Shown here in pieces: positions 1 through 64,000 of a stretch of 64,000 nt of DNA. Position numbers and translations under genes: made by a program. The notes beneath the pieces were generated by a model. The model did no database searches. It saw only the letters and a list, made by a program, of their open reading frames with translations, and was not told the DNA's origin. Numbering within the stretch: the stretch's first letter is position 1; each line of letters starts with the position of its first letter. Source of the stretch: a virus. The stretch is taken from IMG/VR virus record IMGVR_UViG_3300047483_000537, positions 32,600 through 96,599 of that record. The stretch is one strand, 5' to 3'.

Positions 1-215
1 GTATTACAATCCCACACTCTGTTGGAGTCATTGATTCCGATTATCGTGGAAATTTAAAAGTTTTGCTAAAAAATATTTCGGAAGATCCTTACCTTGTTCA
101 GGAAGGTGACCGAATCGCACAGCTAGTCATTCAACCAGTCCAGCTTGTGGACTTTGTAGATAGTTGGAATGACACAAAACGTGGTACTGGTGGATTCGGT
201 TCCACTGGACAATAA
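1..215 (+). CDS. dut: dUTPase, C-terminal part (truncated by window edge)
   Basis: Hand translation from nt 3: ITIPHSVGVIDSDYRGNLKV...GDRIAQLVI...RGTGGFGSTGQ*, the trimeric dUTPase motifs 3-5. Confidence 0.95.
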   Translation, partial: ITIPHSVGVIDSDYRGNLKVLLKNISEDPYLVQEGDRIAQLVIQPVQLVDFVDSWNDTKRGTGGFGSTGQ

Positions 216-231
216 ATAAGAAAGATCATTA

Positions 232-2199
232 ATGACAGCAGTTTCAACACGAGCACAAGTAATTACACGTCGTACGTACAATCGCCCTACATCAGACGAC
301 GGAAAACAATTTGAAACATGGGAAGAAACGGTAGCCCGCGTTATTGACCACCAACAGTGGTTATGGGAACGAGCAGTCGGACGCGACTTAAATGACGTAG
401 AATACGCAGAACTTTACGATCTTGAGCAACTGATGCTAGATCGCAAAGTTTTAATGAGCGGTCGCACACTTTGGCTTGGTGGAACTAATGTTGCCAAAAC
501 CCGTGAAGCATCCCAATTTAATTGCTCGTTTACACACGTTGAAACAATCTATGACGTAGTTGACGTCCTATGGCTGTTATTACAAGGTTGTGGTGTTGGC
601 TTTAAGCCAATTGTTGGAACACTAAATGGTTTCTCAAAACCGATCAAAAATATTCGTGTAGTACGTAGTACTCGCACTGAAAAGGGCGGAAATGAGTATA
701 ACACAGAAACATTTGATGAAGAAACAAAAGTCTGGACTATCCAGGTTGGAGACAGTGCAGAAGCTTGGGCAAAATCTATTGGAAAGTTGCTTGCGGGTAA
801 GTATCCTGCTGATACTTTGGTACTTGATTTTAGCCAGCTACGACCAGCAGGTGAAAGGTTAAAAGGTTATGGATGGATTAGCTCTGGAGATTCGGCAATT
901 AGTACTGCTTATACTGCTATCGCCAATATACTTAATGGGCGTGCTGATAGCTTGCTTACTCGCATGGACATTCTTGACATTGTTAATCATCTGGGTACCA
1001 TTCTATCTAGTCGCCGCAGTGCTGAAATCGCACTATTCGACTACGACCAACCGGAATGGGAAGAATTTGCCGTAGCCAAAAAAGATTGGTGGCTACATAA
1101 CAATGCACACCGTACACAATCCAATAACAGCTTGGTATTTAAAAAGAAACCACTAAAATCTGACCTAGAACGTATCTTTGGTATGATGGTTGAGGCGGGC
1201 GGAAGTGAGCCAGGATTTATCAATGAAGTTGAAGCATTACGTCGCGCTCCATGGTTCAAAGGTGCAAACCCTTGCGTGGAAATCTTACTTGGTAACAAAG
1301 CTTTTTGTAATCTTACCGAGACCGATATTGCTAAGTTCAAAGGGGACACAGCTGGTTTACATAACGCAATTAGACTTGCAGCCCGTGCAAACTATCGTCA
1401 AACCTGCGTTAACTTGCAAGACGGAATTCTTCAAGAATCTTGGCATCTCAACAACTATTTCTTGCGTCTTTGCGGAGTTGGCTTAACTGGTATTGCTATG
1501 CGTCCAGATATGGGTGCTTATGATTACGAGTACTTGAAGCGTACCGCTACTGGAGCAGCTATCGGTATGAGTTTAGAACTAGGATTGCCAGCTCCTAAAA
1601 ATGTAACTTGTATCAAGCCATCAGGTACATTGTCAAAAATCATGGATACCACAGAAGGTGTTCACAAACCTCTAGGAAAGTACATTTTCAATAATGTTCA
1701 ATTTAGCAAGCATGACCCGGTGGTTGAAAAACTACGTGAAGCGGGTTACCGTGTTATTAATCATCCTGTTGATGATTCTGGAGTGCTTGTTACGTTTCCG
1801 GTAATGTGGGACGGAGTTCCGTTTGACAAAGTAGATGGTAAAGAAGTTAACATTGAATCAGCAGTTGTACAGCTTGAGCGCTATAAATTGCTACAAACAT
1901 CCTGGAACCAGCAGAATACTTCGGTAACTATTAGTTACGATCCAAGTGAAGTACCTGCAATTATTGATTGGTTGCTAGACAACTGGGATTGTTATGTTGG
2001 TGTGAGTTTTATTTACCGCACAGACCCAACCAAGACTGCCAAAGACTTGGGTTATCTATACCTTCCACAAGAAGTTGTAACCGAGCAAGACTACAAAGAG
2101 TATGTGCAAGAACTAAGTTTAGTAGACTTGAACAATACCAATAGTTTTGATGAAATCACAGACGCAGAGTGTGCCACAGGTGCATGCCCTATTAAATAA
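232..2199 (+). CDS. nrdJ: class II (adenosylcobalamin-dependent) ribonucleotide reductase
   Basis: FNCSF, ANPCVEI (N-C-E catalytic loop), CIKPSGTLS, C-terminal CATGACPIK; 655 aa; no beta-subunit gene adjacent. Confidence 0.9.
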   Translation: MTAVSTRAQVITRRTYNRPTSDDGKQFETWEETVARVIDHQQWLWERAVGRDLNDVEYAELYDLEQLMLDRKVLMSGRTLWLGGTNVAKTREASQFNCSFTHVETIYDVVDVLWLLLQGCGVGFKPIVGTLNGFSKPIKNIRVVRSTRTEKGGNEYNTETFDEETKVWTIQVGDSAEAWAKSIGKLLAGKYPADTLVLDFSQLRPAGERLKGYGWISSGDSAISTAYTAIANILNGRADSLLTRMDILDIVNHLGTILSSRRSAEIALFDYDQPEWEEFAVAKKDWWLHNNAHRTQSNNSLVFKKKPLKSDLERIFGMMVEAGGSEPGFINEVEALRRAPWFKGANPCVEILLGNKAFCNLTETDIAKFKGDTAGLHNAIRLAARANYRQTCVNLQDGILQESWHLNNYFLRLCGVGLTGIAMRPDMGAYDYEYLKRTATGAAIGMSLELGLPAPKNVTCIKPSGTLSKIMDTTEGVHKPLGKYIFNNVQFSKHDPVVEKLREAGYRVINHPVDDSGVLVTFPVMWDGVPFDKVDGKEVNIESAVVQLERYKLLQTSWNQQNTSVTISYDPSEVPAIIDWLLDNWDCYVGVSFIYRTDPTKTAKDLGYLYLPQEVVTEQDYKEYVQELSLVDLNNTNSFDEITDAECATGACPIK

Positions 2200-2212
2200 C
2201 CTTAAATAAAAT

Positions 2213-2398
2213 ATGAACGATCTAAAATTCAACCTATCCGATCTAACTCTTGACGAAGTAAATGCTATTTTAGCAGGCTTACAAGAATTGCCAGGTAAAA
2301 TTTGCAATCCAGTATCACAAAAGATTCGCCAACAGGCCGAAGCTCAGATACCAAAGCAAGAACCTTCAATGCAAGACTTAGCTCAACCAGCTGAGTAA
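2213..2398 (+). CDS. hypothetical protein
   Basis: 61-aa ORF between nrdJ and the terminator. Confidence 0.7.
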   Translation: MNDLKFNLSDLTLDEVNAILAGLQELPGKICNPVSQKIRQQAEAQIPKQEPSMQDLAQPAE

Positions 2399-2408
2399 TT
2401 AGCCAAAC

Positions 2409-2444
2409 AAAAAGCCCCTGTATAGCAATATACAGGGGCTTTTT
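2409..2444. terminator. bidirectional intrinsic terminator
   Basis: AAAAAGCCCCTGTATA-GCAA-TATACAGGGGCTTTTT between convergent operons. Confidence 0.9.
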
Positions 2445-2446
2445 GT

Positions 2447-3085
2447 TTACAGCGGTGTATCTTCTGTGCTATCTTCGTCATCAACGTTTTCGTAATCTAC
2501 AACGTCTTCTGGTGCTAGTTCGCTGAATACTAAAACTAATATATCACGATATGGTTGTTCTACAAGATGTAAATCTAACAAATAAGTATCTAAATGATTG
2601 TTTCGTAACAACTGAGCATGGTACATAAACTGACCAAAAGCATCCAGTGATTCTGAAATATTTTCGTTAGCATAATTTTCTAAAGTTTGTGCTGCAGCTT
2701 GCAGCATTACCTTGGGTACTTGAGATTTTGTAACTGTTAGCAATCTAATTGCTTTGGCTTCACGTGCTCGCATAATCTGGTTGCGTTTTGCAGTACTCCA
2801 AGAGTAACCACCGTCACCACCCCATAAGTCCCAAGCTACTCTGCCTTTACTTGGAAAACCTTCTTCACCACTGCGAAAACCAGTTGCTTGTTTGTCTGGC
2901 TCGTGTCGGCTAAAAAAGCTGTACATTCGTAATACAACGCTTTCTGATAGTGGCTCACGGTCTTTTAGTTGATTAGCACGAGCCAAACCAACAAGCGTAC
3001 CGCCAGGCTGACCTTCGTCTTTCCACTTTAAAGCACGTTTGGCAGCACTTGCCATGCCCGTTGTTGGTTTGTATGTTTTTGCCAT
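2447..3085 (-). CDS. phage protein of unknown function
   Basis: 212-aa ORF with GGTLVGLARANQL, RMYSFFSRHE and PSKGRVAWDLWGGD blocks, recalled from other phage proteins. Confidence 0.6.
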   Translation of the reverse strand: MAKTYKPTTGMASAAKRALKWKDEGQPGGTLVGLARANQLKDREPLSESVVLRMYSFFSRHEPDKQATGFRSGEEGFPSKGRVAWDLWGGDGGYSWSTAKRNQIMRAREAKAIRLLTVTKSQVPKVMLQAAAQTLENYANENISESLDAFGQFMYHAQLLRNNHLDTYLLDLHLVEQPYRDILVLVFSELAPEDVVDYENVDDEDSTEDTPL

Positions 3086-3094
3086 ACTAGTCCT

Positions 3095-3853
3095 TTAATT
3101 ATTATAAGCTAAAATAACTTGCTTACACATTTGTGATCTAACAATATCTTCATCACGAAAACTAACGACACTAACTCCTTCAATATGTTGTAAACGCTTT
3201 ACAGCGTCCATAAGACCTGAATCTGAAATGTCTGTTTGTTTTGGATCTCCTGATAGGATTACTTTACAGTTTTTTCCGATGCGTGATAAGAGCATCTTGA
3301 ATTCTGTTTTGGTTAAGTTTTGGGCTTCGTCTACAAGAATAATACAATTCTCAAAACTAGCTCCACGCATAAACCCCAGCGGTTTAGGATCAATATCTTT
3401 AGCCCTCAAGGAATATTCATAAAAACCTTTGCCAAGTGCTTTAGTAAACACTTGGTCAAAAGGTTGTAGATATGGTGCATATTTCTCGTCCAGCTCTCCT
3501 GGCAAGAATCCCATACCGCGTCCTGTTTCTACGTTAGGACGTGTTAGAATAATTTTATTTACACGTTTGTAATACAGTTCTGCTGCAGCGTAACTAGCAG
3601 CTATATATGTTTTACCTGTACCGGCGCTGCCTATGCCAAAGATAATATCTGAATCTTCGATTGCATTTAGGTACTCGCTTTGAATGAAGTTTAGTGGCTG
3701 AACTTCTTTAAACGTATAATTACGTTGAGGTATTGGTTCTGCAAACCCTTCCTCGTGCTCTTTACGCAGCCTGGCTTTTTCCTCATTAGATATGTGGTTG
3801 CCGGACTTTTTACTTGGAAATGTGCGATGTGTTTTACCACTATTTCTTGCCAT
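3095..3853 (-). CDS. phoH: PhoH-like ATPase
   Basis: GSAGTGKT Walker A, GFLPG, FMRGASF, LVDEAQN, SGDPKQTD. Confidence 0.95.
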   Translation of the reverse strand: MARNSGKTHRTFPSKKSGNHISNEEKARLRKEHEEGFAEPIPQRNYTFKEVQPLNFIQSEYLNAIEDSDIIFGIGSAGTGKTYIAASYAAAELYYKRVNKIILTRPNVETGRGMGFLPGELDEKYAPYLQPFDQVFTKALGKGFYEYSLRAKDIDPKPLGFMRGASFENCIILVDEAQNLTKTEFKMLLSRIGKNCKVILSGDPKQTDISDSGLMDAVKRLQHIEGVSVVSFRDEDIVRSQMCKQVILAYNN

Positions 3854-3931
3854 GAACTTCCTTATTTTTGGATAGACGTTGAAGTGAATATTAAATTATA
3901 CCACCTCAACACCTTGTGGTCAATATAAAAT

Positions 3932-4117
3932 TTACTTAGCCTGTTTGTCCGGTACTTTAGTACCTTCTAACTTCTTGTGTACTTTGACGTCTTTACAAAC
4001 TTCCTTGACTTTTTTAGTTTTAGGATCGGTTTGCTCTACACAAACTTTCTTTGTTTCCGCAGCAAAAATGCTGGCGCCAAAGCAAGTTAATGCTACTGCT
4101 AAAATTATTGATTTCAT
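3932..4117 (-). CDS. small exported protein
   Basis: Signal-peptide-like N-terminus, two further Cys, Lys-rich mature part. Confidence 0.65.
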   Translation of the reverse strand: MKSIILAVALTCFGASIFAAETKKVCVEQTDPKTKKVKEVCKDVKVHKKLEGTKVPDKQAK

Positions 4118-4573
4118 TTAAATCTCCGGTTGAGGTGCTGGTTGAGGTGCTGGCTTACCATTAATCATACGAACTTCCATTACTGCGGTACCGTTAAACC
4201 CTGCTGTAGTAGATAGTCCTGGTGAAAAAGTAGGCTCCTGTCTGGGAGGTACATAGCTGGTTTTTGCAGCTGCTGCGGCGTTATCTTGTGCTTGCTTCAT
4301 TAATGCGATTGAAGCATCAACTTCTTCTTTACTGCCGCCTGCCAACATAATTCCCGATAACGTGCCTGTTAAAAATGTAGCAATTGGTACAATTAGTTCA
4401 AAAAACTTTTGATCAATAGGACTAATAGCATTTAGTGGTTGTGTTACAAAGATTAGGCTGTAAAGCACAACAAAAACAATTCCTGTTAGTGTAAGTGCCA
4501 AGCACACACCAATAAAGAATTTAAGACGAGCCATCAATTGCTCGTCTGTGTATAAGATAACATTATTTTGCAC
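4118..4573 (-). CDS. two-TM membrane protein
   Basis: Two hydrophobic segments (FFIGVCLALTLTGIVFVVLYSLIF; LIVPIATFLTGTLSGIML). Confidence 0.65.
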   Translation of the reverse strand: MQNNVILYTDEQLMARLKFFIGVCLALTLTGIVFVVLYSLIFVTQPLNAISPIDQKFFELIVPIATFLTGTLSGIMLAGGSKEEVDASIALMKQAQDNAAAAAKTSYVPPRQEPTFSPGLSTTAGFNGTAVMEVRMINGKPAPQPAPQPEI

Positions 4574-4832
4574 AAGTAACTCCTGTGGTTGGTGTGGGTG
4601 TGGCTGCCGCTGGCGTTGCCTGAGGGTCTATACGTGGGTCTCGTTGACCTTTAAAAACGTGGTCTGGGCATGTGCGAGTTACATCACAGATAGGTCGCTT
4701 GCACTGAGGTGTATCCCAGTTTTCTGGATTTTGACATGGGTAACGAAAACGATCTCCACCAAAAAATGCAAGTGCAACTGGTAGTATTAATAATACTCCT
4801 AGCCACTTAAATAGTTTTAAATCTACATTCAT
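4563..4832 (-). CDS. membrane-anchored Cys-rich protein
   Basis: N-terminal TM segment, then RYPCQNPENWDTPQCKRPICDVTRTCP. Confidence 0.65.
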   Translation of the reverse strand: MNVDLKLFKWLGVLLILPVALAFFGGDRFRYPCQNPENWDTPQCKRPICDVTRTCPDHVFKGQRDPRIDPQATPAAATPTPTTGVTCAK

Positions 4833-4833
4833 A

Positions 4834-5397
4834 TTATTTTCCTGCTAGTGGATTGTCGATTGCTTTTTGAATCTTATCATCAACACTTTTATTTAAGCGT
4901 TCTAGTTTTGTTTCTAAATCGCGCTTTAATTTGTCCATGTCATCTCTGTTACGATCTAAACTATTACGCAAGTCTTTTTGAGCTGTTTTTAAATCTTGAT
5001 CAGTTTCTCGCTGAGCCTGCTTAACGCTTCGCTCTATTTGTTCGGTTACGCTCTCATTACGACGTAGATCAGTTTTAAGATCATTTTTTATATCGCGAGT
5101 ATAGTCACTGGTTTTTTGCGAGTTTTCTTCAATAACAGCTAACCGCTTGTCAAATTCACTAAGATCTGGAGCCGAGTATTCGGCAATCTTTTTCTTCATG
5201 CTCTGGTAGTCTTTGTAAACTTCAAAAGCACCGTATAGTCCGCCCAATGTAGAGCTAACAATTGTAAAAGCTACCATTAATTTAGCAGGAGTAAATTCAT
5301 ATCCGCCAATACTAATAACGGTATCTTTACTAGCATATTTTTTAGCGGCTGCTTCTAGTTCAGCAACTTTTTTGTCTATATTTTTATCATCAGACAT
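4834..5397 (-). CDS. membrane-anchored coiled-coil protein
   Basis: One TM segment followed by a long charged heptad-rich region. Confidence 0.7.
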   Translation of the reverse strand: MSDDKNIDKKVAELEAAAKKYASKDTVISIGGYEFTPAKLMVAFTIVSSTLGGLYGAFEVYKDYQSMKKKIAEYSAPDLSEFDKRLAVIEENSQKTSDYTRDIKNDLKTDLRRNESVTEQIERSVKQAQRETDQDLKTAQKDLRNSLDRNRDDMDKLKRDLETKLERLNKSVDDKIQKAIDNPLAGK

Positions 5398-5405
5398 TAT
5401 ACCTC

Positions 5406-5816
5406 CTATTTGTTCTCAAATTTTAAATTTTTGAGATTTTCCAGCTCTCGCTCTAGTTTTTGAATTTCTATACGTTTTTTTCGCAGTTCCAACTGGTAAA
5501 GCTCATTACAATCTAGTCGATCTTTTGGAGCTCCTATTGGTATAGTAATTCTTCCGTAAACACCGACATTTCTGCTCGGATCATTTGTAGCAGTACTAAC
5601 AATAGTAGTATCTCTATTTATAACACCTACTACGCCAAACTCAACGTTAGTACTAGAACCTATAGCCATTGAGCAGTCAAGACCATTGGCACGAAAGCTA
5701 TCGGATTGATAACTACTGTACGAACCTGGTAGTGCTAAATTTAGTGAACCTGTTTGAGCATTTACTATTGAAGTTCCTAACAAGCAAATAAATAAGAGGT
5801 ACTTGTTAATATTCAT
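5406..5816 (-). CDS. exported protein with C-terminal coiled coil
   Basis: Signal peptide ending VNA, beta-rich middle, Cys pair, helical tail. Confidence 0.65.
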   Translation of the reverse strand: MNINKYLLFICLLGTSIVNAQTGSLNLALPGSYSSYQSDSFRANGLDCSMAIGSSTNVEFGVVGVINRDTTIVSTATNDPSRNVGVYGRITIPIGAPKDRLDCNELYQLELRKKRIEIQKLERELENLKNLKFENK

Positions 5817-6202
5817 GGTTTAACTTTTGAACAAATTTTACTAGCTATAAGGCTCTGTCTAGTGTTATTTCGAAACAGTCTAGATTCTGTACATATATAC
5901 ACCACACGTTTAACATCTTGAGTTTTAACATATATATCTATATTTTTAGTCTCAAGATATTCTACACGTAAAATCTTGCTATCGGAACTAGCAAAAGTTA
6001 CAGGCCGCCAATCTTCATCAAATACACCAAGCTCATAGTAAGAAACCTCTTGTCGCTTGTTAAATAGTTCCATTTTTGTTTGCATTACTCCGTCTATAAA
6101 TGACGTCTCAAACTTAGGATAAGTAGGAGTGAACTGGTGAGCAGAAACCTGCCCACCAAATAAAAATAGTACAAACACTAATAAAGTGTAGTAAAAACGC
6201 AT
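5813..6202 (-). CDS. exported protein, possible pilus-chaperone (PapD-N)-like Ig fold
   Basis: Signal peptide ending VSA; alternating beta-strand pattern (FTPTYP...MELFN...YELGVFD...IDIYV...YICT); fold assignment by eye. Confidence 0.45.
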   Translation of the reverse strand: MRFYYTLLVFVLFLFGGQVSAHQFTPTYPKFETSFIDGVMQTKMELFNKRQEVSYYELGVFDEDWRPVTFASSDSKILRVEYLETKNIDIYVKTQDVKRVVYICTESRLFRNNTRQSLIASKICSKVKP

Positions 6203-6206
6203 TATA

Positions 6207-6704
6207 TTACAGAGCTATACACTCCGCTAACACTACAGCTCGATACTCTCCTGCAGGGAAAGATTTATCGTAGCCGTATTCTGCTTTTGATGTTGCGGCA
6301 AACCAAACAGTACCTGGTACAGTTAAATTGATTTCGGTAATATTATTATATACGCGCTTGTTAGTGGTATAGGCTGACATAGCTGGATCTGTAACACGGC
6401 TTACAGTAACGGCACCTGCCCAATTTACAACATCCGTTAATCCTGGACTTGAAGTAAATGCATTTGGCGTTGTTATTGTTGCTTTGTAGTATCCTGCTTG
6501 AACTACGTCATAGCGAATAACAGCTGGAGCACCACCGTCTACGGCGGCCGTGCTTAAGACATTTGGTGTAGGGTTACCATAAATACCTACTGTATCTGTG
6601 TTAATAACACATTTAGAAGATACAACTCCACGGATTGGCACTTCGGCTGAATTTACGCCGAATGAGATAGCTAGTGCCATTGCTAATAGTATCGATTTAA
6701 TCAT
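6207..6704 (-). CDS. exported fimbrial/pilin-subunit-like protein
   Basis: Likely start MIKSILL; signal peptide; N-terminal VPIRGVVSSKCVI and C-terminal PAGEYRAVVLAEC resemble chaperone-usher pilin termini. Confidence 0.5.
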   Translation of the reverse strand: MIKSILLAMALAISFGVNSAEVPIRGVVSSKCVINTDTVGIYGNPTPNVLSTAAVDGGAPAVIRYDVVQAGYYKATITTPNAFTSSPGLTDVVNWAGAVTVSRVTDPAMSAYTTNKRVYNNITEINLTVPGTVWFAATSKAEYGYDKSFPAGEYRAVVLAECIAL

Positions 6705-7551
6705 TTCTTGGTCCTCTGAGATTATATTGTGACTCAACCATTGTATTATGCAACTGCTGCTGGCTTAGATTTAGTCTTTGACTATTTCGGCTGTCGGGCA
6801 GAACTTTGTCCCTATACTTTATGGTTTCTTGATAAACACCACCAGGTAAAGCTACTGTGTATAGTTTAAAATCTGGTATATTATTTAGTGCTTCAAGTGC
6901 AGCGGCTTGAGCAGCTGCTTGTGCAGTTATCAAAGAGTTGCTGCTCTTATTGTCTTTAAGCTTCTTTTCTTTCGGCTCAGTTAATCCGAAACGACGATTT
7001 GTTTCTAGGGCTTCTTCACTATCATAGCTGTACTTAGCAAATTGTGGCAATGTGTCAGAGTTTAGTTCTGGTAATTTTGTTTGCGGTAATTTATAGTTTG
7101 GACAACTTGTGTCAGTAACGGGCTCTAATTTACAAGTATCATACCTATACCCATAGCTTACAAAAGGGTCTGTGACACTGCCTTGTCCTTGAACAGTGAT
7201 TTCTCCACGACCCCAGCTTGTAACCGGAATATTATCAACTGGTACTATTTTTGTTATAGTATTTCCAGGCCTTGCTGTCCAATCGTCCACACTACGAAAA
7301 ACATATCCGTTGCCATTTGTATGAAGGTTTTGTATACTAACCACCATTGGATCTTCTGTATTTTTAACAGTAGTATATCGGTAATTAACACTGTTTACTG
7401 TTAACCCTGTGTACTGTGGAAGTACTTTGGTCATAGTCCACGATAAACCAAAAGCGGCGGCATTTGAAGTTTTATCAGTAATAGTTTCAGAGTAAGAGTA
7501 GCAAGAGCAGAACCATAAGGCCACCACCACCAAGTAGTGTTTTAGTTTCAT
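6697..7551 (-). CDS. exported protein
   Basis: Signal-peptide-like N-terminus, beta-rich domain, Cys pair, helical C-terminus. Confidence 0.65.
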   Translation of the reverse strand: MKLKHYLVVVALWFCSCYSYSETITDKTSNAAAFGLSWTMTKVLPQYTGLTVNSVNYRYTTVKNTEDPMVVSIQNLHTNGNGYVFRSVDDWTARPGNTITKIVPVDNIPVTSWGRGEITVQGQGSVTDPFVSYGYRYDTCKLEPVTDTSCPNYKLPQTKLPELNSDTLPQFAKYSYDSEEALETNRRFGLTEPKEKKLKDNKSSNSLITAQAAAQAAALEALNNIPDFKLYTVALPGGVYQETIKYRDKVLPDSRNSQRLNLSQQQLHNTMVESQYNLRGPRND

Positions 7552-8032
7552 TGCTTATACCTCCACTGTTTGTTTTGGTACTTGGCTGTAGGCCTTCATT
7601 AGCCTTCCAAGCAGCACGTGCTTCCGAACCAATCGACCCGTCAAATGGACAAGGGGTACCTGCCATCATCATAGCATCAAACACTCGTCTGTCTTGGCAT
7701 AGCGTGCTTACCGCAGCTACTTTCATACCCATGTCATAAAGTGTTTTTGATAATTTTAGTCGTTCACAATTAAGGTCCACTACTGTAGCACCAGCACTAA
7801 TACCCAGGATTTGAGTTTGTACAGCACCGGCTACACCAACAGTACACAAGTCACTATTGGCTGTATTAATAGTAGGACTAATAGCGGATGCTGGTGGTGA
7901 TTTAATAGTGCTGTTACTATCGGATTTAGTAGTAACAGTGCTATTGGTATTTACTACTGCATCTTGAGCTAATACTCCACTTGCAAATAGTACTAGAAGT
8001 AGTATTGCTACAAAATATTTAAGTTGAAGCAA
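7487..8032 (-). CDS. exported Cys-rich protein with C-terminal membrane anchor
   Basis: Signal peptide ending VLA, four Cys, C-terminal GGGGLMVLLLLLLL. Confidence 0.65.
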   Translation of the reverse strand: MLQLKYFVAILLLVLFASGVLAQDAVVNTNSTVTTKSDSNSTIKSPPASAISPTINTANSDLCTVGVAGAVQTQILGISAGATVVDLNCERLKLSKTLYDMGMKVAAVSTLCQDRRVFDAMMMAGTPCPFDGSIGSEARAAWKANEGLQPSTKTNSGGISNETKTLLGGGGLMVLLLLLLL

Positions 8033-8033
8033 C

Positions 8034-8660
8034 TTATCCTCCTAGTACATGCAATGCATGTTCGTAGTGTTTTTTCCGATCTTCTAGGCCGATAGTGCCG
8101 CCATTAATGCGCTTAGTTAGCATTAGAATATCACCAGCATCTGCCCATTGATTTAGTTTATTGGTTTCCCAAAACCAGCAGGCTGATTGTGCTGCACCTT
8201 CAAATGTTTCCAAGTATTCTGCAGCTTCTTCTACACTAATACCTAGTGAGGCTGCAAACCAAGTGTAGTTATCCTTGCCAGTTAACTGAATTAGGCCTTT
8301 ACCTGCAAAACGCCAGCCATCACCGGATTCTGGAGGTCCGTTGCCCATGCGATTAGCATATACTAAGTTGGCAATTGCTTGTTGCTTGTTGGGCATTGTG
8401 GCATATTTCTGTGCCATTTCATCCGTGGGAAAATACTTGGGAAATATTTTTCGTAGCGTGACTGCTTTGTAGTTTAGATTTTCACGTAGCGCAGTAAAGT
8501 TTCCGGATTCGTGAGCACACTGTGCTACAAAAGCAGCAATACGACGCGGAGTGTTAATCTCGTAGTCTGGCAGTAATTGAGCTAACGCCTGATGCCACTG
8601 TTTGACATAAGGGTTTTTAGGGATCAATTGTTGCAATTGAGATAATGTTAGTTCTGTCAC
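8034..8660 (-). CDS. endolysin, glycoside hydrolase family 19
   Basis: AQCAHESGNF, ENLNY, YANRMGNG, GDGWRFAGKGLIQLTGKDNY, TKRINGG. Confidence 0.92.
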   Translation of the reverse strand: MTELTLSQLQQLIPKNPYVKQWHQALAQLLPDYEINTPRRIAAFVAQCAHESGNFTALRENLNYKAVTLRKIFPKYFPTDEMAQKYATMPNKQQAIANLVYANRMGNGPPESGDGWRFAGKGLIQLTGKDNYTWFAASLGISVEEAAEYLETFEGAAQSACWFWETNKLNQWADAGDILMLTKRINGGTIGLEDRKKHYEHALHVLGG

Positions 8661-8923
8661 TTTAGTCCCTTATGGATAAGTTGTTGTTGTTGATACCACT
8701 GCTGCCAGGCTTCTAATTTAACTACACACTGATAGTATTGTGTATAGTTACGATTAATAATTTGAGCTACTTGACTCAACGTAGGGTTTTCTGCAAGAGC
8801 TTCAAGTTCTGGGCAAGGTTGCTGGCTTTGCAGACCTGGGGGCTCCGGCCACTTCTGGGTAACGGGTACAACTGTGGAGCACCCAGTTAAAAATAGTGTT
8901 AATACTAGCAGTGCAATTTTCAT
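8657..8923 (-). CDS. o-spanin (Rz1-like lipoprotein)
   Basis: Lipobox LTGC, Pro-rich, next to the endolysin. Confidence 0.8.
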   Translation of the reverse strand: MKIALLVLTLFLTGCSTVVPVTQKWPEPPGLQSQQPCPELEALAENPTLSQVAQIINRNYTQYYQCVVKLEAWQQWYQQQQLIHKGLK

Positions 8924-9339
8924 TTAGGTGCCTTTGCTGCTAAGTTATGCGCTGTAACAAACTCAACAGGTATCTGACAGCCTGAGTCGTGTTTTGTTAT
9001 TTCGCGGGTAATATATTCAACTGTGGCTTCACCACGTTGTTTTATAATCTGAGTTTTAGTAACTACACGCTCTTTTATAACTTCATTTACTTGTTGTGAC
9101 TTTGCTTCTGCAACTTCAACTTTATGTTGCAAATCTTTGGCGGCTTGTTTCCATACACCATTAGCATATAACAGTCCAATTATAAAAATTATTACGCATG
9201 CCAGTATACCACTAACAATTTTGACAGGCAGTTGATATGTTTTTATAGGAACCAAATGCGATAAAAAATATCCGGAAAATCCAGCTATTAATAACAACCC
9301 CCACAACCAATGTGGAAAAATTTCTAAAATCCAAAACAT
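8920..9339 (-). CDS. i-spanin (Rz-like)
   Basis: N-terminal TM segments, coiled coil, C-terminal Cys; overlaps the o-spanin start. Confidence 0.75.
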   Translation of the reverse strand: MFWILEIFPHWLWGLLLIAGFSGYFLSHLVPIKTYQLPVKIVSGILACVIIFIIGLLYANGVWKQAAKDLQHKVEVAEAKSQQVNEVIKERVVTKTQIIKQRGEATVEYITREITKHDSGCQIPVEFVTAHNLAAKAPK

Positions 9340-9362
9340 TTATTTTGCCTTTGTAAATTTAA

Positions 9363-10121
9363 TTACGATTTTATTAATCGTATTACCCTCCAACTTACAT
9401 CCAGCTCCCACCATTTTTCACCAAAATTGGGTCTGCCAGGAAACCGGTGATGATTATTATGCCAGCCTTCGCCCCACGAGAAAAAAGCCAATAAAGGATT
9501 ATTTCTACTATCGTCGGAGGTTGCATATCGTTGCATACCGTAAGTGTGTCCAAAAAAGTTAGCTGCAGCGCTGCCTAAAAAAACAAATGCCACTGGTACA
9601 AAGTGTCCAAAGATTACGCCGTTGAGTCCAAATAGCGCATACAAAGCCAGCACCCACACAATATGCAATGCTAAAAAATACTTGTGTAGTATGCGATAAA
9701 ACGGATCACGAAGCATTCTAAATACGGTTTTGCTGCGCGTTTTTTCGGAAGTTTTATAATTAAGCATCCACATATTTAGCGCACCGTTTTTAGGCGAATG
9801 AGGATCGCGGCTAGTATCAGAAAACTTATGATGATTGATGTGTTCAGCAACCCAGGAAATTGCACTACCAGTACCTGCCAAATGACCAAAAAACGCAAAC
9901 ACGCGCTCTTTCCAAATAGACATTTTAAAACTATTGTGGGTAAGGTACCTGTGAAAAGTTACTGCAATACCTAAACATCCATATAAAAAGTAAAGCGCTA
10001 CTGCAAGTGCCCAATGTGCTGCAGAGCCTCCTTGGTACAAAGCGTACGCAAGCATTGCAGTAGAGATCGCCCCAACAATCCTAAACTTTACAGGGGTCAT
10101 TGTAAAAAATGAATTAATCAT
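9363..10121 (-). CDS. membrane fatty-acid desaturase (delta-9-like)
   Basis: Three His boxes HRYLTH, HINHH and GEGWHNNHH, plus DPHSP and TM segments. Confidence 0.93.
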   Translation of the reverse strand: MINSFFTMTPVKFRIVGAISTAMLAYALYQGGSAAHWALAVALYFLYGCLGIAVTFHRYLTHNSFKMSIWKERVFAFFGHLAGTGSAISWVAEHINHHKFSDTSRDPHSPKNGALNMWMLNYKTSEKTRSKTVFRMLRDPFYRILHKYFLALHIVWVLALYALFGLNGVIFGHFVPVAFVFLGSAAANFFGHTYGMQRYATSDDSRNNPLLAFFSWGEGWHNNHHRFPGRPNFGEKWWELDVSWRVIRLIKS

Positions 10122-10801
10122 TTGGTTCTCTTTATAAGATGATCTCGAATCATATCTCTGGCTTGGGCTTTTGTTTCTGGAGTTTTGATATTTAACTTTT
10201 TTACTGCTGCTTGTCGACGAGCTAACTTTTCCTTGAACACAGCATCTACAACTGTCCAGACCATAGTGCGATTTTTACCATAAGGCGTATCTGCACTGTC
10301 TCCACGCTGTAAGTATTCAGAAAAGTTCATGGTCTGTGGAACTTTGTAGCAAACACCATTGTTTTGATTTTTGCAAGTTTCACAGATTGTGGTATGTGGT
10401 TTTACATAAAACCGCCAGTTAGCCTTGCGAAAGCCATGCATAAACAGTGTAGTAGTACCAAGGCTTACACCGGTAAGTCTGTGAGTCTGTTTGTAACTTA
10501 AACGCGCAAAGTTCCACTTTTTTGTAGTACGTTGTTCCGTATAGTTAATACTTTCGGTATACTCACCTTGAAGTAGTAAACTAACACTATTCCAAGGATG
10601 GCTATGCTCGTCTTCACCATCAGGTTCTGAACTTTTAAAAATATGTATATAAGCGTTTGGTAAGTAGTCTAACCATCTTGGATTATCCATGCGATCGCGG
10701 TATAAAAGATAGTATCTATGCCAGTAAACTTTCCCATAGGCATCAACAAGTGCCTCATGCCTGCCAAGTTTTTCAAGCAGCATTAATAAAAATTTAAGCA
10801 T
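10118..10801 (-). CDS. cupin-like metal-binding protein
   Basis: HIF...EHSHPWNSVSLLLQGEYTE...THRL pattern; CETC motif. Confidence 0.55.
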   Translation of the reverse strand: MLKFLLMLLEKLGRHEALVDAYGKVYWHRYYLLYRDRMDNPRWLDYLPNAYIHIFKSSEPDGEDEHSHPWNSVSLLLQGEYTESINYTEQRTTKKWNFARLSYKQTHRLTGVSLGTTTLFMHGFRKANWRFYVKPHTTICETCKNQNNGVCYKVPQTMNFSEYLQRGDSADTPYGKNRTMVWTVVDAVFKEKLARRQAAVKKLNIKTPETKAQARDMIRDHLIKRTK

Positions 10802-10803
10802 AT

Positions 10804-11310
10804 TTATTCTAAAAACGCAAAACCATATACATTGTTAAAAGCAACAATTTCAATAGCAGAATTACTGGTTTGTAAGCAACCTGGAGTGGTCACTGCTTGA
10901 CCATTTACTGTGGCAGTACCGTCACATAAAAACAGTTTGCTGCCAACTGGAAAGGATTGTGAAGCTCCGGCAGCTATATTAATAGGCAGTACATTTGGCA
11001 ACTGTTTTTGATTAAAAACATAGTTAATACACCACCACTGTGTATTTCCTACTGCAGTAAATTTAAACTGCCCTTGTCTGATAGGGTTTAAGTTTTGACT
11101 GAACGTACCTGGCGGTCTATCAAGAACAGGCAAGTTATCTGTTATAGCTTCACCTATTAATAATCCTTTAGTGTATAAAGTAATATTAGCTGCTTCTGTA
11201 CGAGAACCAGTTTTGCTTGTTGTAACAAGAAATGAATACCCATCCAGACACTCTGCTTTATGCACTTTCCAATCAAATGCTTTGTAAACGGTGTATACAA
11301 TATTAGACAT
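10804..11310 (-). CDS. hypothetical protein
   Basis: 168-aa ORF tightly coupled to its neighbours. Confidence 0.7.
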   Translation of the reverse strand: MSNIVYTVYKAFDWKVHKAECLDGYSFLVTTSKTGSRTEAANITLYTKGLLIGEAITDNLPVLDRPPGTFSQNLNPIRQGQFKFTAVGNTQWWCINYVFNQKQLPNVLPINIAAGASQSFPVGSKLFLCDGTATVNGQAVTTPGCLQTSNSAIEIVAFNNVYGFAFLE

Positions 11311-11612
11311 TACACGTCCGTTATAGTAAGATTAATTACACTAGAAGAATCATCTGGTTGAACAACTGCTGGAACTACTGTTGCAGCAACTGTGCCTGTT
11401 ATGCCTATACTAGGTACGACTACCGGCTGTGAAAGCTCTTGCCAGTAAGCGACGGGAGCATACATCTGGATAACTGCTTCAAGAGTTTCTCCTTCGTATG
11501 GCAACCTTGTTCCAATATGCATAGTTGGATGTCCCGTGGCAGAGTATACAACCTCCATGCAACGGGCTGTTGGATCGACTGAAATAATTTCGTATGTGTA
11601 TTCAATGCTCAT
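11310..11612 (-). CDS. hypothetical tail-fibre-associated protein
   Basis: Start MSIEYTYEI overlaps the adhesin stop (ATGA). Confidence 0.65.
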   Translation of the reverse strand: MSIEYTYEIISVDPTARCMEVVYSATGHPTMHIGTRLPYEGETLEAVIQMYAPVAYWQELSQPVVVPSIGITGTVAATVVPAVVQPDDSSSVINLTITDV

Positions 11613-12547
11613 GCAATTGCTCCTAAGCGTGTTCCTGTGGCAAGCCACGTAATGTTTGCGTTACCAGCTACGGCAGCACCTGCACCACCGCCACTGCCTC
11701 CAGCTGTTACTGGATAGCTTGGTCCAGCACCACTTGCACCAGCCGAGCCAGCTGCACCCCAACCGCCGCCAGCTCCACCAGCACCACCTTGATACTGAGA
11801 GTTAGGTGCAGCACCAGATTGGCCACCACTACCAGCTGCAGTAGTTGTTCCAGAGCCGCCTGCGGTAGCTGATCTAGATTGTGATCCATATGAGTTACCA
11901 GCAGGACCGCCTGTGGAACCAGTGCTGCCGCTGCGGCCACCGCCACCACCACCACCGCCCCAGCCGAATGAGGCCGGATTGTTTTTGTCACCAAGTTCGT
12001 AAACTTGGCCACCACCACCGCCACCGCCACCACCACCACCTATTGTTCCGTTGTTTCGTATTGCAACAGCCACAGAAGCAATCAATGCACGTCCACCAGT
12101 TGCACCGGCACCACCAACAGAACCTTGTGTCATACCTGCAGCACCGTTGCCGCCGAAACCACCCATACCAACGATAAATCCGTTGTTTACAAGTTCTACA
12201 CCATTAGGAAACGATCCGTTAATGGTCAGAGCTGTAGTTCCAGTATTACTACTACTAATATAAACACCACTGTTTATAGTAGCAACAACCTTAGTAGACT
12301 GATTCCAGCCAGCATTTACTGCTAGTGTACGCAGGTTTGCCGCAGTTTGATTAGCGGATATAGTAAATGCAAATTGGTTGACTTTGCCATAACCACTTTG
12401 CATTGAAATAGTGGTTGTAGGGTTTGAGACTCCCAAAAACAAAACACGAACCGCTGGATCGTTCATGCTGATTGCAGCAGTAGCAGAACGCCCCAGTTCA
12501 ACGTTGACCTGAGACAGCGAAATTGCACCGGATGCTGGTAATGCCAT
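11609..12547 (-). CDS. glycine-rich tail-fibre tip adhesin (T-even gp38-like)
   Basis: Poly-Gly blocks (IGGGGGGGGGGG, WGGGGGGGG), C-terminal ITWLATGTRLGAIA; follows the long fibre gene. Confidence 0.75.
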   Translation of the reverse strand: MALPASGAISLSQVNVELGRSATAAISMNDPAVRVLFLGVSNPTTTISMQSGYGKVNQFAFTISANQTAANLRTLAVNAGWNQSTKVVATINSGVYISSSNTGTTALTINGSFPNGVELVNNGFIVGMGGFGGNGAAGMTQGSVGGAGATGGRALIASVAVAIRNNGTIGGGGGGGGGGGQVYELGDKNNPASFGWGGGGGGGGRSGSTGSTGGPAGNSYGSQSRSATAGGSGTTTAAGSGGQSGAAPNSQYQGGAGGAGGGWGAAGSAGASGAGPSYPVTAGGSGGGAGAAVAGNANITWLATGTRLGAIA

Positions 12548-12570
12548 ATATAAATCCTTATAGCTTAAAT

Positions 12571-12593
12571 AAAAGCGGCACTAGGCCGCTTTT
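12571..12593. terminator. intrinsic terminator
   Basis: AAAAGCGGC-ACTAG-GCCGCTTTT. Confidence 0.8.
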
Positions 12594-12597
12594 GTAA

Positions 12598-12993
12598 TTA
12601 GGCTGCGGGAGCCTCTGGTGCTGCGGGCACTTCTGCAACCGGTGCCCAAGGCATTGTGGTTGAGGTTAGTGCAGCTTTGGCTACTTCACGATCAAGTACC
12701 AGCTGAATATGTGCTTTGATACCTGGAATACGTGTTTCGTGAGCTTCAATCCACGCAATTACTTGCGCTTCTGTTAAACTAGCTAGTGGCACAAATCCCT
12801 CCGATTGAGGGTCGGGTACTGTGGTAGACTGAGGCAGTTCAAATGTTTGATCTGCTTCTGTACCTTTCATAGTCCACTCTACTTGTTTAACCGCATTTTC
12901 AATGCCGTTAATGGTAGCTGTACGTAAACCAGTTACTTTGATTGTGAATGTTGCAGTAAAATCACTTGGTTGTGGTGCTGCTTCGATTGTCAT
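12598..12993 (-). CDS. probable tail-fibre assembly protein
   Basis: Position after the fibre gene; FVPLASLTEAQVIAWI and terminal MPW pattern. Confidence 0.55.
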   Translation of the reverse strand: MTIEAAPQPSDFTATFTIKVTGLRTATINGIENAVKQVEWTMKGTEADQTFELPQSTTVPDPQSEGFVPLASLTEAQVIAWIEAHETRIPGIKAHIQLVLDREVAKAALTSTTMPWAPVAEVPAAPEAPAA

Positions 12994-12995
12994 GT

Positions 12996-15900
12996 TTATT
13001 CCTTGTTTAGGAGTTGTTCAATAAGTGATTCTAAGCGCTCAATACGAGCACGAAGTTCAACGTTGTCTTTGGCTAGCTCTACGGCTGAGGCGAGTGCTGC
13101 ATTACCATACGAAACGGATAATGTCTGCATGTCATCTTTGGCAGTCATAATTGCTTGTGGAAGCAATTGTTGAAATGACTGTGCACTAACACCAACTTGT
13201 GTACTATCTTCCTCATCTAAGCGATCATAAATACCAACTTTGACTTTGGCTAAACGAGCCACATAGTTCTCTGGCATTGAACGCCAGTTGGTTTTTAAAC
13301 GCTCATCTGAATATGCAGTAATGTTTCCTGATGCAACAATCGAATTAGATATAGCACATTTGAAAACGCCGTTGTTGATGACAAGCAAACCGTGGTCGGT
13401 TAAGTTACCAGCAGCACCGCCAGCGTTGGGATGTGACCACGCCAAGCCATATAAACTACCCGTTGTTGTACCATCTGCAGGCAACTTGTAACTGTCACCC
13501 ATGGCAAACACGCCTTGATAACGTGTAGATGCATAAGCACCAACAATACCACAACCATAGTTGTCATCAATATAGAAGTTACCATTAGCACGGTTAGACC
13601 TGCCAGACAGCGCTACATAACAAGCAGCATGGTAGTTGTCGTTGTAGTAGCCGCGCAAAGACCAATAACCGCTGGCATCTGAACTCCACGTTGTCTGAAC
13701 GTTGTAACCACTATCATCTTCGTTGCGATACAGCTTGGTGACGCCCGGGCGGTTTCCACTAGTACGTGCAGTTGCATAGCTTGTGTAGTTACCTGCGTGC
13801 AACATTACGCTGTTATTTACGTACCAGTCTTGGTTTGTATAAAACGCCTTGTCGGAATAAACGTGCGTCCAACTACTATTCTGAGCACCAAAATTAACCC
13901 AACCATAAGCGGTGGTAATCCGGAGCCCAGTGCCATCACCTTGACTTAGTTTTAAGTTGCTATTGGCTAGTTGCAGACTATTATTTATTACTACATCTGA
14001 ACCACCAGCATGACCACCAATAGTCATCAATAACGCTTCGCCGCCGTCGCCATTACCGTCGTTGTTAGCGTCAGTGGTTGGTGAGTTGTTGTAGAAGCGG
14101 ATACCAGAATAAGCAGCACCAATACGAATACCAGTGTGGTATCCAATAATCAAGTCAGAGTAGTGTGGATGTGACCAACCACCGTTGGCATAGTCCTTGC
14201 CCATTGAATAATGGCTAGAGCCAAAACTATGTCCGCCACCACCAGAAAGAAAGTTAGTTCTAAGATCACCAACTGTTCCGCCGCTTAAGGGTAGAGCATA
14301 TGAGCTGTAGTTACCTGCGTGTAATACTAAGTGTGAACTATCAGTTGCATAAAAGTTACCGTCAGCGTATACACTAACAACACCGCTAGTAGACGAGAAG
14401 CCAAATCTGTAATCACCACCATTAAACTGGTACCCGTGGTAACCAGCACCACCAGCCCAAGAGTTGTTGGTAATAGTATGACCTGAACCTCCCAGATTAA
14501 GGTTGATACTCCAAGTACCTGAAGCCCCACCACCTGTTAATGTGGGTGCCCAAGTATTGTAGTTATGATCAGTTAATATGCGTTTCCATGACATCCAAGA
14601 ACCAGCATCACCATTACGGCTACGGATCGAAAATTCGTGGCCACTATATTGACCATTGATCTGCATATCATAACCGCCAGCTGGCGCACTAAATAATGGG
14701 CCAGTCCATGGCGCATTATTAGAGTATGTAAACGATGAACGTAACCAACTACCGCCTAAGAAAGTATTCGCATCTGCTCCTGGCGAACCTGGCCAACCTG
14801 TATAAGGGATTTGAACGTAATTGCTCCAATTACTTGCAGTCAATAAGCTCAGCTGATTAATAACATGAGACTTTGACGACTTGCGTGACCACCCATCACC
14901 ATTGCTGGTGATAAAAGAGTTGATTGTGGGGTTTTCGGTTTCGCCGGTGCTAAAGTTAACATGGTTGGCATAGATATATCCATTACCATCGCGCTGAACA
15001 ATGTGACTGCCAGTGACACCACTAGACCATGTTGGGAAATAACTAGTGTAGTTGTTTGCAGTTAAAACTTCCGACCAACCGTTCCAAACCCCTGTACTAC
15101 TGCGCGATCTAATCGCCATTCTATTGGTAGGGTCTGTGTCCACCCAAATTTGAGCACCATAAACAGACGTGGTATTAGCCCACGACATACCAATAATATG
15201 TCCATCATTACCGCTTGGACCTGTTGCCAGAGTATGTATTAAGGAGTTTCCTGTGCCTGGCATTGCTGTAGCAGCATCACCACTAACAACAGTTGCAGCA
15301 TTTGGGCTATATAGGTTTGTTGTAGCTGTAGCAGCAACTGACCCTGCAGAACCAGTAATATTAATAGGCCAAGTGCCTGAAGCATTGCCCCCGGTTAGGG
15401 TTGGTGAATAGCTGTTATAATTACCGGCATGTAGAACTTGATTGCCTGCTTGCTGAAGTGCAACTAATGAATTAACTACACTACCTATGGATAATGCTTT
15501 AGTATTGCCTGAAACAAAACTAAAAGTACCACCACTACTGCCGCTTGACTGAAATTGAATATTTGTTGCAGAAACTGCTGGAGTAGCGGTTCCGTCGGTA
15601 TCATAACCAGCGCGAACCCATAAAGACTGTGTACCTGTAGATGTATTTATACGTAAACCAGTTGCAGCTCCAGTAGCAATGGTTAACTCGCCAGTTAATG
15701 TTCCGCCACTTAGTGGTAAATAACTGTGAGTATGGGATGCAGGTGGATATGTATAACTATCTTTGTTCCCTGCATGAATCAAAGCACGCTGGGCTGTGCC
15801 ATCATAAAAAGACCCACCACCATAGATATATGTGCTACCTGTGCCTTTGATATAAGTACCAAGACCGCTAGTGGCGTTGTAACCAACAGTATCTGACTGA

Positions 15901-16853
15901 CCAGCAAAGTTAATTACCGATCCAGTATTAATACTTAGGTTACCTGTTAATGTACCACCACTTAATGGAAGCGCATAACTGCTGATATTACTTGCGTGAA
16001 GTACAATACTGTTGTTAACACGTACATTCCACGAAACGTCATCAGAGCGGAAGTTAAAATACGCAGCATCTGAGGTTGTGTTAACGTATTCTAAAATTGA
16101 TGTTGAAATATTTGGGTTGTGAAATACAACACCAGATTTATTGGTAGCACCGCCTGCTCCGGCTACAATTTCCAAGTAACCGTCATGTGCTGCAATTACC
16201 GCATTAGGAGCACCTGCTGGAGATCCACCAACGGTAAGTGCACGACCGCCTACGTTAACAATTGTTCTACCTGTTAGTGTACCGCCGCTTAAGGGCAAGT
16301 AGTCGTGCGTGTGCGAAGTAGAGGCAGCGTAGCTACCAACGTTACCTGCATGAACCGCTACATTGCCGTTAATAAGTAAGTTCTGAGGAGCATTTGTATA
16401 GTTATAGTGAAATAACTCAAGGTTCTCAGTTGCAGAGTTGTGATAAAGTTCCCATGCACCGTCTAAATAAACACTACTTGAGACGCTAAGATTAGACGTA
16501 TTAACTTGCTCAGTTTGAGTACTATAAGCAGTAAGAATATTGAATGGTAAACTTACGTCGCCAGTTAAACTACCGCCAGCTAGGGGTAAATAACTTGTAG
16601 TGTTACTTAGTGGGGTAAAGCCCAAAGCACCTGTGACGTCACCAGAGCTTAGTGTAACCGCACCGGTACGAGTGTTAAAGCTAGCCACTCCTGCTGCGCT
16701 GCCACCTATTTCAACAACAGCATCTGTACCATTGTTTCTTTTTAAAAACAGCTTGCCATCAAAGGTGTTGATGGCAAGCTCGCCTAAGGCAAGGTCACTG
16801 GTTGTGGGTACACGACCAGTTACATTGCTGCGCTTTATTTTTATTTCTGCCAT
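12996..16853 (-). CDS. long tail fibre with C-terminal intramolecular chaperone (peptidase S74-like)
   Basis: N-terminal LALGELAINTFDGKLF, repeated YLPLSGGTLTG and VLHAGNY, YSDERLK cleavage motif, terminal coiled coil. Confidence 0.88.
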   Translation of the reverse strand: MAEIKIKRSNVTGRVPTTSDLALGELAINTFDGKLFLKRNNGTDAVVEIGGSAAGVASFNTRTGAVTLSSGDVTGALGFTPLSNTTSYLPLAGGSLTGDVSLPFNILTAYSTQTEQVNTSNLSVSSSVYLDGAWELYHNSATENLELFHYNYTNAPQNLLINGNVAVHAGNVGSYAASTSHTHDYLPLSGGTLTGRTIVNVGGRALTVGGSPAGAPNAVIAAHDGYLEIVAGAGGATNKSGVVFHNPNISTSILEYVNTTSDAAYFNFRSDDVSWNVRVNNSIVLHASNISSYALPLSGGTLTGNLSINTGSVINFAGQSDTVGYNATSGLGTYIKGTGSTYIYGGGSFYDGTAQRALIHAGNKDSYTYPPASHTHSYLPLSGGTLTGELTIATGAATGLRINTSTGTQSLWVRAGYDTDGTATPAVSATNIQFQSSGSSGGTFSFVSGNTKALSIGSVVNSLVALQQAGNQVLHAGNYNSYSPTLTGGNASGTWPINITGSAGSVAATATTNLYSPNAATVVSGDAATAMPGTGNSLIHTLATGPSGNDGHIIGMSWANTTSVYGAQIWVDTDPTNRMAIRSRSSTGVWNGWSEVLTANNYTSYFPTWSSGVTGSHIVQRDGNGYIYANHVNFSTGETENPTINSFITSNGDGWSRKSSKSHVINQLSLLTASNWSNYVQIPYTGWPGSPGADANTFLGGSWLRSSFTYSNNAPWTGPLFSAPAGGYDMQINGQYSGHEFSIRSRNGDAGSWMSWKRILTDHNYNTWAPTLTGGGASGTWSINLNLGGSGHTITNNSWAGGAGYHGYQFNGGDYRFGFSSTSGVVSVYADGNFYATDSSHLVLHAGNYSSYALPLSGGTVGDLRTNFLSGGGGHSFGSSHYSMGKDYANGGWSHPHYSDLIIGYHTGIRIGAAYSGIRFYNNSPTTDANNDGNGDGGEALLMTIGGHAGGSDVVINNSLQLANSNLKLSQGDGTGLRITTAYGWVNFGAQNSSWTHVYSDKAFYTNQDWYVNNSVMLHAGNYTSYATARTSGNRPGVTKLYRNEDDSGYNVQTTWSSDASGYWSLRGYYNDNYHAACYVALSGRSNRANGNFYIDDNYGCGIVGAYASTRYQGVFAMGDSYKLPADGTTTGSLYGLAWSHPNAGGAAGNLTDHGLLVINNGVFKCAISNSIVASGNITAYSDERLKTNWRSMPENYVARLAKVKVGIYDRLDEEDSTQVGVSAQSFQQLLPQAIMTAKDDMQTLSVSYGNAALASAVELAKDNVELRARIERLESLIEQLLNKE

Positions 16854-16891
16854 ATGGCTACCTTTCGTGCTTATATAAGCAGGTGTCTATA

Positions 16892-18214
16892 TTAGTAAGT
16901 TCCGCCGTCTACTGCTGTAATTGATACTAAACCATTAACAACTGAAAAATTAGTGTTTACAAAACTTGCTAAACCTTTTACAATACTTGTTGCAATAGGT
17001 ATTGCGGTACTACCTGCTGCGGTAATTAAACCTTTTGCATTGACTGTGAAATTAGGTACAGTTACTGAGTCACCAAAACTTCCAACATTGCTGTTAACTG
17101 TTGCAAGAGTACCTACACCAGTTACGTTTGCACTACCGTCTAAACTAGCGGAAGTGTAGCTAATATCTCCAGTAATTGCAACGGTACGGCCAGTAGCCCA
17201 CTTAGTAGCTGTAGCAGCATTACCATTTAACGCACCATGTACTGTAGATACCACTAAGTCTTTGTTAAAGTTCCAACGGTCGTTAGCGCTTGTGTATGTT
17301 AAAGTTGCCCCTGCTCCAGCAACAGTTAAACCAGCACCTTCGGCAGCGGCAGCGTTAGCTGCATCTTTTGCTAGTGTAATATTAATATCTGCTACTGCAA
17401 CGGCTGTTGAGTTGACTGTTGTTGTAGTACCTTGTACTGTTAAGTTACCTGTGATAACAGCGTTACCGTCAACACTAATATTTGCGGCAGTAATGTCATC
17501 AGAAGTTAAGGTTCCGTTTACTGTAACATTGTTAAAAGTTACGTTGTCTGTTGTACCAACCGCTTGACCGATAGCAAAACTAACTTGATTATTTGTAACT
17601 GTGGTAGCAACACCAATACCACCGGCAAATGTTAGCGTATCTGTTCCAAGTGCAACAGCATCACTGCCTGTTCCACCAGCAATATTCAAGCTAGTTGAAA
17701 TAGAGGCTGTTGTAACGCCAGTCACTAAGCCTTTGGCATTTACAGTTACCACAGGGATTTGTGTTGTACTACCAAAAGTACCTACGTTGCTGTTAACTGT
17801 AGCCAATGTAATTGCTGTACTTAAATTCTGAGTACCATCAACACCGGTAAAAGTAGCAGTCGCATCACCAGTTAGTGCTAAACTACGTGCATTTAGCCAT
17901 GCAGTAGCTGTTGAAGCATTACCAGTTACATCGCCGGTAATATCTAAGAAAACGCTGCCTGCATTGTCTCGACGAACAATAGTATTAGCAGTATTTAAAT
18001 TTGTAGCTGCGTCAACTAAATCAGTATAACGCTTACCACCAATTACAACGTGATTAACTGCATTACCTGCAGTCTCGGTTCCCATACCAATGTATAAACG
18101 GTCGCCTCCGTTGGATCCGTTGTCAGCAAGTGCCGTATAAGCTAACTCACCAGCACCTAATACAGCTGGGTTACCACTAACCTCACTGCGCTTAATTCTT
18201 AAAATAGAAGCCAT
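16892..18214 (-). CDS. tail fibre / proximal fibre protein
   Basis: LGAGELAY N-terminus, duplicated LATVNSNVG...TVNAKGL repeats, Thr/Gly/Ala-rich. Confidence 0.75.
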   Translation of the reverse strand: MASILRIKRSEVSGNPAVLGAGELAYTALADNGSNGGDRLYIGMGTETAGNAVNHVVIGGKRYTDLVDAATNLNTANTIVRRDNAGSVFLDITGDVTGNASTATAWLNARSLALTGDATATFTGVDGTQNLSTAITLATVNSNVGTFGSTTQIPVVTVNAKGLVTGVTTASISTSLNIAGGTGSDAVALGTDTLTFAGGIGVATTVTNNQVSFAIGQAVGTTDNVTFNNVTVNGTLTSDDITAANISVDGNAVITGNLTVQGTTTTVNSTAVAVADINITLAKDAANAAAAEGAGLTVAGAGATLTYTSANDRWNFNKDLVVSTVHGALNGNAATATKWATGRTVAITGDISYTSASLDGSANVTGVGTLATVNSNVGSFGDSVTVPNFTVNAKGLITAAGSTAIPIATSIVKGLASFVNTNFSVVNGLVSITAVDGGTY

Positions 18215-18225
18215 GTTCTTTTCCT

Positions 18226-18462
18226 TTAAAATTGTCCTGACTCAACAATTTGTTGGTCTAAGAGTGTGGTTGCGGTCCATTTTTGTGTTTGATTATTGTA
18301 TACTAATAAGGACCCTTGACCTAGCTGAGCTAGATCTATATCTTGTAATTGTGCGAAGCTAGACGCACCTCTTGGGCCCAGTAGCCCAGTTACAACTGTT
18401 TGAGGACGTGAATCTTCAACAACAACTGTTTGACCTTGCTCAGTTACTACTACTCTGGTCAT
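18226..18462 (-). CDS. small virion protein
   Basis: 78-aa ORF in the tail module with LLVYNNQTQKW. Confidence 0.55.
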   Translation of the reverse strand: MTRVVVTEQGQTVVVEDSRPQTVVTGLLGPRGASSFAQLQDIDLAQLGQGSLLVYNNQTQKWTATTLLDQQIVESGQF

Positions 18463-19355
18463 CTTGTAACCTCCTGAACCAGTGTTAAGTTACCTGTTAA
18501 GAACGGAACAACTAAGCCTCCGGCTTCATAGAGTTCTAAGCTGTAAACAGCTGTTGCAAAATCAAAAGTTTGAGTAACTGCTGCAGGAATTGTAATAGTT
18601 ATAGAATTTAACTCTAAGTCTATGATAATATGACCACCTGGACCGCTAGTAGTGGAGTATATAACATCTTCGCTGTCAGAAGTCTCCCGTATCTGCATAC
18701 GAGCACTATAACTAATTAAAGGCACTGGCTGATTGTACTCAACAACGCCACCATTTGTATAAGCAGTATATTGAAGACTATTTACTTGGTTGATTTCAAT
18801 CTTGTTTGCTGCTGCAGCTTGTGCTGCGGCAACAGTTGCCTGATTAGCTGTAACTGCATTTTGCCAGGTCGTATAGGAATTATTTAAATTGTGCAATGTC
18901 GGCGCAAAGTTACTTGGCACTGGAGGGCTTATTTGTTGGCCACTTGACATTATTAGCTGATAAGTTGCTACTGGTGTTAAGTTTACCCAAGGTCTGATTG
19001 TTGGGGCGACAATTTGAGCATCTTGAATTTTCATTTCGTTCCAAATGTCAAGTTGCCCAAGATAAATCTCTTCTAGTTCTTGCACATCTATAAGTGTTGG
19101 TGCAACAGCACTATAAGCTGTAGACAAATAATATGTTTCACCTACATTATTAAGCTCTTTCATACCGCCAGCACCTACTACTCTAAACCTCCAACCTAAT
19201 GGAAGGTTGTGGTTTACTGTGGTACTTATAACACAAGGAGCGCTTTTTTGAATAGCCTGAATTGGAACATAAACTTTTGTTTCTGATTCCCAACGATAGC
19301 TTTCTTGAAACGTACTGCCTTGGTAAATTTTATAATTTATTTTAGCTGGTTGCAT
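18459..19355 (-). CDS. virion structural protein
   Basis: Likely start MQPAKINYKIYQGSTF; C-terminal YSARMQIR...AVYSLEL...GNLTLVQEVTR. Confidence 0.6.
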   Translation of the reverse strand: MQPAKINYKIYQGSTFQESYRWESETKVYVPIQAIQKSAPCVISTTVNHNLPLGWRFRVVGAGGMKELNNVGETYYLSTAYSAVAPTLIDVQELEEIYLGQLDIWNEMKIQDAQIVAPTIRPWVNLTPVATYQLIMSSGQQISPPVPSNFAPTLHNLNNSYTTWQNAVTANQATVAAAQAAAANKIEINQVNSLQYTAYTNGGVVEYNQPVPLISYSARMQIRETSDSEDVIYSTTSGPGGHIIIDLELNSITITIPAAVTQTFDFATAVYSLELYEAGGLVVPFLTGNLTLVQEVTR

Positions 19356-19356
19356 T

Positions 19357-19698
19357 TTAACCACCTCTCTTTGTGGCAGATAGCTGCTTGAACTTTACTA
19401 CTTCTTGAGTTAAGGCCGCTACTTCAGTTCGTAGATGTTGGTTTTCTACAGTTAATTTTTGTAGTTCACTATTTAATGCTATTACTTCTGAATGTAGCCT
19501 ACCCAATTCAATGCTAAGCTTTGTATTTTGCTGACTCATACGCTCCAATTCTGTATGCATGAGCGTTATAATACTAGTCTCTGCTTCGGTACTTCGCCAA
19601 TTTTTTAATATTTTTTGCGCACCTATAAAAACAGCCATTACTGCGATTGCAATTAGGCTAATAGCTTGTAGGCTTTGCTCAAAACTAGATTCTAACAT
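19357..19698 (-). CDS. single-TM coiled-coil protein (holin candidate)
   Basis: One TM segment then a coiled coil; has its own upstream promoter. Confidence 0.4.
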   Translation of the reverse strand: MLESSFEQSLQAISLIAIAVMAVFIGAQKILKNWRSTEAETSIITLMHTELERMSQQNTKLSIELGRLHSEVIALNSELQKLTVENQHLRTEVAALTQEVVKFKQLSATKRGG

Positions 19699-19823
19699 AA
19701 ACTAATTCTCCCCGTTTTATAGTGGATATAAACTACTTAGCCACTAACTTTATTTAACTGATTGTAATATAGCGCAATCCCTATTTGAACTTAAAAGTTG
19801 GGAGACTACAGACATTTTGGTAT

Positions 19824-19852
19824 ATTATAGCACAAGGGCATAGTAAAGTCAA
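19824..19852 (-). promoter_or_regulatory. sigma70-type late promoter
   Basis: TTGACT-N17-TATAAT on the - strand. Confidence 0.75.
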
Positions 19853-19892
19853 CACAAAAAAATACCCACCTTTTATGGCGGGTATTTAATTT

Positions 19893-20606
19893 TTAAAACT
19901 CTTCTAAATCAACTGAACTAGTATACCTGGTGTATTGTGCGTAGCTAATCCCATTTAAATTAGTTAACTTACCATATATACTATACATTTGCTCTCGACT
20001 TTTGTCTACATCTTCGGGAAATGCTGACACAAAAACGCAGCCAAGCTTTCCTGTGTTTTTTAATATGTTAAAAAACTCATACTTGTCTGTATCCGTTAAA
20101 TACTCAAGCGCAAATTGTAGTGTTTTGTTACGAGGTCCTGGCGTGGTATACAGATCTCCACTCTGTAGTCGTTCTGAGATACTAGTATCCGCATATCCAG
20201 CAGTAATTCCAAAAGGAATATTATGTTGAGGACTCCAATAGTTTCCGACAATAAATCTACTAACTTTTACACTTGTGCTAAAAGTTACAGTAAAGTTTGT
20301 CTGATTACTTAGTCCAGTTAGATACGCTACCACATACTTACCTCCACCATAAGCATTTTGTAAGTTTACACTAGAGCTTACAGTGGTCTCTATTACTGGT
20401 GCGAATCCAGCAACTGTCATTGTTATAGCAGAAGTATGTTCTGGTAAATAAGCTACTACTGCTACACTTCCTGAAACCGGTACAGTAGTTAAGGTAAAAC
20501 TTGTACCTGTAGAAGTCTGCGATTTGTAGTCGTTAGTAGTTGGGTGTGCAGCTGAACCAGATACCTGTGTCAACTTGTTGCTATAAACTATCCTTAAATG
20601 TGCCAT
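19893..20606 (-). CDS. tail protein (distal-tail-like)
   Basis: Position in the tail module; 237 aa, beta-rich. Confidence 0.55.
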   Translation of the reverse strand: MAHLRIVYSNKLTQVSGSAAHPTTNDYKSQTSTGTSFTLTTVPVSGSVAVVAYLPEHTSAITMTVAGFAPVIETTVSSSVNLQNAYGGGKYVVAYLTGLSNQTNFTVTFSTSVKVSRFIVGNYWSPQHNIPFGITAGYADTSISERLQSGDLYTTPGPRNKTLQFALEYLTDTDKYEFFNILKNTGKLGCVFVSAFPEDVDKSREQMYSIYGKLTNLNGISYAQYTRYTSSVDLEEF

Positions 20607-20615
20607 TGTACTCCT

Positions 20616-22469
20616 TTATACACTAATACTGATAAACTTGTTGGCAAAATCTATTCTAAATAATCCGTCAGTACTAGTTATATTTAGTCCGACATTAATA
20701 GTGCCTGCGTTGATTTGGTTTGCTTCTACGCTATTAATATATGTACTATTAAGTTTCTGTGTAGTACTTAATATTACGCTACCATCAGTGGCCCTAACCT
20801 CTAGGCCGTTAGAGTTTATTTTTGCTGCAGTTACAGACCCTGTTACCAATAAGTTGCCATCAATTACAGTACCTGGAGTTACCCACTGTTGCGTGCTTGC
20901 ATTATAAGTAATAGTATATACGTAAGTTGTGCCGTTAGTGAATGTAACTGTATCACCTTCTATAGGTGTAGTAGGTATACTACCAGAAGTTGCTGCAGCA
21001 ATCAGTTGATTAGCTCTAACTGCATAGCTTGCAGCTCCTGCTGAATTTGGGGACAAAGTGTAAGTATTGACATATATAGAGCTATTAGAAAATAACTGTC
21101 GACTGCCTCTAGTACCGTTAGTACCGTTAGTACCGTTAGTGCCATTAGTGCCATTAGTGCCATTAGTACCATTAGTACCTGGAGTGCCTTGATCGCCTTT
21201 TTGTGCTAGTACTTTAGCTGTACTCCACTCAGTATTAGCTATAGTATCTGTAGTACTAGAGCTGGCAGCTGTAGCTTGTACTACCCAAATTACCGTTCCA
21301 TTACTAGCGTCAGGTATTGTTTGAGTCCAGCCACTAGGTATAGTTCCACTCAATACTGTTGTGGAAAAAGTATAAGTACTACTACCTGCAGTACTTAATG
21401 TTGGTGCTGTACTAGAATTATTATTGCGAGCATATAAAAATACACTTGCTGTGTTAATACCGTCAGTACCGTTAGTACCGTTAGTACCGTTAGTACCATT
21501 ACTACCGTTAGTACCATTACTACCGTTTTGTACTAACAATACTGGGCTAGCCCATTCTGTTGCAGCAATACTATCTGTTCCAGTAGTAGAACTAGCAGTA
21601 GCTATTGTAACGTACAAAGGATTACTTCCACTAGGAATACTTTTTGACCAGCTATTAGCTAAAGTAGCTGTTGTGATAACATTAGTAGAAAAACTATAGT
21701 CTACAGCGCCAGGGTTATCTGTGGGTGCTGCAGCAGATCGTTTATATGCATATACCAAAGCTGTACTAGATCCAGCACCTCCTGGAGTGCCGTCTATACC
21801 GTCTTGCGCAAAAAGTACCGGAGCTGACCATAAGGTATTAGAAAATTGATAGCTAAGCCCTATACCTGCGGCTAAAACTTGTGTAGTCCATAAGTATTTA
21901 CCAGCAGTTGACGAAGGTATATTTTGAGACCATCCGCTAGGCTGTCCAACTACTTGCGCAGAGTTGAAAGTATACGTGGAGTCGCCTGTAGTAGGTAATT
22001 CTGGTGCTTGGTTACTAGAGGTTCTTCTATATAGCACAACTTGAACGCTATTTATAGCATCTATACCATCTAAACCTTCTCGCAGAACTGGTATTGAAAG
22101 TATTGCTTCGCTTTGATTTACCCCAATATTACTAGTAGTTTCTGATACAATTACTTTATATTGTACGACCGTACCGGTACCCAAAGCTGTTAAAAAAGCA
22201 CTGTCTAGGTTTAATACTAAAGGATTAGTTGTGCTTGTAATATTTGTAAAACTACTCGTATTACCGAATCTATAACTCCAGGAATATGCAGGAGTTATAT
22301 ACCCTACAACATTGGCTGAAATAGTTATAGATGCAGGGGTAGGTACTAAAGCTTCTTTAGGTACTATAAGTGAAGTTGCTGCTCCGGAATCTAATGTAAC
22401 ACTAGCTCCAGTTATCCTACTAGAAGATGCAAATAGTAGTTCGTTTCTATCGTTTAATAGTTGTGCCAT
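20616..22469 (-). CDS. tail protein with collagen-like G-T-N repeats
   Basis: Three related Y.R...P...W...IP...W modules separated by (GTN)n tracts. Confidence 0.7.
   Translation of the reverse strand: MAQLLNDRNELLFASSSRITGASVTLDSGAATSLIVPKEALVPTPASITISANVVGYITPAYSWSYRFGNTSSFTNITSTTNPLVLNLDSAFLTALGTGTVVQYKVIVSETTSNIGVNQSEAILSIPVLREGLDGIDAINSVQVVLYRRTSSNQAPELPTTGDSTYTFNSAQVVGQPSGWSQNIPSSTAGKYLWTTQVLAAGIGLSYQFSNTLWSAPVLFAQDGIDGTPGGAGSSTALVYAYKRSAAAPTDNPGAVDYSFSTNVITTATLANSWSKSIPSGSNPLYVTIATASSTTGTDSIAATEWASPVLLVQNGSNGTNGSNGTNGTNGTNGTDGINTASVFLYARNNNSSTAPTLSTAGSSTYTFSTTVLSGTIPSGWTQTIPDASNGTVIWVVQATAASSSTTDTIANTEWSTAKVLAQKGDQGTPGTNGTNGTNGTNGTNGTNGTNGTRGSRQLFSNSSIYVNTYTLSPNSAGAASYAVRANQLIAAATSGSIPTTPIEGDTVTFTNGTTYVYTITYNASTQQWVTPGTVIDGNLLVTGSVTAAKINSNGLEVRATDGSVILSTTQKLNSTYINSVEANQINAGTINVGLNITSTDGLFRIDFANKFISISV
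21112..21179. repeat. 9-nt tandem repeat encoding (GTN)n
   Basis: GTACCGTTA and GTGCCATTA units. Confidence 0.9.
21466..21527. repeat. 9-nt tandem repeat encoding (G-T/S-N)n
   Basis: GTACCGTTA, GTACCATTA and CTACCGTTA units. Confidence 0.9.
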
Positions 22470-24016
22470 TAAATTAATACCCCAATCTCAATATTACCAC
22501 GTAGCCAATTAGGTTTAGCAGACACTACTAAACCAACACTTCCTGAATTTAGCCCAAATCTAGTGGTAGTTAGTGTAACAGCATCCCCAACTTGAACATT
22601 TAAAAATTTTGCGGTACATACCATTCTATATATTCTTCGTTGTGTTTTAAATAGCTGTAGTTTTTTTAATGCTACAGCATCTGCTTGCGTTTTATCAATA
22701 AGATAAGTAGATTCTAGTGTCGGTTCTACAGTAATTTCGTATGCTATTTTTGAAGCAGCATCCTTGCTTGTACTCTCTAACCATTCTGTTGAATAGAGCA
22801 CTTTATGCTGTTCAGGTATTCCGGTTAATAAGTTGTTTTGAACTGTCCAATTTTTAGCATAACCTAGTTTAACTGCTGCTATAACCGGTAGTTTTTCTAC
22901 TAATTGTAAAGAATTTAGTAGCATGTCACTATCTTGAATGTTTATATTTGCTGAAACAGGGATTTTTAAATCTACTAGTTTAACTTTCCCTGTTCGGGTC
23001 GTAGATACGATTAACCCGCTACTTTTCGCTATTTCTTGGCAAATACTTAAAACATTTTGTCTGTCAGAAATATATACGCCAACAGCTTCTGTACCCAAGT
23101 TTTGAAAACTTGTGTTATCTAATTCTGTATATTCTAATTGCTCACCGTAAAACTTTAAAAGAGTGGCAATAGTATTACTAACAGTATTTGTATATATATC
23201 TACGGCTGTAGAGTTTTGTATATTTACAGTACGTTTTACACCTTGAACAGAACATGTTATTGCGCCGACAGGTGCGCGCAACAACCTAAAACTCCCGGGA
23301 GGTATTACTACTGTACCAGAAATTTCGAAAGGCACAGGTACACCGTTATCACGCACTTCTATAATCTGCTCAACTGCCTCAGCATTTACCATGTACTCTA
23401 ATAAGGTAGGGTCTGTTAGTAAGGGAGTAATATTATGTACTTCTCCAAATACTAATGGCTTTAAATTATTACGAAACTGATTAACGGTAGTAGTTTCGGA
23501 CACTATAGTGCCTTGAAAATAATTTCCTAATAAATCTTCGCTTACAGAAGTATTGAGCTTCTGTAGTTTATCTCGTATTTTTATATTTAACTCGGATCTA
23601 CTCTTGGAATCAATATCTGCAACTACTCCATCAAAAATTAATTCAAAGTCCAATAGTGTATTTGATACTCCTGTGGCAGGTAGTGAGCCTATATAAATTT
23701 TTATAGGTTTGTTTACCCAGACATTGTCCAGCCAACTATCGTACTGTCCGGAGGAGTTCGCTATTTCAATGTCCCCAAAACTAATAGCAGCTGAGTAGTT
23801 GGTAGATATTGACTCTTCTAGCGTTATTGTACCTTTAATTACTGGTAGGTACTCTATACCGTCTACTGTTACTGCATGCGTTGATAGGTATTTAGTAGTT
23901 AGTACTCCGCCTACAAGCACTTGTACTTGCACAATAGCTATTCTAACTGTATTAGGTGTTTCTAACCAAGTCTGATAATTATTCATCATACTCCTTTCAT
24001 TATTCTTAAAAACCAA
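22469..24016 (-). CDS. tail tip / hub protein
   Basis: Directly downstream of the tape measure; KPLVFGEVHNITP, VRDNGVPV. Confidence 0.65.
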   Translation of the reverse strand: MVFKNNERSMMNNYQTWLETPNTVRIAIVQVQVLVGGVLTTKYLSTHAVTVDGIEYLPVIKGTITLEESISTNYSAAISFGDIEIANSSGQYDSWLDNVWVNKPIKIYIGSLPATGVSNTLLDFELIFDGVVADIDSKSRSELNIKIRDKLQKLNTSVSEDLLGNYFQGTIVSETTTVNQFRNNLKPLVFGEVHNITPLLTDPTLLEYMVNAEAVEQIIEVRDNGVPVPFEISGTVVIPPGSFRLLRAPVGAITCSVQGVKRTVNIQNSTAVDIYTNTVSNTIATLLKFYGEQLEYTELDNTSFQNLGTEAVGVYISDRQNVLSICQEIAKSSGLIVSTTRTGKVKLVDLKIPVSANINIQDSDMLLNSLQLVEKLPVIAAVKLGYAKNWTVQNNLLTGIPEQHKVLYSTEWLESTSKDAASKIAYEITVEPTLESTYLIDKTQADAVALKKLQLFKTQRRIYRMVCTAKFLNVQVGDAVTLTTTRFGLNSGSVGLVVSAKPNWLRGNIEIGVLI

Positions 24017-24064
24017 TGTACTAAGATTCTTAAGAATAAGGCCTCTTTCGAAGCCTTATCTATC

Positions 24065-27000
24065 TTACTTAATTTCAGATTTTGAACGATTAATCCAAAC
24101 AGCTTCTCCGTTAGTATCTACTACTGCAGATACTACTTCCTGAGAGGCTTTCTGATTTGCGTCATAGTTACTTAATATTAAGTCACCAGTCTGCTGTTTT
24201 TGCTCTTTGCGTAATTGTGCTAATTCTTGTTTTACTTGTCGCAGTTCTTGAACTACCTGACCCATGTTACTATTTGCACTTGCTTGAGGTGTAAACATAC
24301 CACGAGTCTGATCTGCTGGATAAACCATACCTGGATAAGTAAAGTCAACAAGTTCAGGACCTAATTCACCAACTAATGTTAGCCCGCTTGCGCGTCCTCC
24401 ACGAGCTTTTTGAGGTACTCCAGCAATAATAGCTATATTACTATTAATTTCTTCTAATAAAGTAGTTTGAATACTTAAGTTAGTTAATTGAAGCTCAGCC
24501 ACACTAGCACTGGCACTGGCACTTATAGTAGCATCATCTAATTTAGTTAACACACTGTTAAAATCAGAAGTATAAGCCTCACTACTAGCAAAATAAGTTC
24601 TTGAAGCTTCTAAGAAACTTTGTGCAGAACTTGTTACTTTGCTCATAGCAACAGTATCACCAGCCACAGCTTGCGCGTAGATATCCTCAAACTGAGATCT
24701 TGCTTGAGCATATTTTTGCTCTGGCGTTAGAGTTGAACTAGCTCCAAGTAGTAAGGATTCCTTAAAATCTTTGATTTGCTGTATAAAGTCACGGAAACCT
24801 TGTGCAGCATCTTCTAAAGCTTGGCTCTGATCTTCGACAGCACTGATAACAGTACTGAAACCTGGTGCTAGATCCATTAGACTTTGGTAAGTACTAATAC
24901 CGGACAAAGTAGTTAAATCCAAGCTTTTTACAAGGGCTACAAACTCCGCTTTAGTATCTACACTAGCATAACCTAATTGAGCTAGTCTAGTTACGACTGC
25001 TTTTTGAACAGGTGCTACGCGCTCTGCTTCTGTTAAAAAGTTTTCAGCAAAGTATCTGCTTTGATCTAAAAACTCTTCTAGCCCACCGGCTGCTTCTGCT
25101 AAAGCTTCTGTTACTCCATATAGTGTTGTTAAGTCAACTGTTAAACCTAGATTTTTTACGGCTTGATTTATCTTTTCATTGGTATCAACTACACGAATTA
25201 CGGTTTCTAACATACCTTCGCCAAATTCCGCAAACTTTTCAAAGTTTCTGAATATGGCGAGACTTGCGTCATCTAGTATAGTGCCTATAATTGCACTTAA
25301 CTCTTGCTGGAATTCTTCGCCTTTTAGACCGCGTAAACTTGCGAACTCTTTGCCTACATTTAAATTATTAAGAACACTAGTTACAACATTTTCATCTATA
25401 CCTGCTTTTGAACCAACTTCAATAAATAGTTTGGTAGCGTTACCAAATATATCTTTAAAGAAGCTACTTGTAGCATCGTCAACCTCTTGGCGTTTAGTTT
25501 CAACCCAAGTACTTGTTTTACCGTACCAAGTTTTCTTTGAAACAGTTACTTGCTCAAAAAAGTCAATAACTGCCTTATTAGTATCACTAGCGAGCTGTCC
25601 GAACGTGCCTTCGATAATTAAACCACTATCAGTAATATTACGAGTAGTTTTACTACCAAAAACACCAGTTCCAAGCAATCCGCCCCCACTTTGTGTTCCA
25701 GTTACTGTACCAAACATACTGCCGCTACGCAGGCCTTCAATAGAGTATAAACCTTTAGCAGTTTTATTAATACCGGAATCAATACTTGTTAGCAAAGCTA
25801 CCATTTTATTGTCGTAACTTAAGCCATCAACACTAGTTTCACGAATTAATTCTAAGCTATTAGCAATCGACTCAGACTTAGCTTCAGTATCACCAAATAC
25901 TCCGCGACGAACCTGTATTTTTGCACCTTCACTATTCCAACCCATTGCAGTACCTTGGGTTTCTTGGCGCTGTTCTGAACTAGGTACAAATCCGCCCTTA
26001 GCCCCACCTTTACCAAACATAGCAAACATAGCAGCTACTAAAGCTGTTGCAACTGCAGGTCCGGCAATAGGCCCTAATTGACCAATAGTTTTACCGTATA
26101 TTTCTGCTGCATAAGCAGGTAATCTGCCAATAGTACCTGCAAAAGTTAAACTAGTATCTGCCGCTTCTGCCCCTGCTTTAGCTGCTGTTCCAGTAGCTAA
26201 ACTACCTAATTTTACAGCCAACTCTTTTGCATCCATAGCTAATTTAGTTATGTGCATTACTTTTTCAATACCATTAAGTATCTTATAAGCAGCTGTTTTT
26301 TCTTTGAACAGTTTTTTAGCAGAATTAACAGTTTTTATATCATCTGCTAGCTCTTGTTTAGCATTTAGTTTCTTGGTTTTTGCTAGATTTTCTTCTGCAG
26401 CGCTGACTGCGTCGTAGTCCATGGTTTCCCATGCTTTATCAACACTTGCCTGTGCTGCCTTTTCAGACTTAGCACGTTTATCTGCGTTAATAGCTACTTC
26501 AGTCATTGTTGTAGCAACGTCGCCAAGCGCAGATGCTATACGCACTGAACTTTCTGCCGCACCCTCAAAGGCACCTTTTAGGCTGTTAGAAAAATCATTT
26601 GCTGTAGTAAGTAATTGATTATATCGTTCTTGCTCTGCATTAGTTTCGCGAGTAATACCCAGAATCTGCAATAATACATCTAATGTAGCTTTTGCTTTTT
26701 TGGTGCTATTATCATAAGTATCTTGAATTTTTGTGCGTTCAGCGGTTAATTCCTTTTGTGCAGTTAGTTCGGCCTCTGTATACTGTACGGCAGAATCAAA
26801 TCCCTGCGCTTCCTTATCAAATTGTGCAATACGCGCATCGCGAGTAGCATTAAGCTCTTCTTCTTTACGCTTAATTTCCTCTATAGCTGTTTTTTGCGTG
26901 TTTTGTGCAACCACAGACTCCTTGGCAAACTCAAGCTGAGCTTTCTTTTCTGCTAGAACGCTTTTTTCTCGTAAAATATATTCGGCGGACAGCAAACCTG

Positions 27001-30000
27001 TGGCTGCTTGAACGTCCAATAATTTTTCACTAGTATCTAATTGCTGGGCCTTTGCTTCTAGTGTTCTTGTATCTGCTGTAAACTGATCGTTTATAGCTTT
27101 TACAGTAGACTTATTAGCAGCATTAATTAGTTCTAGTCTGTTCTTTAGACCTTGTGTAACAATAGATCCGGCATAAGCGGCCTCATTTGCTTCTCTAACC
27201 TGCTCTACACTTGCGATTTCTTTGTCTATATCTGCAAGCTTATTCTTGCTATCTTTGTCTTTTGTACTAACAGCTTTTTTAGACTCTTTAAAACGTTCTA
27301 TCTGCACTTCGGCAGCTAGGGCGCTCTTTTGGTAATTAAACTGCGCAATACGCGCATCTAGCGCTTGTTTTTCTAAGATAGCAGCGGTGTTAGTTTCTGA
27401 ATTTAAAGTCTTACTTACTGCTAAACGTTCTTGGTCAACTTTTAGTGCATCCAGTGTAAGCTGTAGATTCTCTCCACGTTTCTTGAAGTCTAATTGTATT
27501 AAACTATCACTTGTACTAACGTCAATTGCCTTAAATTGAGCATTAATATTTGCCAACTGTGCTCCACTTGCTTCCAAACTTTGGGCTAAGTTAAGCATGT
27601 CATTAGTAACTCCAGGTACTCCTTTGGTTATTTGTGTAACCAAGTCTGCATACATACCTTTTTGTGAACCACCTTTTTGTGCTGATTGAACCTGTTCTTT
27701 GCGCTTGTCTAAGGCGAACTGTCTGGTTGCAATCTCTTTTCCTGCTGCGTCTGCTGCGCTGCCCTTTAAGTCCATATTCTGCTTGTCACGATCTAAAGAG
27801 CTTTGCTCTAGTGCAATAGTATTAGCTTCGGTGGCAAGTATTGCAGCTCGTTGAACTTTTATTTGCTGAGCCTGTACGCTTAACATAAGCTTTTCGGCTT
27901 GTGCTCGCATTTTAATTCCGGTTTCAGTTCCTGATAGTACTGTAGCTACTGCGTTAGTAACAGTAACACCGGCTTTAGCCCACTCAGTAGATAGTTTGCT
28001 GGATACTATATCAGCACCTGTTTTAAAAACAGCTAGCTGTGCTTGGCTAACAAGCGTACTTGCATTATCTATTTGTGCACGCATGTCTAGCTGAACTTGT
28101 ACTTTTACATCGCGATTTGCTTTTAATGCAGCAATCTGTGCATTAACGTTTCGCAATGCCTGTCCAGCACTTATATTTGAAGCAGTAGCAAGTTTTGTTA
28201 GGGCAATTTGACTATTTGCAGTATCTTGCAGTTTAGAAATTTCTACGTCAATATCTGCAATAGATTTAGCTACATAGTTTAGACTATCTATGTCTCGACT
28301 AATATCTTGCAATGCAACAACTAGGCCAGTTGGGGCGTCTACATCACGAATACGTTCTGCTAAAGTTCTAATTGCTTGCAGTTTCTGTTCAGGATCTTTG
28401 AGTGCTTGGTCTAACTTAAAGAAAGCATCTACTAAACTTTGGCCATATTCGGTGGTAGGATCTTTTTGTATAAAGTTTGTTCTAAACTTTGTTAAAGCGT
28501 CTTTGGCTTTGTCAAAAGCAGCTACAACTTCGGTACCACGAGATGCACTAACTTGCATTTCGTAGCCCATTGTTTTAATGCTTGCGCTAATAAGGTCTAA
28601 GGCACGACGGCGTTCGCCTGAGCTCATTGCATCCAAAGCATCGTTAACAGCATCTACTGAACTTAAATCTTCAACTTTTAAAATATCTTGAATAGTTTTA
28701 GCAGCGGCTTTACCAGCACTAGTAGATTGATCGATTGTTTTGAATACGCGAGCTAAACCTTGCGACACTTTGTCTGATAGTTCTGACTCTACATCACCAT
28801 CCCATAGTTTTGTTACCCAATTAACAAAACGGTCGCTACCACCCATTTTATCAAGCTCTTTATAAGCGCTTTCAAATCCTTTGCGAATCTGCGAAGTTAA
28901 GTCTGCTATGGCTGTTGCTTTAGCAGCTATTGATTTAGGGTCAAATTGTTCTAATATAGATTTCTTATTGATAGCATCAATTGTATCAGATAAGTTTTTA
29001 GTAGAATCTTTGATTGCTGTTAGTGCTGTTGAAGTAGCTGCGGACTCTTCTTGGGTTTTAGACATCCAAGAAATAAGTGCTCCACCTGCGGCTACAACTA
29101 AACCAATTACTTGCAACCAAGGAGCAAATGCGTTAATAGCTGTACCAAGTGCAGCTGTCATACCAACAGCTGCATTTTTAGCCAAGTTTAAACTACGACT
29201 AAATAAGCCTAGGCCTTTTGTAGTTGTTGTTAGTGTAGTACCAGTCTTTTGACCGGACTCGTCCAATAAGTCCATTGTGGTAACTATACCATCTTTGGAA
29301 GCAGAAAACTCTTTTACAGCTTCGCGCATACCCGCCATAAACCCACGAGTACTAGAAGTATAAGCTATCTGACTACTAGCGGAACGCTGACGCGAAGCAT
29401 TGACCTCATCGTGGTATACTTTTTCATTTTGACCAATTGTAGTCCACAGAGGGTGTTGTTCGGTTAGAATAATATTGCGATCTTTTTGCGCTTTATTATA
29501 TTCTTCTTCTACCTTTTTATAAGCAGAAATGTCAACTGCAATCTGTTTGTATACTTCCGATACTTTTGTTTGTTTCTTAGCTAAATTTTCCAGATAAGCA
29601 ATATTCTCTGGAGTAATATCCACAGGGTCTAGCTGAGATATTCTTAGAGCTTCTTTATCGTACTTGGCTAACTTTTTAGCATTTGTTGCTTTTAAGTCTA
29701 CTAGCTTTTTACTACTGGCTTCGAACTTAGCAAACTCTGCTTCTGCGGCATCATCTAATGCCTGAATTCTCATTGCCATTTCGGCGCCAAGAGAAGTTTT
29801 AACGTCCTGTAGTTTCTTTTGTGAAACTGCCTTGGATTCTTCAGCAGCTTTAGCTAAACCAGCTCGAAAGTCTGAAATAGCTGGGATTGCTTGTTTTACT
29901 AGTGTGGCGGCGATACCGCTTAATACAACGGCTAAAGCTGTCGGACTAGCGGACAATAGGTTAACCAGTGGGGTTAGTCCTTTGTTAACTAACTCAAGAG

Positions 30001-30874
30001 TATCCTGAGCTAAGTTTGAAATAGTGGCAGCTAGTTTTGTATATGGATTAGTGTCAAGATCGATAGCCCCAAACTTCTTTTCAGCTTGATCTAGTACAGC
30101 ATTTGCAAATGCCTGACGTTTTTCAAAGTCAGTAACAGCACTAGCAGCTTTTCCTGTTGATTCTGCATACTTTTTAACCACGTCATCAACGCGTACAAAA
30201 ATACCCAATTCATCTAGTAATTCAGGCTCTAGTTTAGTAATACCGCGGCTGATACGACTAACAGCATCACTCATGTTAACACCAAGAGCCTGTGAAGCTT
30301 TTAGTGCAGCTTGACCCATTCGCAAAATATTTTCGCTACTCATACCACTAGAGCTTGCCTTGGCTGTTGCTTCCATGGCTTCACGTAAGCTAATAGCCCC
30401 ACCTGTTGTGTTAGCTAGTTGTTTACTTAAGCTTCCCAGAGCTGTTCCGCTTGCAGCACCTAATTGGTCTAATCCGCGTACCATGTTACTAGTATCCATA
30501 GCACCGCTTAATGCTCGAAATGCTGCACCTACAGCGAATACGTTAGCAGCGTATGTAGCATACAATCTAACAATACCGCCTAAACCTTGCGCTTGATTTG
30601 CGAAATCACGGGCACTAGCACCGGTTGTGCCTGCACTGCCACGAGCACGGCCATAGTCTTCTCCACTCATTAGTCCCTGAACACCGCTAGGCGCACCTTT
30701 TGCGTATACAGCGCGCGAGCCTGGAGTACCGCCTGCAGGCTTACTTGCGGTTTCTGCAGCTTTCTGAGCCCTATTAGCTGCCGATTCTATTTCTTGAAAG
30801 TTTTTTACAACTTTCTTGGCTGTGCCGTTATCACTAACGTTTACGCCAATATTTACAGTATTTTGTGTGGCCAT
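24065..30874 (-). CDS. tape measure protein
   Basis: 2269 aa, Ala-rich and helical; N-terminal ARDFANQAQGLGGIVRLYA...KLEPELLDELGI resembles T5 pb2; follows the chaperones. Confidence 0.92.
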   Translation of the reverse strand: MATQNTVNIGVNVSDNGTAKKVVKNFQEIESAANRAQKAAETASKPAGGTPGSRAVYAKGAPSGVQGLMSGEDYGRARGSAGTTGASARDFANQAQGLGGIVRLYATYAANVFAVGAAFRALSGAMDTSNMVRGLDQLGAASGTALGSLSKQLANTTGGAISLREAMEATAKASSSGMSSENILRMGQAALKASQALGVNMSDAVSRISRGITKLEPELLDELGIFVRVDDVVKKYAESTGKAASAVTDFEKRQAFANAVLDQAEKKFGAIDLDTNPYTKLAATISNLAQDTLELVNKGLTPLVNLLSASPTALAVVLSGIAATLVKQAIPAISDFRAGLAKAAEESKAVSQKKLQDVKTSLGAEMAMRIQALDDAAEAEFAKFEASSKKLVDLKATNAKKLAKYDKEALRISQLDPVDITPENIAYLENLAKKQTKVSEVYKQIAVDISAYKKVEEEYNKAQKDRNIILTEQHPLWTTIGQNEKVYHDEVNASRQRSASSQIAYTSSTRGFMAGMREAVKEFSASKDGIVTTMDLLDESGQKTGTTLTTTTKGLGLFSRSLNLAKNAAVGMTAALGTAINAFAPWLQVIGLVVAAGGALISWMSKTQEESAATSTALTAIKDSTKNLSDTIDAINKKSILEQFDPKSIAAKATAIADLTSQIRKGFESAYKELDKMGGSDRFVNWVTKLWDGDVESELSDKVSQGLARVFKTIDQSTSAGKAAAKTIQDILKVEDLSSVDAVNDALDAMSSGERRRALDLISASIKTMGYEMQVSASRGTEVVAAFDKAKDALTKFRTNFIQKDPTTEYGQSLVDAFFKLDQALKDPEQKLQAIRTLAERIRDVDAPTGLVVALQDISRDIDSLNYVAKSIADIDVEISKLQDTANSQIALTKLATASNISAGQALRNVNAQIAALKANRDVKVQVQLDMRAQIDNASTLVSQAQLAVFKTGADIVSSKLSTEWAKAGVTVTNAVATVLSGTETGIKMRAQAEKLMLSVQAQQIKVQRAAILATEANTIALEQSSLDRDKQNMDLKGSAADAAGKEIATRQFALDKRKEQVQSAQKGGSQKGMYADLVTQITKGVPGVTNDMLNLAQSLEASGAQLANINAQFKAIDVSTSDSLIQLDFKKRGENLQLTLDALKVDQERLAVSKTLNSETNTAAILEKQALDARIAQFNYQKSALAAEVQIERFKESKKAVSTKDKDSKNKLADIDKEIASVEQVREANEAAYAGSIVTQGLKNRLELINAANKSTVKAINDQFTADTRTLEAKAQQLDTSEKLLDVQAATGLLSAEYILREKSVLAEKKAQLEFAKESVVAQNTQKTAIEEIKRKEEELNATRDARIAQFDKEAQGFDSAVQYTEAELTAQKELTAERTKIQDTYDNSTKKAKATLDVLLQILGITRETNAEQERYNQLLTTANDFSNSLKGAFEGAAESSVRIASALGDVATTMTEVAINADKRAKSEKAAQASVDKAWETMDYDAVSAAEENLAKTKKLNAKQELADDIKTVNSAKKLFKEKTAAYKILNGIEKVMHITKLAMDAKELAVKLGSLATGTAAKAGAEAADTSLTFAGTIGRLPAYAAEIYGKTIGQLGPIAGPAVATALVAAMFAMFGKGGAKGGFVPSSEQRQETQGTAMGWNSEGAKIQVRRGVFGDTEAKSESIANSLELIRETSVDGLSYDNKMVALLTSIDSGINKTAKGLYSIEGLRSGSMFGTVTGTQSGGGLLGTGVFGSKTTRNITDSGLIIEGTFGQLASDTNKAVIDFFEQVTVSKKTWYGKTSTWVETKRQEVDDATSSFFKDIFGNATKLFIEVGSKAGIDENVVTSVLNNLNVGKEFASLRGLKGEEFQQELSAIIGTILDDASLAIFRNFEKFAEFGEGMLETVIRVVDTNEKINQAVKNLGLTVDLTTLYGVTEALAEAAGGLEEFLDQSRYFAENFLTEAERVAPVQKAVVTRLAQLGYASVDTKAEFVALVKSLDLTTLSGISTYQSLMDLAPGFSTVISAVEDQSQALEDAAQGFRDFIQQIKDFKESLLLGASSTLTPEQKYAQARSQFEDIYAQAVAGDTVAMSKVTSSAQSFLEASRTYFASSEAYTSDFNSVLTKLDDATISASASASVAELQLTNLSIQTTLLEEINSNIAIIAGVPQKARGGRASGLTLVGELGPELVDFTYPGMVYPADQTRGMFTPQASANSNMGQVVQELRQVKQELAQLRKEQKQQTGDLILSNYDANQKASQEVVSAVVDTNGEAVWINRSKSEIK

Positions 30875-30941
30875 CTGTTCTCCTAATAGCTAAACACGGT
30901 CCTCAGCTTTAAAATTAAAACAGGGATTTATAGTTTACACG

Positions 30942-30970
30942 ATTATATCACACAGGCACAGATTTGTCAA
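30942..30970 (-). promoter_or_regulatory. sigma70-type promoter for the tape-measure unit
   Basis: TTGACA-N17-TATAAT on the - strand. Confidence 0.8.
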
Positions 30971-31007
30971 ACCGAAATTTTTTAGCTACAAAAAAGCCCA
31001 CAGCATA

Positions 31008-31328
31008 TTACTGCTGTGGGCTATTTGCTTTGATTTTTTGCTGTATTATTTTCTGTCGCACACTGTCCATGTGCTGTAAGAAATCAAGTGCCAGTAGTAT
31101 TTCTTCGTGATCTGTTATAGTATATACATTAAATAAGTTAAAGACTATGGCATAGTCTTTGCCCATATAACCGCCACCCATCGAATCCCAGCAATCAGGC
31201 AGTATTCCGTATATAACAAAACACTGCTGCACCAAGTTTGGAAAGTCTCCAAGCTCTATGGGGATTTCTTCTTCGATAGGTTCTTGGTTTAGGGCCTCAC
31301 ACATTTCAAAATAAGCATCCTTGCTCAT
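31008..31328 (-). CDS. tail assembly chaperone, C-terminal frameshift segment (gpT-like)
   Basis: In frame with the -1 frame that is open from the slippery site at 31397-31403. Confidence 0.8.
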   Translation of the reverse strand: MSKDAYFEMCEALNQEPIEEEIPIELGDFPNLVQQCFVIYGILPDCWDSMGGGYMGKDYAIVFNLFNVYTITDHEEILLALDFLQHMDSVRQKIIQQKIKANSPQQ

Positions 31329-31378
31329 ATGAATATCTAAGTTTTGATAGTATCTACGTAACTGATCTTTTATTACTG

Positions 31379-31786
31379 TTACTTGTTCGCTGAAAAGTTT
31401 CCCAGGTCTGTTACCTGTTCACTAATAAACGAGTCAAAGTTTGAGGAATTCTTCATTAAGTAAAGAGCATTTTCTTCTGAATACTCTAATTCAGCATCCG
31501 AATCTTGTCCCGATAAATCAACCGGAGCTAGTTGTTCAAGATACTTTAATTTTAATCCGGTCCAGCCTTTTACTGCGCTTTTAACATAAAGTTCTAAGAA
31601 CAGCTCGTCGTTTAATTCTTCGATTGGTTGACGATTTTTAAAGCTGGTTTTAGTTGACTTTTTGCGAATTGTTTGTAGCGTTTCGCGAGACAAAAAAGCA
31701 ATCTGAATCTTGAATTCAGGCATCCCTGGATACTCTACTTCAAGGGCTTTTGATGGAACAAGCAGATTTTTTAAGGAAAGTGACAT
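31379..31786 (-). CDS. tail assembly chaperone (gpG-like)
   Basis: Between tail tube and tape measure; VKGWTGLK; slippery heptamer near the 3' end. Confidence 0.85.
   Translation of the reverse strand: MSLSLKNLLVPSKALEVEYPGMPEFKIQIAFLSRETLQTIRKKSTKTSFKNRQPIEELNDELFLELYVKSAVKGWTGLKLKYLEQLAPVDLSGQDSDAELEYSEENALYLMKNSSNFDSFISEQVTDLGNFSANK
31397..31403 (-). other. -1 programmed ribosomal frameshift site GGGAAAC
   Basis: G GGA AAC; the -1 frame reads KLFSEQVTVIKDQLRRYYQNLDIHMSKDAY without a stop into ORF 31008-31328. Confidence 0.85.
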
Positions 31787-31863
31787 ATGTAATATTTTTT
31801 ATAGTTCAGGTAAGAAAAAAGCGGTACCGGGGATCAGCCGGTACCTTGAAAACTACTTGCTAA

Positions 31864-33000
31864 TTAAGCAGCGTTAGTAGTGTAGTAACGAACTTCAAGT
31901 TCGTTAGCAGAACCAATTTCAAACGCTCCGCTAGCAGAGCCTTGAGCTGTGAAGTTAATTGTTGTAGAAATAACTTGTTCAGTTGCAACAGTTGGAATTG
32001 TTAATACTGCAGCCGGCATTTCGAACTCAACACGAGTAGCATTTGCAGCACCACCAACTTCTAGTTGTACAGAGAATGCTGGGTCTACGTCTGTTGTGCT
32101 ACCTGCTAACATATCTGCTAACAAGCCAGCACTGTTAGTACTACCTGCACGTAAGTAGCAATTTAAGCTACCTGAAATAGCACGAGTACCTGTAAAGTAT
32201 GTGAATGGACGGTTAACAACACCTAGGTTAGCTGGTGTTAAGTAAGTTAGGTTGTTGGCAATTGTTAAGTTACCGCCTGTGATAGCTACGTTGTAAGTAG
32301 TACCTGTACCGTCGATCTCTTTCTTTAGGGTTAGAGTGCTCAACTTGTTGGCAATAAACGGAGCAGTAGTATTTTTACCTTTAGCAGTTCCAGTTAGTCC
32401 ACCACCAAATGTTACTGTTGCGCCTGTGGTAGCTGTTAGACCTGCGATTTGGCGCAAGATAGCACCTTTACCAGCCCAAGCAACCATAGCAATAGCATCT
32501 AGGCCAAAATCAACTGTTGCTGAATCAAGAGCACAGTTGTCGATAATGTAGCTAACGCCGTCAATAACAATGATTAGACCAAATTTTTGTAATTGGTGAC
32601 TGTTAGAATTACCAGCAACTAGAGTAGCGGCACTAGTACCTTCTGCCCAAGCTGCATTTGTACCACCAATAGGGTCTGTGGCAAACAGTGCGTTCCATAG
32701 TACTGATTCTTCACAAGTGATATTTACGCCACCGTCGGCAGGACGCATGTATGTGCTCATGGAGAAATCAACTGGTTCTAGTGCAGTATTAAAACTACGC
32801 TGACCACGAACAGGTGCTGCACCTGCTTCTGTTAGAGTAACTGTTTCAGCAGTTGTATTTTGACTAAAACTAAATCCATCCAGAACCTGGATTTCACGAG
32901 TATTAGTTGCATCGAAGCCTGAACCGGCTACTACACCTGTTTCCGCATTTACGTTAGTCGTGAAAAATACGCGACTATTACGAATTAAATTAAATGACAT
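31864..33000 (-). CDS. major tail tube protein
   Basis: NLIRNSRVF, EIQVLDGFSFSQ, FTGTRAISGSL resemble T5 pb6; position in the tail module. Confidence 0.85.
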   Translation of the reverse strand: MSFNLIRNSRVFFTTNVNAETGVVAGSGFDATNTREIQVLDGFSFSQNTTAETVTLTEAGAAPVRGQRSFNTALEPVDFSMSTYMRPADGGVNITCEESVLWNALFATDPIGGTNAAWAEGTSAATLVAGNSNSHQLQKFGLIIVIDGVSYIIDNCALDSATVDFGLDAIAMVAWAGKGAILRQIAGLTATTGATVTFGGGLTGTAKGKNTTAPFIANKLSTLTLKKEIDGTGTTYNVAITGGNLTIANNLTYLTPANLGVVNRPFTYFTGTRAISGSLNCYLRAGSTNSAGLLADMLAGSTTDVDPAFSVQLEVGGAANATRVEFEMPAAVLTIPTVATEQVISTTINFTAQGSASGAFEIGSANELEVRYYTTNAA

Positions 33001-33078
33001 ATTTCATTTCCTTTTTAGTTTGGCATCTAGGTGCACTAACTAGACATTTATCTGTTGTTGGCACTTTGATGCAGAATC

Positions 33079-33516
33079 TTACATAATCTGGTATCGGACC
33101 TGTAAGTTAATTTCTCCGACCGCATAAGGGGCTAATAGCCCTTCATCAGTTGTTATAGACTGAATTAAGATTTCGGTGGTCTCGTAGCTTTTTTCTGTGT
33201 CGTAGATTAATGAACGGTTGTTGTCTATGCAATGTTCAATATCTTCTAACAGATTTTCTAGCTCTAGCTGAGCTTCTTCGCCTTTGCAGTATACTTTTAC
33301 GCAAACGCCAAGGTATCCCCAAGCAAAAGCGCCTGGCAAATATTCTCGCTGCTCGCTTCCAGGAGTCAAGTAAACACTTGGAAAGTCTTCTACTTCGTCC
33401 CAGAATTTTAGTTTAGCATAAGCGTTGTTAAACAAGTTAACTTGGTAAGGGGCACTACCATCTATTAGTTTTAACTTTTCGGTTAGTGCCTTAATAATGC
33501 TTGTTCTGCGACTCAT
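33079..33516 (-). CDS. tail terminator protein
   Basis: KFWDEVEDFPSV, ITTDEGLLAPY; T5-like gene order. Confidence 0.8.
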   Translation of the reverse strand: MSRRTSIIKALTEKLKLIDGSAPYQVNLFNNAYAKLKFWDEVEDFPSVYLTPGSEQREYLPGAFAWGYLGVCVKVYCKGEEAQLELENLLEDIEHCIDNNRSLIYDTEKSYETTEILIQSITTDEGLLAPYAVGEINLQVRYQIM

Positions 33517-35066
33517 ATGGCAACTGCCCTCATTCTATTAATTGCTTGTTGTGCGGCAATTTCGCGAATTGATTTGCTTATCAACAATTTAGGGTCACGC
33601 GATTTAGGACTAGATTGTTTACCACCATCACTAAAAGTTGCATAAGGGTTCTTCATATAAGAGTAAAAAGCAGTGATCATACCTGCACGAGATTCGCTCA
33701 TATGCTCTACTTTTGCTGAGCTAGCAAACCTACCCGTACGATAATTCAATAAACTCTTGGAATTACCGTCACCCATATTAGCGCTAATTACATCTTGTAA
33801 CTGGCTATTAATAAGGTTCTGTAAACTAATTAAGCTGGTAACAGCTCGACTATTTATAGTCTTTCCTGATAAAGAAGGAGTTACTCCACCTTTGGAAGGT
33901 TTGGATAACTGAGTCTTTACTTTTGTTTTTGTAACCGTGGTTTTTTGGTCTATAGTAGTATTACTACTATAATCTTTGATCGGCTTCTTTCGAAGAGTGT
34001 TTAGTAAGGTTTCTTCTAAATATTTTATTGCTGACTTGGAAGTCTCTAGTTCAGCTAACAATCCTGGATTGTCACGAATTGTTTTTGTAAGACCTCGTCC
34101 TATACTAAAAGCTCGTTCAAGACGTGCTTTATATAAGTTATCTTCTTGTGTTTCTGGTACGCCTACAGCTAGTCCGTGTTCTATTAGTAACTCAAATACT
34201 AGCTTAGAGCTAGAGAATTTTTTACGAACCTTTACGCGAGTAGCCGCTTGACCGGTTTCTTTGCTAAACTTTAGCTGTAGCTTTTCGAAACTTTTAATAT
34301 CGTTTGGTAAAGTTACCAAAGCCTGTATAAGTCTTGGGCTATTTTGGCCTCGCATGACTTTTCGTTCAGTTTCACTTACAACGTCTACTTCTACGTGTCC
34401 TATGTTTTGTAGCTTTGCAAAGTTTTCATTTACAAATGCCAACATACGTGACTTTTCTGAACTATCAGCGCTAGCTTCTGATTTTACTAAACCACCAAAC
34501 ATACCACCAACAGCAGCTACCGGAGCTGAATCTTGTAGGTCTTTGGATTTAGCAACTAGGGCTGCTAGTTGTTTTTTGAATACTGCGCCAAAGTTAAGAG
34601 TAGTAAACTTTGGTAGAATTAGCATAACAGACTTATTCTTTTTAGTAACATTAGTTACTATCATTGTTCTGCTAAAATTATCTGTGATAGTTTTCTTAAC
34701 AGAGCCTATGTCTGCATTACTTAGAGTAGTTAGTAAAGTATTTAACTCAGCTTGATCTATACGCACATATCTACTGTTACTACCATAATCATTAATTGTA
34801 GCGACATAAGCTTTATCTAGTAACTTAATTATTATATCTGAAACATCTCTGGTTTGAGATACTGCTAGTGCTAACTCTTGAATATACGGTTTACTCTTTG
34901 CAAGAATTCGTTCCCGTATTAGGCCTATTTCTAGCCACAACACAAAAGGTGTATTAGCATCTATATAGTCACGAAAGTCCGTGTTTTGTTTAGACAAATA
35001 GTCTTGTATGTTACTGTGATCTTCTTTTACTAGCTTACGCACCCATGTAGGTGTATAAAATGACAT
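33513..35066 (-). CDS. tail completion / neck protein with long N-terminal region
   Basis: C-terminal LNYRTGRFASS...YMKNPYATF...RDPKLLISKSIREIA; gene order. Confidence 0.6.
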   Translation of the reverse strand: MSFYTPTWVRKLVKEDHSNIQDYLSKQNTDFRDYIDANTPFVLWLEIGLIRERILAKSKPYIQELALAVSQTRDVSDIIIKLLDKAYVATINDYGSNSRYVRIDQAELNTLLTTLSNADIGSVKKTITDNFSRTMIVTNVTKKNKSVMLILPKFTTLNFGAVFKKQLAALVAKSKDLQDSAPVAAVGGMFGGLVKSEASADSSEKSRMLAFVNENFAKLQNIGHVEVDVVSETERKVMRGQNSPRLIQALVTLPNDIKSFEKLQLKFSKETGQAATRVKVRKKFSSSKLVFELLIEHGLAVGVPETQEDNLYKARLERAFSIGRGLTKTIRDNPGLLAELETSKSAIKYLEETLLNTLRKKPIKDYSSNTTIDQKTTVTKTKVKTQLSKPSKGGVTPSLSGKTINSRAVTSLISLQNLINSQLQDVISANMGDGNSKSLLNYRTGRFASSAKVEHMSESRAGMITAFYSYMKNPYATFSDGGKQSSPKSRDPKLLISKSIREIAAQQAINRMRAVAI

Positions 35067-35632
35067 TACGTATAGTCCGCCACATATAAATCTAGTACGC
35101 GCTTGATATGTGCGGGGAAATTAGTGTTCATGATATATTCTAGTTGAACACTACCGCCCCCACCAGGAGTACGATTGTTGTGTACTGAGCCATCGTTTTT
35201 GCGATAATAAGTAACCAAGTCCATTACGGCTAGTTTTAAATCTTCCGGTACTGCTTCGTAACCTGCAAAATAAGTGACCTTGTATCCATTTACATAAGGC
35301 TTGAATCCTTGTGGATTAATAGCAACTACGTAGTCGCCACTTGTTGCCCAATCTGTGAACTTTGTTAGCTTAGTATAAGTTTGACCATAATCTAAGCTTT
35401 GCTGAACAGATATTACATTTGTAACTGGAGTTTCTTTTAGTAGTAAACTTCCAAAACCTCCGTCAAATACCTCAGTGCGTGCTTCGTCGTAATAGTCTAC
35501 AAACGTACGGCGGCAGTAGCTTTTCACTAACTGCGATACTTTGGGAATAATTATGTCGATTTCTGCATCTTGATTTGTGCTGGAGATATTGGCATATGCT
35601 TTGTATTCTGCACGTGTAGTTAGATTTGCCAT
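35066..35632 (-). CDS. head completion / head-tail adaptor
   Basis: YKVTYFAGYEAVPEDLKLA, FPAHIKRVLDLY; downstream of the capsid gene. Confidence 0.8.
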   Translation of the reverse strand: MANLTTRAEYKAYANISSTNQDAEIDIIIPKVSQLVKSYCRRTFVDYYDEARTEVFDGGFGSLLLKETPVTNVISVQQSLDYGQTYTKLTKFTDWATSGDYVVAINPQGFKPYVNGYKVTYFAGYEAVPEDLKLAVMDLVTYYRKNDGSVHNNRTPGGGGSVQLEYIMNTNFPAHIKRVLDLYVADYT

Positions 35633-35645
35633 TAATATACCTCAT

Positions 35646-35704
35646 TTGTTTTATAAGTGCACCTAATGCACTTATAAAACAAGACCCCGAAGGATCTTGT
35701 TTAT
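35646..35704. terminator. overlapping hairpins after the capsid gene
   Basis: TTGTTTTATAAGTGCA-CCTAA-TGCACTTATAAAACAA perfect 16-bp stem plus an overlapping second hairpin. Confidence 0.65.
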
Positions 35705-35716
35705 AGTTTTAAACTA

Positions 35717-37645
35717 TTAAGCTACGTAACGTAGAGCTGAAACGCCAGCACCTAGGTTAGTTGTAACTTGAGTCATACCAGTACGTAGACTTGCAACCAT
35801 AACTTTACGTTGTGTTTCAACTAAGTCTTGTGTATCGATACGTAGACCGCGTTGGTTACCAACGATGAAGTTACCTGGGTTCAAGCAGATAGCACCAGCT
35901 GCACCAGCAGCCTTGTCTTCGAATTCAGCACTTACGATAACTGGAGTGTTACCAACTGCACCGATTTGACCAGTTAATAGAGTGGCTTGGTTACCAACTT
36001 TGTCAACTGTTAGGAAGCTTGCGTCTTCTAGTAGGTCGTAGTAGTTTTCTGTGCTTACGATGTAAACTAGTTCGCTTGGGTCTAGACCCCAGGCACCTAG
36101 GTCACGACGTAGTTGCTGTAGTTTAGCAACAGTCATTTTAGCTGCATCAGAGATGTCTAGAGTAACGGCGCTAACTGCGTCATAACCAACTAGACCTTTA
36201 ACTGGGTCGGAACCAGTACCTGCACCACGTAGCATAGCGCGATCAACAGCGCGAGCAACACGACGGATCATAGCGTCACGAACGATTGGAGCTAATGCGA
36301 TTAAGCTGTCTTCGTCTTCTTCATAAGCCATGTATTCGTTTGTAGCTACTTTGTACGCATTTAGAGTAATTTCTTTTAATGCGTGTGTATCTGTGTTACC
36401 AGCAGAAGCAGTTGTACCGAACGCTGTGTTAGCCATCCATGTAGCAACACCAGCTTCTGGGTTTACAGGAATAGTCATAACGTTAGTTTGCATCGCGATG
36501 TTGCGTAGGTTAGGAGCAACAACTAAACGACGGCGAACTTCAGATTCCATGTTTGTGGAAACTTCTAGCTCCCATGTAGCGCTTGGTAGGTGTGCGCCGT
36601 ACTTTTCAACCATTTCACGGCCAAATTTAGTACCTTCGATACCTTTACCAACCATCTTGGCTAGGATAACTGCTTTTTCTTTGTCTGCATAAGACATTTC
36701 ACCGGCTTTGCCGTCTGTGAATTGCATACGTGACTTAGTGATAGCTTCTAGCTCTTTTGATTTTTCAGCAATAGCGGCTTCTAGACCAGCTAGAGCGGAC
36801 TTGCTTGATTCTGCTTGTGCTTCTAGGCGCTTCTCAATATCAGCTAATAGGGCTTCTGCACCAGTAGTTGAAGGAGTAGCTAGAGCAACTGCGGCTTTAA
36901 CTTTAGCGTCGAATTCAGCGTCTGCAGCGGCTTTAGCAGCCTTTTCAGCAGCAGCTTTTTCTTGAGCAGCTAATAGAGATTTTGTGGCTTCTTGAGCAGC
37001 AGCATTAGCGGCGTCGGCCAACATTTTTTGTAATTGTTCTGGAGTCATTTCCAATTCCTTAATAGTTTCGCTGTTTGCTTCGCTGGAGGCTTCTAGCCCA
37101 TTAGCTGAGTCGCTTTTGCTTGCAAACTGCATTTTGAAAGATTTAAATTCTTCGGCCGTGTCAAACGCCTTAGAAAGACTAAATAGTGTATTTTGATTAG
37201 CTGGCACAGACACAACAGAAATTTCGTGTAGTTCCAGTTCTTTTACAACAAACAGCTCTAAGGCTGAATTATATTCCGCATCAACGATACGGAAACCAAT
37301 GCTAAAGGCGGTTAGCACGCCGTCTTTTACAAGATTGAAAACATCCTCAGCAGCAGCAGAGATACGGGCTTTTACATATAGGCCTTTTTCATCTACTTTA
37401 TGCTCAGTCATTCTACCAACAGGTTCACTGTGCTGATGGTATGCAAGAATTACCGGATTTTTCAAGTAATTTTTAATACCAGCTTCCCACACGCTTGCAG
37501 GAACAATGTCACCATGTCTGTCGACGTCATTGGTTGAAGCGTAACCTTCGATGATTACGCTATCAATTTTTCCGTCAGCAGTAGGTAGAGGTTCACTCTT
37601 AGTAAAAGAACTGTTTAAAAACAGAACTTTATTTTTATCTACCAT
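35717..37645 (-). CDS. prohead protease fused to scaffold and HK97-fold major capsid protein
   Basis: N-terminal IEGYAST, DRHGD, YHQH, FSIGF, EISVVSVPAN protease motifs; Ala-rich linker; capsid C-terminal domain. Confidence 0.9.
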   Translation of the reverse strand: MVDKNKVLFLNSSFTKSEPLPTADGKIDSVIIEGYASTNDVDRHGDIVPASVWEAGIKNYLKNPVILAYHQHSEPVGRMTEHKVDEKGLYVKARISAAAEDVFNLVKDGVLTAFSIGFRIVDAEYNSALELFVVKELELHEISVVSVPANQNTLFSLSKAFDTAEEFKSFKMQFASKSDSANGLEASSEANSETIKELEMTPEQLQKMLADAANAAAQEATKSLLAAQEKAAAEKAAKAAADAEFDAKVKAAVALATPSTTGAEALLADIEKRLEAQAESSKSALAGLEAAIAEKSKELEAITKSRMQFTDGKAGEMSYADKEKAVILAKMVGKGIEGTKFGREMVEKYGAHLPSATWELEVSTNMESEVRRRLVVAPNLRNIAMQTNVMTIPVNPEAGVATWMANTAFGTTASAGNTDTHALKEITLNAYKVATNEYMAYEEDEDSLIALAPIVRDAMIRRVARAVDRAMLRGAGTGSDPVKGLVGYDAVSAVTLDISDAAKMTVAKLQQLRRDLGAWGLDPSELVYIVSTENYYDLLEDASFLTVDKVGNQATLLTGQIGAVGNTPVIVSAEFEDKAAGAAGAICLNPGNFIVGNQRGLRIDTQDLVETQRKVMVASLRTGMTQVTTNLGAGVSALRYVA

Positions 37646-37660
37646 AATACCCCTTTGTGA

Positions 37661-38845
37661 TTATTCCTTAGCAGAGGCGGGACGTCCTCCAGTACTAGGA
37701 TTTGCTGCCGATCCAGCTATGTTAGCTGGAATTCGTAAGTCATCGTTACCAGCTTTGCTTTCATAACGTAGCTCTGTTCGAGCCTCGTTGGGGCTGATAA
37801 TCCCTGCATTTACCAGTGTTGAGTGGTAAGCTGCAATGTCTTTTAATTCAGGCTGTAGCGCACTCACAGAACTTGTGATAGCTTCTACATCGTATCCGAA
37901 GTAACGTTCAACAGCACTAATAAACTTACGATTAATTGGAAGAACAGTCTCCAAATAGAATAAACGTAAGTTAGGTGAGATGTTGGCGTTATTTCCGCCT
38001 TCTAACAAAATAGGTGGTACACCTATAGCTGTCATGATCTTTTCGCCATGAGTTTTGATTGAAACATCAAAATCCATGTCTTTGAAATTTGTTTGTGCTA
38101 GTGTATGTGGCTTTAATCCTGAATCCAGGATAACTGGACGCTTAGCACCTAGCTTGGTGTTGTATTTTTGTAACCAATACTGAATTGTTTTTTCCTTGGC
38201 TATCTGGCTCAAGGTATTTTCAGTTGTTAGTACTAAACCAAAGATAGCTCCGTTGTCAAAGAACGCTTCTTGAAATTGTTGCATAGAATATAAGATATTC
38301 ATGCTGCGTTCTGCTGGCTGCAGTCTTGATGCACCACGATAAATTGAGTCTGAACTCAAATCGCGGAAATAAAACACTTCGTCTTCTTTAAAATCCACCG
38401 CTCCGTTGTAGCGAAAGCCGCGAATAAATGTTTTTGAGTCTGTTAGGATTTCTACATTGGAGGCTGGTAGGTGATACATAAAAATACCATCAAAATGCAC
38501 AAAGGCATTACCTTCCAAAATAAAATCCGTAAAGAGTGCAGTACGAAAGTCCTGTGCGCTCTGGTACGGATTAGGGCGGAAGTTAAGTAATGTGTTCAAT
38601 GTCTTTTGACGAACACCTACAACAACTCCGTCATGTACCTTGTCTTTGATATCGTAATCAAGACTGCTACATGCGCTAGCCAATAGGTTAACAGGTCTGT
38701 TAACAGATTCTAGCTTTTTAAATGCCTGAAGGTAAGCAAGTTTGGCTTCTGTGCCAACTTGAGACCCTTCGGCTTCTGCAATTCGGGTTTGTGCCGGATT
38801 CAACTTTTCTCGTATGTTGTTCCAACCTTTTGCGATCCAGTTCAT
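37661..38845 (-). CDS. portal protein
   Basis: LLNFRPNPYQS, EGNAF, FFDNGA, GVPPILL, GIISPNEAR. Confidence 0.93.
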   Translation of the reverse strand: MNWIAKGWNNIREKLNPAQTRIAEAEGSQVGTEAKLAYLQAFKKLESVNRPVNLLASACSSLDYDIKDKVHDGVVVGVRQKTLNTLLNFRPNPYQSAQDFRTALFTDFILEGNAFVHFDGIFMYHLPASNVEILTDSKTFIRGFRYNGAVDFKEDEVFYFRDLSSDSIYRGASRLQPAERSMNILYSMQQFQEAFFDNGAIFGLVLTTENTLSQIAKEKTIQYWLQKYNTKLGAKRPVILDSGLKPHTLAQTNFKDMDFDVSIKTHGEKIMTAIGVPPILLEGGNNANISPNLRLFYLETVLPINRKFISAVERYFGYDVEAITSSVSALQPELKDIAAYHSTLVNAGIISPNEARTELRYESKAGNDDLRIPANIAGSAANPSTGGRPASAKE

Positions 38846-38853
38846 GGTTTTCC

Positions 38854-39285
38854 CTATATAAATCTCGCGAAAAATGAACTGTGGTTAGAGTGTGCAACAA
38901 ACTTATCACCTGAAACGTGCTTCTCACGCTGTAATTCAATCCAACGTTGCTGCTTAGGTTCGGAACCTGGTTGTGGAGCTTTCCCGTAAATGGAATGAAG
39001 TGCTACATGATGGGGATTACATAGGGTGTAAACCTTTTCATACAGCTCTATTTTATGCTCTGCAATAAATTCGTCACGAACAGCTAAAATGCCTTCGTCA
39101 GTTGATATGTCGTAACCTTTTCTATCAGCCCACGTCTCTAAGAGTATTGTGATTGAATGTAAATGGTGTAGTTCTAAGTCTTTTTCTGAATCACAGATAA
39201 AGCACATAGACTTTTTTTCGTATGCTGCCTTAGCACGGTCTCGTACCCATTTAACTGGGATACGTTTGTTTGTATTCTTGGCCAT
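38854..39285 (-). CDS. HNH endonuclease, T5-type nicking enzyme
   Basis: KWVRD...CFIC...LELHH...TLCNPHH..LHSIYG; lies between portal and terminase as in T5. Confidence 0.75.
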   Translation of the reverse strand: MAKNTNKRIPVKWVRDRAKAAYEKKSMCFICDSEKDLELHHLHSITILLETWADRKGYDISTDEGILAVRDEFIAEHKIELYEKVYTLCNPHHVALHSIYGKAPQPGSEPKQQRWIELQREKHVSGDKFVAHSNHSSFFARFI

Positions 39286-39314
39286 TTTTAGTTGGACCTT
39301 TTGTGATTACTAGT

Positions 39315-39343
39315 ATTATACAGCGTATGCATAAAAATGTCAA
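39315..39343 (-). promoter_or_regulatory. sigma70-type late promoter
   Basis: TTGACA-N17-TATAAT on the - strand. Confidence 0.8.
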
Positions 39344-39439
39344 TACCAGAATTTTTGTTGCAGTTCTGGCAAACGAACTTGAATTGCAAACGCAAATAGT
39401 GTATAATAGAATTATAAAGCAATTTACAGTATCACGCAA

Positions 39440-40726
39440 TTATAGCGTATAAGTATAAAGTGCATAGCGGATTGCATCGGCCATGTGAGAGTAGTCGTCA
39501 TGTTTTGGACGTTCTTTTTGTAGACCTTCTTTGTTATCCCAGCGGTACTGGTCAAACACAGCTAGTGCATGAGTGCAGTGTGGTGCTACTTTTAAGCGAT
39601 TTTGAGCTACCAGGGTTTGTACATAGGCAATACCAGGTAACACATCTTTTTTGGCCTTTGTGCTAGCAAGATCGTAGATGTATGCCAGGTCTGATGCAAA
39701 CTGTGCTGCAGCCGAGTCAATAAAAATGGTTTCTACACCCCAACGCGCACACAGTTCACGAAACGACTCTGCGTGTTCGGCAGTGGTAGCTTCATTTTTT
39801 AAATACTCGTCAACAATCCAAAACACATCACTGACAGCGTCATAAATAATTACCACAAATGCTGTGAAATCACGATAGCCAGGGTCACAGCCAGCAATAG
39901 CTTCGCCAGTTAACCCCATCGGAGGTTCGCAAACATCGGTTTCAGCCAGCGAGTAAATCTGACCCTCAAACACTGTAAACGATGCCAAGTATTCTTGTTC
40001 AAACTCAGCACGCGACATTGACTTGCGAGCTTCGCTAACATCCGACTCAGCCATGCGAGTGTTTTCGGAATAGTCAGCTTGTAAACTAACCCACTCAGGA
40101 AAGTTGGAATCAAAACCACGATTCCAAAATTGGCTAAACCAGTTGTTGCGACCACGCGGTGTGGAGATAAAAATTGCCTTGGAGTTAGGCTTGTCTAGTG
40201 TAGGACGTAGCGCAACGTTAAACGCGGCTTCGCCATCCGAACCAAGTGCAGCCTCGTCAAAGATGATTAAGTCATACGATCTACCAACGCACGAGTCCAC
40301 AGTTGATAAACTACCCATGCGAATAGTCGACCCATTGGATAATTCAATGATCTTGTCTTTTAGGTTATCACGCGATACTTCTAAGTCAAAGTGCTTGATC
40401 AGTTTGCGTTGCAGTTCAAAACTAATACCCGATAGGTTATAGTTTGGCGACATGATTAAAACATTGCAGCCGGGGACTAAACTGACAAGTTGACCAACCA
40501 CGTTGGCTATGTAGGTTTTGCCCAGTCTGCGTGCAAGTGCAGCGCAAACAAAACGGTACTTGGGATCGTTAACGGCGTTGATTAGTGCGATTTGGGGTCG
40601 GTTGATGGTTTCGTAGATACCTAAGAGCTTTAAGTAGTTGGTAATCGGCAGTTTGATAAATCGCGAATCCGCTGGGAACTCCTCGATCACATCACAGTTA
40701 ACGTCTGGACGAGAGATAGTTAGCAT
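39440..40726 (-). CDS. terL: terminase large subunit
   Basis: ARRLGKT Walker A, LIIFDEAA Walker B, ISTPRG, GCDPG, SHMADAIRY. Confidence 0.95.
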   Translation of the reverse strand: MLTISRPDVNCDVIEEFPADSRFIKLPITNYLKLLGIYETINRPQIALINAVNDPKYRFVCAALARRLGKTYIANVVGQLVSLVPGCNVLIMSPNYNLSGISFELQRKLIKHFDLEVSRDNLKDKIIELSNGSTIRMGSLSTVDSCVGRSYDLIIFDEAALGSDGEAAFNVALRPTLDKPNSKAIFISTPRGRNNWFSQFWNRGFDSNFPEWVSLQADYSENTRMAESDVSEARKSMSRAEFEQEYLASFTVFEGQIYSLAETDVCEPPMGLTGEAIAGCDPGYRDFTAFVVIIYDAVSDVFWIVDEYLKNEATTAEHAESFRELCARWGVETIFIDSAAAQFASDLAYIYDLASTKAKKDVLPGIAYVQTLVAQNRLKVAPHCTHALAVFDQYRWDNKEGLQKERPKHDDYSHMADAIRYALYTYTL

Positions 40727-41193
40727 TACTGTACATCCCCACTAATCAAGCGCGATATTAAATGTGAATACTTTGAGCCATCATCATTGATTTGCACATT
40801 GACTTGTTTGGTGGGCGCAGTTCCAGCACGCAATTTCTCCAATTGAATTTCACGGTCTAATAAATCCATTGACATTTTATGCGATATTTGTAATAACTCA
40901 GCAATGTCTTTGGTCGAGCCCGTTTGCGATTCATGCAGCTCTTGAAACTTTTGCTTGATTAGTGCGTCCATGGCCGCGCGCATTTCAAAACGGTTGTTGA
41001 AGCCCATATCCATAAACACATGGTCAACGTATGCACGCACTTCACGGCGTGATAAAATTTCGGTGACCAGTGTGGGTGGCAGGTCCAATTCATCGGCCAC
41101 ACGTTTTGCATCTTGTAGTTGCAAGTAGCAATTGGCTACTTCTAGGGCTTCTGGGGCAATTTGTACGGTTTCTGCAGGTAGGTGTTGTTGCAT
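40726..41193 (-). CDS. terS: terminase small subunit
   Basis: IAPEALEVANCYL, STKDIAELLQISHKM resemble T5 TerS; abuts terL; likely start MQQHLP. Confidence 0.8.
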   Translation of the reverse strand: MQQHLPAETVQIAPEALEVANCYLQLQDAKRVADELDLPPTLVTEILSRREVRAYVDHVFMDMGFNNRFEMRAAMDALIKQKFQELHESQTGSTKDIAELLQISHKMSMDLLDREIQLEKLRAGTAPTKQVNVQINDDGSKYSHLISRLISGDVQ

Positions 41194-41549
41194 AGTTTGA
41201 GTCCTTTGGGGCAATTATAACATGGGTGGGTGTTGGCGGTCAAGTGTGATAATTTTGTGGAGGTTTGCAGGGTTGGGGGTTGATTCGGGGCGGATGTGGG
41301 CGATTGTGGACGATTTGGGCAATTTAGGGTCACGTTGTGTGTTGGCACCGTGGGTGTTTTGGGATTTTTATTGTGTAGGCCGCGTGTGTGTGGGTGCCAT
41401 GGCGTGTGTGAAAACAAAGGTCTACTAACCGCCCCTGGTCTGTGAACCAAAGTATTCATAGGGTAAACACCTAGAAAATAATCTATCAAATGCTTGCACG
41501 ACTAAAAAATCCTGATATAATAGATACATCGCAACAAGGAAACGATAAC

Positions 41550-41645
41550 ATGAAAAAGATTAAAGAATTTTTGGACTTGGCACTCTGCATGGGTTGCATT
41601 GTCTTGCCTTTTGTGTTATACTTTGCTTTTGTGATGAAGCCTTGA
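41550..41645 (+). CDS. 31-aa membrane peptide (not in the ORF track)
   Basis: AAGGA SD, then MKKIKEFLDLALCMGCIVLPFVLYFAFVMKP*; first ORF after a TTGCAC/TATAAT promoter. Confidence 0.6.
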   Translation: MKKIKEFLDLALCMGCIVLPFVLYFAFVMKP

Positions 41646-41679
41646 TTTTCCCTTTCCCTTAACTTTTTAGGATTTTAAA

Positions 41680-42003
41680 ATGACTGCAAAAACTGTAAAC
41701 TATACCGCTGAACAAACTGCCAAGATGGTAGCCGACTATGAGGCTGGCGTAACTGTAGAACAAATGGCTACAGAATTGGGTAAGACTGTTCGTTCTATTG
41801 TTGCCAAGCTCTCGCGTGAGAAGGTATACAAGGCTAAGACTTACGTTAGCAAAACTGGTGAGGCTGTAATTAAAAAAGATACAGTTGCCGACTACATTGG
41901 TGAGGCTTTGGGCTTGGCTGAGGCTGATACAGAATCGCTAACCAAAGCTAACAAAAATGCTTTGAAGGCTATTGCTGATTTCATCAAGGCTGAAAAGACC
42001 TGA
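41680..42003 (+). CDS. T5 A2-like DNA-binding protein, paralogue 1
   Basis: NYT.EQT..MVADY.AG...LGKTVRSIVAKLSRE.VYKAK...ESLTKANK; HTH-like. Confidence 0.65.
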   Translation: MTAKTVNYTAEQTAKMVADYEAGVTVEQMATELGKTVRSIVAKLSREKVYKAKTYVSKTGEAVIKKDTVADYIGEALGLAEADTESLTKANKNALKAIADFIKAEKT

Positions 42004-42054
42004 TAGACTGTAGGGGCTTTATGCCCCTACTCTTTTCTGTGCTATAATACACCT

Positions 42055-42186
42055 ATGAACACAAACACTTACATTGTATACAATATGTCGGGCGCATACT
42101 ATGATGCACTCATGAACTCATGCCCATCATGGGTTTGGACAGACCAAGAATTTGAAGATTATTTTGCAATGATGACAGGGGCATAA
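42055..42186 (+). CDS. 43-aa hypothetical protein (not in the ORF track)
   Basis: MNTNTYIVYNMSGAYYDALMNSCPSWVWTDQEFEDYFAMMTGA*; ATG 6 nt after TATAAT; stop abuts the next ATG. Confidence 0.55.
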   Translation: MNTNTYIVYNMSGAYYDALMNSCPSWVWTDQEFEDYFAMMTGA

Positions 42187-42187
42187 T

Positions 42188-42517
42188 ATGTTTAATTTAT
42201 ACGATTATATTAAATACTTGAAATTAAAGCGGCCCGTTAATTTGCGGATTATAACCCGTAAAAATAAATGGGCAGATGCCGAATATGAGGCAGAATATTC
42301 AGATAATGGCCGACTGCTTGAACATTGCATTACTGTATACTATAAGAATAATACTCGTGATTTGGATGTATTAATCGCTCATGAATTAATCCATGCTTGG
42401 CAAGAAGAAAATAAAGCACAAGAAACACACGGGCCAGCGTTTATTAAATATGCCCGCAAAATGGAAAAACATTTCGGCTTAAAAGAAATTTATATTCCAG
42501 ATGTTGACTTAGAATGA
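42188..42517 (+). CDS. SprT-like zinc metalloprotease domain protein
   Basis: IAHELIHAWQ...HGPAF. Confidence 0.75.
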   Translation: MFNLYDYIKYLKLKRPVNLRIITRKNKWADAEYEAEYSDNGRLLEHCITVYYKNNTRDLDVLIAHELIHAWQEENKAQETHGPAFIKYARKMEKHFGLKEIYIPDVDLE

Positions 42518-42601
42518 ATACCTTTGGTTGCAAACAAAAATGAATACTTTTGTTTGCAATTTGGGGCGCCAATTATATCACATATAATTGGGGCGTGTCA
42601 A
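42515..42601 (-). repeat. pre-early intergenic element, copy A
   Basis: Tandem GAATAC(C/T)TT(T/G)GTTTGCAA-like boxes, GCGCC, and - strand TTGACA-N18-TATAAT. Confidence 0.8.
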
Positions 42602-42726
42602 GGGTTTTGCGATTAATTTTTTCAATCGGGGCGATAGCGAAAATCAATCAAAATATTTGCTGTAGGCGTGGACAATCGGGGAAAATCGTGTATAATTGAC
42701 ACATCAACACAGAACAGAGGTTCAAA

Positions 42727-43203
42727 ATGGCTAAGATTACAAAAGTTTCAATTTACGACATGGATGGCACAATCGTTTGCAGTTTGCACAGATACCGCAC
42801 AATCGTTGACGATAATGGCGAACGCATTGATTTGGATTATTGGAGAGAAAACGAATATCGCGCAATGGATGATTCATTATTGCCATTGGCTGAACAATAT
42901 CGTAAAGATTTGAAGGATGAAAATACTTTTGTTATTATTGCAACTGCCCGTGTTTTGCGTGATGCTGATAATAAATTTATTCGTGATATTCTCGGTGAGC
43001 CTGATTATATTATCTCACGCATGGATGGAGATACTACTTCAGGCGGTAAATTAAAAATCGCTGGATTAACTAAGTTTTTTAATCTCAAGCCATTTCAAAA
43101 TGCTGAATTTACATTTTATGAGGATAATACTACATATTTAAAAGCGGTTTGTGACAGATTCAATATCCGTGGGGTTTATGTCCCAAGCAAGCAAGGACAC
43201 TAA
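42727..43203 (+). CDS. HAD-superfamily phosphatase
   Basis: IYDMDGT, IATAR, FYEDN. Confidence 0.8.
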   Translation: MAKITKVSIYDMDGTIVCSLHRYRTIVDDNGERIDLDYWRENEYRAMDDSLLPLAEQYRKDLKDENTFVIIATARVLRDADNKFIRDILGEPDYIISRMDGDTTSGGKLKIAGLTKFFNLKPFQNAEFTFYEDNTTYLKAVCDRFNIRGVYVPSKQGH

Positions 43204-43253
43204 TATATAATCCCTTCGGGGATTATAATATCAAATTAATCTGGAGAATATAA

Positions 43254-43571
43254 ATGCAACCATCACACGTTCTTGATTTTGTTGATTTTAAAATTGCACA
43301 ATATCAGCCCCGATATAATGCCAGTAAATCTAAATTTGATTCTATGCTGGAAATATATAAATCAGCATCGTGGTTTAGAAAATTTGTAACAGATAATCCA
43401 TGTGATTCAAATTGGGAATATTGGTGGGTTGGTTCTTGGATTGATGAATTAAATGAAATTCGCCGTGAAGCTGAATATAAAAACAAAATGGATTATATGA
43501 GAATGGATATTCCAGAAACTTGGCATAAACATTTTTATAAATGGGCACAAGATAATAGTATCCCATTTTAA
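43254..43571 (+). CDS. hypothetical protein
   Basis: GGAG SD, 105 aa. Confidence 0.7.
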   Translation: MQPSHVLDFVDFKIAQYQPRYNASKSKFDSMLEIYKSASWFRKFVTDNPCDSNWEYWWVGSWIDELNEIRREAEYKNKMDYMRMDIPETWHKHFYKWAQDNSIPF

Positions 43572-43655
43572 TACTTCAGTTTGCAAACCAAAAATGAATA
43601 CTTTGGTTTGCAAGTTTGCGCCAAAATTATATCATATAATTTTGGCCCGTGTCAA
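43570..43655 (-). repeat. pre-early intergenic element, copy B
   Basis: Same architecture as copy A. Confidence 0.8.
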
Positions 43656-43745
43656 TAGGGTAAACCCCTAATTTGCGTAAATACAACAAAAATAAATTTT
43701 TAAAAATTTTGTGCGTGTGGCGTGTTTTTCGTGTATAATTTCAGC

Positions 43746-44126
43746 ATGGACAAAAAAGCACTTTTAACCCTCATTCAGCGTGAAACTGTAATGATTTGGG
43801 ATTCACTTTGCGAAATTTATACACCTTTGGTTCACTACAATGAGCCAAAACTAGAACTTAACCCTTACACTTGGCGCACTGCGGGTTGCTGTTTTCAAGA
43901 AGAAAACCGCATACAATTGGGTTACAAATTTTTCAAAGCGAAAACAGAATACTTCAATTATATGATTGATATAATACTTCCGCATGAAATAATTCATCAA
44001 GCCGATTGGAATTTATTTGGCGTATCAGAAAAAAATTGTGGTCATGGTGAAAATTGGCAAAAAATCATGGTACAATATGGGCTTAAGGCTGATCCCTTTC
44101 ACTCAATGGAGATTTCTAGAAAATGA
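43746..44126 (+). CDS. SprT-like zinc metalloprotease
   Basis: RTAG...ILPHEIIH...HGENWQKIM; likely start MDKKALL. Confidence 0.8.
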   Translation: MDKKALLTLIQRETVMIWDSLCEIYTPLVHYNEPKLELNPYTWRTAGCCFQEENRIQLGYKFFKAKTEYFNYMIDIILPHEIIHQADWNLFGVSEKNCGHGENWQKIMVQYGLKADPFHSMEISRK

Positions 44127-44338
44127 TTACTTTTGTTTCTTGGTTTGGTACTGTAGCAAGTATTTTGGGTTCGTTTGCAGTTGCAACCAAAATGTTTCAA
44201 ATTGGTTATGTTTTGTTTACTTTTGGTTCTTTGGCTTGGCTTTGGGTTGCGTTTGTCAAACGCGACAAGGCTTTGGGCGTTTTGAATGGCACTTTTTTTG
44301 TTGCCAACTTGTTGGGAATTTACAACAACTTTTTTTAA
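44123..44338 (+). CDS. small membrane protein
   Basis: Three short hydrophobic segments; ATGA overlap with the upstream gene. Confidence 0.65.
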   Translation: MITFVSWFGTVASILGSFAVATKMFQIGYVLFTFGSLAWLWVAFVKRDKALGVLNGTFFVANLLGIYNNFF

Positions 44339-44403
44339 AAATTTGTTGCACAATCCCGAAAACCTGATATAATAGAATCTTCAACAACACGGAAACCCCG
44401 AAA

Positions 44404-45102
44404 ATGGCTAAAAAACAATTCTTCGCTATCTTGGACACTGAAACCACAATCGAAAATACTGTGGCCGATTTTGCCATTATTATCGTTGACCGTCAAGGCA
44501 AAATTCATAATCAATGCGCTGTTTTGATTAATGGCCATTATAATAATTTTGAATTGTTTCACGATAAAAAAGCCAACGATATTTGGGGTTATTCTGGTTT
44601 GGAAAAACGCAAAGCCAATTATGTCAAAATGCTTGATAATGGCACACGTATGCTTGCATCAGTTAATGCGGTTAATAAATGGATTAATCAAGCCATTGGT
44701 AAATATGACCCTATTTTGACTGCATATAATCTGGCTTTTGATTTGGATAAATGTCAAAATACTGATATTGATTTGTCGGGTTTCTCTAATAAATTTTGCC
44801 TTTGGCAAGCGGCTATTGGCAATATCTGCAATAAAAAACAATATCGTCAATTTGTCCTTGATAATCATTTGTTTAATAAGCCTACAGTTAATCACAATAT
44901 GACATTTTCAACAACTGCCGAATCAGTTTGCGGGTTTATTGATGGTGAATTTAAAATCGAGCCTCATACTGCCCTTGAGGATGCACGCGATTTTGAATTG
45001 CCTATTTTGCAAGCCATTGTAAATAAGCGTGACTGGCGCGAGAAAATGACCCCATATAATTGGAAACAATTTCAAGTTAAAGATCACTTTAAAGCGGCTT
45101 AA
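44404..45102 (+). CDS. DEDDh 3'-5' exonuclease
   Basis: LDTET, AYNLAFD, HTALEDA. Confidence 0.85.
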   Translation: MAKKQFFAILDTETTIENTVADFAIIIVDRQGKIHNQCAVLINGHYNNFELFHDKKANDIWGYSGLEKRKANYVKMLDNGTRMLASVNAVNKWINQAIGKYDPILTAYNLAFDLDKCQNTDIDLSGFSNKFCLWQAAIGNICNKKQYRQFVLDNHLFNKPTVNHNMTFSTTAESVCGFIDGEFKIEPHTALEDARDFELPILQAIVNKRDWREKMTPYNWKQFQVKDHFKAA

Positions 45103-45229
45103 TATAGGGGGCGATTATGAAAGGATTATATATAATCGCCCTCTGTTTGCATTTACTGGAAGATAAACGGCTTGATTCTAAAATAGATATTAAGCCATTT
45201 AATATTCAAACTCAAACGGAGATTATATA

Positions 45230-45478
45230 ATGGAATTAATTGGATGGATTGGCGGGATTTTATTGGCATTTTGCGGATTACCTCAGGCAATAGAATCTTA
45301 TAAAACAAAAAATTCAGATGGATTAACTTGGGGGTTTTTGATTATGTGGGGCGTTGGAGAATTATTTACAATTGTTTATATTATCCCAAAATGGCATTGG
45401 CCACTCATATTTAATTATACTGCCAACATTATATTTATTTCGATTATCACATATTATAAGATTAAGCCAAAAAGATAA
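45230..45478 (+). CDS. PQ-loop (SemiSWEET-like) membrane protein
   Basis: IGWIGG...LPQAIESYKTKNSDGL; three TM segments, 82 aa. Confidence 0.8.
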   Translation: MELIGWIGGILLAFCGLPQAIESYKTKNSDGLTWGFLIMWGVGELFTIVYIIPKWHWPLIFNYTANIIFISIITYYKIKPKR

Positions 45479-45517
45479 TAAAAACCCTTCGGGGTTTTTA
45501 TTTTGGCCAAAATAAAA

Positions 45518-45605
45518 TGTAATACTTTTGTTTTCAAATAAAATTGAAAACAAAAGTATTACTTTCGGGGCGCCAATTATACTAGTATAATTGAGCCCGT
45601 GTCAA
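45518..45605 (-). repeat. pre-early intergenic element, copy C
   Basis: GTAATACTTTTGTTT / AAACAAAAGTATTAC inverted repeat, GCGCC, TTGACA-N18-TATAAT on the - strand. Confidence 0.8.
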
Positions 45606-45800
45606 GCTTTTTTTCATAGGTGTTTTCCCCTATGTTGTATTTTGGGCACACTTGAAATTTTTTGGCTTTTGGGTGTATAATAGAGGCTTAGCAGGCGAAA
45701 AAGGAAAAGCGATAATAACCCCACAAATTCTAGGGGCTTGCAAGATTCCAAAAACCTGCTATAATAGAGGCTTCAACACACAACACAAAGGAAATTTAAA

Positions 45801-46127
45801 ATGACTGCAAAAACTGTAAACTACACCCCCGAGCAAACCACCAAAATGGTGGCCGATTATTTGGCTGGCGCTACTGCCGAAACAATCGCCGAAAATTTGG
45901 GCAAAACTGTCCGTTCGGTTGTGGCTAAATTGTCACGCGAAGGCGTTTATAAGGCTAAAACTTATGTTTCAAAAACTGGCGCTCCAGTTGTGAAAAAAGA
46001 TGCTCACGCCGATGCAATCGGCGCAATTCTCAAATTGTCAGAAAATGAAATCGAATCTCTGACAAAAGCCAATAAAACGGCACTGGAAAAAATCTTTTCC
46101 GCTTTGGCTAATTCAAAGCCAATTTAA
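45801..46127 (+). CDS. T5 A2-like protein, paralogue 2
   Basis: Same MTAKTVNYT start and motif set as 41680-42003. Confidence 0.7.
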   Translation: MTAKTVNYTPEQTTKMVADYLAGATAETIAENLGKTVRSVVAKLSREGVYKAKTYVSKTGAPVVKKDAHADAIGAILKLSENEIESLTKANKTALEKIFSALANSKPI

Positions 46128-46171
46128 ATAATGGGGCTTTGCCCCATTTAACCCGATTAACTGGAGATAAT

Positions 46172-46423
46172 ATGCTTTTCAATTTGCCCTCATTTGCTGA
46201 TAAACCCGTGGTATTAACTTTCCTGCAACTGGGAATTAATCCACAAGATTATAATGGATTAACATTTGACAAAATCCGTCCAGAATATATTAATATTGCG
46301 GCTGATTATTTGCTAGATATTACTGGCGATTATGATTATGAGTTATTCCAGCATTATGAATGGGAAATTGATTATGTTCAGCGATTAATTAAAATCCCCA
46401 GATCCGCATTTGTTCCTGATTAA
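46172..46423 (+). CDS. hypothetical protein
   Basis: GGAG SD before MLFNLP. Confidence 0.65.
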   Translation: MLFNLPSFADKPVVLTFLQLGINPQDYNGLTFDKIRPEYINIAADYLLDITGDYDYELFQHYEWEIDYVQRLIKIPRSAFVPD

Positions 46424-46470
46424 TTTTAAAACCCCGAGATAATCGGGGTTTTATTTTGCCCAAAATTTTT

Positions 46471-46560
46471 GTAATACTTTTGTTTGCAAACCAAATTAGA
46501 AACAAAAGTATTACTTTTTGCTGCGCCAAAATTATACCATAATTTTGCGGCCCGTGTCAA
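46471..46560 (-). repeat. pre-early intergenic element, copy D
   Basis: Same architecture as copy C. Confidence 0.8.
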
Positions 46561-47049
46561 GATATTTTACAATTTTTTACAATTGCGTTGTTTTTTCACA
46601 ACATGAATACTTTGGTAGCACTTTTTCAGCCTGCATGAAAAATGAGTACTTTAGTACTACAGCAGCTTCGCTGCGCCAGTGGAAAACCTTCAAGTGCAAA
46701 ATCTTGATGGTTCCTGCGCCAGTGCGCGGTCAAGTGCAAATTCTTGCATGTGTGCGCTGCGCCAATATTATACAGTGCCAAAGCAATATGTGTCAAGAGA
46801 AAATTTTTTTATTTGAAGCGCGATCCCAAGTTTTGTATAATATTTATATTGATTGAAAGGAATGGACGATGACAGACAGCGAATTTTTCCGCCAAATTCA
46901 AGAGGACTGGTTCCACGAATTTGCTGGCGCAGAACTATCCGAAATCTTCGTGTGTACCAACCCACACATCGAAAATTTTGAATTTGACGATGTTCCCTTT
47001 TAACAGTATAATAATATCTTTAACAGCGCAGAAACCAACCAAAGGACAT

Positions 47050-47361
47050 ATGATGACTGAAGCTACCAAAACCAACTACACCCCAGAACAAACCGCTGAA
47101 CTCGTGCAAGGCTACCAAGCTGGCGAGACCGTGGAAGTTCTGGCCACCCGCATGGGCAAAACTGTTCGCTCAGTGGTTGCCAAACTCTCACGCGAAGGCG
47201 TGTACGTGGCAAAAACCAAAGCTACCGGCGTGGCACGCGTCAAGAAAGCTGATCTGGTTGACCAACTTGCACACAAGTGCGGTGTGGCTCCAGAAGTGTT
47301 TGAGTCGCTGGAAAAAGCCAACCACGATGTGCTGGAGGCACTTGTGGCACGCTTGCAGTGA
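47050..47361 (+). CDS. T5 A2-like protein, paralogue 3
   Basis: AAGGA SD; NYTPEQT...GKTVRSVVAKLSREGVY...ESLEKAN. Confidence 0.7.
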   Translation: MMTEATKTNYTPEQTAELVQGYQAGETVEVLATRMGKTVRSVVAKLSREGVYVAKTKATGVARVKKADLVDQLAHKCGVAPEVFESLEKANHDVLEALVARLQ

Positions 47362-47391
47362 TTGCCATGCCTGAGGGTCAAGAAATATTGG

Positions 47392-47420
47392 CTTGATCTT
47401 CAGGGTTAATCACTGTATAA
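47392..47420 (+). promoter_or_regulatory. sigma70-type promoter
   Basis: TTGATC-N17-TATAAT with extended TG; no ORF downstream. Confidence 0.75.
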
Positions 47421-47428
47421 TATATACT

Positions 47429-47558
47429 TAGACAGTCGGGAAAGGCTTTAAAAATGACAAAATCTTTGTCGAGCCTGTTTAGCGACAGCAGCCCACCTCA
47501 CTAACCAGCAATTAGATTGCAACTATCTGTGTGCTAGCCTGTTCGCAACGACTGTTTA
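47429..47558 (+). ncRNA. putative ~130-nt structured small RNA
   Basis: Begins near the predicted TSS; ends pair (TAGACAGTCG/CGACTGTTTA); internal AGGCTT-GACAAA/TTTGTC-GAGCCT hairpin. Confidence 0.55.
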
Positions 47559-47565
47559 TTTTCTC

Positions 47566-47594
47566 TTGATTTAGTTACCGTTTTACTGTATAAT
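47566..47594 (+). promoter_or_regulatory. sigma70-type promoter upstream of the ribozyme
   Basis: TTGATT-N17-TATAAT with extended TG. Confidence 0.75.
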
Positions 47595-47746
47595 TATTAT
47601 ATTGGGTGACAGCGGTGCAAAAGCAGCGTCTTAATTGTGGGAAATTACCAACCGAGCCACAGCCCCAACGAATTCGGTGTTATGCGACCAATTTGCGAAT
47701 TGGATAACAACTTAATTGCGACCGAAGCTAGTCGCAGCCAACTTAA

Positions 47747-47846
47747 CCCTCTGATGAGCTGATGCAAGTTCAGCGAAACTCTAAACCTCAGTGCCAGTTT
47801 GCAGACACCTTCCCAATTGTCTCGCTGGCGCAGTTTAGGGTCAGGG
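47747..47846 (+). ncRNA. type I hammerhead ribozyme
   Basis: Stem I CCCT/AGGG; core CTGATGA; stem II GCTGA/TCAGC; GAAA; stem III CTCTAAAC/GTTTAGGG extended by GTGCCAGT/GCTGGCGC and AGACA/TGTCT; GUC triplet with cleavage after C47842. Confidence 0.92.
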
Positions 47847-48440
47847 CGAAAACCAGGAGCTAGTCTCCTGAAATGAGTAGTCTTAGTGAGCTCTCAACAC
47901 TATACCCGAGTCGCCTTATCCTGTACCGGCGTAAAATGGTCTTAATATCTAGGTTGGTAGCCTATATCTACCCGAGTAATAGCAACCCGTAAGGTGGCTG
48001 GTTACCCTACCTATAAGGGCACATGTAGGTCCTGCACGTGACCCTAAACCGTAGCCGTTTTGGCCCTCGTTACTGTGGCTCGACCCTAAGTCGTAAAAAG
48101 CGGCGCTGGCAACCCCAGTGCCACAGTGGTTGATGACCCCAACAATCTGTCCAGGTCGTGACATAAAACATCCAGGGCTGTGGAGCCGAACCCATACCAC
48201 GAGTGATACTCGAACCTCATCAGTGCAGGCGTTGGAAGCGTAGCACACAAAGTCTCACCTAATGTGGAACGCAGTCGCCAACTCAACCAAGTTGGGCAGT
48301 CTAGTACGATTTAGGGTCAAGCAGTAAGTGCAAGTGGTTCTTGCCGGTTTAGTCTTGAACAGAGCAACTAAAAACTTGTTAGTACCTGGACGCAGGCATA
48401 GTTCACGAGCCCCCAAGATTAGCTGTCTTAGGGGCTTTTG
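47843..48440 (+). ncRNA. putative large (~600 nt) structured RNA, family unassigned
   Basis: No credible ORF, GC-richer than flanks, about ten hairpins, long-range helix 48039-48053/48305-48319, bounded by the ribozyme cut site and a terminator. Confidence 0.7.
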
Positions 48441-48444
48441 TTTT
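48408..48444 (+). terminator. intrinsic terminator
   Basis: AGCCCCCAAGAT-TAGCT-GTCTTAGGGGCT-TTTGTTTT. Confidence 0.8.
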
Positions 48445-48535
48445 GCTTATTCTGCGCCATTATACCAGTGCAAAACCTTTGTTGTCAAGTGTGTTTTCCG
48501 CAACTTGACCCTAAATTAACGCAAACAGCACACGC

Positions 48536-48572
48536 AAAAAAGCCCCCATTAACGCAAATTAATGGGGGCTTT
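48536..48572 (-). terminator. intrinsic terminator of the - strand early block
   Basis: AAAAAAGCCCCCATTAA-CGCAAA-TTAATGGGGGCTTT. Confidence 0.85.
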
Positions 48573-48601
48573 GTGCTATTTGAGTAAATTAACCGCGATT
48601 A

Positions 48602-48925
48602 TCACGATTTAGGGTCAGATTGGGTAGCTTTTTCTAAGGCACGTTCAATCATAACTAACACAGTCTTGTTGACTTTCTCCAGCGACTCCAACAACTCTAA
48701 GTTAGCGTCTAGGAGTGTGGCAATGCGTTCAATATGCTCGGCTTTTTTCACCGGAATTTCACCACGCTTGTTTAAGTAGGATTTTTTCTGGTAGACTCCA
48801 AGGCTCGATAGCTTGGCAATTATGCTACGCTCTGGCACTTCGAGCTGAGCACTTAATTCCAGCACCGAAACGCCGGAGTTGTAATCTTGGACCATACGGT
48901 CACAAATTTCTTTGGTGTATCTCAT
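48602..48925 (-). CDS. divergent A2-like protein, paralogue 4
   Basis: YT..MVQDYNSG...ERSIIAKLSSLGVY...GEIPVKK...ESLEKVNK. Confidence 0.65.
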   Translation of the reverse strand: MRYTKEICDRMVQDYNSGVSVLELSAQLEVPERSIIAKLSSLGVYQKKSYLNKRGEIPVKKAEHIERIATLLDANLELLESLEKVNKTVLVMIERALEKATQSDPKS

Positions 48926-48935
48926 TTGGCCTCCA

Positions 48936-49157
48936 TCACAGCCAAGGTAAGTCTGGACGATCGCGAGACTCTGTGCGTCTGCGTAGACGATCTAAATCGG
49001 ATTTATGAATAACTGGAGATAACTTTTTTAAGTCCTCAGTTACTAAGTTGTATTCTAGCCGTTGTAGGCAGTACTCTAAGTGTTTAGTTTCTGCTAAACT
49101 TTTCTTGTATACTGCATATAAGTCTATGTATTTATCTACAGTATTTACAGTAACCAT
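48936..49157 (-). CDS. hypothetical protein
   Basis: 73-aa ORF coupled to its neighbours. Confidence 0.55.
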   Translation of the reverse strand: MVTVNTVDKYIDLYAVYKKSLAETKHLEYCLQRLEYNLVTEDLKKLSPVIHKSDLDRLRRRTESRDRPDLPWL

Positions 49158-49963
49158 GGTAGGTCAGCCTCCATACTTGTAGAGTTAGATAAAGGTGCTT
49201 TCTCTTGTTTGAATACTTTGGATGTAACCAAAGGTTCTGGCATACCGTCCCAATCATTGGGATCTAGAATCATGTATTCTGTTCTAATACTAGGATGTGC
49301 TACCCATATTTGTGTAAGCATGGTACCTACTAATTTTGGCGCATATTGTAGTGCTGTACCCCGCATACCTCGCAAACACCAAGCACTTGTGGGGTTAAGA
49401 TATGAGCCAGCTTTTGGGCCGCTTTTTACTAACAAACCTTGGTGCTGAAGCTCAAGTAGTTGTTCCGACCCTAAACCGTAGCGAAGTGCGTGATCTTCTA
49501 GTTCATTAGTATCACTAGTAATATCTGGCTGCCAAAACATTGCTTCACGCAAATTTTTGTCCACCAGTGGAGTTGTTGCATCAATATCCCACTGGGTATA
49601 CTTAACACCCTGAAACTTCTTTGGTCCCATTAGGATTAATGGAACTAGGGCGCTATAGCTGGCAAACTCTGGATTAATCTGTGATTTAACTAAACTGCCG
49701 CGCTTTAGGCTAGTGCAGACCTTCCACAAACCCATGTGCCATGGTGTGGTAATGTTGGTTTTGGCTGTGGCATTTGCATCTACCCGACCATCCTTCCACA
49801 CTAAAGTCCAGTTGCCATAATGTGCTGCAATTTGTGGTAACATCCACGAATTATAAGCAGTAATACAATGTGCTTTTGCTAAGTCTTCGCATTGTGATGC
49901 ATTTAGCTTTGCGTATTCCTCAAAAGGAAATTCTTTTATATCATTTGAACGTAATCTAAACAT
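49145..49963 (-). CDS. hypothetical protein
   Basis: 272-aa ORF with no recognised motif. Confidence 0.75.
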   Translation of the reverse strand: MFRLRSNDIKEFPFEEYAKLNASQCEDLAKAHCITAYNSWMLPQIAAHYGNWTLVWKDGRVDANATAKTNITTPWHMGLWKVCTSLKRGSLVKSQINPEFASYSALVPLILMGPKKFQGVKYTQWDIDATTPLVDKNLREAMFWQPDITSDTNELEDHALRYGLGSEQLLELQHQGLLVKSGPKAGSYLNPTSAWCLRGMRGTALQYAPKLVGTMLTQIWVAHPSIRTEYMILDPNDWDGMPEPLVTSKVFKQEKAPLSNSTSMEADLPWLL

Positions 49964-50370
49964 AATTTTCTGAAATGTTAAAAACCAGCTTCACAGTAGC
50001 TAGCGGCACTGACCCCCAAGCGGCGAGATCCCAAGGTGGGACAATTTGCTTTGTGGATTTTAATTCAATAAATTTGTGAGTATTTTAAATATAGCTTTTA
50101 AAACACAAAAAACAATACCCCCAATTTGAGCAAGCGACCAAACTAGATAATGTTCAACAATTGCATAAACTGTATAAGATTAATGTCTGGGTCCCCTCTC
50201 CCGTGACCTCCTTCTCCCCACACTAATCAATACAATTTACATTGTTGAACATTCTAGTTTGTATATCCTTTGTAATATAACTAAATTATAGCACACTTTT
50301 TACATAAATACAAGGTGTAGATTTTAGTTAGCTTATGGAAATCGCTTTCAAACCAGAAACTTTCTGACAT

Positions 50371-50622
50371 TTAGCCCTTTAAAAGTGCTAGTGACTTGTT
50401 TTGAATATTGCTTTTGCTTAGGGTCAGGTCGAAGTATTGCTGACTTTCAAGAACTGCGAGAATTGCAAGAAAATCTTCCAATTCTTGTATTAATTCTTGT
50501 TTGTTGGTGGTTGTGCGATCTGGGTGTGAATTATTTTCACCAAAGCGGTTGATTTTGCTTACCGCTTGAATTACCTCGGCCGCTTCTTCTTGCAGTTTGC
50601 AGATCAAATATTGTGTGTTCAT
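50371..50622 (-). CDS. MazG-like nucleotide pyrophosphohydrolase
   Basis: KLQEEAAEVIQAVSK...ELIQELEDFLA. Confidence 0.65.
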   Translation of the reverse strand: MNTQYLICKLQEEAAEVIQAVSKINRFGENNSHPDRTTTNKQELIQELEDFLAILAVLESQQYFDLTLSKSNIQNKSLALLKG

Positions 50623-50705
50623 AGATTAATTATACTAGATTTTATAAGTGTTTTCGAGTCAGAATTTTTGTTCTAAAATTTCTGTTTGATGCGTTCATGG
50701 TGTTG

Positions 50706-50966
50706 CTAGTCAAAAGCATGCACCACAAAATAGCCTCCAGCTGTGGTAAGCTGAGTGGAGGTTACATAGTTATAACGGTCACTGACTCGTTCGCCTGTGA
50801 TGGCAACATAGACTTCGTATTCGCTAGGCTCTGCGTCAAAGTCTGTGTGTTCTAGGAACCAACCCATGAGCTTTGAGTCTTGGTAGTCCAAATGTACTAG
50901 CTTTAGTGTGCCAGAATGTTTAAAGGCGTTCATGCCTGGGTGCAACATATACTTAAGTGTTCTCAC
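50706..50966 (-). CDS. hypothetical protein
   Basis: Probable GTG start after GGAG; ends FVVHAFD. Confidence 0.55.
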   Translation of the reverse strand: MRTLKYMLHPGMNAFKHSGTLKLVHLDYQDSKLMGWFLEHTDFDAEPSEYEVYVAITGERVSDRYNYVTSTQLTTAGGYFVVHAFD

Positions 50967-51180
50967 TTTTTTGCTCCCATAATTTGCCACGGATACCACA
51001 GTTTGTGAACCAACCACGTTGTTTTCGCTCATCACTACAGCTGCTTCCATATGCCTCAGCTGTATTAGCAAGTGCCCAGTAGTCATTGGCGTTAACAATG
51101 GGATGTACACATCTGAGTGCTCCATAGTCCTTTTCACGTGATCGTGAGTGTTGGCACTCTTTGCAGAATTTAACTTGCAT
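50953..51180 (-). CDS. small Cys-rich protein
   Basis: CKECQH...C..P...C...CG..GKLW. Confidence 0.6.
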   Translation of the reverse strand: MQVKFCKECQHSRSREKDYGALRCVHPIVNANDYWALANTAEAYGSSCSDERKQRGWFTNCGIRGKLWEQKSENT

Positions 51181-51493
51181 CTACTAGCTCCAAGAAGCGG
51201 TATAATGTCATGGTTGTAGGGTCATAGCTGGTACCATCAACGATAAACTCCATGTTTTGTGTACCATGCTCAGTTTCATACATCCACCACATCAGCCATT
51301 CGAATAAGGTGTCGCCAAGTAGTTCGGCGACAAGTTCTGTGTAAGCACCTTCAATGGGCTCTGCTAGTCCAAAAACTTGATTGTCCGACCCTAAGGCTGC
51401 AAGTGCTGTGTTAAGCATGCTCTCTCCAGCTCGTTGCTGAATATTGGCCATGCAGTAGTTGTAAGCGATTTGGTGTGTGGTTTTAATTGTCAC
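51170..51493 (-). CDS. hypothetical protein
   Basis: 107-aa ORF overlapping its neighbours. Confidence 0.65.
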   Translation of the reverse strand: MTIKTTHQIAYNYCMANIQQRAGESMLNTALAALGSDNQVFGLAEPIEGAYTELVAELLGDTLFEWLMWWMYETEHGTQNMEFIVDGTSYDPTTMTLYRFLELVDAS

Positions 51494-51791
51494 GGATATA
51501 TCTTTCTAGTTGTTGGCGATCCAGCCAGCTATGTGCAACTGGAATACGTCCAAATAGTTCATAATTGGTTAGTGCTTGAGTCTTTTCGACTTTGGCAGGT
51601 TTAGGCGCTCCGGTACTTGAGATAACCCAGACCTGATTGCCTGGTTCGACGAAAAATCCATCTGCGGTCACACCCACAGCACGAGTGTTGAGTACGGCTT
51701 CTGCAAACTGTTCCAGTTCGGATCGCTGCACTGGTCCGATCTGTGACCACTCTAAGAGCCTGGGTGGTAGTAGGTTTTTGATATTGGTCAT
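51483..51791 (-). CDS. hypothetical protein
   Basis: 102-aa ORF with GAGG SD. Confidence 0.65.
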   Translation of the reverse strand: MTNIKNLLPPRLLEWSQIGPVQRSELEQFAEAVLNTRAVGVTADGFFVEPGNQVWVISSTGAPKPAKVEKTQALTNYELFGRIPVAHSWLDRQQLERYIRDN

Positions 51792-51881
51792 TTTTTTAAT
51801 TCCTCTGCACGACGATCAACATCCTTGAGATGTGCGTCCAGTTTTTTGAGCAGCTGTTCACGTTCACGGCCTTGCAGCTTA

Positions 51882-52091
51882 TTAGCCGCACTCAGCATCG
51901 AAAAGGCGTCGCTGTTCTTGGCAAGTACATGGTGTTTGTAGTTTACATAGTTCTGCATAATAATCCTTTAGGTCTTGAACGGTGGCATCACACCACTCAC
52001 ACTCTGGGTCACCATAAGGTCCACGCCAGGTATATAGTCGTTGTAAGATCAGCTTGCCACGCCAGTTTGTGCGAAATCGGTAGTGTTTCAT
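51882..52091 (-). CDS. hypothetical protein
   Basis: 69 aa, ATGA overlap with the upstream gene. Confidence 0.6.
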   Translation of the reverse strand: MKHYRFRTNWRGKLILQRLYTWRGPYGDPECEWCDATVQDLKDYYAELCKLQTPCTCQEQRRLFDAECG

Positions 52092-52588
52092 TGTGTGCTT
52101 TTAAATTGTTGGTCTAGCCAAGGCTTGCATAGCTCCCAGGTTTTGTACTGGTGTGCAATTCCGCCTGCAGCAGTCCACTGATCACAGTTAACTGCACGAT
52201 CGTCGATTAGTATATCGCCTGGTGTGCAGCGCTGTTGCTTGTCTTCCGAATAAGGGCCGATAAACACTGGAATACCAGGAAAGTAGTACTGTGCCCATAG
52301 GACTTTGTCATATGCAGCAAAGGGCAAGTCATTGTTGTGTGGCAGTGCAGTTAAAAAGTAAAGACCCTCAATCTTAGCAGATCGGTATAATTCAAGGCAG
52401 TAGGCAACCAAGTCCTCAGCACCTGCTTTGAGTTCTAAGTCGCGAAACATACGCTGTGCAGATTTAAGTCGCCGCCAGGTTTGTTCTGGCAACCATGCTC
52501 CGTCGTTGAGTTCTGGACTACGCAAGTAGCTAACAGCAAAAGCTCGCCAGTCAGCTACTACTTCGTCCATGTCTAAGTATAGTTTCAT
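52088..52588 (-). CDS. 5'(3')-deoxyribonucleotidase-like HAD protein
   Basis: MKLYLDMDEVVADW, FLTA, K..W, ILIDDR..NC..W..AGG. Confidence 0.8.
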   Translation of the reverse strand: MKLYLDMDEVVADWRAFAVSYLRSPELNDGAWLPEQTWRRLKSAQRMFRDLELKAGAEDLVAYCLELYRSAKIEGLYFLTALPHNNDLPFAAYDKVLWAQYYFPGIPVFIGPYSEDKQQRCTPGDILIDDRAVNCDQWTAAGGIAHQYKTWELCKPWLDQQFKSTQ

Positions 52589-52589
52589 G

Positions 52590-52880
52590 TTAGCTCCAAG
52601 TTCGGTGGGCTTCAGCAACCCACTCACACCCATCATACTCCATAACCGTCCAGTCAACATCATCTGGAATTGTGACAATTTTCAATCGGGCATATGTGCC
52701 ACCAGCTCGCTCACCTAGTGCTTTGACTGTGGCCAGCAGTCGTGGACAGTCTCTGGGAATGTCAGAATCATACTCACTGGGTTCTGCTCCTTGTTCGCGA
52801 CAAAAGCCACGGTACATTTCCATGGCTGCTTCGCTGAGGCCAAATCCGCCGTGTCGTGCATTGATTACAATTTGTGTCAT
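52590..52880 (-). CDS. phage hypothetical protein
   Basis: IVIN..HGGFGLS...LKIVTIPDDVDW.V.EYDG.EWVAE.HRTW. Confidence 0.7.
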   Translation of the reverse strand: MTQIVINARHGGFGLSEAAMEMYRGFCREQGAEPSEYDSDIPRDCPRLLATVKALGERAGGTYARLKIVTIPDDVDWTVMEYDGCEWVAEAHRTWS

Positions 52881-53131
52881 ACAGTTTCCAGTCTGGTTGA
52901 ATGTGTGTCGATAACATCGTCACTGGGGTTGTCCAGTGGATGCAAGTATTTAGCTTGTGCAGCAAACATACTGCGAAAACTACCATTAACTGTGGTGATG
53001 ACTTCTGGTGTGATCTTCCACACATCATCAAACAGGTTACTTTCAGCTGTAACAATCTTGCCGTTGCAGTCGGCTCCCAGTGCTCCGTGCGGAACACCAC
53101 GAATCATACAAAGTGTGTTTGGTTTGATCAT
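52877..53131 (-). CDS. hypothetical protein
   Basis: GGAG SD before MIKPNTLC. Confidence 0.6.
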   Translation of the reverse strand: MIKPNTLCMIRGVPHGALGADCNGKIVTAESNLFDDVWKITPEVITTVNGSFRSMFAAQAKYLHPLDNPSDDVIDTHSTRLETV

Positions 53132-53172
53132 TTTTTCTCCAATTAAGCATATATTATACCCCAAAAAGCAAA

Positions 53173-53204
53173 AAGCCACAAGTGCAAGATAACACTTGTG
53201 GCTT
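53173..53204. terminator. intrinsic terminator
   Basis: AAGCCACAAGTG-CAAGATAA-CACTTGTGGCTT flanked by A and T tracts. Confidence 0.75.
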
Positions 53205-53227
53205 ATTTTTGTTGCGTAAAAACAACA

Positions 53228-53446
53228 TTAGTTAAACAGTTTGTTTAGTTTTTGCTCCGTCCAAGGTATGGCGATTTTACCTAGGACAAGCCAACCAAAG
53301 CTACAGTAAACAATGGCGTCTAACCAATTTCTGGGAATTACCCATTCTGTTAGCAGAATCCAAAGTGCAATTACTAGCAGCATTGCCCAAAACTGAAACC
53401 GGTTTACATAAGCGTAAATACAAAATTCATGCCAAAACTGTTTCAT
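53228..53446 (-). CDS. small membrane protein
   Basis: Two hydrophobic segments. Confidence 0.6.
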   Translation of the reverse strand: MKQFWHEFCIYAYVNRFQFWAMLLVIALWILLTEWVIPRNWLDAIVYCSFGWLVLGKIAIPWTEQKLNKLFN

Positions 53447-53643
53447 GGACGTTCCTTGGGAAATGGCCAGTTGGGGTTGACGTCAGGAGTGTCTCCCACA
53501 CAATCACAGCTGCGGCCTTGATTGCAGTCGCCGGTACAGCCGTTGTTGCAACAGTTAATATCTAAGTGCTGGTGTGTAAACCATACCAACACACCAATAA
53601 TAGTTGCAAATGAAATAAACATTGCAATGTAGATAAGTGTCAT
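53443..53643 (-). CDS. membrane-anchored Cys-rich peptide
   Basis: MTLIYIAM TM segment, then CCNNGCTGDCNQGRSCDC. Confidence 0.6.
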   Translation of the reverse strand: MTLIYIAMFISFATIIGVLVWFTHQHLDINCCNNGCTGDCNQGRSCDCVGDTPDVNPNWPFPKERP

Positions 53644-53644
53644 A

Positions 53645-54331
53645 TTAATCCCACAAATTTTCGTAGTATTTGCCAAATAGTCGGAAGCCGTTGGTGATAC
53701 GTGCTTGTTCAACAGCCATGCCTTCGTAGTCACACTTGTAAGTGTCATTGGGGCCACTAACCATGTGGTACAGTGTAGGCTTACCGGCATCATCCCAAGC
53801 ACAAGGCTCGGTTTTAAAGTCGATAGTACCACTACGATATTTTTCTTGCCAGCTGTCGTCACACTTGCAGGAAAACGCAAAGATCATTTCATCTAGTACC
53901 CAATCCCAACGCTTGAAGTGATTGGCGTCTGTGTCCCACTCAGATTCCTTGGCAGGAGCTGAGGTGCTCTTGAGATGTTCTGGAACGTCACAGTCATCTA
54001 CGTGTGGTGCTCCATGTTTGGTAGCTTGCAATTGACGCAGCATGGGCAGTGCAATAAGTGCTAGAGTATGGTCCATGCCCCAAGTATCCCAACGATCAAT
54101 TTTTACATACACTTGGCGCTGCTTCTTAGACTCAATCCACTGACACACTCGGGTTAGCCAAGTATCCGAACCATCCTTGCGCTCAGCAAGCCAAGTGCCA
54201 AAGTCATGAACCCAGTCAGGTTTGGATTCCATGTTGTATTTGTCTTTAACTGGTTTGACCCAAAAGCAGAGTAGGTCAGCAATTTGATAAGGGCCCCACC
54301 AAGTGGTGTATTTGCCGATTTTTACTTTCAT
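53645..54331 (-). CDS. phage hypothetical protein
   Basis: 228 aa; WDTWGMDHTLA...RWDWVLDEMIFAF...GFRLFGKYYENLWD. Confidence 0.75.
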   Translation of the reverse strand: MKVKIGKYTTWWGPYQIADLLCFWVKPVKDKYNMESKPDWVHDFGTWLAERKDGSDTWLTRVCQWIESKKQRQVYVKIDRWDTWGMDHTLALIALPMLRQLQATKHGAPHVDDCDVPEHLKSTSAPAKESEWDTDANHFKRWDWVLDEMIFAFSCKCDDSWQEKYRSGTIDFKTEPCAWDDAGKPTLYHMVSGPNDTYKCDYEGMAVEQARITNGFRLFGKYYENLWD

Positions 54332-54648
54332 GGAAATAACCTCAATTGTTGGTAGACATAACAGTGCAAGTTTTCACGAGCACGATCAAATACTTCGCAT
54401 GGCTCAACCATTTCAGGCTCACAGCCTTCAACCGCACAAGCGTATTGCAGCAAGGTGTAGTCAATGTCCAACCACATGGCTTCAGCTCCGGCTTTGTAAG
54501 CCTCAAACATCCAGTAGTCACGATTGTCAGAATTGGCAGGATTGCCATAGCCGTAGACTTGTGCACGATTTGAACCCAGTTCAGGATACTGTTCTTCAAA
54601 AAACCAGCGATTAAACTCACGCTTTAAGTTAAATTTTTCACGTTGCAT
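54328..54648 (-). CDS. hypothetical protein
   Basis: 106 aa, translationally coupled. Confidence 0.65.
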   Translation of the reverse strand: MQREKFNLKREFNRWFFEEQYPELGSNRAQVYGYGNPANSDNRDYWMFEAYKAGAEAMWLDIDYTLLQYACAVEGCEPEMVEPCEVFDRARENLHCYVYQQLRLFP

Positions 54649-54854
54649 TAATAAGGTCCTTGGTGATTGTCACAAGCAGCAGTGATTTCTGTGTAGAAGT
54701 CCGCCAGAACTTTGAGCGCATCTTTGTCATCGCCGTGTTTATAGGCATTACGAATTGCATTACGAAAGTCATCTAGCAAATTGTGGTACTGCTGGGCATT
54801 AAGATACATACGAGCCTCATCAGCGTCAGCACATTGAATTTTAAGTTCTAGCAT
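54648..54854 (-). CDS. hypothetical protein
   Basis: 68 aa, translationally coupled. Confidence 0.6.
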   Translation of the reverse strand: MLELKIQCADADEARMYLNAQQYHNLLDDFRNAIRNAYKHGDDKDALKVLADFYTEITAACDNHQGPY

Positions 54855-55035
54855 ATTTGTTTAATTGTTTGAGTGTTGAGAGGTCGGTAACCGGTTGGTA
54901 ATTAGACTTTGCCATTGGCACAATACAGTGCTTGAAAGCACGTGCTACTAGCTCGCCACACGGCAAGCAAGTGTGTTTGCCCAATGCCCAACGGCGTGGG
55001 TTTACGTCATCTGAACATTTTACGCAAAAATACAT
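54841..55035 (-). CDS. DksA/TraR-type C4 zinc-finger protein
   Basis: MYFCVKCSDDVNPRRWALGKHTCLPC; GGAG SD and its own upstream promoter. Confidence 0.55.
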   Translation of the reverse strand: MYFCVKCSDDVNPRRWALGKHTCLPCGELVARAFKHCIVPMAKSNYQPVTDLSTLKQLNKYART

Positions 55036-55093
55036 TGTTGAAGTCTCCGAAATATGAATTATTATATCACTATGGGCCGGAGACTTCAAATCT

Positions 55094-55462
55094 TTATTTT
55101 CGCATTGCACGAACTAAGGTTTCAGTTAGGCTACGAATGGCTTTCTCATAACTTTGAACACGTTGACGCTGACCTGGCAACCATTCAGGTTTTAGTGTAA
55201 GAGCCAGTTCTTCATCCGTGGTAACTAGCACAGGTTTAGTGGTGCCATCTCGCCAACGAAGTCGTTCACAGTAGATGGTTACTGTTTTTAGGCTTGGAAC
55301 CATCATGGGCTCTGACCATGGTTCTTTGGCTATGTTAATTTTAACTGGATCTTGTACCGCTACACGTATAGCTCCTTGACGCTCTAGCTGCTCTAGCAGC
55401 CAAACAGGTAAATCTAATACCGTAATAGGTTCAAAATCTTTAGTGTAGAGTACAACATTCAT
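55094..55462 (-). CDS. hypothetical protein
   Basis: Likely start MNVVLYT. Confidence 0.65.
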   Translation of the reverse strand: MNVVLYTKDFEPITVLDLPVWLLEQLERQGAIRVAVQDPVKINIAKEPWSEPMMVPSLKTVTIYCERLRWRDGTTKPVLVTTDEELALTLKPEWLPGQRQRVQSYEKAIRSLTETLVRAMRK

Positions 55463-55463
55463 A

Positions 55464-56390
55464 TTACCACTGAGCCTCATTGGGAATTAGTTTGCGGTGT
55501 TGAATCCAGCCGCGAAGGTTACCTGACCACAAGTCTGAATTAGCACTTACATGAGTAACACCAAGTTCCCAAGTTTCTGGCTCAAAACGGCACATTGTAG
55601 CGGTATCCATTGGAGTGGCCTGATGTTCAACAGGACTTGCGTGTGCAGGTTCTGATTCAATCAGTTGTTGGTAGATTTTCTGAGCCTTTTCCAGTGTATC
55701 ATCGTTCTTACGGTACGACACTTGAGCACAACAGCTAGCGCTGATAACACGGGCTTCGTCTGCGGTGATATCATCACCTTTGTTATCACTATATAACAAC
55801 TCATTATTAATAATGCTACGATAAGTATTGACATAAGGTACATGCCATTCTCCTGGGTGCAATAGTTGTGGAGCGCTAGCATCATATGCTTCACGCATTT
55901 TGCGTGCTAATTCAGCAATTTCAGGCTGTGCGTCTGCATGGTCGCGCAACCAAAAGTAGTTAGCCCACTCAGTTCCCGAAATAACCGTTTTCATAGTCAT
56001 CCAAGGCTCAGTAACACGGTTGGCAATTTGCTTGTGCAATCCAACACGATCACTCATTGCCCAAGCCCAGTGCAGTGCATCTTGCATAGCACGTTGCCAC
56101 ATAAACTTAACGTCTGCTAAGTCATTGGTAACCAGTTCTTCTTTGGCTTGCATACCTGGTTGATTTTTACCCCAGTATACAGGGCCAGCAGGTGCTGCTT
56201 TGATTTGCTCATGCATAGCCTTGACTGGAATAGCACGAGAACTCGCCGAGTTCTTTGACAACATACGATGTGTATTAAGTTCTGCTAGGATAAAGCGCGG
56301 ATACTCAATTTCCATAGTAGTCATGCGAGTGCCTTCTGGACTAACTGAGTCAGCAAGGATTCGGGCAGTAATGTGGTCTTTAAAATTCAT
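55464..56390 (-). CDS. thyX: FAD-dependent thymidylate synthase
   Basis: RFILAELNTHRMLSKNSASSRAIP, LRDHADAQPEI, HASPVEHQA. Confidence 0.85.
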   Translation of the reverse strand: MNFKDHITARILADSVSPEGTRMTTMEIEYPRFILAELNTHRMLSKNSASSRAIPVKAMHEQIKAAPAGPVYWGKNQPGMQAKEELVTNDLADVKFMWQRAMQDALHWAWAMSDRVGLHKQIANRVTEPWMTMKTVISGTEWANYFWLRDHADAQPEIAELARKMREAYDASAPQLLHPGEWHVPYVNTYRSIINNELLYSDNKGDDITADEARVISASCCAQVSYRKNDDTLEKAQKIYQQLIESEPAHASPVEHQATPMDTATMCRFEPETWELGVTHVSANSDLWSGNLRGWIQHRKLIPNEAQW

Positions 56391-56393
56391 AAA

Positions 56394-56561
56394 TTATCTA
56401 AAACAAAAAGATTCAAGGTAAGCTTTAACTTTGGCTTCTGGTACGTCACATGGACATTGCATATCAAAGCCTTTATTAGGTGTAGTCCACCACTTGGTAA
56501 TCAATTCAGGATTACCAAGCAGTGAAAGTAGTAGCGCATTAAGGTAGTCTGTGGGGCTCAT
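56394..56561 (-). CDS. 55-aa protein resembling the Xre/MbcA/ParS antitoxin C-terminal domain (not in the ORF track)
   Basis: MSPTDYLNALLLSLLGNPELITKWWTTPNKGFDMQCPCDVPEAKVKAYLESFCFR*; ATGA overlap with the upstream gene. Confidence 0.5.
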   Translation of the reverse strand: MSPTDYLNALLLSLLGNPELITKWWTTPNKGFDMQCPCDVPEAKVKAYLESFCFR

Positions 56562-57313
56562 ACTTCAATCACCTTGTGTGCATCAAATCCAACACCATCG
56601 TTCATAGCGTTGTAGTAACCATGAGGATTAGCAACCACACGAGTATCACCAAGAAGAATATCGGTTGCATCGTGCGTATGGCCAAACAGCCAAGTAGTAT
56701 CAGACATAGTGCTGATATACTCACCCAAGTTATTAGCAAAATAGTCATTGATTAAGTCCGGGCCACGAAAACGTGGTGCAATGCACTCACGTGCTGGTAA
56801 AAAGTGTGTGACAACCACAACTTTGTTGTCGCCACGCTGTTCATACTGATCTTGAATATAACCAAGATGTTGGTAGTAAGTTTTAGCGCAACGATTAACA
56901 TCAAAGTCGCGAATCTGGCGGAAGTCGTTGATTCCACGCTTGGCTGCTGACTGCGAAAACGGATTGTCTCCAAAGTTAGTCCACAGTGTACCACCAACAA
57001 ACTTAACGTCTTTGATTGTAACAGTGCCTGGGTTCAAGAAGTGCACGTTGTCGTATGCAAAGCACTTGTTTTCCATTTTAGCATTGAACTCGTCAAAACC
57101 AGTACCATAGTATTCATGATTGCCTGGCACGTAAATGATTTCAGGAAATCCTTGGTCTAGGAAGTGTTTGATAACGTCCATAGTGTTGGTGCTGCCTGAA
57201 GCAATGTCGCCAGCGAGCACAAGCACGTCTTCACCACGATATTCACTCATAGCATGAGTTTTATATGGTAGTCGAAATTCTGTGTGTAGGTCGGATAAGA
57301 GTCTGATCTTCAT
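56558..57313 (-). CDS. calcineurin-like metallophosphoesterase
   Basis: SDLH, AGDI, PGNHEYY, VVTH, FGHTH. Confidence 0.92.
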   Translation of the reverse strand: MKIRLLSDLHTEFRLPYKTHAMSEYRGEDVLVLAGDIASGSTNTMDVIKHFLDQGFPEIIYVPGNHEYYGTGFDEFNAKMENKCFAYDNVHFLNPGTVTIKDVKFVGGTLWTNFGDNPFSQSAAKRGINDFRQIRDFDVNRCAKTYYQHLGYIQDQYEQRGDNKVVVVTHFLPARECIAPRFRGPDLINDYFANNLGEYISTMSDTTWLFGHTHDATDILLGDTRVVANPHGYYNAMNDGVGFDAHKVIEV

Positions 57314-57358
57314 AATTTTTTCCTTAAGCCTATATTATAACAGAATAGACTGGGAGAT

Positions 57359-57844
57359 TCAACTGTAAAAAATATGGTTTCCAATTACGGCCACCACACG
57401 TTTTTTACGATTCCAACGCGGATCTACTTGTTTGGTATGAAAGTATAGTGCACGAAAGTTTGGTAAGTGTATTGAGCGCGTTAGTACAGCTGCTGCCAGG
57501 TCTACAGATGCTTCCCAGGCTTTGCGATCTCGTATTCTTCGTGAGTTATCTAGTGTCCAAGAAAATTGTTTGTGTGCATATACTACTCCACAAACAGTTT
57601 TATTGAAAGCACCGCTAGCTACACGATTGATAGTGACTTGCGCAACTGCCAGCTGACCCTCAAGCGATTCACCTCGGGCTTCGTAATATATGTTCTTGGC
57701 CAGGCAAAATATCTCGGCTTTGGGAACCTGTGAGATTGGTATTGGTTTCACACGCAGGGTTCCAAGGCGGTCTTGGCCAAGGTTGCCCAGGCCAAGGCTT
57801 GTAAGCAGGGCTAGGGCTGCTATTCCGAGCTTTAATGTCTTCAT
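57359..57844 (-). CDS. SleB-like cell wall hydrolase
   Basis: CLAKNIYYEARGE, AVAQVTINRV, QFSW, IGNHIFY; signal peptide. Confidence 0.9.
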   Translation of the reverse strand: MKTLKLGIAALALLTSLGLGNLGQDRLGTLRVKPIPISQVPKAEIFCLAKNIYYEARGESLEGQLAVAQVTINRVASGAFNKTVCGVVYAHKQFSWTLDNSRRIRDRKAWEASVDLAAAVLTRSIHLPNFRALYFHTKQVDPRWNRKKRVVAVIGNHIFYS

Positions 57845-57903
57845 TTAAGATCTCCATTAGTGTATCGAAGCTTTGCTGCTCTAGATGCGTGCCTTGATTA
57901 TTA

Positions 57904-58209
57904 TCAAGTTTCTCCGCTAGGTGCTGGAGCAGTACTAGAATTTCGAAGCGTTTCGTATTGTTGTGTAAGTTCATTTAACTGACTCTGTAAATTAATACTG
58001 ACCTCATGTGCTTGTTGCACAGCCTGTGATAGCTGCGCAATAACATCGGCAGCCTTAATCATTAAGTTATTGGGTGGTCTATTGACCTGATAAGGATTGT
58101 TTTCCCCATCTTGCATGGTGTAACTATCTCCGTGCCGTAAACGCTGTACAAGCCAATTAATATCCATAATTTCTGTTAAATTTATAGTCGAAGTTACATT
58201 ATAGCCCAA
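57904..58209 (-). CDS. hypothetical coiled-coil protein
   Basis: 101-aa ORF; true start probably MDINWL. Confidence 0.55.
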   Translation of the reverse strand: MGYNVTSTINLTEIMDINWLVQRLRHGDSYTMQDGENNPYQVNRPPNNLMIKAADVIAQLSQAVQQAHEVSINLQSQLNELTQQYETLRNSSTAPAPSGET

Positions 58210-58550
58210 ACGGCTTTGTGTGGCAAGTCAAAATTTATATGATCTGCGCCAAAGCACAAAAAATTTTAGTGTTGACGGTGTGTTACTTGAGTGATATAAT
58301 AAATAATCGAATATTATAGGTGTTTTTATGACATTTAGCGAATACATTACACGTCATGCTTACTACTCGTACTTAGAGTATTGCAGACAGAACTATTTAA
58401 AACCTGAAGTAGACATTGATGTAAATAAGCCAAAGCTATGTGCTTTGGTAAAATCTCCTGTTGACAAGTCTGGTTAAATCGCTTATAATGAATATTCGCC
58501 GACCATATAAACCTGGGCCAAGTCAAATTGCCCGATACAAAGCCAACACA

Positions 58551-59015
58551 ATGCCTAAAACAGAAGACTTCACAGCAACTCAAGAACATCAAACAGTATT
58601 TGGGGAATTTCCAACTCAAGCAGACCGGGACTGTATTGTAGATACAGCTACAATACCTACAGAAACCCTTGCTGCAATCCAAAAACAGTTTGGCACAGCA
58701 CTAAAGTTTGATGGCGACAAACTGCCACTACACTTGCTGAGCACAGAAGCCATGAACCAAACAGCAGCTGTGCTGAAGTTTGGTGCACAAAAATACGCAG
58801 AACACAACTGGCGCAAGGGCTTTGCCTGGAGCCGACCCTTAAGCGCAGCAATGCGTCATATTACAGCATTTAATGATGGTGAAGATCGTGACCCTGAATC
58901 AGGCCTATCACACTTGGCTCACGCAGCCTGCTGTATTATGTTCCTTTTAGAATTTGAGAAAACCCACCCCAACCTAGATGACCGATATAAACAACCTGTA
59001 CAAACGCCTAACTAA
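58551..59015 (+). CDS. dATP/dGTP diphosphohydrolase-domain protein (DUF5664-like)
   Basis: KFDGDK, GAQKYAEHNWRKG, AMRHI, DPESGLSHLAHAACC. Confidence 0.85.
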   Translation: MPKTEDFTATQEHQTVFGEFPTQADRDCIVDTATIPTETLAAIQKQFGTALKFDGDKLPLHLLSTEAMNQTAAVLKFGAQKYAEHNWRKGFAWSRPLSAAMRHITAFNDGEDRDPESGLSHLAHAACCIMFLLEFEKTHPNLDDRYKQPVQTPN

Positions 59016-59211
59016 AAGGCTGACCGGAACCCGTAAAACCCTCACAGAAGCTTGCCAAGATGCAGGTATTGATATTGAAGACATTGATGACTACTTGCTA
59101 GAAGAATATTGTAAAGAGTGCTCACACTGTGGTATTTGGGGCAGTGACCATAAAACTGATCGGGATTACTTTCCGGTATGCCGAATATGCTTTGGCTTAG
59201 TAGGCCGATAA
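58978..59211 (+). CDS. small zinc-binding protein
   Basis: CSHCGIW...CRIC. Confidence 0.6.
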   Translation: MTDINNLYKRLTKRLTGTRKTLTEACQDAGIDIEDIDDYLLEEYCKECSHCGIWGSDHKTDRDYFPVCRICFGLVGR

Positions 59212-59255
59212 ATTTATATTTGATCGTGTGAGTTAGTTTTGTTATAATTGTGGCT

Positions 59256-60293
59256 ATGACATATTTTAATCAAAACATTCAGCGCATTGGCTTTGCTTGT
59301 AAAATTCAAACAGAGCATGACAAAGCACATCCCGACTTGAATACCAAGTCCACAACCATCAGCTATCTTGCTCGTCAGACCGAAGATAATGTGCGTGCTA
59401 AGCTGTGGGATTTGCTTAACCACAATTTAAGCACCTTTTATCGTCAGCTCAAGTATGTAGCTAATCTGCCAGCACATCAGCGTATGTTTCGCATTACTTC
59501 GGACTTACTGCCAGCATATACTCATGAAGATTATATGCCGTTTTACTTTCAAAGCGACGTAGTTGCCAAGATTGAATACTACCTATCAATGTGCGGCGAG
59601 TTTGCACGTGCCAACGATATTCGTCTTAGCTTCCACCCAGGCCAATTTTGCGTGCTTGCGTCAGAGAATCCTGGTGTTGTAGAGAATTCGATCACAGAGT
59701 TCGAGTATCACTGCGATCTTATTCGTTATATGGGTTACGGCAAGCAGTTTCAAGACTTCAAGTGCAATGTGCACGTTGGCGGCAAACTAGGTCCCGCAGG
59801 TATCAAAGCTGCTATGCGTCGTTTGTCTCCCGAAGCACGCAACTGTTTAACAATCGAAAATGCCGAGTTTACTTGGGGTCTTGATGCTAGCCTTGAGCTG
59901 GTCGACACCTGTGCACTTGTCTTAGACATTCACCACCACTGGATTAACTCAGGAGAATACATTGAACCTACTGATGAACGTTTTAAGCGTGTTTGCGACA
60001 GCTGGCGCGGTGTGCGTCCTGTTATACATTATAGCGTCAGCCGTGAAGACTGCTTGGTTGAACACGACCCAACTACTAGACCAGATCTCAAGCAACTAAA
60101 GTCCATGGGTTTTACCAGTGCTAAGCTTCGTGCTCACAGCGACTACTACTGGAATCAAGCAGTAAATAACTGGGCCTTGACATTTAGTCCCGTTGCCGAT
60201 ATAATGTGTGAATCAAAACAAAAAAACTTGGCAAGCACACCACTTGCAAAGCAATGCCTTATTCAAACAGTTACCTTAATTCAAACAAAATGA
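59256..60293 (+). CDS. uvsE: UV-damage endonuclease
   Basis: IGFAC, FRITSDLLP, RLSFHPGQF, NVHVG, IENAE, LDIHHH, AHSD, DIMCESK. Confidence 0.92.
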   Translation: MTYFNQNIQRIGFACKIQTEHDKAHPDLNTKSTTISYLARQTEDNVRAKLWDLLNHNLSTFYRQLKYVANLPAHQRMFRITSDLLPAYTHEDYMPFYFQSDVVAKIEYYLSMCGEFARANDIRLSFHPGQFCVLASENPGVVENSITEFEYHCDLIRYMGYGKQFQDFKCNVHVGGKLGPAGIKAAMRRLSPEARNCLTIENAEFTWGLDASLELVDTCALVLDIHHHWINSGEYIEPTDERFKRVCDSWRGVRPVIHYSVSREDCLVEHDPTTRPDLKQLKSMGFTSAKLRAHSDYYWNQAVNNWALTFSPVADIMCESKQKNLASTPLAKQCLIQTVTLIQTK

Positions 60294-60736
60294 CTACACA
60301 ACAACCATTTGCCGCAGGTACAAAAAATGACTCTATCTTTAAAACCAATGCTCCGTATGCCAACCAGTATCAAGGTAGCGGTCCTCGCTGGCTTTTTGTG
60401 TGCAGTGCTGGCCTCTTGCGAAGCCCAACCGGTGCCGCTCTTGCTATCCAACGCGGTATCAACGCTCGCAGTTGTGGCTCAAACTTTAACTATGCGTTGA
60501 TTCCTTGTAGTGCCAACTTGATTAACTGGGCACAAAAAATTGTGTTTGTTAATCGTGAAAACTTGTGGCAATTGGAAGATAACTTTTTAGGTCACAAAGA
60601 TTTGTTGGAACAAATTGAACAAAAGCAAATCGTCCTAGACATTCCCGACAATTACGAGTACATGGAACGTGGTTTGGTACTTCACTTTGAAACCGAACTG
60701 TTTGACGTATACAGCCCAGTAACCAAAACAATGTAA
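60290..60736 (+). CDS. low-molecular-weight protein-tyrosine-phosphatase-like protein
   Basis: LFVCSAGLLRSPT (CX5R), LDIPDNYEYM. Confidence 0.8.
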   Translation: MTTQQPFAAGTKNDSIFKTNAPYANQYQGSGPRWLFVCSAGLLRSPTGAALAIQRGINARSCGSNFNYALIPCSANLINWAQKIVFVNRENLWQLEDNFLGHKDLLEQIEQKQIVLDIPDNYEYMERGLVLHFETELFDVYSPVTKTM

Positions 60737-60742
60737 CAATAA

Positions 60743-60818
60743 CCGTCTGTGGTCTAACGGATAAGACAAGGGTCTTCTACACCCTGAGATGTGGGTTCGA
60801 TTCCTGCCAGACGGGCCA
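60743..60818 (+). tRNA. tRNA-Arg(TCT)
   Basis: Acceptor CCGTCTG/CAGACGG, anticodon arm AGGGT-CTTCTAC-ACCCT, TTCGA T-loop, encoded CCA. Confidence 0.92.
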
Positions 60819-60878
60819 AATTTCAAACTTGAACATTTGTTTAAATCAGCTTATAATATAGGCTGATTTGGAGAAATT

Positions 60879-61091
60879 ATGAATAAAGTTCTTTTAGACC
60901 TGCTTAAACAATCAACTGTGACCAAGTATCGTGGCATGGGTGAGATTGATGAACTTGACCAAAAGAAGTTCGCTGAACTAATCGTTCGCGAAGCTGCCAG
61001 TCTAGTTGCTAGTGCACAGATTACAAAAGACGGACATACTTGGCGATCCGCTGACTATGTTGTCCTAGAGCATTTTGGAGTTGACAAATGA
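60879..61091 (+). CDS. hypothetical protein
   Basis: Promoter and GGAG SD; KFAELIVRE...HFGV. Confidence 0.7.
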   Translation: MNKVLLDLLKQSTVTKYRGMGEIDELDQKKFAELIVREAASLVASAQITKDGHTWRSADYVVLEHFGVDK

Positions 61092-61420
61092 GTAGTTACA
61101 CACCAGACGTTTGGGTCGTCTTAGAATTTGACGCACCGCAACTTGAAAAACCAATGCGTAAAGTCTTTGCGGGCTGGTACGGTGGTTACACCGGAAGCAA
61201 TAGTTGGAAACTTAATTCGGGCATTACTGAAGTACGCATTGACGACCAAGGCCACTATGAGTTTGATGGCTATAGTGGTAGTACTTACTACTGCCACTTC
61301 AATAACTACCATATGAGCAGCTTAATGCAAGGAGTTCTAGCCAATTGGTTAAAAGAAGCCGATCTGCGCGGCGATACAACAATCAGAATTTTGAGTATTG
61401 ACGAGATTGTTAAAACTTGA
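61088..61420 (+). CDS. phage hypothetical protein
   Basis: YTPD.WVV...KVFAGWYGGY.GS.SWKLNSGI...GYSGSTY.C. Confidence 0.75.
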   Translation: MSSYTPDVWVVLEFDAPQLEKPMRKVFAGWYGGYTGSNSWKLNSGITEVRIDDQGHYEFDGYSGSTYYCHFNNYHMSSLMQGVLANWLKEADLRGDTTIRILSIDEIVKT

Positions 61421-61447
61421 TATAATATAGGCTGATTTGGAGATATT

Positions 61448-61648
61448 ATGGCAGGCTATTCACGCGACTTTTTAATTGACGCTTTTATGTCACGATACAT
61501 TTGTTGCACTCTTATTACTATAGAGCAACTTGTAAATCTTGAGCAAATGGCAAACGATCTTTATGATCGAGTTGGTCGCGATAGTTTCCGTACATATGCC
61601 AGCTTAGATGCTGAAGCACTCAGAGTCTATAAAAATAGTGTTGACTGA
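61448..61648 (+). CDS. hypothetical protein
   Basis: Same leader sequence as the 60879 gene. Confidence 0.65.
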   Translation: MAGYSRDFLIDAFMSRYICCTLITIEQLVNLEQMANDLYDRVGRDSFRTYASLDAEALRVYKNSVD

Positions 61649-61669
61649 TTGTGGTCTTTGTTGTATAAT
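61641..61669 (+). promoter_or_regulatory. promoter of the tRNA/ncRNA cluster
   Basis: TTGACT-N17-TATAAT. Confidence 0.8.
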
Positions 61670-61923
61670 TAGTTCTTTAAATAATATAATTGCCCGTTTG
61701 CATCACTGACTTGCTCCCTAATGAGTTATATGCTTCGTAAAATGCGATTACCAAGGTAGTTGGTGGTAGTTGTGGTTATCAAACTTGAGGACTGTCGTCC
61801 AATAGTAGCAAGACTATATGAGCCACTTAGGGGTGGCACTCATATAAAAGCACATACTGTTCCGCCCTCTAGTTGGGGAGATAGCGACTAGCGTTGATGG
61901 ACTGTTTAAGTGTGCTTTTATAT

Positions 61924-62091
61924 GGGTCGGTAGCTTAACTTGGTTAAAGCGCAAATCCGGACTACAAACCCTTCACCTAGTAGCCTCTCCTCTGCCGCAA
62001 GCACGAAGGTAACGGTGGGCTGAATTCGAATATACGCTTATGGGATTGTAGAATTTTAGAGAAGCAGGTTCAAGCCCTGCCTGACCCACCA
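61924..62091 (+). ncRNA. 168-nt tRNA-like RNA with a large insertion in place of the anticodon arm
   Basis: Acceptor GGGTCGG/CTGACCC-A-CCA, D arm GCTT/AAGC, T arm GCAGG-TTCAAGC-CCTGC; about 110 nt between D and T arms including stem CTACAAACCC/GGGATTGTAG. Confidence 0.75.
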
Positions 62092-62353
62092 TATTTTAGT
62101 GCTTTCCAGCGGAATACTAGAGAAAGTTTTGTCGCCACTGTGCTTTGGCGCGACAATCGTATCGTCTAGTCTATGCGTGGACATGAGCTTGCGGAATCCA
62201 CAGATAACCGCAAACTGAAAGTACTAAAATATGGCTTGAAAAATTCTTACTTGTTTTTGTATTGCAAAACAGGTATAATAGTTATTCTGATCTTGCTTCC
62301 ACCGACAGATCACTATATCGGGGAGATTTCGCACTATTCTAAAAAGTGTAGTT

Positions 62354-62427
62354 CTCGGTGTAGTGAAATGGCATCACCCGACGTTTGGGGCGTTGAAGCG
62401 CAAGTTCGATTCTTGCCACCGAGACCA
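62354..62427 (+). tRNA. tRNA-Pro(TGG)
   Basis: CTCGGTG/CACCGAG, CGACG-TTTGGGG-CGTTG, CCA. Confidence 0.9.
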
Positions 62428-62608
62428 TATTGTTGTGGCCTTTGCTAGATTCCGGTTCAGTCGCGGAGCTTTACAAGAAGAATTGGCCTTGCTTTCTAGA
62501 TAAGCATTGCCTATACCTTGAGCTTAGTAAATAGCAAGAAGTAATTGATCTATGTAAAACTAAGCCGATGCCTTAGCGGGTGTGGTAGTAAACAAAGGTT
62601 ACAACAAT

Positions 62609-62782
62609 ATGGAAATTAAAAGCGTATCTAAAACACTTGGCTTATATTATGGCCGTGTAAAAGAAACAGTCTATACTACAAAAATTGACGAAAACAACAA
62701 AGAGTTTGTTCAACAAGTAGTATATTTACGATCAGGCAAGCTAGAACCACTAAAAGGTTCTAGTGTAGATACAAAAGTATAA
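62609..62782 (+). CDS. hypothetical protein
   Basis: MEIKSVSK...KGSSVDTKV, 57 aa, between RNA modules. Confidence 0.5.
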   Translation: MEIKSVSKTLGLYYGRVKETVYTTKIDENNKEFVQQVVYLRSGKLEPLKGSSVDTKV

Positions 62783-62783
62783 C

Positions 62784-62867
62784 GCGCAAGTGGTGGAATG
62801 GTATACACGCTGGTCTTAGAAGCCAGTGCCGAAAGGATTGAGAGTTCGAGTCTCTCTTTGCGCACCA
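62784..62867 (+). tRNA. tRNA-Leu(TAG)
   Basis: GCGCAAG/TTTGCGC, CTGGT-CTTAGAA-GCCAG, long variable arm, CCA. Confidence 0.93.
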
Positions 62868-62873
62868 CATTTT

Positions 62874-62949
62874 GGGGTCTTAGCTCAGCTGGGAGAGCGG
62901 CTGCTTTGCAAGCAGTAGGTCAACGGTTCGAACCCGTTATTCTCCACCA
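62874..62949 (+). tRNA. tRNA-Ala(TGC)
   Basis: G3:U70 pair, GCTGC-TTTGCAA-GCAGT, CCA; acceptor pairs 5 and 6 are mismatched. Confidence 0.85.
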
Positions 62950-62964
62950 ATTTTAAATATTATT

Positions 62965-63087
62965 ATGAAAACACGAAAACCCAGGAACCACGTCCAACTA
63001 GCGCTGATGAAGCGTGGCGGCAGTGGTTCACATCAAAAAAGCCACAAGCAGCTTCGTGGCCAATGGAAGCGCAACCTGGACGTATAA
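62965..63087 (+). CDS. 40-aa basic peptide, possibly ArfA-like (not in the ORF track)
   Basis: MKTRKPRNHVQLALMKRGGSGSHQKSHKQLRGQWKRNLDV*; stop codon lies inside tRNA-Lys. Confidence 0.55.
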   Translation: MKTRKPRNHVQLALMKRGGSGSHQKSHKQLRGQWKRNLDV

Positions 63088-63152
63088 CTTAACGGCTAAA
63101 GTAGTGGGCTTTTAACCTACAAATCAGAGTTCGATTCTCTGTGCGTCTACCA
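63078..63152 (+). tRNA. tRNA-Lys(TTT)
   Basis: GGACGTA/TGCGTCT, GTGGG-CTTTTAA-CCTAC, CAGAG-TTCGATT-CTCTG, CCA. Confidence 0.88.
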
Positions 63153-63407
63153 TATTTGAACACATTGGCAAGTTGGCGTTCAACCACTTGAAATCATTAC
63201 CTGCGCAGGCAACACGTTTAGGCAACGAGGTACACGTTGCAAAAGTGGAAGCTAGTGTGTTCAAATATGGTATTATATACAAATACTCTGTGTAGCTACA
63301 GTGGAACCCCGATAGCTTGCTAAAGTCGACTAAGCAAGAACCGGCCATGAAGAGTGAGGGCTACTACAGATTCAAGCACTGAACAGAGTATTTCTATATG
63401 TTATTAC

Positions 63408-63499
63408 GGCCCTATAGTTTAATGGTAAAACGGCGGATTTATATCCCGTAAGCAACAGATAATTGGTTCATCTGGGTTCGAATCCCGGTGGGGCTACCA
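63408..63499 (+). tRNA. tRNA-Ile(TAT) with long variable arm
   Basis: GGCCCTA/TGGGGCT, loop TTTATAT (anticodon TAT), 22-nt variable region, CTGGG-TTCGAAT-CCCGG, CCA. Confidence 0.75.
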
Positions 63500-63504
63500 A
63501 AAAT

Positions 63505-63876
63505 ATGAATACAAAACAAAAAGGCAACGCTGGTATAGGTGCCGCAATAGCATATTTTACTAGACAAGGTCACAATGTGCTAATACCTTTGACAGATAGT
63601 CAAGAGTATGACTTAGTGGTAGATATTGACGGCTTTTTAAATAAAGTACAGGTAAAATATACTGCACAAAAAGCACCTTCTGGTAGCTATCTAATAGCTT
63701 TAAGAAGTATTAGTGGTAGCAGTAGGCAAGAGTACAAAACGGTACAAAATACTGATATAGACTATCTTTTCTGCCTAACTGAGTTAGGTGATACATATCT
63801 AGTACCTATATTGGAACTAAATCATGCTTCAACAATGACAATTAATACTGCTTTTAAAGATAAGTATAAAGTATAA
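63505..63876 (+). CDS. free-standing PD-(D/E)XK homing-type endonuclease
   Basis: TKQKG..G...GHNVLIP...YDLVVD...KVQVK...IDY; resembles group I intron-associated PD-(D/E)XK nucleases; sits between tRNA genes. Confidence 0.75.
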   Translation: MNTKQKGNAGIGAAIAYFTRQGHNVLIPLTDSQEYDLVVDIDGFLNKVQVKYTAQKAPSGSYLIALRSISGSSRQEYKTVQNTDIDYLFCLTELGDTYLVPILELNHASTMTINTAFKDKYKV

Positions 63877-63885
63877 AGTATAACT

Positions 63886-63975
63886 GGAACAATCCCATAA
63901 TGGTATTGGAGCTGATTGCTAATCAGTCGCTCGGCGTAATCCGGGTTCGGGGTTCAAGTCCCCGTTGTTCCGCCA
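63886..63975 (+). tRNA. tRNA-Ser(GCT)
   Basis: GGAACAA/TTGTTCC-G-CCA, GCTGA-TTGCTAA-TCAGT, long variable arm. Confidence 0.92.
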
Positions 63976-64000
63976 AATTATGCAGCAGGTAGTGTAATGG

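Follow-up and report, generated by a model that had tools for sequence, protein, structure and literature searches.

The window analysed here, a stretch of 64,000 nucleotides, belongs to the 96.6 kb record of an uncultured T5-like phage, rated 91% complete by CheckV. Nine genes for exported or membrane proteins (g1 to g9) close the lysis operon of this phage and occupy positions 3932-8032 of the minus strand, directly after the endolysin gene. With an i-spanin-like gene, a LysC-like o-spanin gene and a GH19 endolysin gene they form a 12-gene string on the same strand, with intergenic gaps, in string order, of -4, -4, +1, -65, -8, +4, -4, +8, +1, -11 and 0 nt. The first-pass annotation had described nine consecutive, tightly coupled reading frames, which is confirmed (gaps of -65 to +8 nt). 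The string starts with the i-spanin-like membrane protein (8920..9339), which possesses two TM-like segments (residues 12-30 and 41-59) followed by a charged helical region with a coiled coil, shares 4 nt with the next gene and has no significant match in Pfam. The following gene (8657..8923) encodes an Rz1/LysC-like outer-membrane lipoprotein, with a lipobox (L-T-G-C, residues 12-15) and a match to the whole Pfam LysC profile PF23793 (E 2.2e-5, 24.8 bits, below the curated cut-off of 27 bits). The endolysin (8034..8660; Pfam Glyco_hydro_19, E 4e-4, likewise below the curated cut-off) is 86-93% identical in related T5-like loci and stops 1 nt short of the start of g1. A promoter-like site occurs in the string only after g9, where a sigma-70-like sequence (3895..3923, minus strand; TTGACC-17-TATAAT with extended TG, 11/12 matches, the best in the region, by consensus match only) forms the downstream boundary ahead of phoH. 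The genes g1-g9 are read as the last segment of a late operon for lysis and envelope functions, and the proposal that a lytic phage makes these exported envelope proteins late in infection agrees with a string that is continuous with the lysis genes and read as co-transcribed with them. A gp38-like gene also lies near the cassette in the window.

All nine proteins carry an export or membrane signal, as first suggested. Signal-peptide-like N-terminal segments are read from the sequence in g1, g2, g3, g4, g5 and g9; g6, g7 and g8 carry membrane segments. Most of the nine contain Cys pairs, and these are invariant across homologues (g1 C63/C89/C112/C128; g2 C140/C150; g3 C32/C162; g4 C104/C124; g5 C48/C103). 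The module consists of three layers: a core of g1, g2 and g6, an accessory trio g3-g5 and a clade-specific tail g7-g9. The first-pass idea of a single nine-gene module holds for the synteny of g1-g6 but not for the whole, as the trio is present in only 11/56 loci and g7-g9 are clade-specific.

In the core, g1 (7487..8032) possesses a signal peptide, a short Ser/Thr/Asn-rich stretch and a highly conserved domain of ~100 aa with four Cys, including a disulfide-bracketed Gly/Ala-rich hairpin (C63...C89). Its family alignment contains long invariant runs, metagenomic homologues fill at least 8000 clusters at 90% identity, and cultured carriers include pelagiphages, roseophages and Ralstonia phage RSP15; no sequence match exists in Pfam, NCBIfam or PDB. 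The protein had been described as Cys-rich and C-terminally anchored. This is correct in the present clade, but the hydrophobic C-tail (GGGGLMVLLLLLLL) is clade-specific and occurs only in loci whose g1 runs into the region coding for the g2 signal peptide, here by 65 nt. With its N-terminal export signal and C-terminal membrane segment, g1 of this phage resembles the unimolecular spanin gp11 of phage T1. It was rejected as such a spanin, since its signal is type I-like without lipobox and the C-tail is missing from family members in loci L056 and L105 and in the pelagimyophage Mosig.

The second core gene, g2 (6697..7551), is present in its short form. Behind the signal peptide lies a beta-rich N-domain (residues 22-155, containing C140/C150), which a charged and hypervariable linker joins to a conserved C-terminal domain (residues 205-277) with the motif LPD...H..MV..QY. 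The length of g2 is bimodal, at 278-322 aa in the 11 loci that possess g3-g5, against 504-864 aa in the 43 others. Between loci the N-terminal region is replaced wholesale and the C-terminal domain retained; short and long forms align with a probability of 98.8% over the C-terminal 69 columns (hhalign). It is the fastest-evolving member of the string, with a median identity of 51% in close relatives versus 91% for the endolysin and 81% for g6.

The third, g6 (4834..5397), contains one moderately hydrophobic segment (38-58), predicted as an N-in anchor, followed by a predicted periplasmic coiled coil of ~130 aa and an end, D-N-P-L-A, that is invariant in the family alignment. The family comprises at least 550 viral loci and includes gp49 of pelagiphage HTVC115P (E 6e-34); family searches yield only weak matches of coiled-coil type, none of them to spanin families.

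The accessory genes g3-g5 always occur together and always with a short g2. The reading frame g3 (6207..6704) encodes an exported beta-sandwich with an invariant C32 near the mature N-terminus and C162 near the C-terminus. Its family is small (114 clusters at 50% identity) and, distant relatives included, without Pfam match. The gene had been called pilin-like for its termini, and the terminal motifs are indeed kept even at 20-27% identity (N-terminal F/I-x-G-x-V-x-x-x-C, C-terminal FP-x-G-x-Y-x-A...C). The fold does not follow. An AF2 model (pLDDT 84) finds its best structural matches in MSCRAMM adhesin domains, the archaeal CanA subunit and generic Ig-like domains, at Z 7.4-7.7 and always below 8, and chaperone-usher pilins are absent from the best 50 by Z (VIA); Foldseek lists the PapG pilin domain, FimF/G, CsuA/B, CfaB and CupE with TM of only 0.3-0.43. 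By its modelled fold g3 is thus a generic adhesin-like beta-sandwich, not specifically pilin-like. An Atlas feature search led to a cluster in which 14% of the members carry SCPU, the one positive sign that g3 might belong to a pilin family.

The claim of a short Ig-fold chaperone at 5813-6202 fared better. This gene, g4, encodes an exported single domain (129 aa, ~107 aa mature) whose mature N-terminus is always His (H22 invariant). The top VIA matches of its AF2 model (pLDDT 82) are FimC, SfaE, Caf1M and SafB with Z 9.3-9.7, the whole mature chain aligning with chaperone residues 1-115; the lead over unrelated Ig domains is ~0.4 Z. The model indicates a PapD/MSP-like Ig fold corresponding to domain 1 of chaperone-usher chaperones, a half chaperone. 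The invariant C104 and C124 lie on the last two strands and presumably recall the F1-G1 disulfide of Caf1M/SafB-type chaperones. The third accessory gene, g5 (5406..5816), is exported and contains an amphipathic beta-hairpin bracketed by C48...C103 and a C-terminal coiled coil ending in F-E-N; it matches PHROG 37374 (function unknown; E 3e-9) and nothing in Pfam or PDB.

The clade-specific tail begins with g7 (4563..4832), which possesses an N-terminal anchor and a tail rich in Pro/Thr and in Cys (5 Cys). It has no family match in Pfam/PHROG-type searches and is found mainly in T5-like relatives (L002-L014), as well as in some loci seeded with g6, e.g. L041 and L110-L114. The membrane protein g8 (4118..4573; TM segments 19-37 and 57-75) is 87-93% identical in close relatives and matches PHROG 25359 (function unknown; E 1.5e-17). 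The last gene, g9 (3932..4117), encodes a small exported Lys-rich peptide of ~41 aa when mature, with two Cys and a net charge of about +6; a PHROG match to periplasmic spackle stays below significance (E 0.07).

Many aquatic phages carry these genes together, in accordance with the neighbourhood expected from the first reading. Among viral loci found through g3, g1-g6 are syntenic in 31/31, and in 56/56 g6-seeded viral loci with enough flank to test g1 is found upstream of g6 at a distance of 2.2-4.1 kb, which together is far beyond chance. The source contigs of the g6 loci measure 4-364 kb, with g6 identities of 59-82%, and the g1...g6 frame is found on T5-like backbones, on T4-like backbones (neighbours DNA polymerase B and gp32) and in phages of 330-364 kb. 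The core is also present in cultured SAR11 and roseobacter phages. HTVC115P possesses a g1-like gp54, a gp53 with g2-type C-terminus and the g6-like gp49 directly after its tail-fibre genes, the place where T7-type phages keep their lysis genes. The myophage Mosig carries a g1-g2-g6-type cassette in the same gene order, with a coiled-coil protein ending in NPLAG. The core g1/g2/g6 is a cassette that moves among unrelated backbones. Cellular genomes (one per species, 185,579 species) gave only 24 matches, all on MAG contigs of mutually inconsistent taxonomy; judged by these sequence searches the cassette occurs only in phages and is without cellular counterpart. No published description of it was found, and the three-gene core is very common in phages yet undescribed.

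Chaperone-usher pili require a large outer-membrane usher, and none had been seen in the window. This absence extends to the whole 96.6 kb record, where the usher profile PF00577 (~800 aa) gives no match at E <= 0.1, with a positive E. coli control, and no reading frame of the cassette is of usher size. The profiles Fimbrial (PF00419) and PapD_N (PF00345) have no match in the genome, g4 included, and g4 is without the two-domain composition (PapD_N + PapD_C) of a chaperone; membership in a pilus family does not hold at the level of Pfam fimbrial or PapD profiles. The curli profile CsgG (PF03783) is silent in the record and positive in four control genomes; SCPU (PF05229) gave no match, but its control genomes were silent too. 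The cassette resembles the chaperone-usher pathway (PapD/FimC, Caf1M/SafB, archaic Csu/SCPU) in the modelled domain-1 fold and invariant Cys of g4, in the exported beta-sandwich and fimbrial-like terminal motifs of g3 and in the adjacency and constant co-occurrence of both genes. It differs in lacking an usher, a second chaperone domain and profile-level homology, and in that g3 and g4 are optional inside a larger, phage-only cassette absent from cellular genomes. The pilin-like and chaperone-like genes do not define the system, as first assumed, but form an optional insert in 11/56 loci, and nothing in the core is pilus-like. The cassette is most probably not a pilus system.

Other phage systems also offer parallels. 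The anchor and coiled coil of g6 suggest the i-spanin architecture of two-component spanins (lambda Rz/Rz1, P2 LysB/LysC), and the cassette, like spanins, lies inside or beside lysis cassettes. The differences from spanins are that none of the signal peptides in g1-g9 ends in a lipobox, that the core is tripartite, with one large variable secreted protein, and that its sequences are conserved across very different phages; since the phage already has a canonical pair, with the LysC-like lipoprotein at 8657-8923, the cassette is not needed here as a spanin substitute. The pelagimyophages Mosig and Melnitz possess an incomplete curli module (CsgG/CsgF) proposed to regulate lysis (PMC9004378). Both systems comprise envelope components of abundant marine phages, lack fibre subunits and have a proposed tie to lysis timing, but the curli genes are of bacterial origin, acquired by capture, whereas this genome has no CsgG match and our cassette no cellular counterpart. 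T5 Llp, T4 Imm and Spackle are likewise small exported phage proteins acting on the envelope, some encoded beside receptor-binding genes; they are single early genes and not a conserved late multi-gene cassette with a trans-periplasmic coiled coil, and PHROG and PADLOC searches reveal no sequence relationship of the cassette to phage exclusion proteins.

Our preferred reading, held tentatively and at slightly less than an even chance, is that the nine genes encode a Sec-exported, disulfide-bonded, periplasm-spanning complex that acts on the envelope when lysis sets in or shortly before. In such a complex g6 would sit in the inner membrane with its ~130-residue coiled coil and DNPLA end pointing toward the outer membrane, and g1 may dock on that end with its four-Cys domain, as may g2 with its conserved C-terminal domain. 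The variable N-part of g2, or g3 held by g4 plus the hairpin protein g5, would contact a host-specific component of the outer layer, the disulfide-closed Gly/Ala-rich hairpin of g1 being the likeliest membrane-active element. Together with holin, endolysin and spanins, the assembly might help to breach or weaken the outer layers or set the time at which they open.

A rather unlikely rival is superinfection exclusion or receptor masking, in which the variable N-part of g2 (or g3) would bind, from the periplasmic side or at the surface, the receptor used by the phage itself or some other component of the cell surface, and g1/g6 would serve as scaffold holding the binder, so that later phages are blocked and progeny are kept from sticking to debris, much as the T5 lipoprotein Llp masks FhuA. 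The fastest evolution of g2 fits masking too, which counts against the lysis reading. The wholesale exchange of its N-terminal region over a constant C-terminal domain also speaks for masking. Every part is a periplasmic or membrane protein, and tail-fibre or adhesin genes often directly precede the cassette (HTVC115P, CRP-810, L026/L030), which here lies near the gp38-like gene. Yet known exclusion genes (T5 llp, T4 imm/sp) act early and this cassette shares its presumed transcript with late lysis genes; a set of three to six conserved proteins with a long trans-periplasmic coiled coil exceeds the needs of known exclusion proteins, no PADLOC family matches and the spackle match of g9 is insignificant.

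We regard as doubtful that the trio builds an usher-less chaperone-subunit fibre or adhesin, with g4 capping g3 by donor-strand complementation, g3 polymerising or being displayed, g2 at the tip, and the hairpin proteins g5 and/or g1 forming an outer-membrane passage in place of the usher. The chaperone matches and invariant Cys of g4, the termini of g3, its low-TM Foldseek pilins and SCPU lead, and the unbroken co-occurrence of g3, g4 and g5 speak for it. They are countered by the silent usher, PapD_N, Fimbrial and CsgG profiles, the single domain and narrow margin of g4 and the low Z of g3 without chaperone-usher pilins. The trio is, moreover, missing from 45/56 loci and so cannot be the purpose of the system, and a pilus minutes before lysis would bring a lytic phage little gain. 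That the products are virion or ejection proteins, whose hydrophobic N-termini insert into membranes on delivery with the DNA and are not export signals, is very improbable: proximity to tail-fibre genes in several phages agrees with it, but the signal peptides have a canonical appearance, ending in A-x-A-type sites that in g4 are directly followed by the invariant His, five of the proteins possess conserved Cys pairs, which imply periplasmic oxidative folding, and in T4-like loci the cassette lies among replication genes.

The lysis and envelope role is favoured by the gene context, with operon continuity and adjoining hydrolases, and is supported by the signal peptides or TM segments of the nine proteins and their invariant Cys pairs, by the mobility of the cassette, by its placement in HTVC115P and Mosig and by its phage-only distribution. 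It is weakened by the spanin pair that this phage already possesses, by the scanned HTVC115P genes without recognised hydrolase, by the T4-like loci, where the cassette adjoins DNA polymerase and gp32 and not lysis genes, and by the extreme conservation of g1 and g6, since known lysis proteins are very diverse. A wider claim, speculative and unlikely as it stands, is that g1, g2 and g6 together form a new type of trans-envelope machine, exclusive to phages, with which the outer layers are attacked or controlled as infection ends. Here g6 would be the inner-membrane stalk, the g1 hairpin a membrane-inserting loop and g2 an exchangeable host-specific targeting module, split in some phages into a short g2, the chaperone-like/subunit pair g4 and g3, and the hairpin protein g5. 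If true, the core would be a further way to open Gram-negative outer layers, beside spanins and cationic disruptin peptides.

Peptidoglycan hydrolases adjoin the cassette in at least four backbones: GH19, directly adjacent, in this window; Phage_lysozyme in L030, after two small membrane-protein-like genes without Pfam match; Hydrolase_2 in L020, ~1.4 kb upstream; and, downstream of the cassette, a secreted Peptidase_S11 in 4/81 flanking ORFs. No peptidoglycan hydrolase is recognised among ten genes scanned beside the cassette of HTVC115P. Recurrent neighbours of the cassette further include genes for a desaturase, a lipase, DUF4337 membrane proteins and Glu racemase.

The nine exported or membrane ORFs of the window (g1-g9, 3932-8032, numbered from the endolysin side) close a minus-strand string of 12 head-to-tail genes, which opens with an i-spanin-like gene (8920-9339), a LysC/Rz1-like lipoprotein gene (8657-8923) and a GH19-like endolysin gene (8034-8660). 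Intergenic spacing along the string is -4, -4, +1, -65, -8, +4, -4, +8, +1, -11 and 0 nt. The first-pass annotation had described nine tightly coupled ORFs downstream of the endolysin, each with a signal peptide or TM segment and several with Cys pairs. This description holds throughout: the ORFs form a continuous string with the spanin-like genes and the endolysin (gaps of -65 to +8 nt), all nine possess a signal-peptide-like N-terminus or a TM segment, and Cys pairs, invariant among relatives, occur in five of them. The 78-nt gap after g9 and before phoH contains a near-consensus sigma-70-like promoter (TTGACC-17-TATAAT with TG, 3895-3923, minus strand), the best such site in the region, which suggests that phoH is transcribed apart from the envelope operon. 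A fatty-acid desaturase gene (9363-10121, minus, Pfam E 1e-21) lies just upstream of the spanin genes on the same strand. Further neighbours in the window, which derives from a 96.6 kb virus record rated 91% complete, include a dUTPase, a class II ribonucleotide reductase-like gene, PhoH, a gp38-like tail adhesin and a 2269-aa ORF. The operon-closing g9 (3932-4117) encodes a small exported Lys-rich peptide, about 41 aa long when mature, with a net charge of about +6 and two Cys; it is reminiscent of the cationic outer-membrane-disrupting lysis peptides, but possesses a signal peptide.

The nine ORFs are real and contiguous, yet the single nine-gene module that had been proposed resolves into three layers. 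When viral contigs are scanned with g3, 31 loci are recovered, all with g1-g6 in the same order, among which g7-g9, the lysis genes and phoH are found only in close T5-like relatives. The same scan with g6 yields at least 550 confirmed loci. The 80 that were retained are on contigs ranging from 4 to 364 kb, and genes of T4-like replication (DNA polymerase B, gp32) are found among those flanking them. Per-gene profile HMMs place g1 upstream of g6, at a distance of 2.2-4.1 kb (median 2.85 kb), in all 56 loci with enough flank; just 11 of the 56 contain g3-g5. The gene after g1 always terminates in the ~70-residue domain of g2 (hhalign probability 98.8%) and falls into two length classes: 278-322 aa exactly where g3-g5 are present, and 504-864 aa in 43 others. 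Because of this g1-g6 spacing, the restricted presence of the trio and the bimodal g2 length, we divide the cassette into a core of g1 (a four-Cys exported protein), g2 and g6 (an anchored coiled coil ending DNPLA), a g3-g5 trio which together with short g2 is one alternative to long g2, and a clade-specific tail, g7-g9. Comparison of long g2 with g3, g4 and g5 by hhalign found nothing, and thus gives no evidence for g3-g5 domains within long g2.

A single stretch of DNA, read in two frames, encodes both the hydrophobic tail at the C-terminus of g1 and the g2 signal peptide. The overlap measures 65 nt in the window (7487-7551, minus) and 65-74 nt overall, and also occurs in L002, L016, L030, L035, L048 and L062. 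The tail is absent from the non-overlapping loci L056 and L105 and from the homologue of pelagiphage Mosig. Hence the earlier reading of a C-terminally anchored Cys-rich protein applies to the window, where the hydrophobic tail is present, but the 'C-terminal anchor' is not a feature of the g1 family.

Two trio members had been read as like a short Ig-fold chaperone (g4) and pilin-like (g3) in a system devoid of an usher. The AF2 model of g4 (pLDDT 82) is a single Ig-like domain, and its chaperone-like reading is borne out by the structural matches: the best is FimC domain 1 (Z 9.7, rmsd 3.5, 98 residues aligned), with domain 1 of SfaE (9.5), Caf1M (9.4), SafB (9.3-9.5) and PapD (9.1) among the others. 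These chaperone domain 1 matches extend over the whole mature chain; MSP/VAP domains, which are related, score only slightly lower, as do some Ig domains that are not (CsxA, Z 9.3). C104 and C124 are invariant and lie on the last two strands of the model, and chaperones of the Caf1M/SafB type have a disulfide at the matching position. g4 consists of one domain in place of the two of chaperone-usher chaperones, and the PapD_N profile does not match g4. In 16 of 16 homologues, furthermore, the mature g4 chain starts with His straight after an A-x-A cleavage site (residue 22; g4 at 5813-6202). We know of no chaperone whose mature chain always starts in this way, and the residue could bind a metal, in the manner of a His brace, or be needed for processing.

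The g3 model (AF2, pLDDT 84) is a beta-sandwich. Its family, small with 114 clusters at 50% identity, retains the fimbrial-like terminal motifs on which the pilin-like reading had been based, but the fold itself is generic: Foldseek places chaperone-usher pilins at TM 0.3-0.43 only, amid carbohydrate-binding modules and MSCRAMMs. By VIA, g3 comes closest to MSCRAMM adhesin domains, the archaeal CanA subunit and Gram-positive pilins; each Z is below 8, which the guidance of the tool regards as a common arrangement. A BFVD fold search returns no annotated viral relative of g3, and neither Pfam nor PDB sequences match the family; one Atlas feature match leads to a cluster with SCPU in 14% of its members. 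Profiles of Usher, Fimbrial and CsgG find no match in the 96.6 kb genome, with positive controls. The SCPU profile matched nowhere, control genomes included, and is hence uninformative. Given the Z scores of g4, the low scores of g3 and the lack of Usher, Fimbrial and CsgG matches, the resemblance to chaperone-usher systems is genuine in the fold of g4 but weak in g3, and it concerns only genes that are optional in the cassette.

Pfam, NCBIfam, PHROGs and PADLOC searches with all nine proteins return only PHROGs of unknown function and coiled-coil noise. Profiles of g1, g2, g3 (at two depths), g4 and g5 match no PDB sequence, and the Atlas search on the g1 domain gives no usable match. Longer forms of g1 (767 matches) are all N/T/S-repeat extensions, with no informative domain fusion among them. 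A paralogy of g1 and g5, which have a similar Cys-hairpin-Cys-helix layout, is not supported, as hhalign aligned their signal peptides only. No description of the cassette was found in the literature searched.

The g1 family comprises at least 8000 clusters in a protein search, and the cassette is known from T5-like, T4-like, jumbo and podovirus genomes, with cultured phages of SAR11 and roseobacters among its carriers. Co-occurrence in other aquatic phages is upheld by the 31 loci of the g3 scan and by the g1...g6 frame of all 56 loci. The conserved g1 domain is found in the pelagiphages HTVC202P, HTVC115P, HTVC023P, HTVC033P, Baldr and Mosig, in three of which g1 DNA identity reaches 70-73% (blastn), in the roseophages CRP-207 and CRP-810, and in Ralstonia phage RSP15. 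HTVC115P possesses a g1-like gp54, gp53 with a g2-type C-terminus and a g6-like gp49 (E 6e-34), directly after genes for a Gly-rich tail fibre and a fibre chaperone; Mosig has the same gene order, and its coiled-coil protein ends NPLAG. All cassette genes are annotated as hypothetical or mis-annotated. In CRP-810, the 'lysozyme' gp51 (L034, 5219-5641) lacks a lysozyme domain and resembles g6, as a TM coiled-coil protein with the ending NPLGR, and the 'OmpA family protein' gp53 (L034, 3833-4588) carries the g1 domain and has no OmpA match in Pfam. Prokaryote genomes, one for each of 185,579 species, contain only 24 g1 matches (L116-L139). Because all 24 are on MAG contigs of phyla as unrelated as Melainabacteria, Actinomycetota and Methanobacteriota, archaea included, they look like mis-binned phage DNA; the cassette is phage-exclusive. 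Signal peptides of the cassette family often end ...A|Q, with Gln as first mature residue (g1, g5 and many relatives, e.g. L035, L048, L062 and L105), a pattern typical of exported proteins of Bacteroidota that may hint at the hosts of some family members.

Peptidoglycan hydrolases of four families adjoin the cassette in different backbones: GH19 beside it in this window, Phage_lysozyme two genes after g6 and behind two small membrane proteins (L030), Hydrolase_2 upstream (L020, a 146 kb contig) and a secreted Peptidase_S11 downstream in several loci. In close relatives g2 is the fastest-evolving gene (median identity 51%), versus 80-91% for endolysin, g8, g6 and g1. Because of the adjoining hydrolases, we favour a periplasm-spanning complex, whose contacts and activity we infer. 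In such a complex, g6 would form an inner-membrane coiled-coil stalk, at whose DNPLA end the g1 domain would dock together with the conserved C-terminal domain of g2. The variable outward-facing part, i.e. long g2 or short g2 with g3-g5, would contact the outer layers, and the assembled complex would work on the envelope around lysis. The main rival, receptor masking or superinfection exclusion, agrees with a fast-evolving g2. A genuine fibre built without an usher is less likely and could not account for the core (g1, g2, g6). SAR11 and roseobacter virus-host pairs are among the most abundant in the sea, and how marine phages open their hosts is poorly understood, with lysis genes mostly unidentified. 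A cassette acting at lysis would therefore matter for the opening of host cells by Earth's most numerous phages, and an exclusion device would influence phage-phage competition on a wide scale; with several carriers in culture, the role is directly testable under either reading. The nearest published parallel to the cassette is the incomplete curli module of pelagimyophages, a proposed lysis regulator (PMC9004378).

Other genes recurring near the cassette in other phages are a fatty-acid desaturase, a class 3 lipase, Glu racemase and DUF4337 membrane proteins. In T4-like loci, by contrast, the cassette has DNA polymerase and gp32 as neighbours, which speaks against a link to lysis genes there. 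HTVC115P gp46 (L140, 8511-8960), two genes past the cassette and beside a 685-aa protein without family match, is an HlyC-type toxin-activating lysine acyltransferase (Pfam HlyC, E 1e-15); it would be unusual for a phage to acylate a protein of its own. In one locus, a 594-aa exported protein is encoded between long g2 and g6 (L045, 5192-6976). Its end, ...ITWKF, resembles an outer-membrane beta-barrel signal, and the protein could be an outer-membrane component of that cassette variant.

Follow-up and report, generated by a model that had tools for sequence, protein, structure and literature searches.

The window, a 64,000-base stretch of viral DNA, comprises bases 32600–96599 of the 96.6-kb IMG/VR contig IMGVR_UViG_3300047483_000537, for which completeness is estimated at 91%. 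Minus-strand structural genes at 2.4–41.5 kb encode the tape measure, major tail protein, a fused protease/major head protein, and the large terminase, the last of which is ~50% identical to the terminase of Demerecviridae that infect Vibrio. Small plus-strand genes occupy 41.7–47.4 kb of the window. They are followed by a gene-free stretch of ~1.2 kb (47362–48601), beyond which lie minus-strand genes that include thymidylate synthase and then a tRNA cluster. The genes that flank the gene-free stretch encode paralogous proteins of 146 and 107 amino acids, both of which match weakly to PHROG families annotated as DNA-binding. The arrangement of plus-strand pre-early genes, an untranslated stretch, and minus-strand early genes is that of phage T5 (AY692264). 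Judged by this shared gene order, the locus occupies the position of the untranslated injection-stop region of T5, which agrees with the proposal in the initial annotation that an RNA is expressed at the edge of the pre-early region.

Twenty-four related loci were collected through the flanking 146-amino acid protein, and further members were obtained through a pattern scan of IMG/VR. The untranslated stretch is 67–83% identical in blocks among related loci. According to blastn and tblastn searches, neither the locus nor the flanking 146-amino acid protein has a relative among cultured phages; a weakly similar, compact hammerhead core appeared in only three Pseudomonas phages. Our survey of the literature revealed no paper that ties a hammerhead to Demerecviridae and none that describes this RNA. 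Comparison of the related loci, whose features in the window are collected in Table 1, identifies a conserved non-coding RNA gene of ~850 bases that carries a hammerhead ribozyme in the middle of its transcript and resides in a lineage of uncultured T5-like phages.

Table 1. Positions of features at the RNA locus, numbered from the first base of the window.
Feature	Position	Strand	Description
Upstream promoter P1	47393–47421	+	Sigma-70-type TTGATC-17-TATAAT, 10/12
Promoter P2	47566–47594	+	TTGATT-17-TATAAT, 10/12 match to sigma-70 consensus; predicted to drive the ribozyme-bearing RNA
5' three-way junction of leader	47604–47665	+	First 62 nt of predicted transcript; conservation in relatives
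Remaining leader	47666–47746	+	GUUAU/AUAAC helix with variable hairpin; invariant CAACUU; hairpin 47720–47738
Type I hammerhead ribozyme	47747–47846	+	Invariant core, covarying stems; predicted cut 47842/47843
3' RNA	47843–48444	+	~600 nt, non-coding, modular; predicted 5'-OH after cleavage
Hairpin TAGTG/CACTA	47884–47902	+	UAGGGA/UCCCUA or UAGUGA/UUACUA in relatives
Hairpin CGCC/GGCG	47912–47931	+	Conserved loop UUAUCYKGUAC; 98% paired, 2 pairs with double changes
Hairpin GGTAG/CTACC	47956–47972	+	Double changes at 5/5 pairs
Forward motif copy (TGACCCTAAACCGTA)	48039–48053	+	Further forward copies 48080–48095 and, degenerate, 48135–48142
Hairpin GGCT-GTGG-AGCC	48176–48187	+	Covaries: GGCA/UGCC, GGGU/ACCC in relatives
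Single reverse motif copy (TACGATTTAGGGTCA)	48305–48319	+	~125 nt before end of terminator
Hairpin GCAAG-TGGTT-CTTGC	48330–48344	+	Double changes at 4/4 pairs
Intrinsic terminator	48409–48444	+	Stem 48409–17/48427–35, then T run
Perfect promoter TTGACA-18-TATAAT	48459–48488	-	Points back into RNA gene
Motif copies outside transcript	48504–48617		Forward 48506–48515; reverse 48604–48617, which encodes the last residues (S-D-P-K-S) of the 107-amino acid gene
Bidirectional terminator	48539–48572		Beyond RNA transcript

The initial annotation described positions 47566–48444 as a unit that extends from a promoter to a terminator and holds no credible ORF, and our analysis confirmed this description. 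Both hexamers of promoter P2 are kept in all 17 aligned relatives. Directly after P2 lies the invariant sequence GGGTGACAGCGG, and transcription is expected to start near 47601–47604. The hexamers of P1, which lies 173 nt upstream of P2, are invariant in 9 relatives. P1 precedes a conserved stretch of ~150 nt (47428–47565) that ends ahead of P2, and a covarying GGGC/GCCC hairpin is found downstream of P1. At the other end of the unit, the terminator is conserved in all aligned relatives and covaries at its distal pairs. The minus-strand promoter that follows is kept in most aligned relatives, and the sequence GCGCC adjoins its -10 box. The absence of coding was examined in 18 RNAs (17 relatives and the window), in which the longest ORFs on both strands do not exceed those of shuffled sequence; plus-strand ORFs of the 3' RNA are 23–59 amino acids in length and fall under the shuffle means. 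No plus-strand ORF lies between the hammerhead and the strong terminator. A minus-strand ORF of 99 amino acids in the window was matched only in fragments among the relatives and had no match in PHROG or Pfam.

The coordinates of the ribozyme and its predicted GUC cut site after position 47842 were already given in the initial annotation, and both agree with the covariation analysis. The core consists of CUGAUGA (47751–57), GAAA (47775–78), and GUC (47840–42), with C17 at 47842. Its columns are invariant in 23 distinct sequences except for N7 and H17, the latter of which is A in three sequences (i.e., GUA). Stem I is formed by 47748–50/47843–45 and stem II by 47758–62/47770–74, whereas stem III (47778–86/47833–41) contains an insert of ~50 nt with a distal covarying hairpin (47804–08/47817–21). 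In 18 of the 24 loci, the corresponding position carries CUGAnGAG, a 5-bp stem II, CGAAAC, a long stem III, and GUC in succession. Stems II and III change in a compensatory way among loci, as does stem I in one of them (L021). RNAalifold alone recovers the classical three-way junction from the 23 distinct sequences. In these sequences 95.8% of cells are paired, compared with 77.1% after shuffling (a value of 95.8% was reached in 0 of 500 shuffles) and at most 44.6% in slid versions; double changes occur at 16 of the 22 pairs. A second set of 20 distinct hammerheads, found through the leader motif described below, gave 90.3% versus 69.9%. All four helices are 86–100% paired and 16–17 of 22 pairs show double changes across both sets. 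One pair (38:99) is UG in 17 sequences, which points to the plus strand. With a full core, compensated helices, an open stem I, and closed stems II and III, the aligned sequences identify the element as a genuine type I hammerhead.

A covariance model built from the hammerhead alignment found exactly one copy in the genome that contains the window and in each of four near-complete relatives; it found none in T5 or in the T5-like Vibrio phage 70E37.1. At the gathering level, Rfam revealed no hammerhead match in the window. The best hammerhead match with E values up to 10 was a partial one to Hammerhead_3 (47730–47780), which scored 16.2 bits against a threshold of 48.5. Rfam probably misses the ribozyme because of the insert in stem III; compact relatives of the same subtype in two loci (L034 and L038) were likewise missed. 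In three relatives, an insert of 60–80 nt is found in stem II.

In several respects the ribozyme resembles the type I hammerheads known from phages and prophages (PMC3088659; Rfam clan CL00010): it has the full core, three helices, a NUH cut site, and an open stem I. Also like known type I hammerheads, it has G10.1-C11.1 and A15.1-U16.1, is encoded by a phage, and lies within a long transcript. It differs from the known phage hammerheads in the ~50-nt stem III insert with a covarying hairpin of its own, in falling below the Rfam thresholds, and in being embedded in a gene for a non-coding RNA, whereas the known ones lie between protein genes. Stem I is only 3–6 bp in length and contains a C-A mismatch in many members, and no conserved tertiary contact was found for the conserved loop II (UGCAAnU). 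These features indicate that fast cleavage at physiological Mg is not assured. For a candidate pseudoknot between loop II and the leader, with AACUU as partner, no covariation of the partner with variants of the loop was seen. In another locus (L019), a string further downstream that resembles a hammerhead was rejected because its stems do not pair.

Upstream of the ribozyme, the initial annotation noted ~140 nt rich in hairpins. This region corresponds to a conserved leader (47604–47746) that contains three invariant sequence blocks. The leader begins with a three-way junction whose base helices are GGGU/GCCC, GCG/CGU, and UGUGG/CCACA; the second of these closes a variable hairpin and the third a variable loop. 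Neither the base helices nor the junction strands vary, in contrast to the two distal elements, which vary freely. Judged from the alignments, this 5' junction, and not the 3' RNA, is the most highly conserved part of the locus. The exact junction motif was found in 54 IMG/VR contigs. Among 32 newly found loci that bear the leader, the covariance model detected a hammerhead in 26, and six of the 54 leader-bearing contigs have no detectable hammerhead even when searched without filters. Four hammerhead-less loci (L102, L117, L121, and L123) keep the 5' junction, an RNA of ~500 nt, the 3'-end block, and the terminator, together with the minus-strand promoter and the outer motif copies. What stays constant in the family is thus the junction and the 3' end, and the ribozyme is a frequent but dispensable internal module. 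These findings bear on the proposal that the ribozyme matures the 5' end of a large, stable RNA. A genuine type I hammerhead does lie ahead of a conserved RNA, as that proposal holds, but none is detectable in six of the 54 contigs, so 5'-end maturation by a ribozyme cannot account for the locus as a whole.

Helices of the 3' RNA were tested by block-wise RNAalifold and pair counts, and the alignments, which are patchy, covered the local helices. Two helices of the initial annotation, TAGTG/CACTA and GGTAG/CTACC, are supported by double changes in relatives; in the former, a GC/UA swap is found and one pair (21:30) is GC in 8 sequences and GU in 7. CCTAC/GTAGG falls where nearly all aligned relatives have a gap. 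The arms of CAGGAG/CTCCTG, TACTGTGGC/GCCACAGTG, GGCGCTGG/CCAGTGCC, CGAGT/ACTCG, and CCAACT/AGTTGG are present in the sequence, and double-change support is confined to other helices (Table 1). The three hairpins in 47869–48009 are 91% paired, compared with 76% for shuffled and at most 45% for slid versions, with double changes at 9 of 15 pairs. Hairpin 48330–44 and the terminator are together 90% paired (80% when shuffled, at most 59% when slid). The hairpins are separated by single-stranded blocks of nearly constant sequence.

G:U pairs on the plus strand would be A:C on the other strand, so that the structure points to a plus-strand RNA. Fold energy beats that of shuffled sequences on both strands of the 3' segment (z = -2.0 on the plus strand, -3.9 on the minus strand) and is therefore uninformative on strand. 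Among relatives, the 3' RNA is as short as 284 nt and as long as 726 nt, because modules have been inserted or duplicated in tandem. In three diverged loci (L042, L049, and L057), the promoter, leader, hammerhead, and terminator are found with 450–600 nt that contain no conserved ORFs, and the 3' RNA no longer aligns. Taken together, the alignments identify the ~600 nt downstream of the hammerhead as a conserved, non-coding, locally structured plus-strand RNA.

The initial annotation could not assign this RNA to a known class, and a covariance-model search of Rfam bears this out. The RNA matches no Rfam family, including ROOL, GOLLD, OLE, tmRNA, RNase P, and introns; for the described large RNAs, no hit was obtained with E values up to 10 in 47300–48700, and seven related loci had none up to E = 0.5. 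At both gathering and permissive levels, searches of the window, T5, the Vibrio T5-like phage, and seven relatives returned only tRNAs and noise. Four unrelated contigs were also part of the Rfam scan, and twister-P5 was found there. Like ROOL and GOLLD, large ornate RNAs of phages and prophages (Weinberg et al. 2017, PMC5737381; cryo-EM study, Nature 2025, PMC12286853), the RNA described here is a conserved phage non-coding RNA of 500–800 nt that sometimes adjoins a tRNA gene. It differs from them in that it matches neither model, contains an internal, predicted self-cleaving ribozyme, and, as far as can be read from its sequence, is composed of local hairpins and repeated modules. What is new here is an RNA outside every Rfam family; hammerheads in phage transcripts were already known. 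With at least 54 contigs, the family is a sizeable addition to the few large phage RNAs that have no assigned function. It also provides a natural case of a hammerhead within a non-coding RNA instead of between genes, together with hammerhead-less variants for comparison.

The 3' RNA contains repeated copies of a short motif, GACCCTAA, which bear on a 15-bp long-range helix that had been proposed between 48039–53 and 48305–19. The complementarity exists in the sequence, but the case for the helix is weaker than claimed. Its two arms are copies of the invariant motif, so covariation cannot test the pairing, and the arms provide no independent evidence of RNA structure. The inner flanks of the helix pair at 2–8 extra positions, about as much as the extended consensus of the motif predicts. 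In 16 of 17 RNAs, one to four forward copies are followed by exactly one reverse copy, located 110–150 nt before the terminator. In most members, the sequence at the ribozyme cut site is also a reverse-type copy. A second hammerhead that would use the reverse copy as its substrate was considered and rejected, because the copy stays UUAGGGUC even where stem III has changed (L003, L004, L011, and L044).

Further analysis revealed that the core of the motif, TTAGGGTCA, occurs nine times in the window against 0.48 expected, with five of these occurrences in 47835–48617; the wider pattern GACCCYRA has seven copies at the locus. GACCCTAA is present in 17–25 copies per genome, compared with 4–7 for a control, with a sense bias of 32:7. 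Outside the locus, the motif is 2–3 times over-represented in five genomes, mostly in sense. Genome-wide roles for GACCCTAA as a dispersed promoter, a Chi-like site, or antisense targets were rejected because many copies are in-frame Asp-Pro-Lys codons at conserved protein positions. For this reason, we regard the cluster at the locus alone as special, and this cluster may act in RNA, DNA, or both.

Cleavage by a hammerhead generates a 5' product that ends in a 2',3'-cyclic phosphate and a 3' product that begins with a 5'-OH. RNase E in its 5'-end-dependent mode acts poorly on RNAs with a 5'-OH, and 3' exonucleases are stopped by either a cyclic phosphate or a terminator hairpin. These properties suggest a model in which the host RNA polymerase would start at the sigma-70 promoter P2, or at P1 173 nt further upstream, and would transcribe in turn the leader with its three-way junction, the type I hammerhead, the modular RNA of ~600 nt, and the intrinsic terminator. 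Once made, the hammerhead would fold and cut after C47842 to yield two RNAs. The 5' RNA (~240 nt in the window) would consist of the leader and almost the whole ribozyme, which in a type I hammerhead stays almost entirely on the 5' fragment, and would end in a 2',3'-cyclic phosphate. The 3' RNA (~600 nt) would start with a 5'-OH at 47843 and end in the terminator hairpin. Since both pieces would have protected ends in hosts with RNase E and 3' exonucleases, the locus most likely makes stable RNAs early in infection, from first-step DNA. The glmS ribozyme offers a point of comparison, in that its self-cleavage sets the 5'-end chemistry of the downstream RNA and the resulting 5'-OH marks the mRNA for decay by RNase J1 in Bacillus. 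Unlike the glmS product, an mRNA destined for decay, the downstream RNA at the present locus is non-coding, and the 5'-OH would be expected to stabilize it in RNase E-type hosts. We infer the cleavage, the nature of the ends, the stability, and the timing of the RNA from these sequence features. On balance, we conclude that this locus at the inner end of the pre-early block is probably a gene dedicated to a non-coding RNA, the transcript of which is split by a hammerhead into RNAs that are most likely stable.

Two-step injection of T5 DNA has been studied for more than 50 years. To our knowledge, only a DNA signal has been seen in the long untranslated stretch at which injection halts. Its equivalent in a sister lineage is a strongly promoted, conserved RNA gene with a ribozyme, which renders an RNA part at the injection step testable. 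As to what the RNA does, we suggest tentatively that it could serve as a scaffold or decoy, with a protein bound by the invariant single-stranded blocks and by the repeated GACCCUAAG modules. We give rather little credence to a broader reading. The region at the end of the first-injected DNA of T5-like phages would, in this lineage, produce a new class of large phage RNA whose 5' junction binds a ligand or protein, whose ribozyme-made halves are held together by GACCCUAA/UUAGGGUC, and which is made from first-step DNA in the first minutes of infection to take part either in the takeover of the host or in the change to second-step DNA transfer. Such an RNA particle may, for example, sequester a host nuclease, a defence protein, or one of the flanking phage DNA-binding proteins.

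The position of the locus between plus-strand pre-early and minus-strand early genes also raises the question of whether it functions mainly as DNA, either as the counterpart of the T5 injection-stop region and terminal-repeat end or as an operator array, with GACCCTAA sites bound by one of the small flanking DNA-binding paralogues and the transcript being secondary. In T5, the left terminal repeat ends in an untranslated injection-stop (iss) region of 1.8 kb (Davison 2020, bioRxiv 10.1101/866236; AY692264 9140–10936). The two regions share their place in the gene order, a gene-free length of 1.2–1.8 kb, and a richness in direct and inverted repeats, and the present locus has a terminator-like hairpin followed by GCGC where T5 has the repeat end and major nick. 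The regions differ in that T5 contains no hammerhead and in that the present locus has strong promoters of its own and RNA-level covariation; the locus showed no DNA similarity to phage records, including T5, and neither the paired DnaA boxes nor the IRC/IRD inverted repeats of iss were found in it. The T5 region contains an array of eight direct repeats (TGTGCAAATCCGAC), and the motif clustered at our locus reaches 6–10 copies in relatives, in both orientations and also beyond the terminator. The forward copy at 48506–48515 sits 17 nt upstream of the -35 box of the minus-strand promoter, and a related reverse-type copy lies 12 nt upstream of that of P1, such that the orientation relative to the promoter is the same in both cases. 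The motif keeps an invariant sequence in varying RNA pairing contexts, and, as noted above, the flanking paralogues have weak matches to DNA-binding families.

Other observations argue against a locus that is mainly DNA. A hammerhead can act only in the form of RNA. Covariation or conservation extends to the promoter, the terminator, and at least six hairpins, and G:U pairs are found on one strand. No DnaA boxes (TTWTNCACA) are present within 47000–49000, unlike in T5 iss. Copies of the motif outside the locus are largely in-frame Asp-Pro-Lys codons and do not define a clear genome-wide site. We thus regard it as unlikely that the locus is primarily a DNA element. The presence of the motif outside the transcript and beside two promoters nevertheless suggests a DNA-level layer, and DNA and RNA layers may coexist.

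Hammerheads in phage transcripts have been read as devices for the processing of long transcripts (Perreault et al. 2011, PMC3088659), and the ribozyme could in principle be one of these, with the downstream 600 nt serving as a long untranslated tail or as the target of the antisense promoter. Indeed, ribozymes of the same subtype (loop II UGCAAnU, AACCC before the core) lie directly upstream of ribosome-binding sites and ORFs in the unrelated phage contigs L034 and L038. Such a role is quite improbable at the present locus, which lacks a plus-strand ORF ahead of its terminator and has promoters of its own. Moreover, the tail keeps its conserved blocks and covarying hairpins in relatives in which the flanking protein is only 62–86% identical.

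The dedicated RNA gene that we favor includes a tRNA in some relatives. The counterpart of 47666–47746 in relatives holds an insert of ~150 nt and/or tRNA-Glu(UUC), the latter in the leader of seven loci. In L008 this tRNA ends at the base before stem I, and in the other six loci the hammerhead follows it either closely or after ~100 nt; loci without the tRNA retain ACCA before stem I. These positions would suit a ribozyme that serves tRNA maturation by freeing the tRNA-Glu-bearing 5' part, with the copy in the window as a remnant, but this is most improbable given that the tRNA is absent from the window and most relatives, where the ribozyme is still under selection, and that the cut leaves a structured trailer of ~100 nt with a cyclic phosphate, which hinders 3' trimming. 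The occurrence of tRNA-Glu within the same transcript in seven loci marks the locus as a stable-RNA operon.

The stretch of approximately 150 nt that separates P1, the predicted promoter upstream of the RNA gene, from P2, the promoter of the RNA gene itself, is conserved as a separate unit, predicted to be transcribed from P1. Comparison of relatives revealed two invariant blocks within this stretch, CAGUCGGGAA and ACCAGCAAUU.AUUGCAA, together with a hairpin whose GGGC/GCCC arms covary. The stretch also contains an ATG that opens frames differing in both register and length from one relative to another, which is why we read it from sequence as probably a further small RNA.

Reverse-type copies of the short repeated motif found at the RNA locus (TTGAGGGTCAAG / TTTAGGGTCAAG) precede two -35 boxes, that of P1 on the plus strand by 12 nt and that of a perfect minus-strand promoter by 17 nt. 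Both copies share one orientation relative to their own promoter; this arrangement looks like that of a candidate operator or activator site. The RNA gene is flanked by two small protein genes in convergent orientation, the products of which are paralogous to each other and to a third, upstream copy (tblastn). The small proteins show weak similarity to two PHROG families, "D5-like regulator" and "DNA binding protein", and the two encoded farthest upstream have weak, GcrA-like Pfam matches. A homologue of the 146-aa flanking protein was absent from the cultured phages searched.

Coordinates of features at the RNA locus, in related loci (L-numbers), in T5 and in an unrelated contig
Feature	Sequence	Position (strand)
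Stretch between P1 and P2	window	47428-47565
Reverse-type motif copy ahead of P1	window	47372-47383
Reverse-type motif copy ahead of minus-strand promoter	window	48504-48515
Minus-strand consensus promoter with CTGCGCC	window	48448-48488 (-)
Small protein genes	window	41680-42003, 45801-46127, 46921-47361 (+); 48602-48925 (-)
tRNA-Glu(UUC) in leader	L008	4977-5051
	L009	4987-5061
	L010	4866-4940
	L016	5359-5433
	L019	4986-5060
	L043	10812-10886
	L045	415-489
Left repeat end and major nick	T5 (L069)	5730-5750
TGTGCAAATCCGAC array	T5 (L069)	5750-6499 (AY692264 9749-10498)
Twister-P5 ribozyme	L034	1188-1246 (-)
Compact hammerheads	L034	2463-2491, 3102-3130

Just past the RNA terminator, the minus-strand consensus promoter has CTGCGCC directly adjoining its -10 box. 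The left terminal repeat of T5 ends, with its major nick, at GCGC directly after a terminator-like hairpin; by analogy, CTGCGCC may mark a repeat end or nick in the window phage. Eight copies of TGTGCAAATCCGAC, all in one orientation, lie just right of the T5 repeat end and form a positional analogue of the window's motif cluster. One relative, IMGVR_UViG_3300043436_004120 (100,412 bp; loci L010/L048 and L059), carries the leader-hammerhead locus at either end, near 532 and 99964, and the two loci differ in stem III sequence. They could be diverged copies of a terminal repeat or reflect a mixture of strains.

The leader and hammerhead vary among relatives. At seven loci, tRNA-Glu(UUC) sits inside the leader, on the same transcript as the hammerhead. 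Stem I immediately follows the ACCA end of the tRNA in L008, and in the other six the tRNA ends just upstream or approximately 100 nt upstream of the ribozyme. Stem II carries a 60-80-nt insert that includes a forward GACCCTAA copy in L009, L015, and L024. The hammerhead was undetectable in L102, L117, L121, L123, L106, and L125, despite an invariant 5' three-way junction. The first four retain the 3'-end block, terminator, and flanks as in hammerhead-bearing loci; judged from their sequences, these four, and also L106 and L125, are natural variants of the RNA gene without the ribozyme.

Ribozymes were also observed in two unrelated phage contigs. L034 contains a twister-P5 ribozyme that exceeds threshold (47 bits) and two compact hammerheads that share the loop II subtype of the window hammerhead, each with a ribosome-binding site and ORF directly downstream. 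L038 contains three compact hammerheads of this subtype, each ahead of a ribosome-binding site and ORF.

Follow-up and report, generated by a model that had tools for sequence, protein, structure and literature searches.

Stem-closed RNA modules between the tRNA genes of a distant T5 relative and their possible release as small RNAs

Long stems with a shared consensus close a series of RNA modules in the tRNA operon of a distant T5 relative and their placement suggests a function in RNA processing. We analyzed a 64,000-nt stretch (the window) of IMG/VR record IMGVR_UViG_3300047483_000537, positions 32,600 to 96,599, in which five modules (M1 to M5; positions 94437-95998 of the whole phage record) alternate with tRNA and tRNA-like genes. 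The phage is related to T5 through a portal protein 40% identical to that of T5-like Vibrio phages and through a T5 p143 tail protein. With moderate confidence, we interpret the modules as processing and stability stems of ~17-22 bp that release discrete small RNAs from one polycistronic tRNA transcript. It is similarly probable that each stem is formed from an intergenic spacer of the operon and that the enclosed RNA, or cargo, is the small RNA concerned. A stem typically starts at the 3' end of the upstream tRNA or tRNA-like RNA, on its discriminator or CCA, and often extends to base +1 of the following one or stops just short of it.

The closing stems of M1 to M5 are the five longest inverted repeats in positions 60000-64000 of the window, that of M1 being detected as 61838-61854/61911-61927. 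All five had been listed in a first-pass annotation of this DNA, with ends that agree exactly or within 3 nt with those found here. Their arms are 17-22 nt long and 90-94% complementary if G:U is counted as a mismatch. For 61600-63499, dinucleotide shuffles yield an expected 0.12 stems of at least 13 Watson-Crick pairs (maximum 2; best stem 16 pairs) and the real sequence contains 6, the best with 20 pairs; the stems are not a product of chance. Folding z-scores are -4.8 for M1 and M2, -4.2 for M3, -6.1 for M4 and -2.3 for M5. G:U pairs are found in M1 (in its extended stem), M2, M3 and M4, while the mismatched pair of M5 is A-U in relatives. Three modules had been proposed to begin on the CCA of the RNA preceding them, and this holds for M2 (62089-62091, tRNA-like RNA), M3 (62425-62427, tRNA-Pro) and M4 (63150-63152, tRNA-Lys). 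The likeness between the stems had been placed in the motif (CC)ATAT; it is present there but extends over a shared consensus of ~14-17 nt. Two further modules of the same kind lie across the contig end. Rfam 15 covariance models, applied to 61400-64000 at the gathering score and with E up to 10, returned no match for the module interiors. The leader at 61695-61840 and the spacer at 62235-62353 were considered as additional structured RNAs and rejected, as they fold no better than shuffled sequences (z = -0.3 and -0.9).

Table 1. Features of the tRNA operon in window coordinates.
Feature	Position	Strand	Description
Promoter-like site TTGACT-17-TATAAT	61641..61669	+	11/12 matches
M1, 90 nt	61838..61927	+	closing stem 61838-61855 / 61910-61927
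tRNA-like RNA	61924..62091	+	acceptor, D and T arms and encoded CCA; 102-nt insert in place of anticodon arm
M2, 146 nt	62089..62234	+	18-bp stem (62089-62106 / 62217-62234), one G:U; starts on CCA of tRNA-like RNA
tRNA-Pro(UGG)	62354..62427	+	
M3, 188 nt	62425..62612	+	20-22 bp stem (62425-62444 / 62593-62612) from CCA of tRNA-Pro, around a conserved multi-helix RNA
57-aa ORF	62609..62782	+	AUG within 3' arm of M3 stem
tRNA-Lys(UUU)	63078..63152	+	
M4, 125 nt	63148..63272	+	22-bp stem (63148-63169 / 63251-63272), two G:U; from position 72, discriminator and CCA of tRNA-Lys
M5, 125 nt	63275..63399	+	17-bp stem (63275-63291 / 63383-63399), one C-C mismatch
tRNA-Ile(UAU), 92 nt	63408..63499	+	long extra arm

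The operon layout is compatible with one transcript (Table 1). The promoter-like site probably starts an RNA that carries M1, the tRNA-like RNA, M2 and the genes beyond. Because this site is strong and no terminator-like site was found on the + strand between 61641 and 64000, a single transcript is plausible. The 25-30 nt just 3' of the promoter-like site (ca. 61653-61691) are 90-96% identical in five relatives. M1 has orthologs in 8 relatives at 92-95% identity (alignment A5); it reads CUCAUAU in the window at a place where most relatives have (U)CCAUAU, and it overlaps the 5' end of the tRNA-like RNA by its last four nucleotides (GGGU). The tRNA-like RNA scores 35.6 bits with the Rfam tRNA model when its 102-nt insert is allowed for, and is kept in most relatives with a variable insert. 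An ortholog of M2 is present only in L004 (93%), and other relatives have different modules of 71-122 nt in its place. Some module of 39-129 nt follows tRNA-Lys in every relative; five orthologs of M4 itself could be aligned (A3) and show a conserved interior and a covarying stem. M5 lies 2 nt 3' of M4 and 8 nt 5' of tRNA-Ile(UAU). Its orthologs are found at the same place in L003 and between tRNA-Tyr and tRNA-Leu in L006, with conserved interior blocks (A6). Homing endonuclease genes also lie within the cluster, for example a PDDEXK_5 gene at 63463-63876.

The modules form a class that recurs in related phages and is under selection at the RNA level. We surveyed the tRNA clusters of 19 related IMG/VR phages and found 188 stems in ~192 kb of cluster DNA versus 43 weaker stems in ~160 kb of upstream coding DNA. 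The 141 unique strong modules have a median stem of 21 bp and a median length of 102 nt, with the stem consensus CCA-UAUWWWARYAY. Around half of them begin on (N)CCA. Relative to tRNAs called by ARAGORN, 30 of the 141 have their 3' end between -1 and +9 of a tRNA start. In an unbiased scan, G:U pairs outnumber A:C pairs by 161 to 46 on the tRNA strand of the strong-module stems, compared with 98 to 88 in stems outside the clusters. On this basis the stems are under selection to pair as RNA, in the orientation of the tRNA strand; the first-pass annotation had read the G:U pairs of the window as a sign of RNA-level pairing. The closing stems of M3, M4 and M6 covary; in L019, where M6 adjoins no tRNA, its CCA/UGG ends have become CUA/UAG. 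The annotation had also proposed a common carrier stem around unrelated interiors, and had named stems that are not conserved in related phages as one outcome that would speak against it. The survey shows instead that the stems are conserved and covary in relatives. Compared with 50,697 phage records by blastn, the region gave tRNA matches only and no cultured close relative.

The shared termini could also be read as belonging to DNA-level palindromic cassettes, that is MITE-like elements or recombination handles that spread or shuffle tRNA and RNA genes and fold as RNA only as a by-product. Such elements would account for terminal inverted repeats with a common consensus, for the patchy presence and absence of modules among close relatives and for cargo families that occur in several contexts: M5 before tRNA-Ile(UAU) or between the Tyr and Leu tRNAs, M6 before or after tmRNA, and a Phe-linked family between the Lys and Ser tRNAs in L006. 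Homing endonucleases in the cluster would fit as well. We nevertheless consider this origin quite unlikely. The 3.5-fold excess of G:U over A:C is confined to the tRNA strand and to the clusters, the stems diverge by compensatory changes unlike identical recent transposon copies, interior helices covary and the ends of modules fall in register with CCA and +1. Within any one genome no two modules have the same interior, in contrast to the near-identical copies of MITE- or REP-like elements, and no transposase was detected among the cluster ORFs tested. Recombination via the shared stems may explain the shuffling and is compatible with small-RNA release.

Module interiors are highly diverse and range from a 7-nt loop to ~150 nt. 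The 141 modules fall into ~65 cargo families over 20 genomes, many of them seen once, with seven or more modules per genome in the clade. Some modules enclose a tRNA, as at L002 11070-11191 and, with tRNA-His, in L004 and L023; an Rfam search of four relatives returned only tRNA, tmRNA and weak tRNA-Sec matches, the interior of the L002 module (11083-11179) being itself a tRNA. This fast interior turnover would be expected if the modules were spacer or insulator hairpins that serve tRNA maturation alone and hold tolerated filler. Their stems would then prevent misfolding of adjacent tRNAs, protect the CCA of the precursor, or offer the CCA and +1 junctions as sites to RNase E, RNase P or RNase III. 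In agreement with this, 43 of the 141 strong modules start exactly on a tRNA discriminator or CCA (-4 to -1 of the tRNA end), and the content of the spacer after tRNA-Lys varies between phages from a bare 39-nt hairpin to a module of 129 nt. We regard insulation as the sole function as unlikely, since the interior helices of M3 covary and keep invariant blocks over 24 diverse sequences, the interiors of M4, M5 and M6 are retained even in other tRNA contexts, about half of the strong modules adjoin no recognizable tRNA, and the T5 counterparts described below are annotated as stable RNAs. The interiors of M4, M5 and M6 are in fact more conserved than parts of their own stems. Because the M3 interior covaries and these three interiors are conserved, the cargo is probably functional in at least some modules. 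The stem nonetheless has a role of its own beyond small-RNA release, because many modules of 38-46 nt (in L004, L011, L014, L016 and L019) carry almost no cargo. The first-pass annotation had offered control of tRNA 3' maturation as an alternative; sequestration of the CCA, by which the stems might exert it, cannot be the whole story, given the strong modules without an upstream tRNA and the distant M3 copies that likewise lack one.

M3 contains a well-supported candidate for a new structured RNA family that has no Rfam counterpart. Compensatory changes are found in 30 of 46 pairs in an alignment of M3 sequences (A1) and in 22 of 34 pairs in an alignment of the 24 diverse sequences (A2). The covariance model R1 scores 165.7 bits at the window M3, and the motif was found in 34 IMG/VR stretches. 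In bacterial genomes (GTDB), 16 pattern matches were obtained, by estimate no more than expected by chance and none of them scored with R1. In distant phages M3 has a tRNA on neither side. The position of M3 raises the possibility of a cis-acting leader, similar to a riboswitch or thermometer, in which the start codon or Shine-Dalgarno sequence of the next ORF is buried in the closing stem. The AUG of the 57-aa ORF lies within the 3' arm, the sequence 3' of M3 again reads as an ORF from an AUG in the stem in relatives, and a distant group has GGAG or AGGAG directly 3' of the stem followed by ATG 8-12 nt later. A conserved multi-helix interior fold would suit such a leader. We found no Pfam family for the 57-aa ORF. 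A leader function, which would concern M3 only, appears very unlikely: in L002, L004, L007 and L044 M3 is directly followed by tRNA-Ala with no ORF, and known switching helices are much less stable than a closing stem of 20-22 bp. As an alternative to small-RNA release, a perfect 20-bp M3 stem hiding the AUG or Shine-Dalgarno sequence of the next ORF could equally be a translational block.

Phage T5 carries modules of the same build whose products are annotated as stable RNAs. In the T5 record NC_005859, RNAs with the label 'stable RNA with unknown functions' lie among the tRNA genes of the cluster and on the same strand as these. T5 RNAIII lies inside a 20-bp stem, GCCACAAUUGAAAAUUCGUA / UGCGAGUUUUCAAUUGUGGC, whose 5' arm begins at the CCA of RNAI and whose 3' arm runs into the first bases of tRNA-His; RNAIV is enclosed by a stem of 17 bp and RNA2H by one of ~30 bp. 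The ends of all three RNAs, as annotated in the record, fall within the stems and leave 1-3 nt 3' overhangs. An unannotated CAUAU...AUAUG module is found directly 5' of the T5 tRNA-Tyr (L059 11428-11534). T5 RNA1 and RNA2 are annotated as 'tRNA-like stable RNA' and correspond in kind to the tRNA-like RNA with insert that accompanies the window modules. T5 and the window share a tRNA-cluster location, strand and long closing stem, and the phage lineages are related. T5 differs in having only about four modules and no shared stem consensus, compared with at least seven per genome and a common CCAUAUWWWARYAY stem in the window clade. Searches with blastn-short between the T5 stable RNAs and the modules gave only chance words of 9-11 nt, and R1 reaches at most 9.8 bits in T5, all from the stem; the link is architectural, without detectable sequence homology. 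Homology of M3 to T5 RNA2H had been suggested by tRNA-Ala/tRNA-Leu synteny and a few similar words and was rejected with R1, both with default filters and with filters off. The first-pass annotation had also considered that modules might be degraded without discrete products. As far as this can be judged, T5 points the other way, its modules of the same build being annotated as discrete stable RNAs. A search of a limited body of literature for the T5 stable RNAs found no relevant work.

These observations are consistent with a mechanism in which host enzymes cut the stems and release both the flanking tRNAs and the cargo. The operon would be transcribed from the promoter-like site without internal terminators. 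Host RNase III would then cut the long duplex with a 2-nt stagger and separate the tRNAs on either side, whose maturation would be completed by RNase P and 3' exonucleases. The same cut would free the cargo as a hairpin-ended RNA that could accumulate like T5 RNAIII, RNAIV and RNA2H because its paired ends are proposed to resist 3' exonucleases. RNase III substrates of this type are near-perfect RNA duplexes of about two helical turns, and the stems match this description with 17-22 bp in the window and the 21-bp median of the survey. RNase III leaves short 3' overhangs on the duplexes it cuts, and the annotated T5 ends within stems lend indirect support, by analogy, to RNase III processing of the modules. 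No RNase III gene was found in the phage record, which is 91% complete. RNase E or RNase P may act alongside or in place of RNase III, since the A/U-rich outer stem (UAUWWW / WWWAUA) fits their preferences: E. coli RNase E prefers A/U-rich sequence after the CCA, as does RNase P in the 5' leader. A DUF458 / RNase H-like gene of the cluster was considered as a module-specific nuclease and rejected, as Stenotrophomonas phage DLP_6 has this gene in its tRNA cluster and no such stems.

Several known systems resemble parts of this arrangement. Two-piece tmRNAs lose their intervening segment during maturation. The same genome encodes a permuted tmRNA (RF04321, 115.6 bits) whose intervening segment forms a hairpin from the CCA to the GGGGCUG 5' end, CCAUAAGCACG...CGUGCUUUUGAUGG, a feature also found in relatives. 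Like the modules, this hairpin connects the CCA of one RNA piece with the 5' G of the following piece, and its removal in tmRNA may serve as a precedent for hairpin excision in this genome. The tmRNA segment joins the halves of one RNA, whereas modules join separate genes and several have conserved cargo. In the RNase III stems of 16S/23S rRNA leader-trailer regions, phage T7 early-RNA sites and 23S intervening sequences (IVS), the flanks likewise form a long near-perfect duplex around an RNA, and cutting frees the enclosed piece and its neighbors with no re-ligation. rRNA processing stems enclose rRNA much as some modules enclose a tRNA. The neighbors of modules differ in being tRNAs with junctions phased to CCA and +1. 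The Coxiella 23S rRNA IVS is excised by RNase III and its RNA then rapidly degraded (PMC4990558), in contrast to the T5 counterparts annotated as stable. A third group comprises tRNA-linked small-RNA units, namely the species 1 and 2 RNAs (rnaC, rnaD) of phage T4, the tRNA-miRNA units of murine gammaherpesvirus 68 and engineered polycistronic tRNA-guide RNA arrays. There, too, non-tRNA RNAs ride on a tRNA transcript with no promoter or terminator of their own and are freed by the tRNA-processing machinery. None of these is known to have a shared ~20-bp closing stem in which the CCA on the upstream side is paired with the +1 region on the downstream side, and no homology to the modules is expected.

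The presence of a Ro60 ortholog in the genome (TROVE and Ro60 vWA domains, L001 6152-7462) suggests a further comparison. Y RNAs generally consist of a terminal stem and a variable module. The modules share this plan with bacterial Y RNAs (YrlA, RF02553), the partners of Ro60/Rsr, and could be imagined as ligands of the phage Ro60, the terminal stem acting as protein platform and the variable interior as effector module. A weak YrlA match lies beside the Ro60 gene (L001 6021-6133, 30.8 bits) and is the only one in the genome. Between 61400 and 64000 no YrlA or Y RNA match was obtained with E up to 10, and M1 to M5 lie in another part of the cluster than Ro60. In known Y RNAs, Ro binds a bulged helix; the module stems are near-perfect A/U-rich duplexes and appear to lack one. 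Modules of this kind also occur in T5, and the ten commonest organism names of the 95 phage records with Ro60 matches do not include Escherichia (nine further names not listed), which is suggestive only. We therefore rate a Y-RNA-like role as highly improbable. Inspection of the cargo hairpins by eye for mimics of anticodon loops gave no convincing candidate.

Phage tRNA clusters are now regarded as counter-defence tools. To our knowledge, neither a function nor a construction rule has been given for the non-tRNA stable RNAs encoded in them (T5 RNAI, RNAIII and RNAIV; T4 species 1 and 2) since their first description. The window and its relatives supply such a rule in the form of a covarying consensus stem of ~20 bp that is phased to CCA and +1 and holds many different cargos, and M3 appears to represent at least one well-supported new structured RNA family. 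What is new here is a set that is larger and more uniform than that of T5 and has the same build as its long-unexplained stable RNAs, so that T5 in E. coli offers a tractable system for bridging to the mechanism of the modules. A bolder proposal, to which we assign a low probability, is that the CCAUAU stem is a generic carrier in this T5-like clade, through which the host tRNA and RNase III machinery expresses dozens of unrelated small RNAs as an exchangeable library. Phages would trade the cargos by recombination in the stems they share, and in the host these RNAs would work in trans, for instance as decoys or sponges for tRNA- or RNA-directed defence or for RNA quality-control proteins. If this proposal were true, the tRNA cluster would be an RNA-based counter-defence island, and if the cargos act on host proteins they would constitute a class of phage small RNAs that is both large and unexplored.

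Modules in the tRNA cluster of this phage, each a small RNA (cargo) within a long closing stem, combine a stem that is conserved at the RNA level and phased to the ends of neighbouring genes with cargo that is diverse and partly conserved. The five inverted repeats reported in the first-pass annotation (M1-M5) are the same five that top a length ranking in 60000-64000. Their arms are 17-22 nt long with a complementarity of 90-94% (G:U scored as mismatch), and each module folds into its own closing stem (z-scores in the table are relative to dinucleotide shuffles). Six stems with at least 13 Watson-Crick pairs and a span of 40-250 nt are present in 61600-63499, the best with 20 pairs, while 200 dinucleotide shuffles of this segment yielded a mean of 0.12, a maximum of 2 and a best stem of 16 pairs. 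ARAGORN and Rfam placements of tRNA-Pro, tRNA-Lys and a tRNA-like RNA bear out the claim that three stems start on a preceding CCA, with encoded CCA opening M2, M3 and M4. A strong promoter-like site precedes the modules and no plus-strand terminator-like site was found from there to 64000, making it plausible that modules and tRNAs share one long transcript.

Features of the tRNA cluster in the window and in L001, the left part of the same phage record
Feature	Location	Strand	Support	Remark
Promoter-like site, strong	window 61641-61669	+	sequence match	TTGACT-17-TATAAT
M1	window 61838-61927	+	fold z-score -4.8	
tRNA-like RNA	window 61924-62091	+	ARAGORN, Rfam	61924-62088 + CCA
M2	window 62089-62234	+	fold z-score -4.8	
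tRNA-Pro	window 62354-62427	+	ARAGORN, Rfam	
M3	window 62425-62612	+	fold z-score -4.2	
tRNA-Lys	window 63078-63152	+	ARAGORN, Rfam	
M4	window 63148-63272	+	fold z-score -6.1	
M5	window 63275-63399	+	fold z-score -2.3	
PD-(D/E)XK endonuclease gene	window 63463-63876		PF11645, E = 4e-22	between tRNA-Ile and tRNA-Ser
Ro60 ortholog	L001 6152-7462		TROVE + Ro60 vWA domains	
DUF458 / RNase H-like gene	L001 8555-9022		PF04308	inside tRNA cluster
Module, same build	L001 9379-9491			between tRNA-Thr and tmRNA
Permuted two-piece tmRNA	L001 9489-9754		RF04321, 115.6 bits	tag ANDQVYALAA
ClpP protease gene	L001 9826-10413			next after tmRNA
tRNA-Sec-like RNA	L001 10420-10507		35.9 bits, below gathering score	odd anticodon loop
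Module, same build, CCA-anchored	L001 10509-10582			directly after tRNA-Sec-like RNA

In the tRNA-like RNA the acceptor, D and T arms are intact, as is the CCA, and a 102-nt insert takes the place of the anticodon arm. Most relatives have conserved this RNA, the insert being variable, and it is comparable to the T5 genes RNA1 and RNA2, annotated as 'tRNA-like stable RNA'. The endonuclease gene probably encodes a free-standing homing endonuclease, like the HNH genes that T5 carries in its tRNA cluster. The tRNA-Ile(UAU) at 63408-63499 (92 nt) has a 17-19 nt extra arm, unusual for tRNA-Ile, and equals in length the annotated tRNA-Ile-TAT of Stenotrophomonas phage DLP_6 (L024 4650-4741). The AUG of a 57-aa ORF without Pfam family (62609-62782) falls within the 3' arm of the M3 stem (20 bp). 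Two small ORFs that closely precede the RNA cluster are each headed by a copy of TATAATATAGGCTGATTTGGAGA(A/T)ATTATG, a shared -10/leader/RBS cassette (60845-60882 and 61420-61450).

Using the protein just upstream of the cluster, we retrieved 22 related IMG/VR loci, 19 of which contain a tRNA cluster. These clusters hold 188 long stems in ca. 192 kb, compared with 43 weaker ones in ca. 160 kb of upstream coding DNA. After removal of duplicates, 141 strong modules have a median stem of 21 bp (15-29) and a median length of 102 nt (38-260). About half open with (N)(N)CCA; 43 have their first base between -4 and -1 relative to where an ARAGORN tRNA ends, and 30 have their last between -1 and +9 relative to where the next tRNA begins. 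The stems are alike, as first proposed from a shared ATAT, but the likeness extends beyond ATAT to ca. 14-17 nt, with a 5' arm consensus after CCA of U-A-U-W-W-W-A-R-Y-A-Y-A-Y-U.

A rescan with rules even-handed between G:T and A:C found 2413 Watson-Crick, 161 G:U and 46 A:C pairs in strong modules, and 98 G:U versus 88 A:C in stems outside clusters. This G:U excess indicates selection on pairing of the tRNA-carrying strand and thus points to RNA, in agreement with the earlier reading of the G:U pairs. Compensatory changes occur in 30 of 46 M3 pairs (11 sequences) and 22 of 34 (24 sequences), and the closing stems of M4 and M6, a further conserved module beside the tmRNA, covary likewise. In one relative (L019), M6 follows the tmRNA instead of a tRNA and its CCA/UGG pairs are changed to CUA/UAG; here the pairing is preserved rather than the CCA. 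DNA-level mobile palindromes, which would fit the shuffling and the consensus ends, are quite improbable, since the G:U excess is specific to one strand, stem divergence is compensatory, interiors are unique within each genome and inner helices covary. Recombination within shared stems probably drives the shuffling and is compatible with RNA-level modules.

Interiors, from 7-nt loops in two relatives (L019 12169-12207; L004 11772-11809) up to ca. 150 nt, group into ca. 65 similarity families, many occurring once; none in the window and four relatives matched an Rfam family. In several modules the cargo is more than filler. The M3 fold, 183-191 nt long, is conserved; its inner helices covary, and blocks including CUUAGCGG and GGYAGUAAACA are invariant. 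We located the M3 motif CTTAGCGGNNNNGGNAGNAAACA in 34 stretches of IMG/VR; a pattern search of bacterial genomes gave 16 matches, of which the covariance model scored none. Interior blocks of M4, M5 and M6 are better conserved than parts of their own stems, and M1 is 92-95% identical in eight relatives. M2 has one ortholog, with unrelated 71-122 nt modules at the same place in other phages. Bare hairpins and rapid cargo turnover would suit a pure spacer or insulator, an unlikely role considering the conserved cargo and the modules lacking a tRNA neighbour. A distant subgroup carries M3 without an upstream tRNA, and there a Shine-Dalgarno sequence (GGAG/AGGAG) and an ORF (ATG) come after the module. 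M3 could be a cis-regulatory leader, having an AUG or Shine-Dalgarno sequence in or beside its 3' arm, but a tRNA follows instead in several phages and we regard this as very doubtful. Cargo families change place as well: M5 lies before tRNA-Ile(UAU) in the window phage and L003 but in L006 between tRNA-Tyr and tRNA-Leu, and further families are found in more than one tRNA context. Modules can even enclose a tRNA (L002 11070-11191; tRNA-His in L004 and L023).

Phage T5 likewise carries stem-enclosed RNAs in its tRNA cluster, without sequence homology between its stable RNAs and the window modules. Its record annotates RNAIII, RNAI, RNA1, RNA2H, RNAIV, RNA2, RNA3 and RNAX among the tRNAs as stable RNAs and lists their functions as unknown. 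A scan and folding of this T5 region (L059) showed RNAIII enclosed by a 20-bp stem (GCCACAAUUGAAAAUUCGUA / UGCGAGUUUUCAAUUGUGGC) reaching from the CCA of RNAI to the first bases of tRNA-His, RNAIV by a 17-bp stem and RNA2H by ca. 30 bp. The mature ends annotated for these three RNAs lie within the stems, with 3' overhangs of 1-3 nt, a geometry like that of a staggered RNase III cut. An unannotated 107-nt module (L059 11428-11534, minus strand) with a 20-bp CAUAU...AUAUG stem (CAUAUCUGAAUG...CAUUCAAAUAUG) lies downstream of promoter P14a and directly before tRNA-Tyr.

The window takes up the right-hand two thirds of an IMG/VR virus record of 96.6 kb (G+C 40.5%, CheckV completeness 91%). With a protease-fused HK97-type capsid protein, a tail protein of T5 p143 type and a portal sharing 40% identity with its counterparts in T5-like Vibrio phages, the phage is, judged by sequence, a distant T5 relative. 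Its tRNA cluster passes off the right contig end and resumes at the left, totalling 22 tRNAs. A beta-proteobacterial tmRNA model also matches its tmRNA, which may hint at the host. The succession of tRNA-Sec-like RNA and CCA-anchored module recurs in L006. DUF458 / RNase H-like homologs occur in 77 phage records, and in the one examined (DLP_6) the gene also lies inside the tRNA cluster. The Ro60 gene is flanked by other long-stem RNAs (L001 5812-6011 and 7525-7623) and by a YrlA match (6021-6133) that is weak; among phages, its closest homolog belongs to Ralstonia phage RsoM2USA (56% identity). The modules resemble Y RNAs in architecture; that they serve Ro60 as such is highly improbable, as they lack a model match (61400-64000, E up to 10), Ro60 is not adjacent and T5 has such modules too.

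For RNA modules in a likely polycistronic context, host RNase III would cut the closing duplex, RNase P and 3' exonucleases would then complete the tRNAs, and the cargo would persist as a stable RNA with hairpin ends. No RNase III gene of the phage's own was found in the 91% complete record. The A/U-rich outer stem also fits the preferences of two E. coli enzymes, RNase E acting after CCA and RNase P acting in the leader. Excision of such hairpins has two precedents, the intervening hairpin in the two-piece tmRNA of this phage and the rRNA intervening sequences that RNase III excises (PMC4990558).

The stable non-tRNA RNAs of T5 and T4 tRNA clusters have long been known and unexplained. What is new is a construction rule, by which stems follow a consensus and are phased from CCA to +1; its scale, with at least 7 modules per genome and, across 20 genomes, ca. 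65 cargo families; the M3 RNA family; and the RNase III-like geometry of annotated T5 stable RNA ends.
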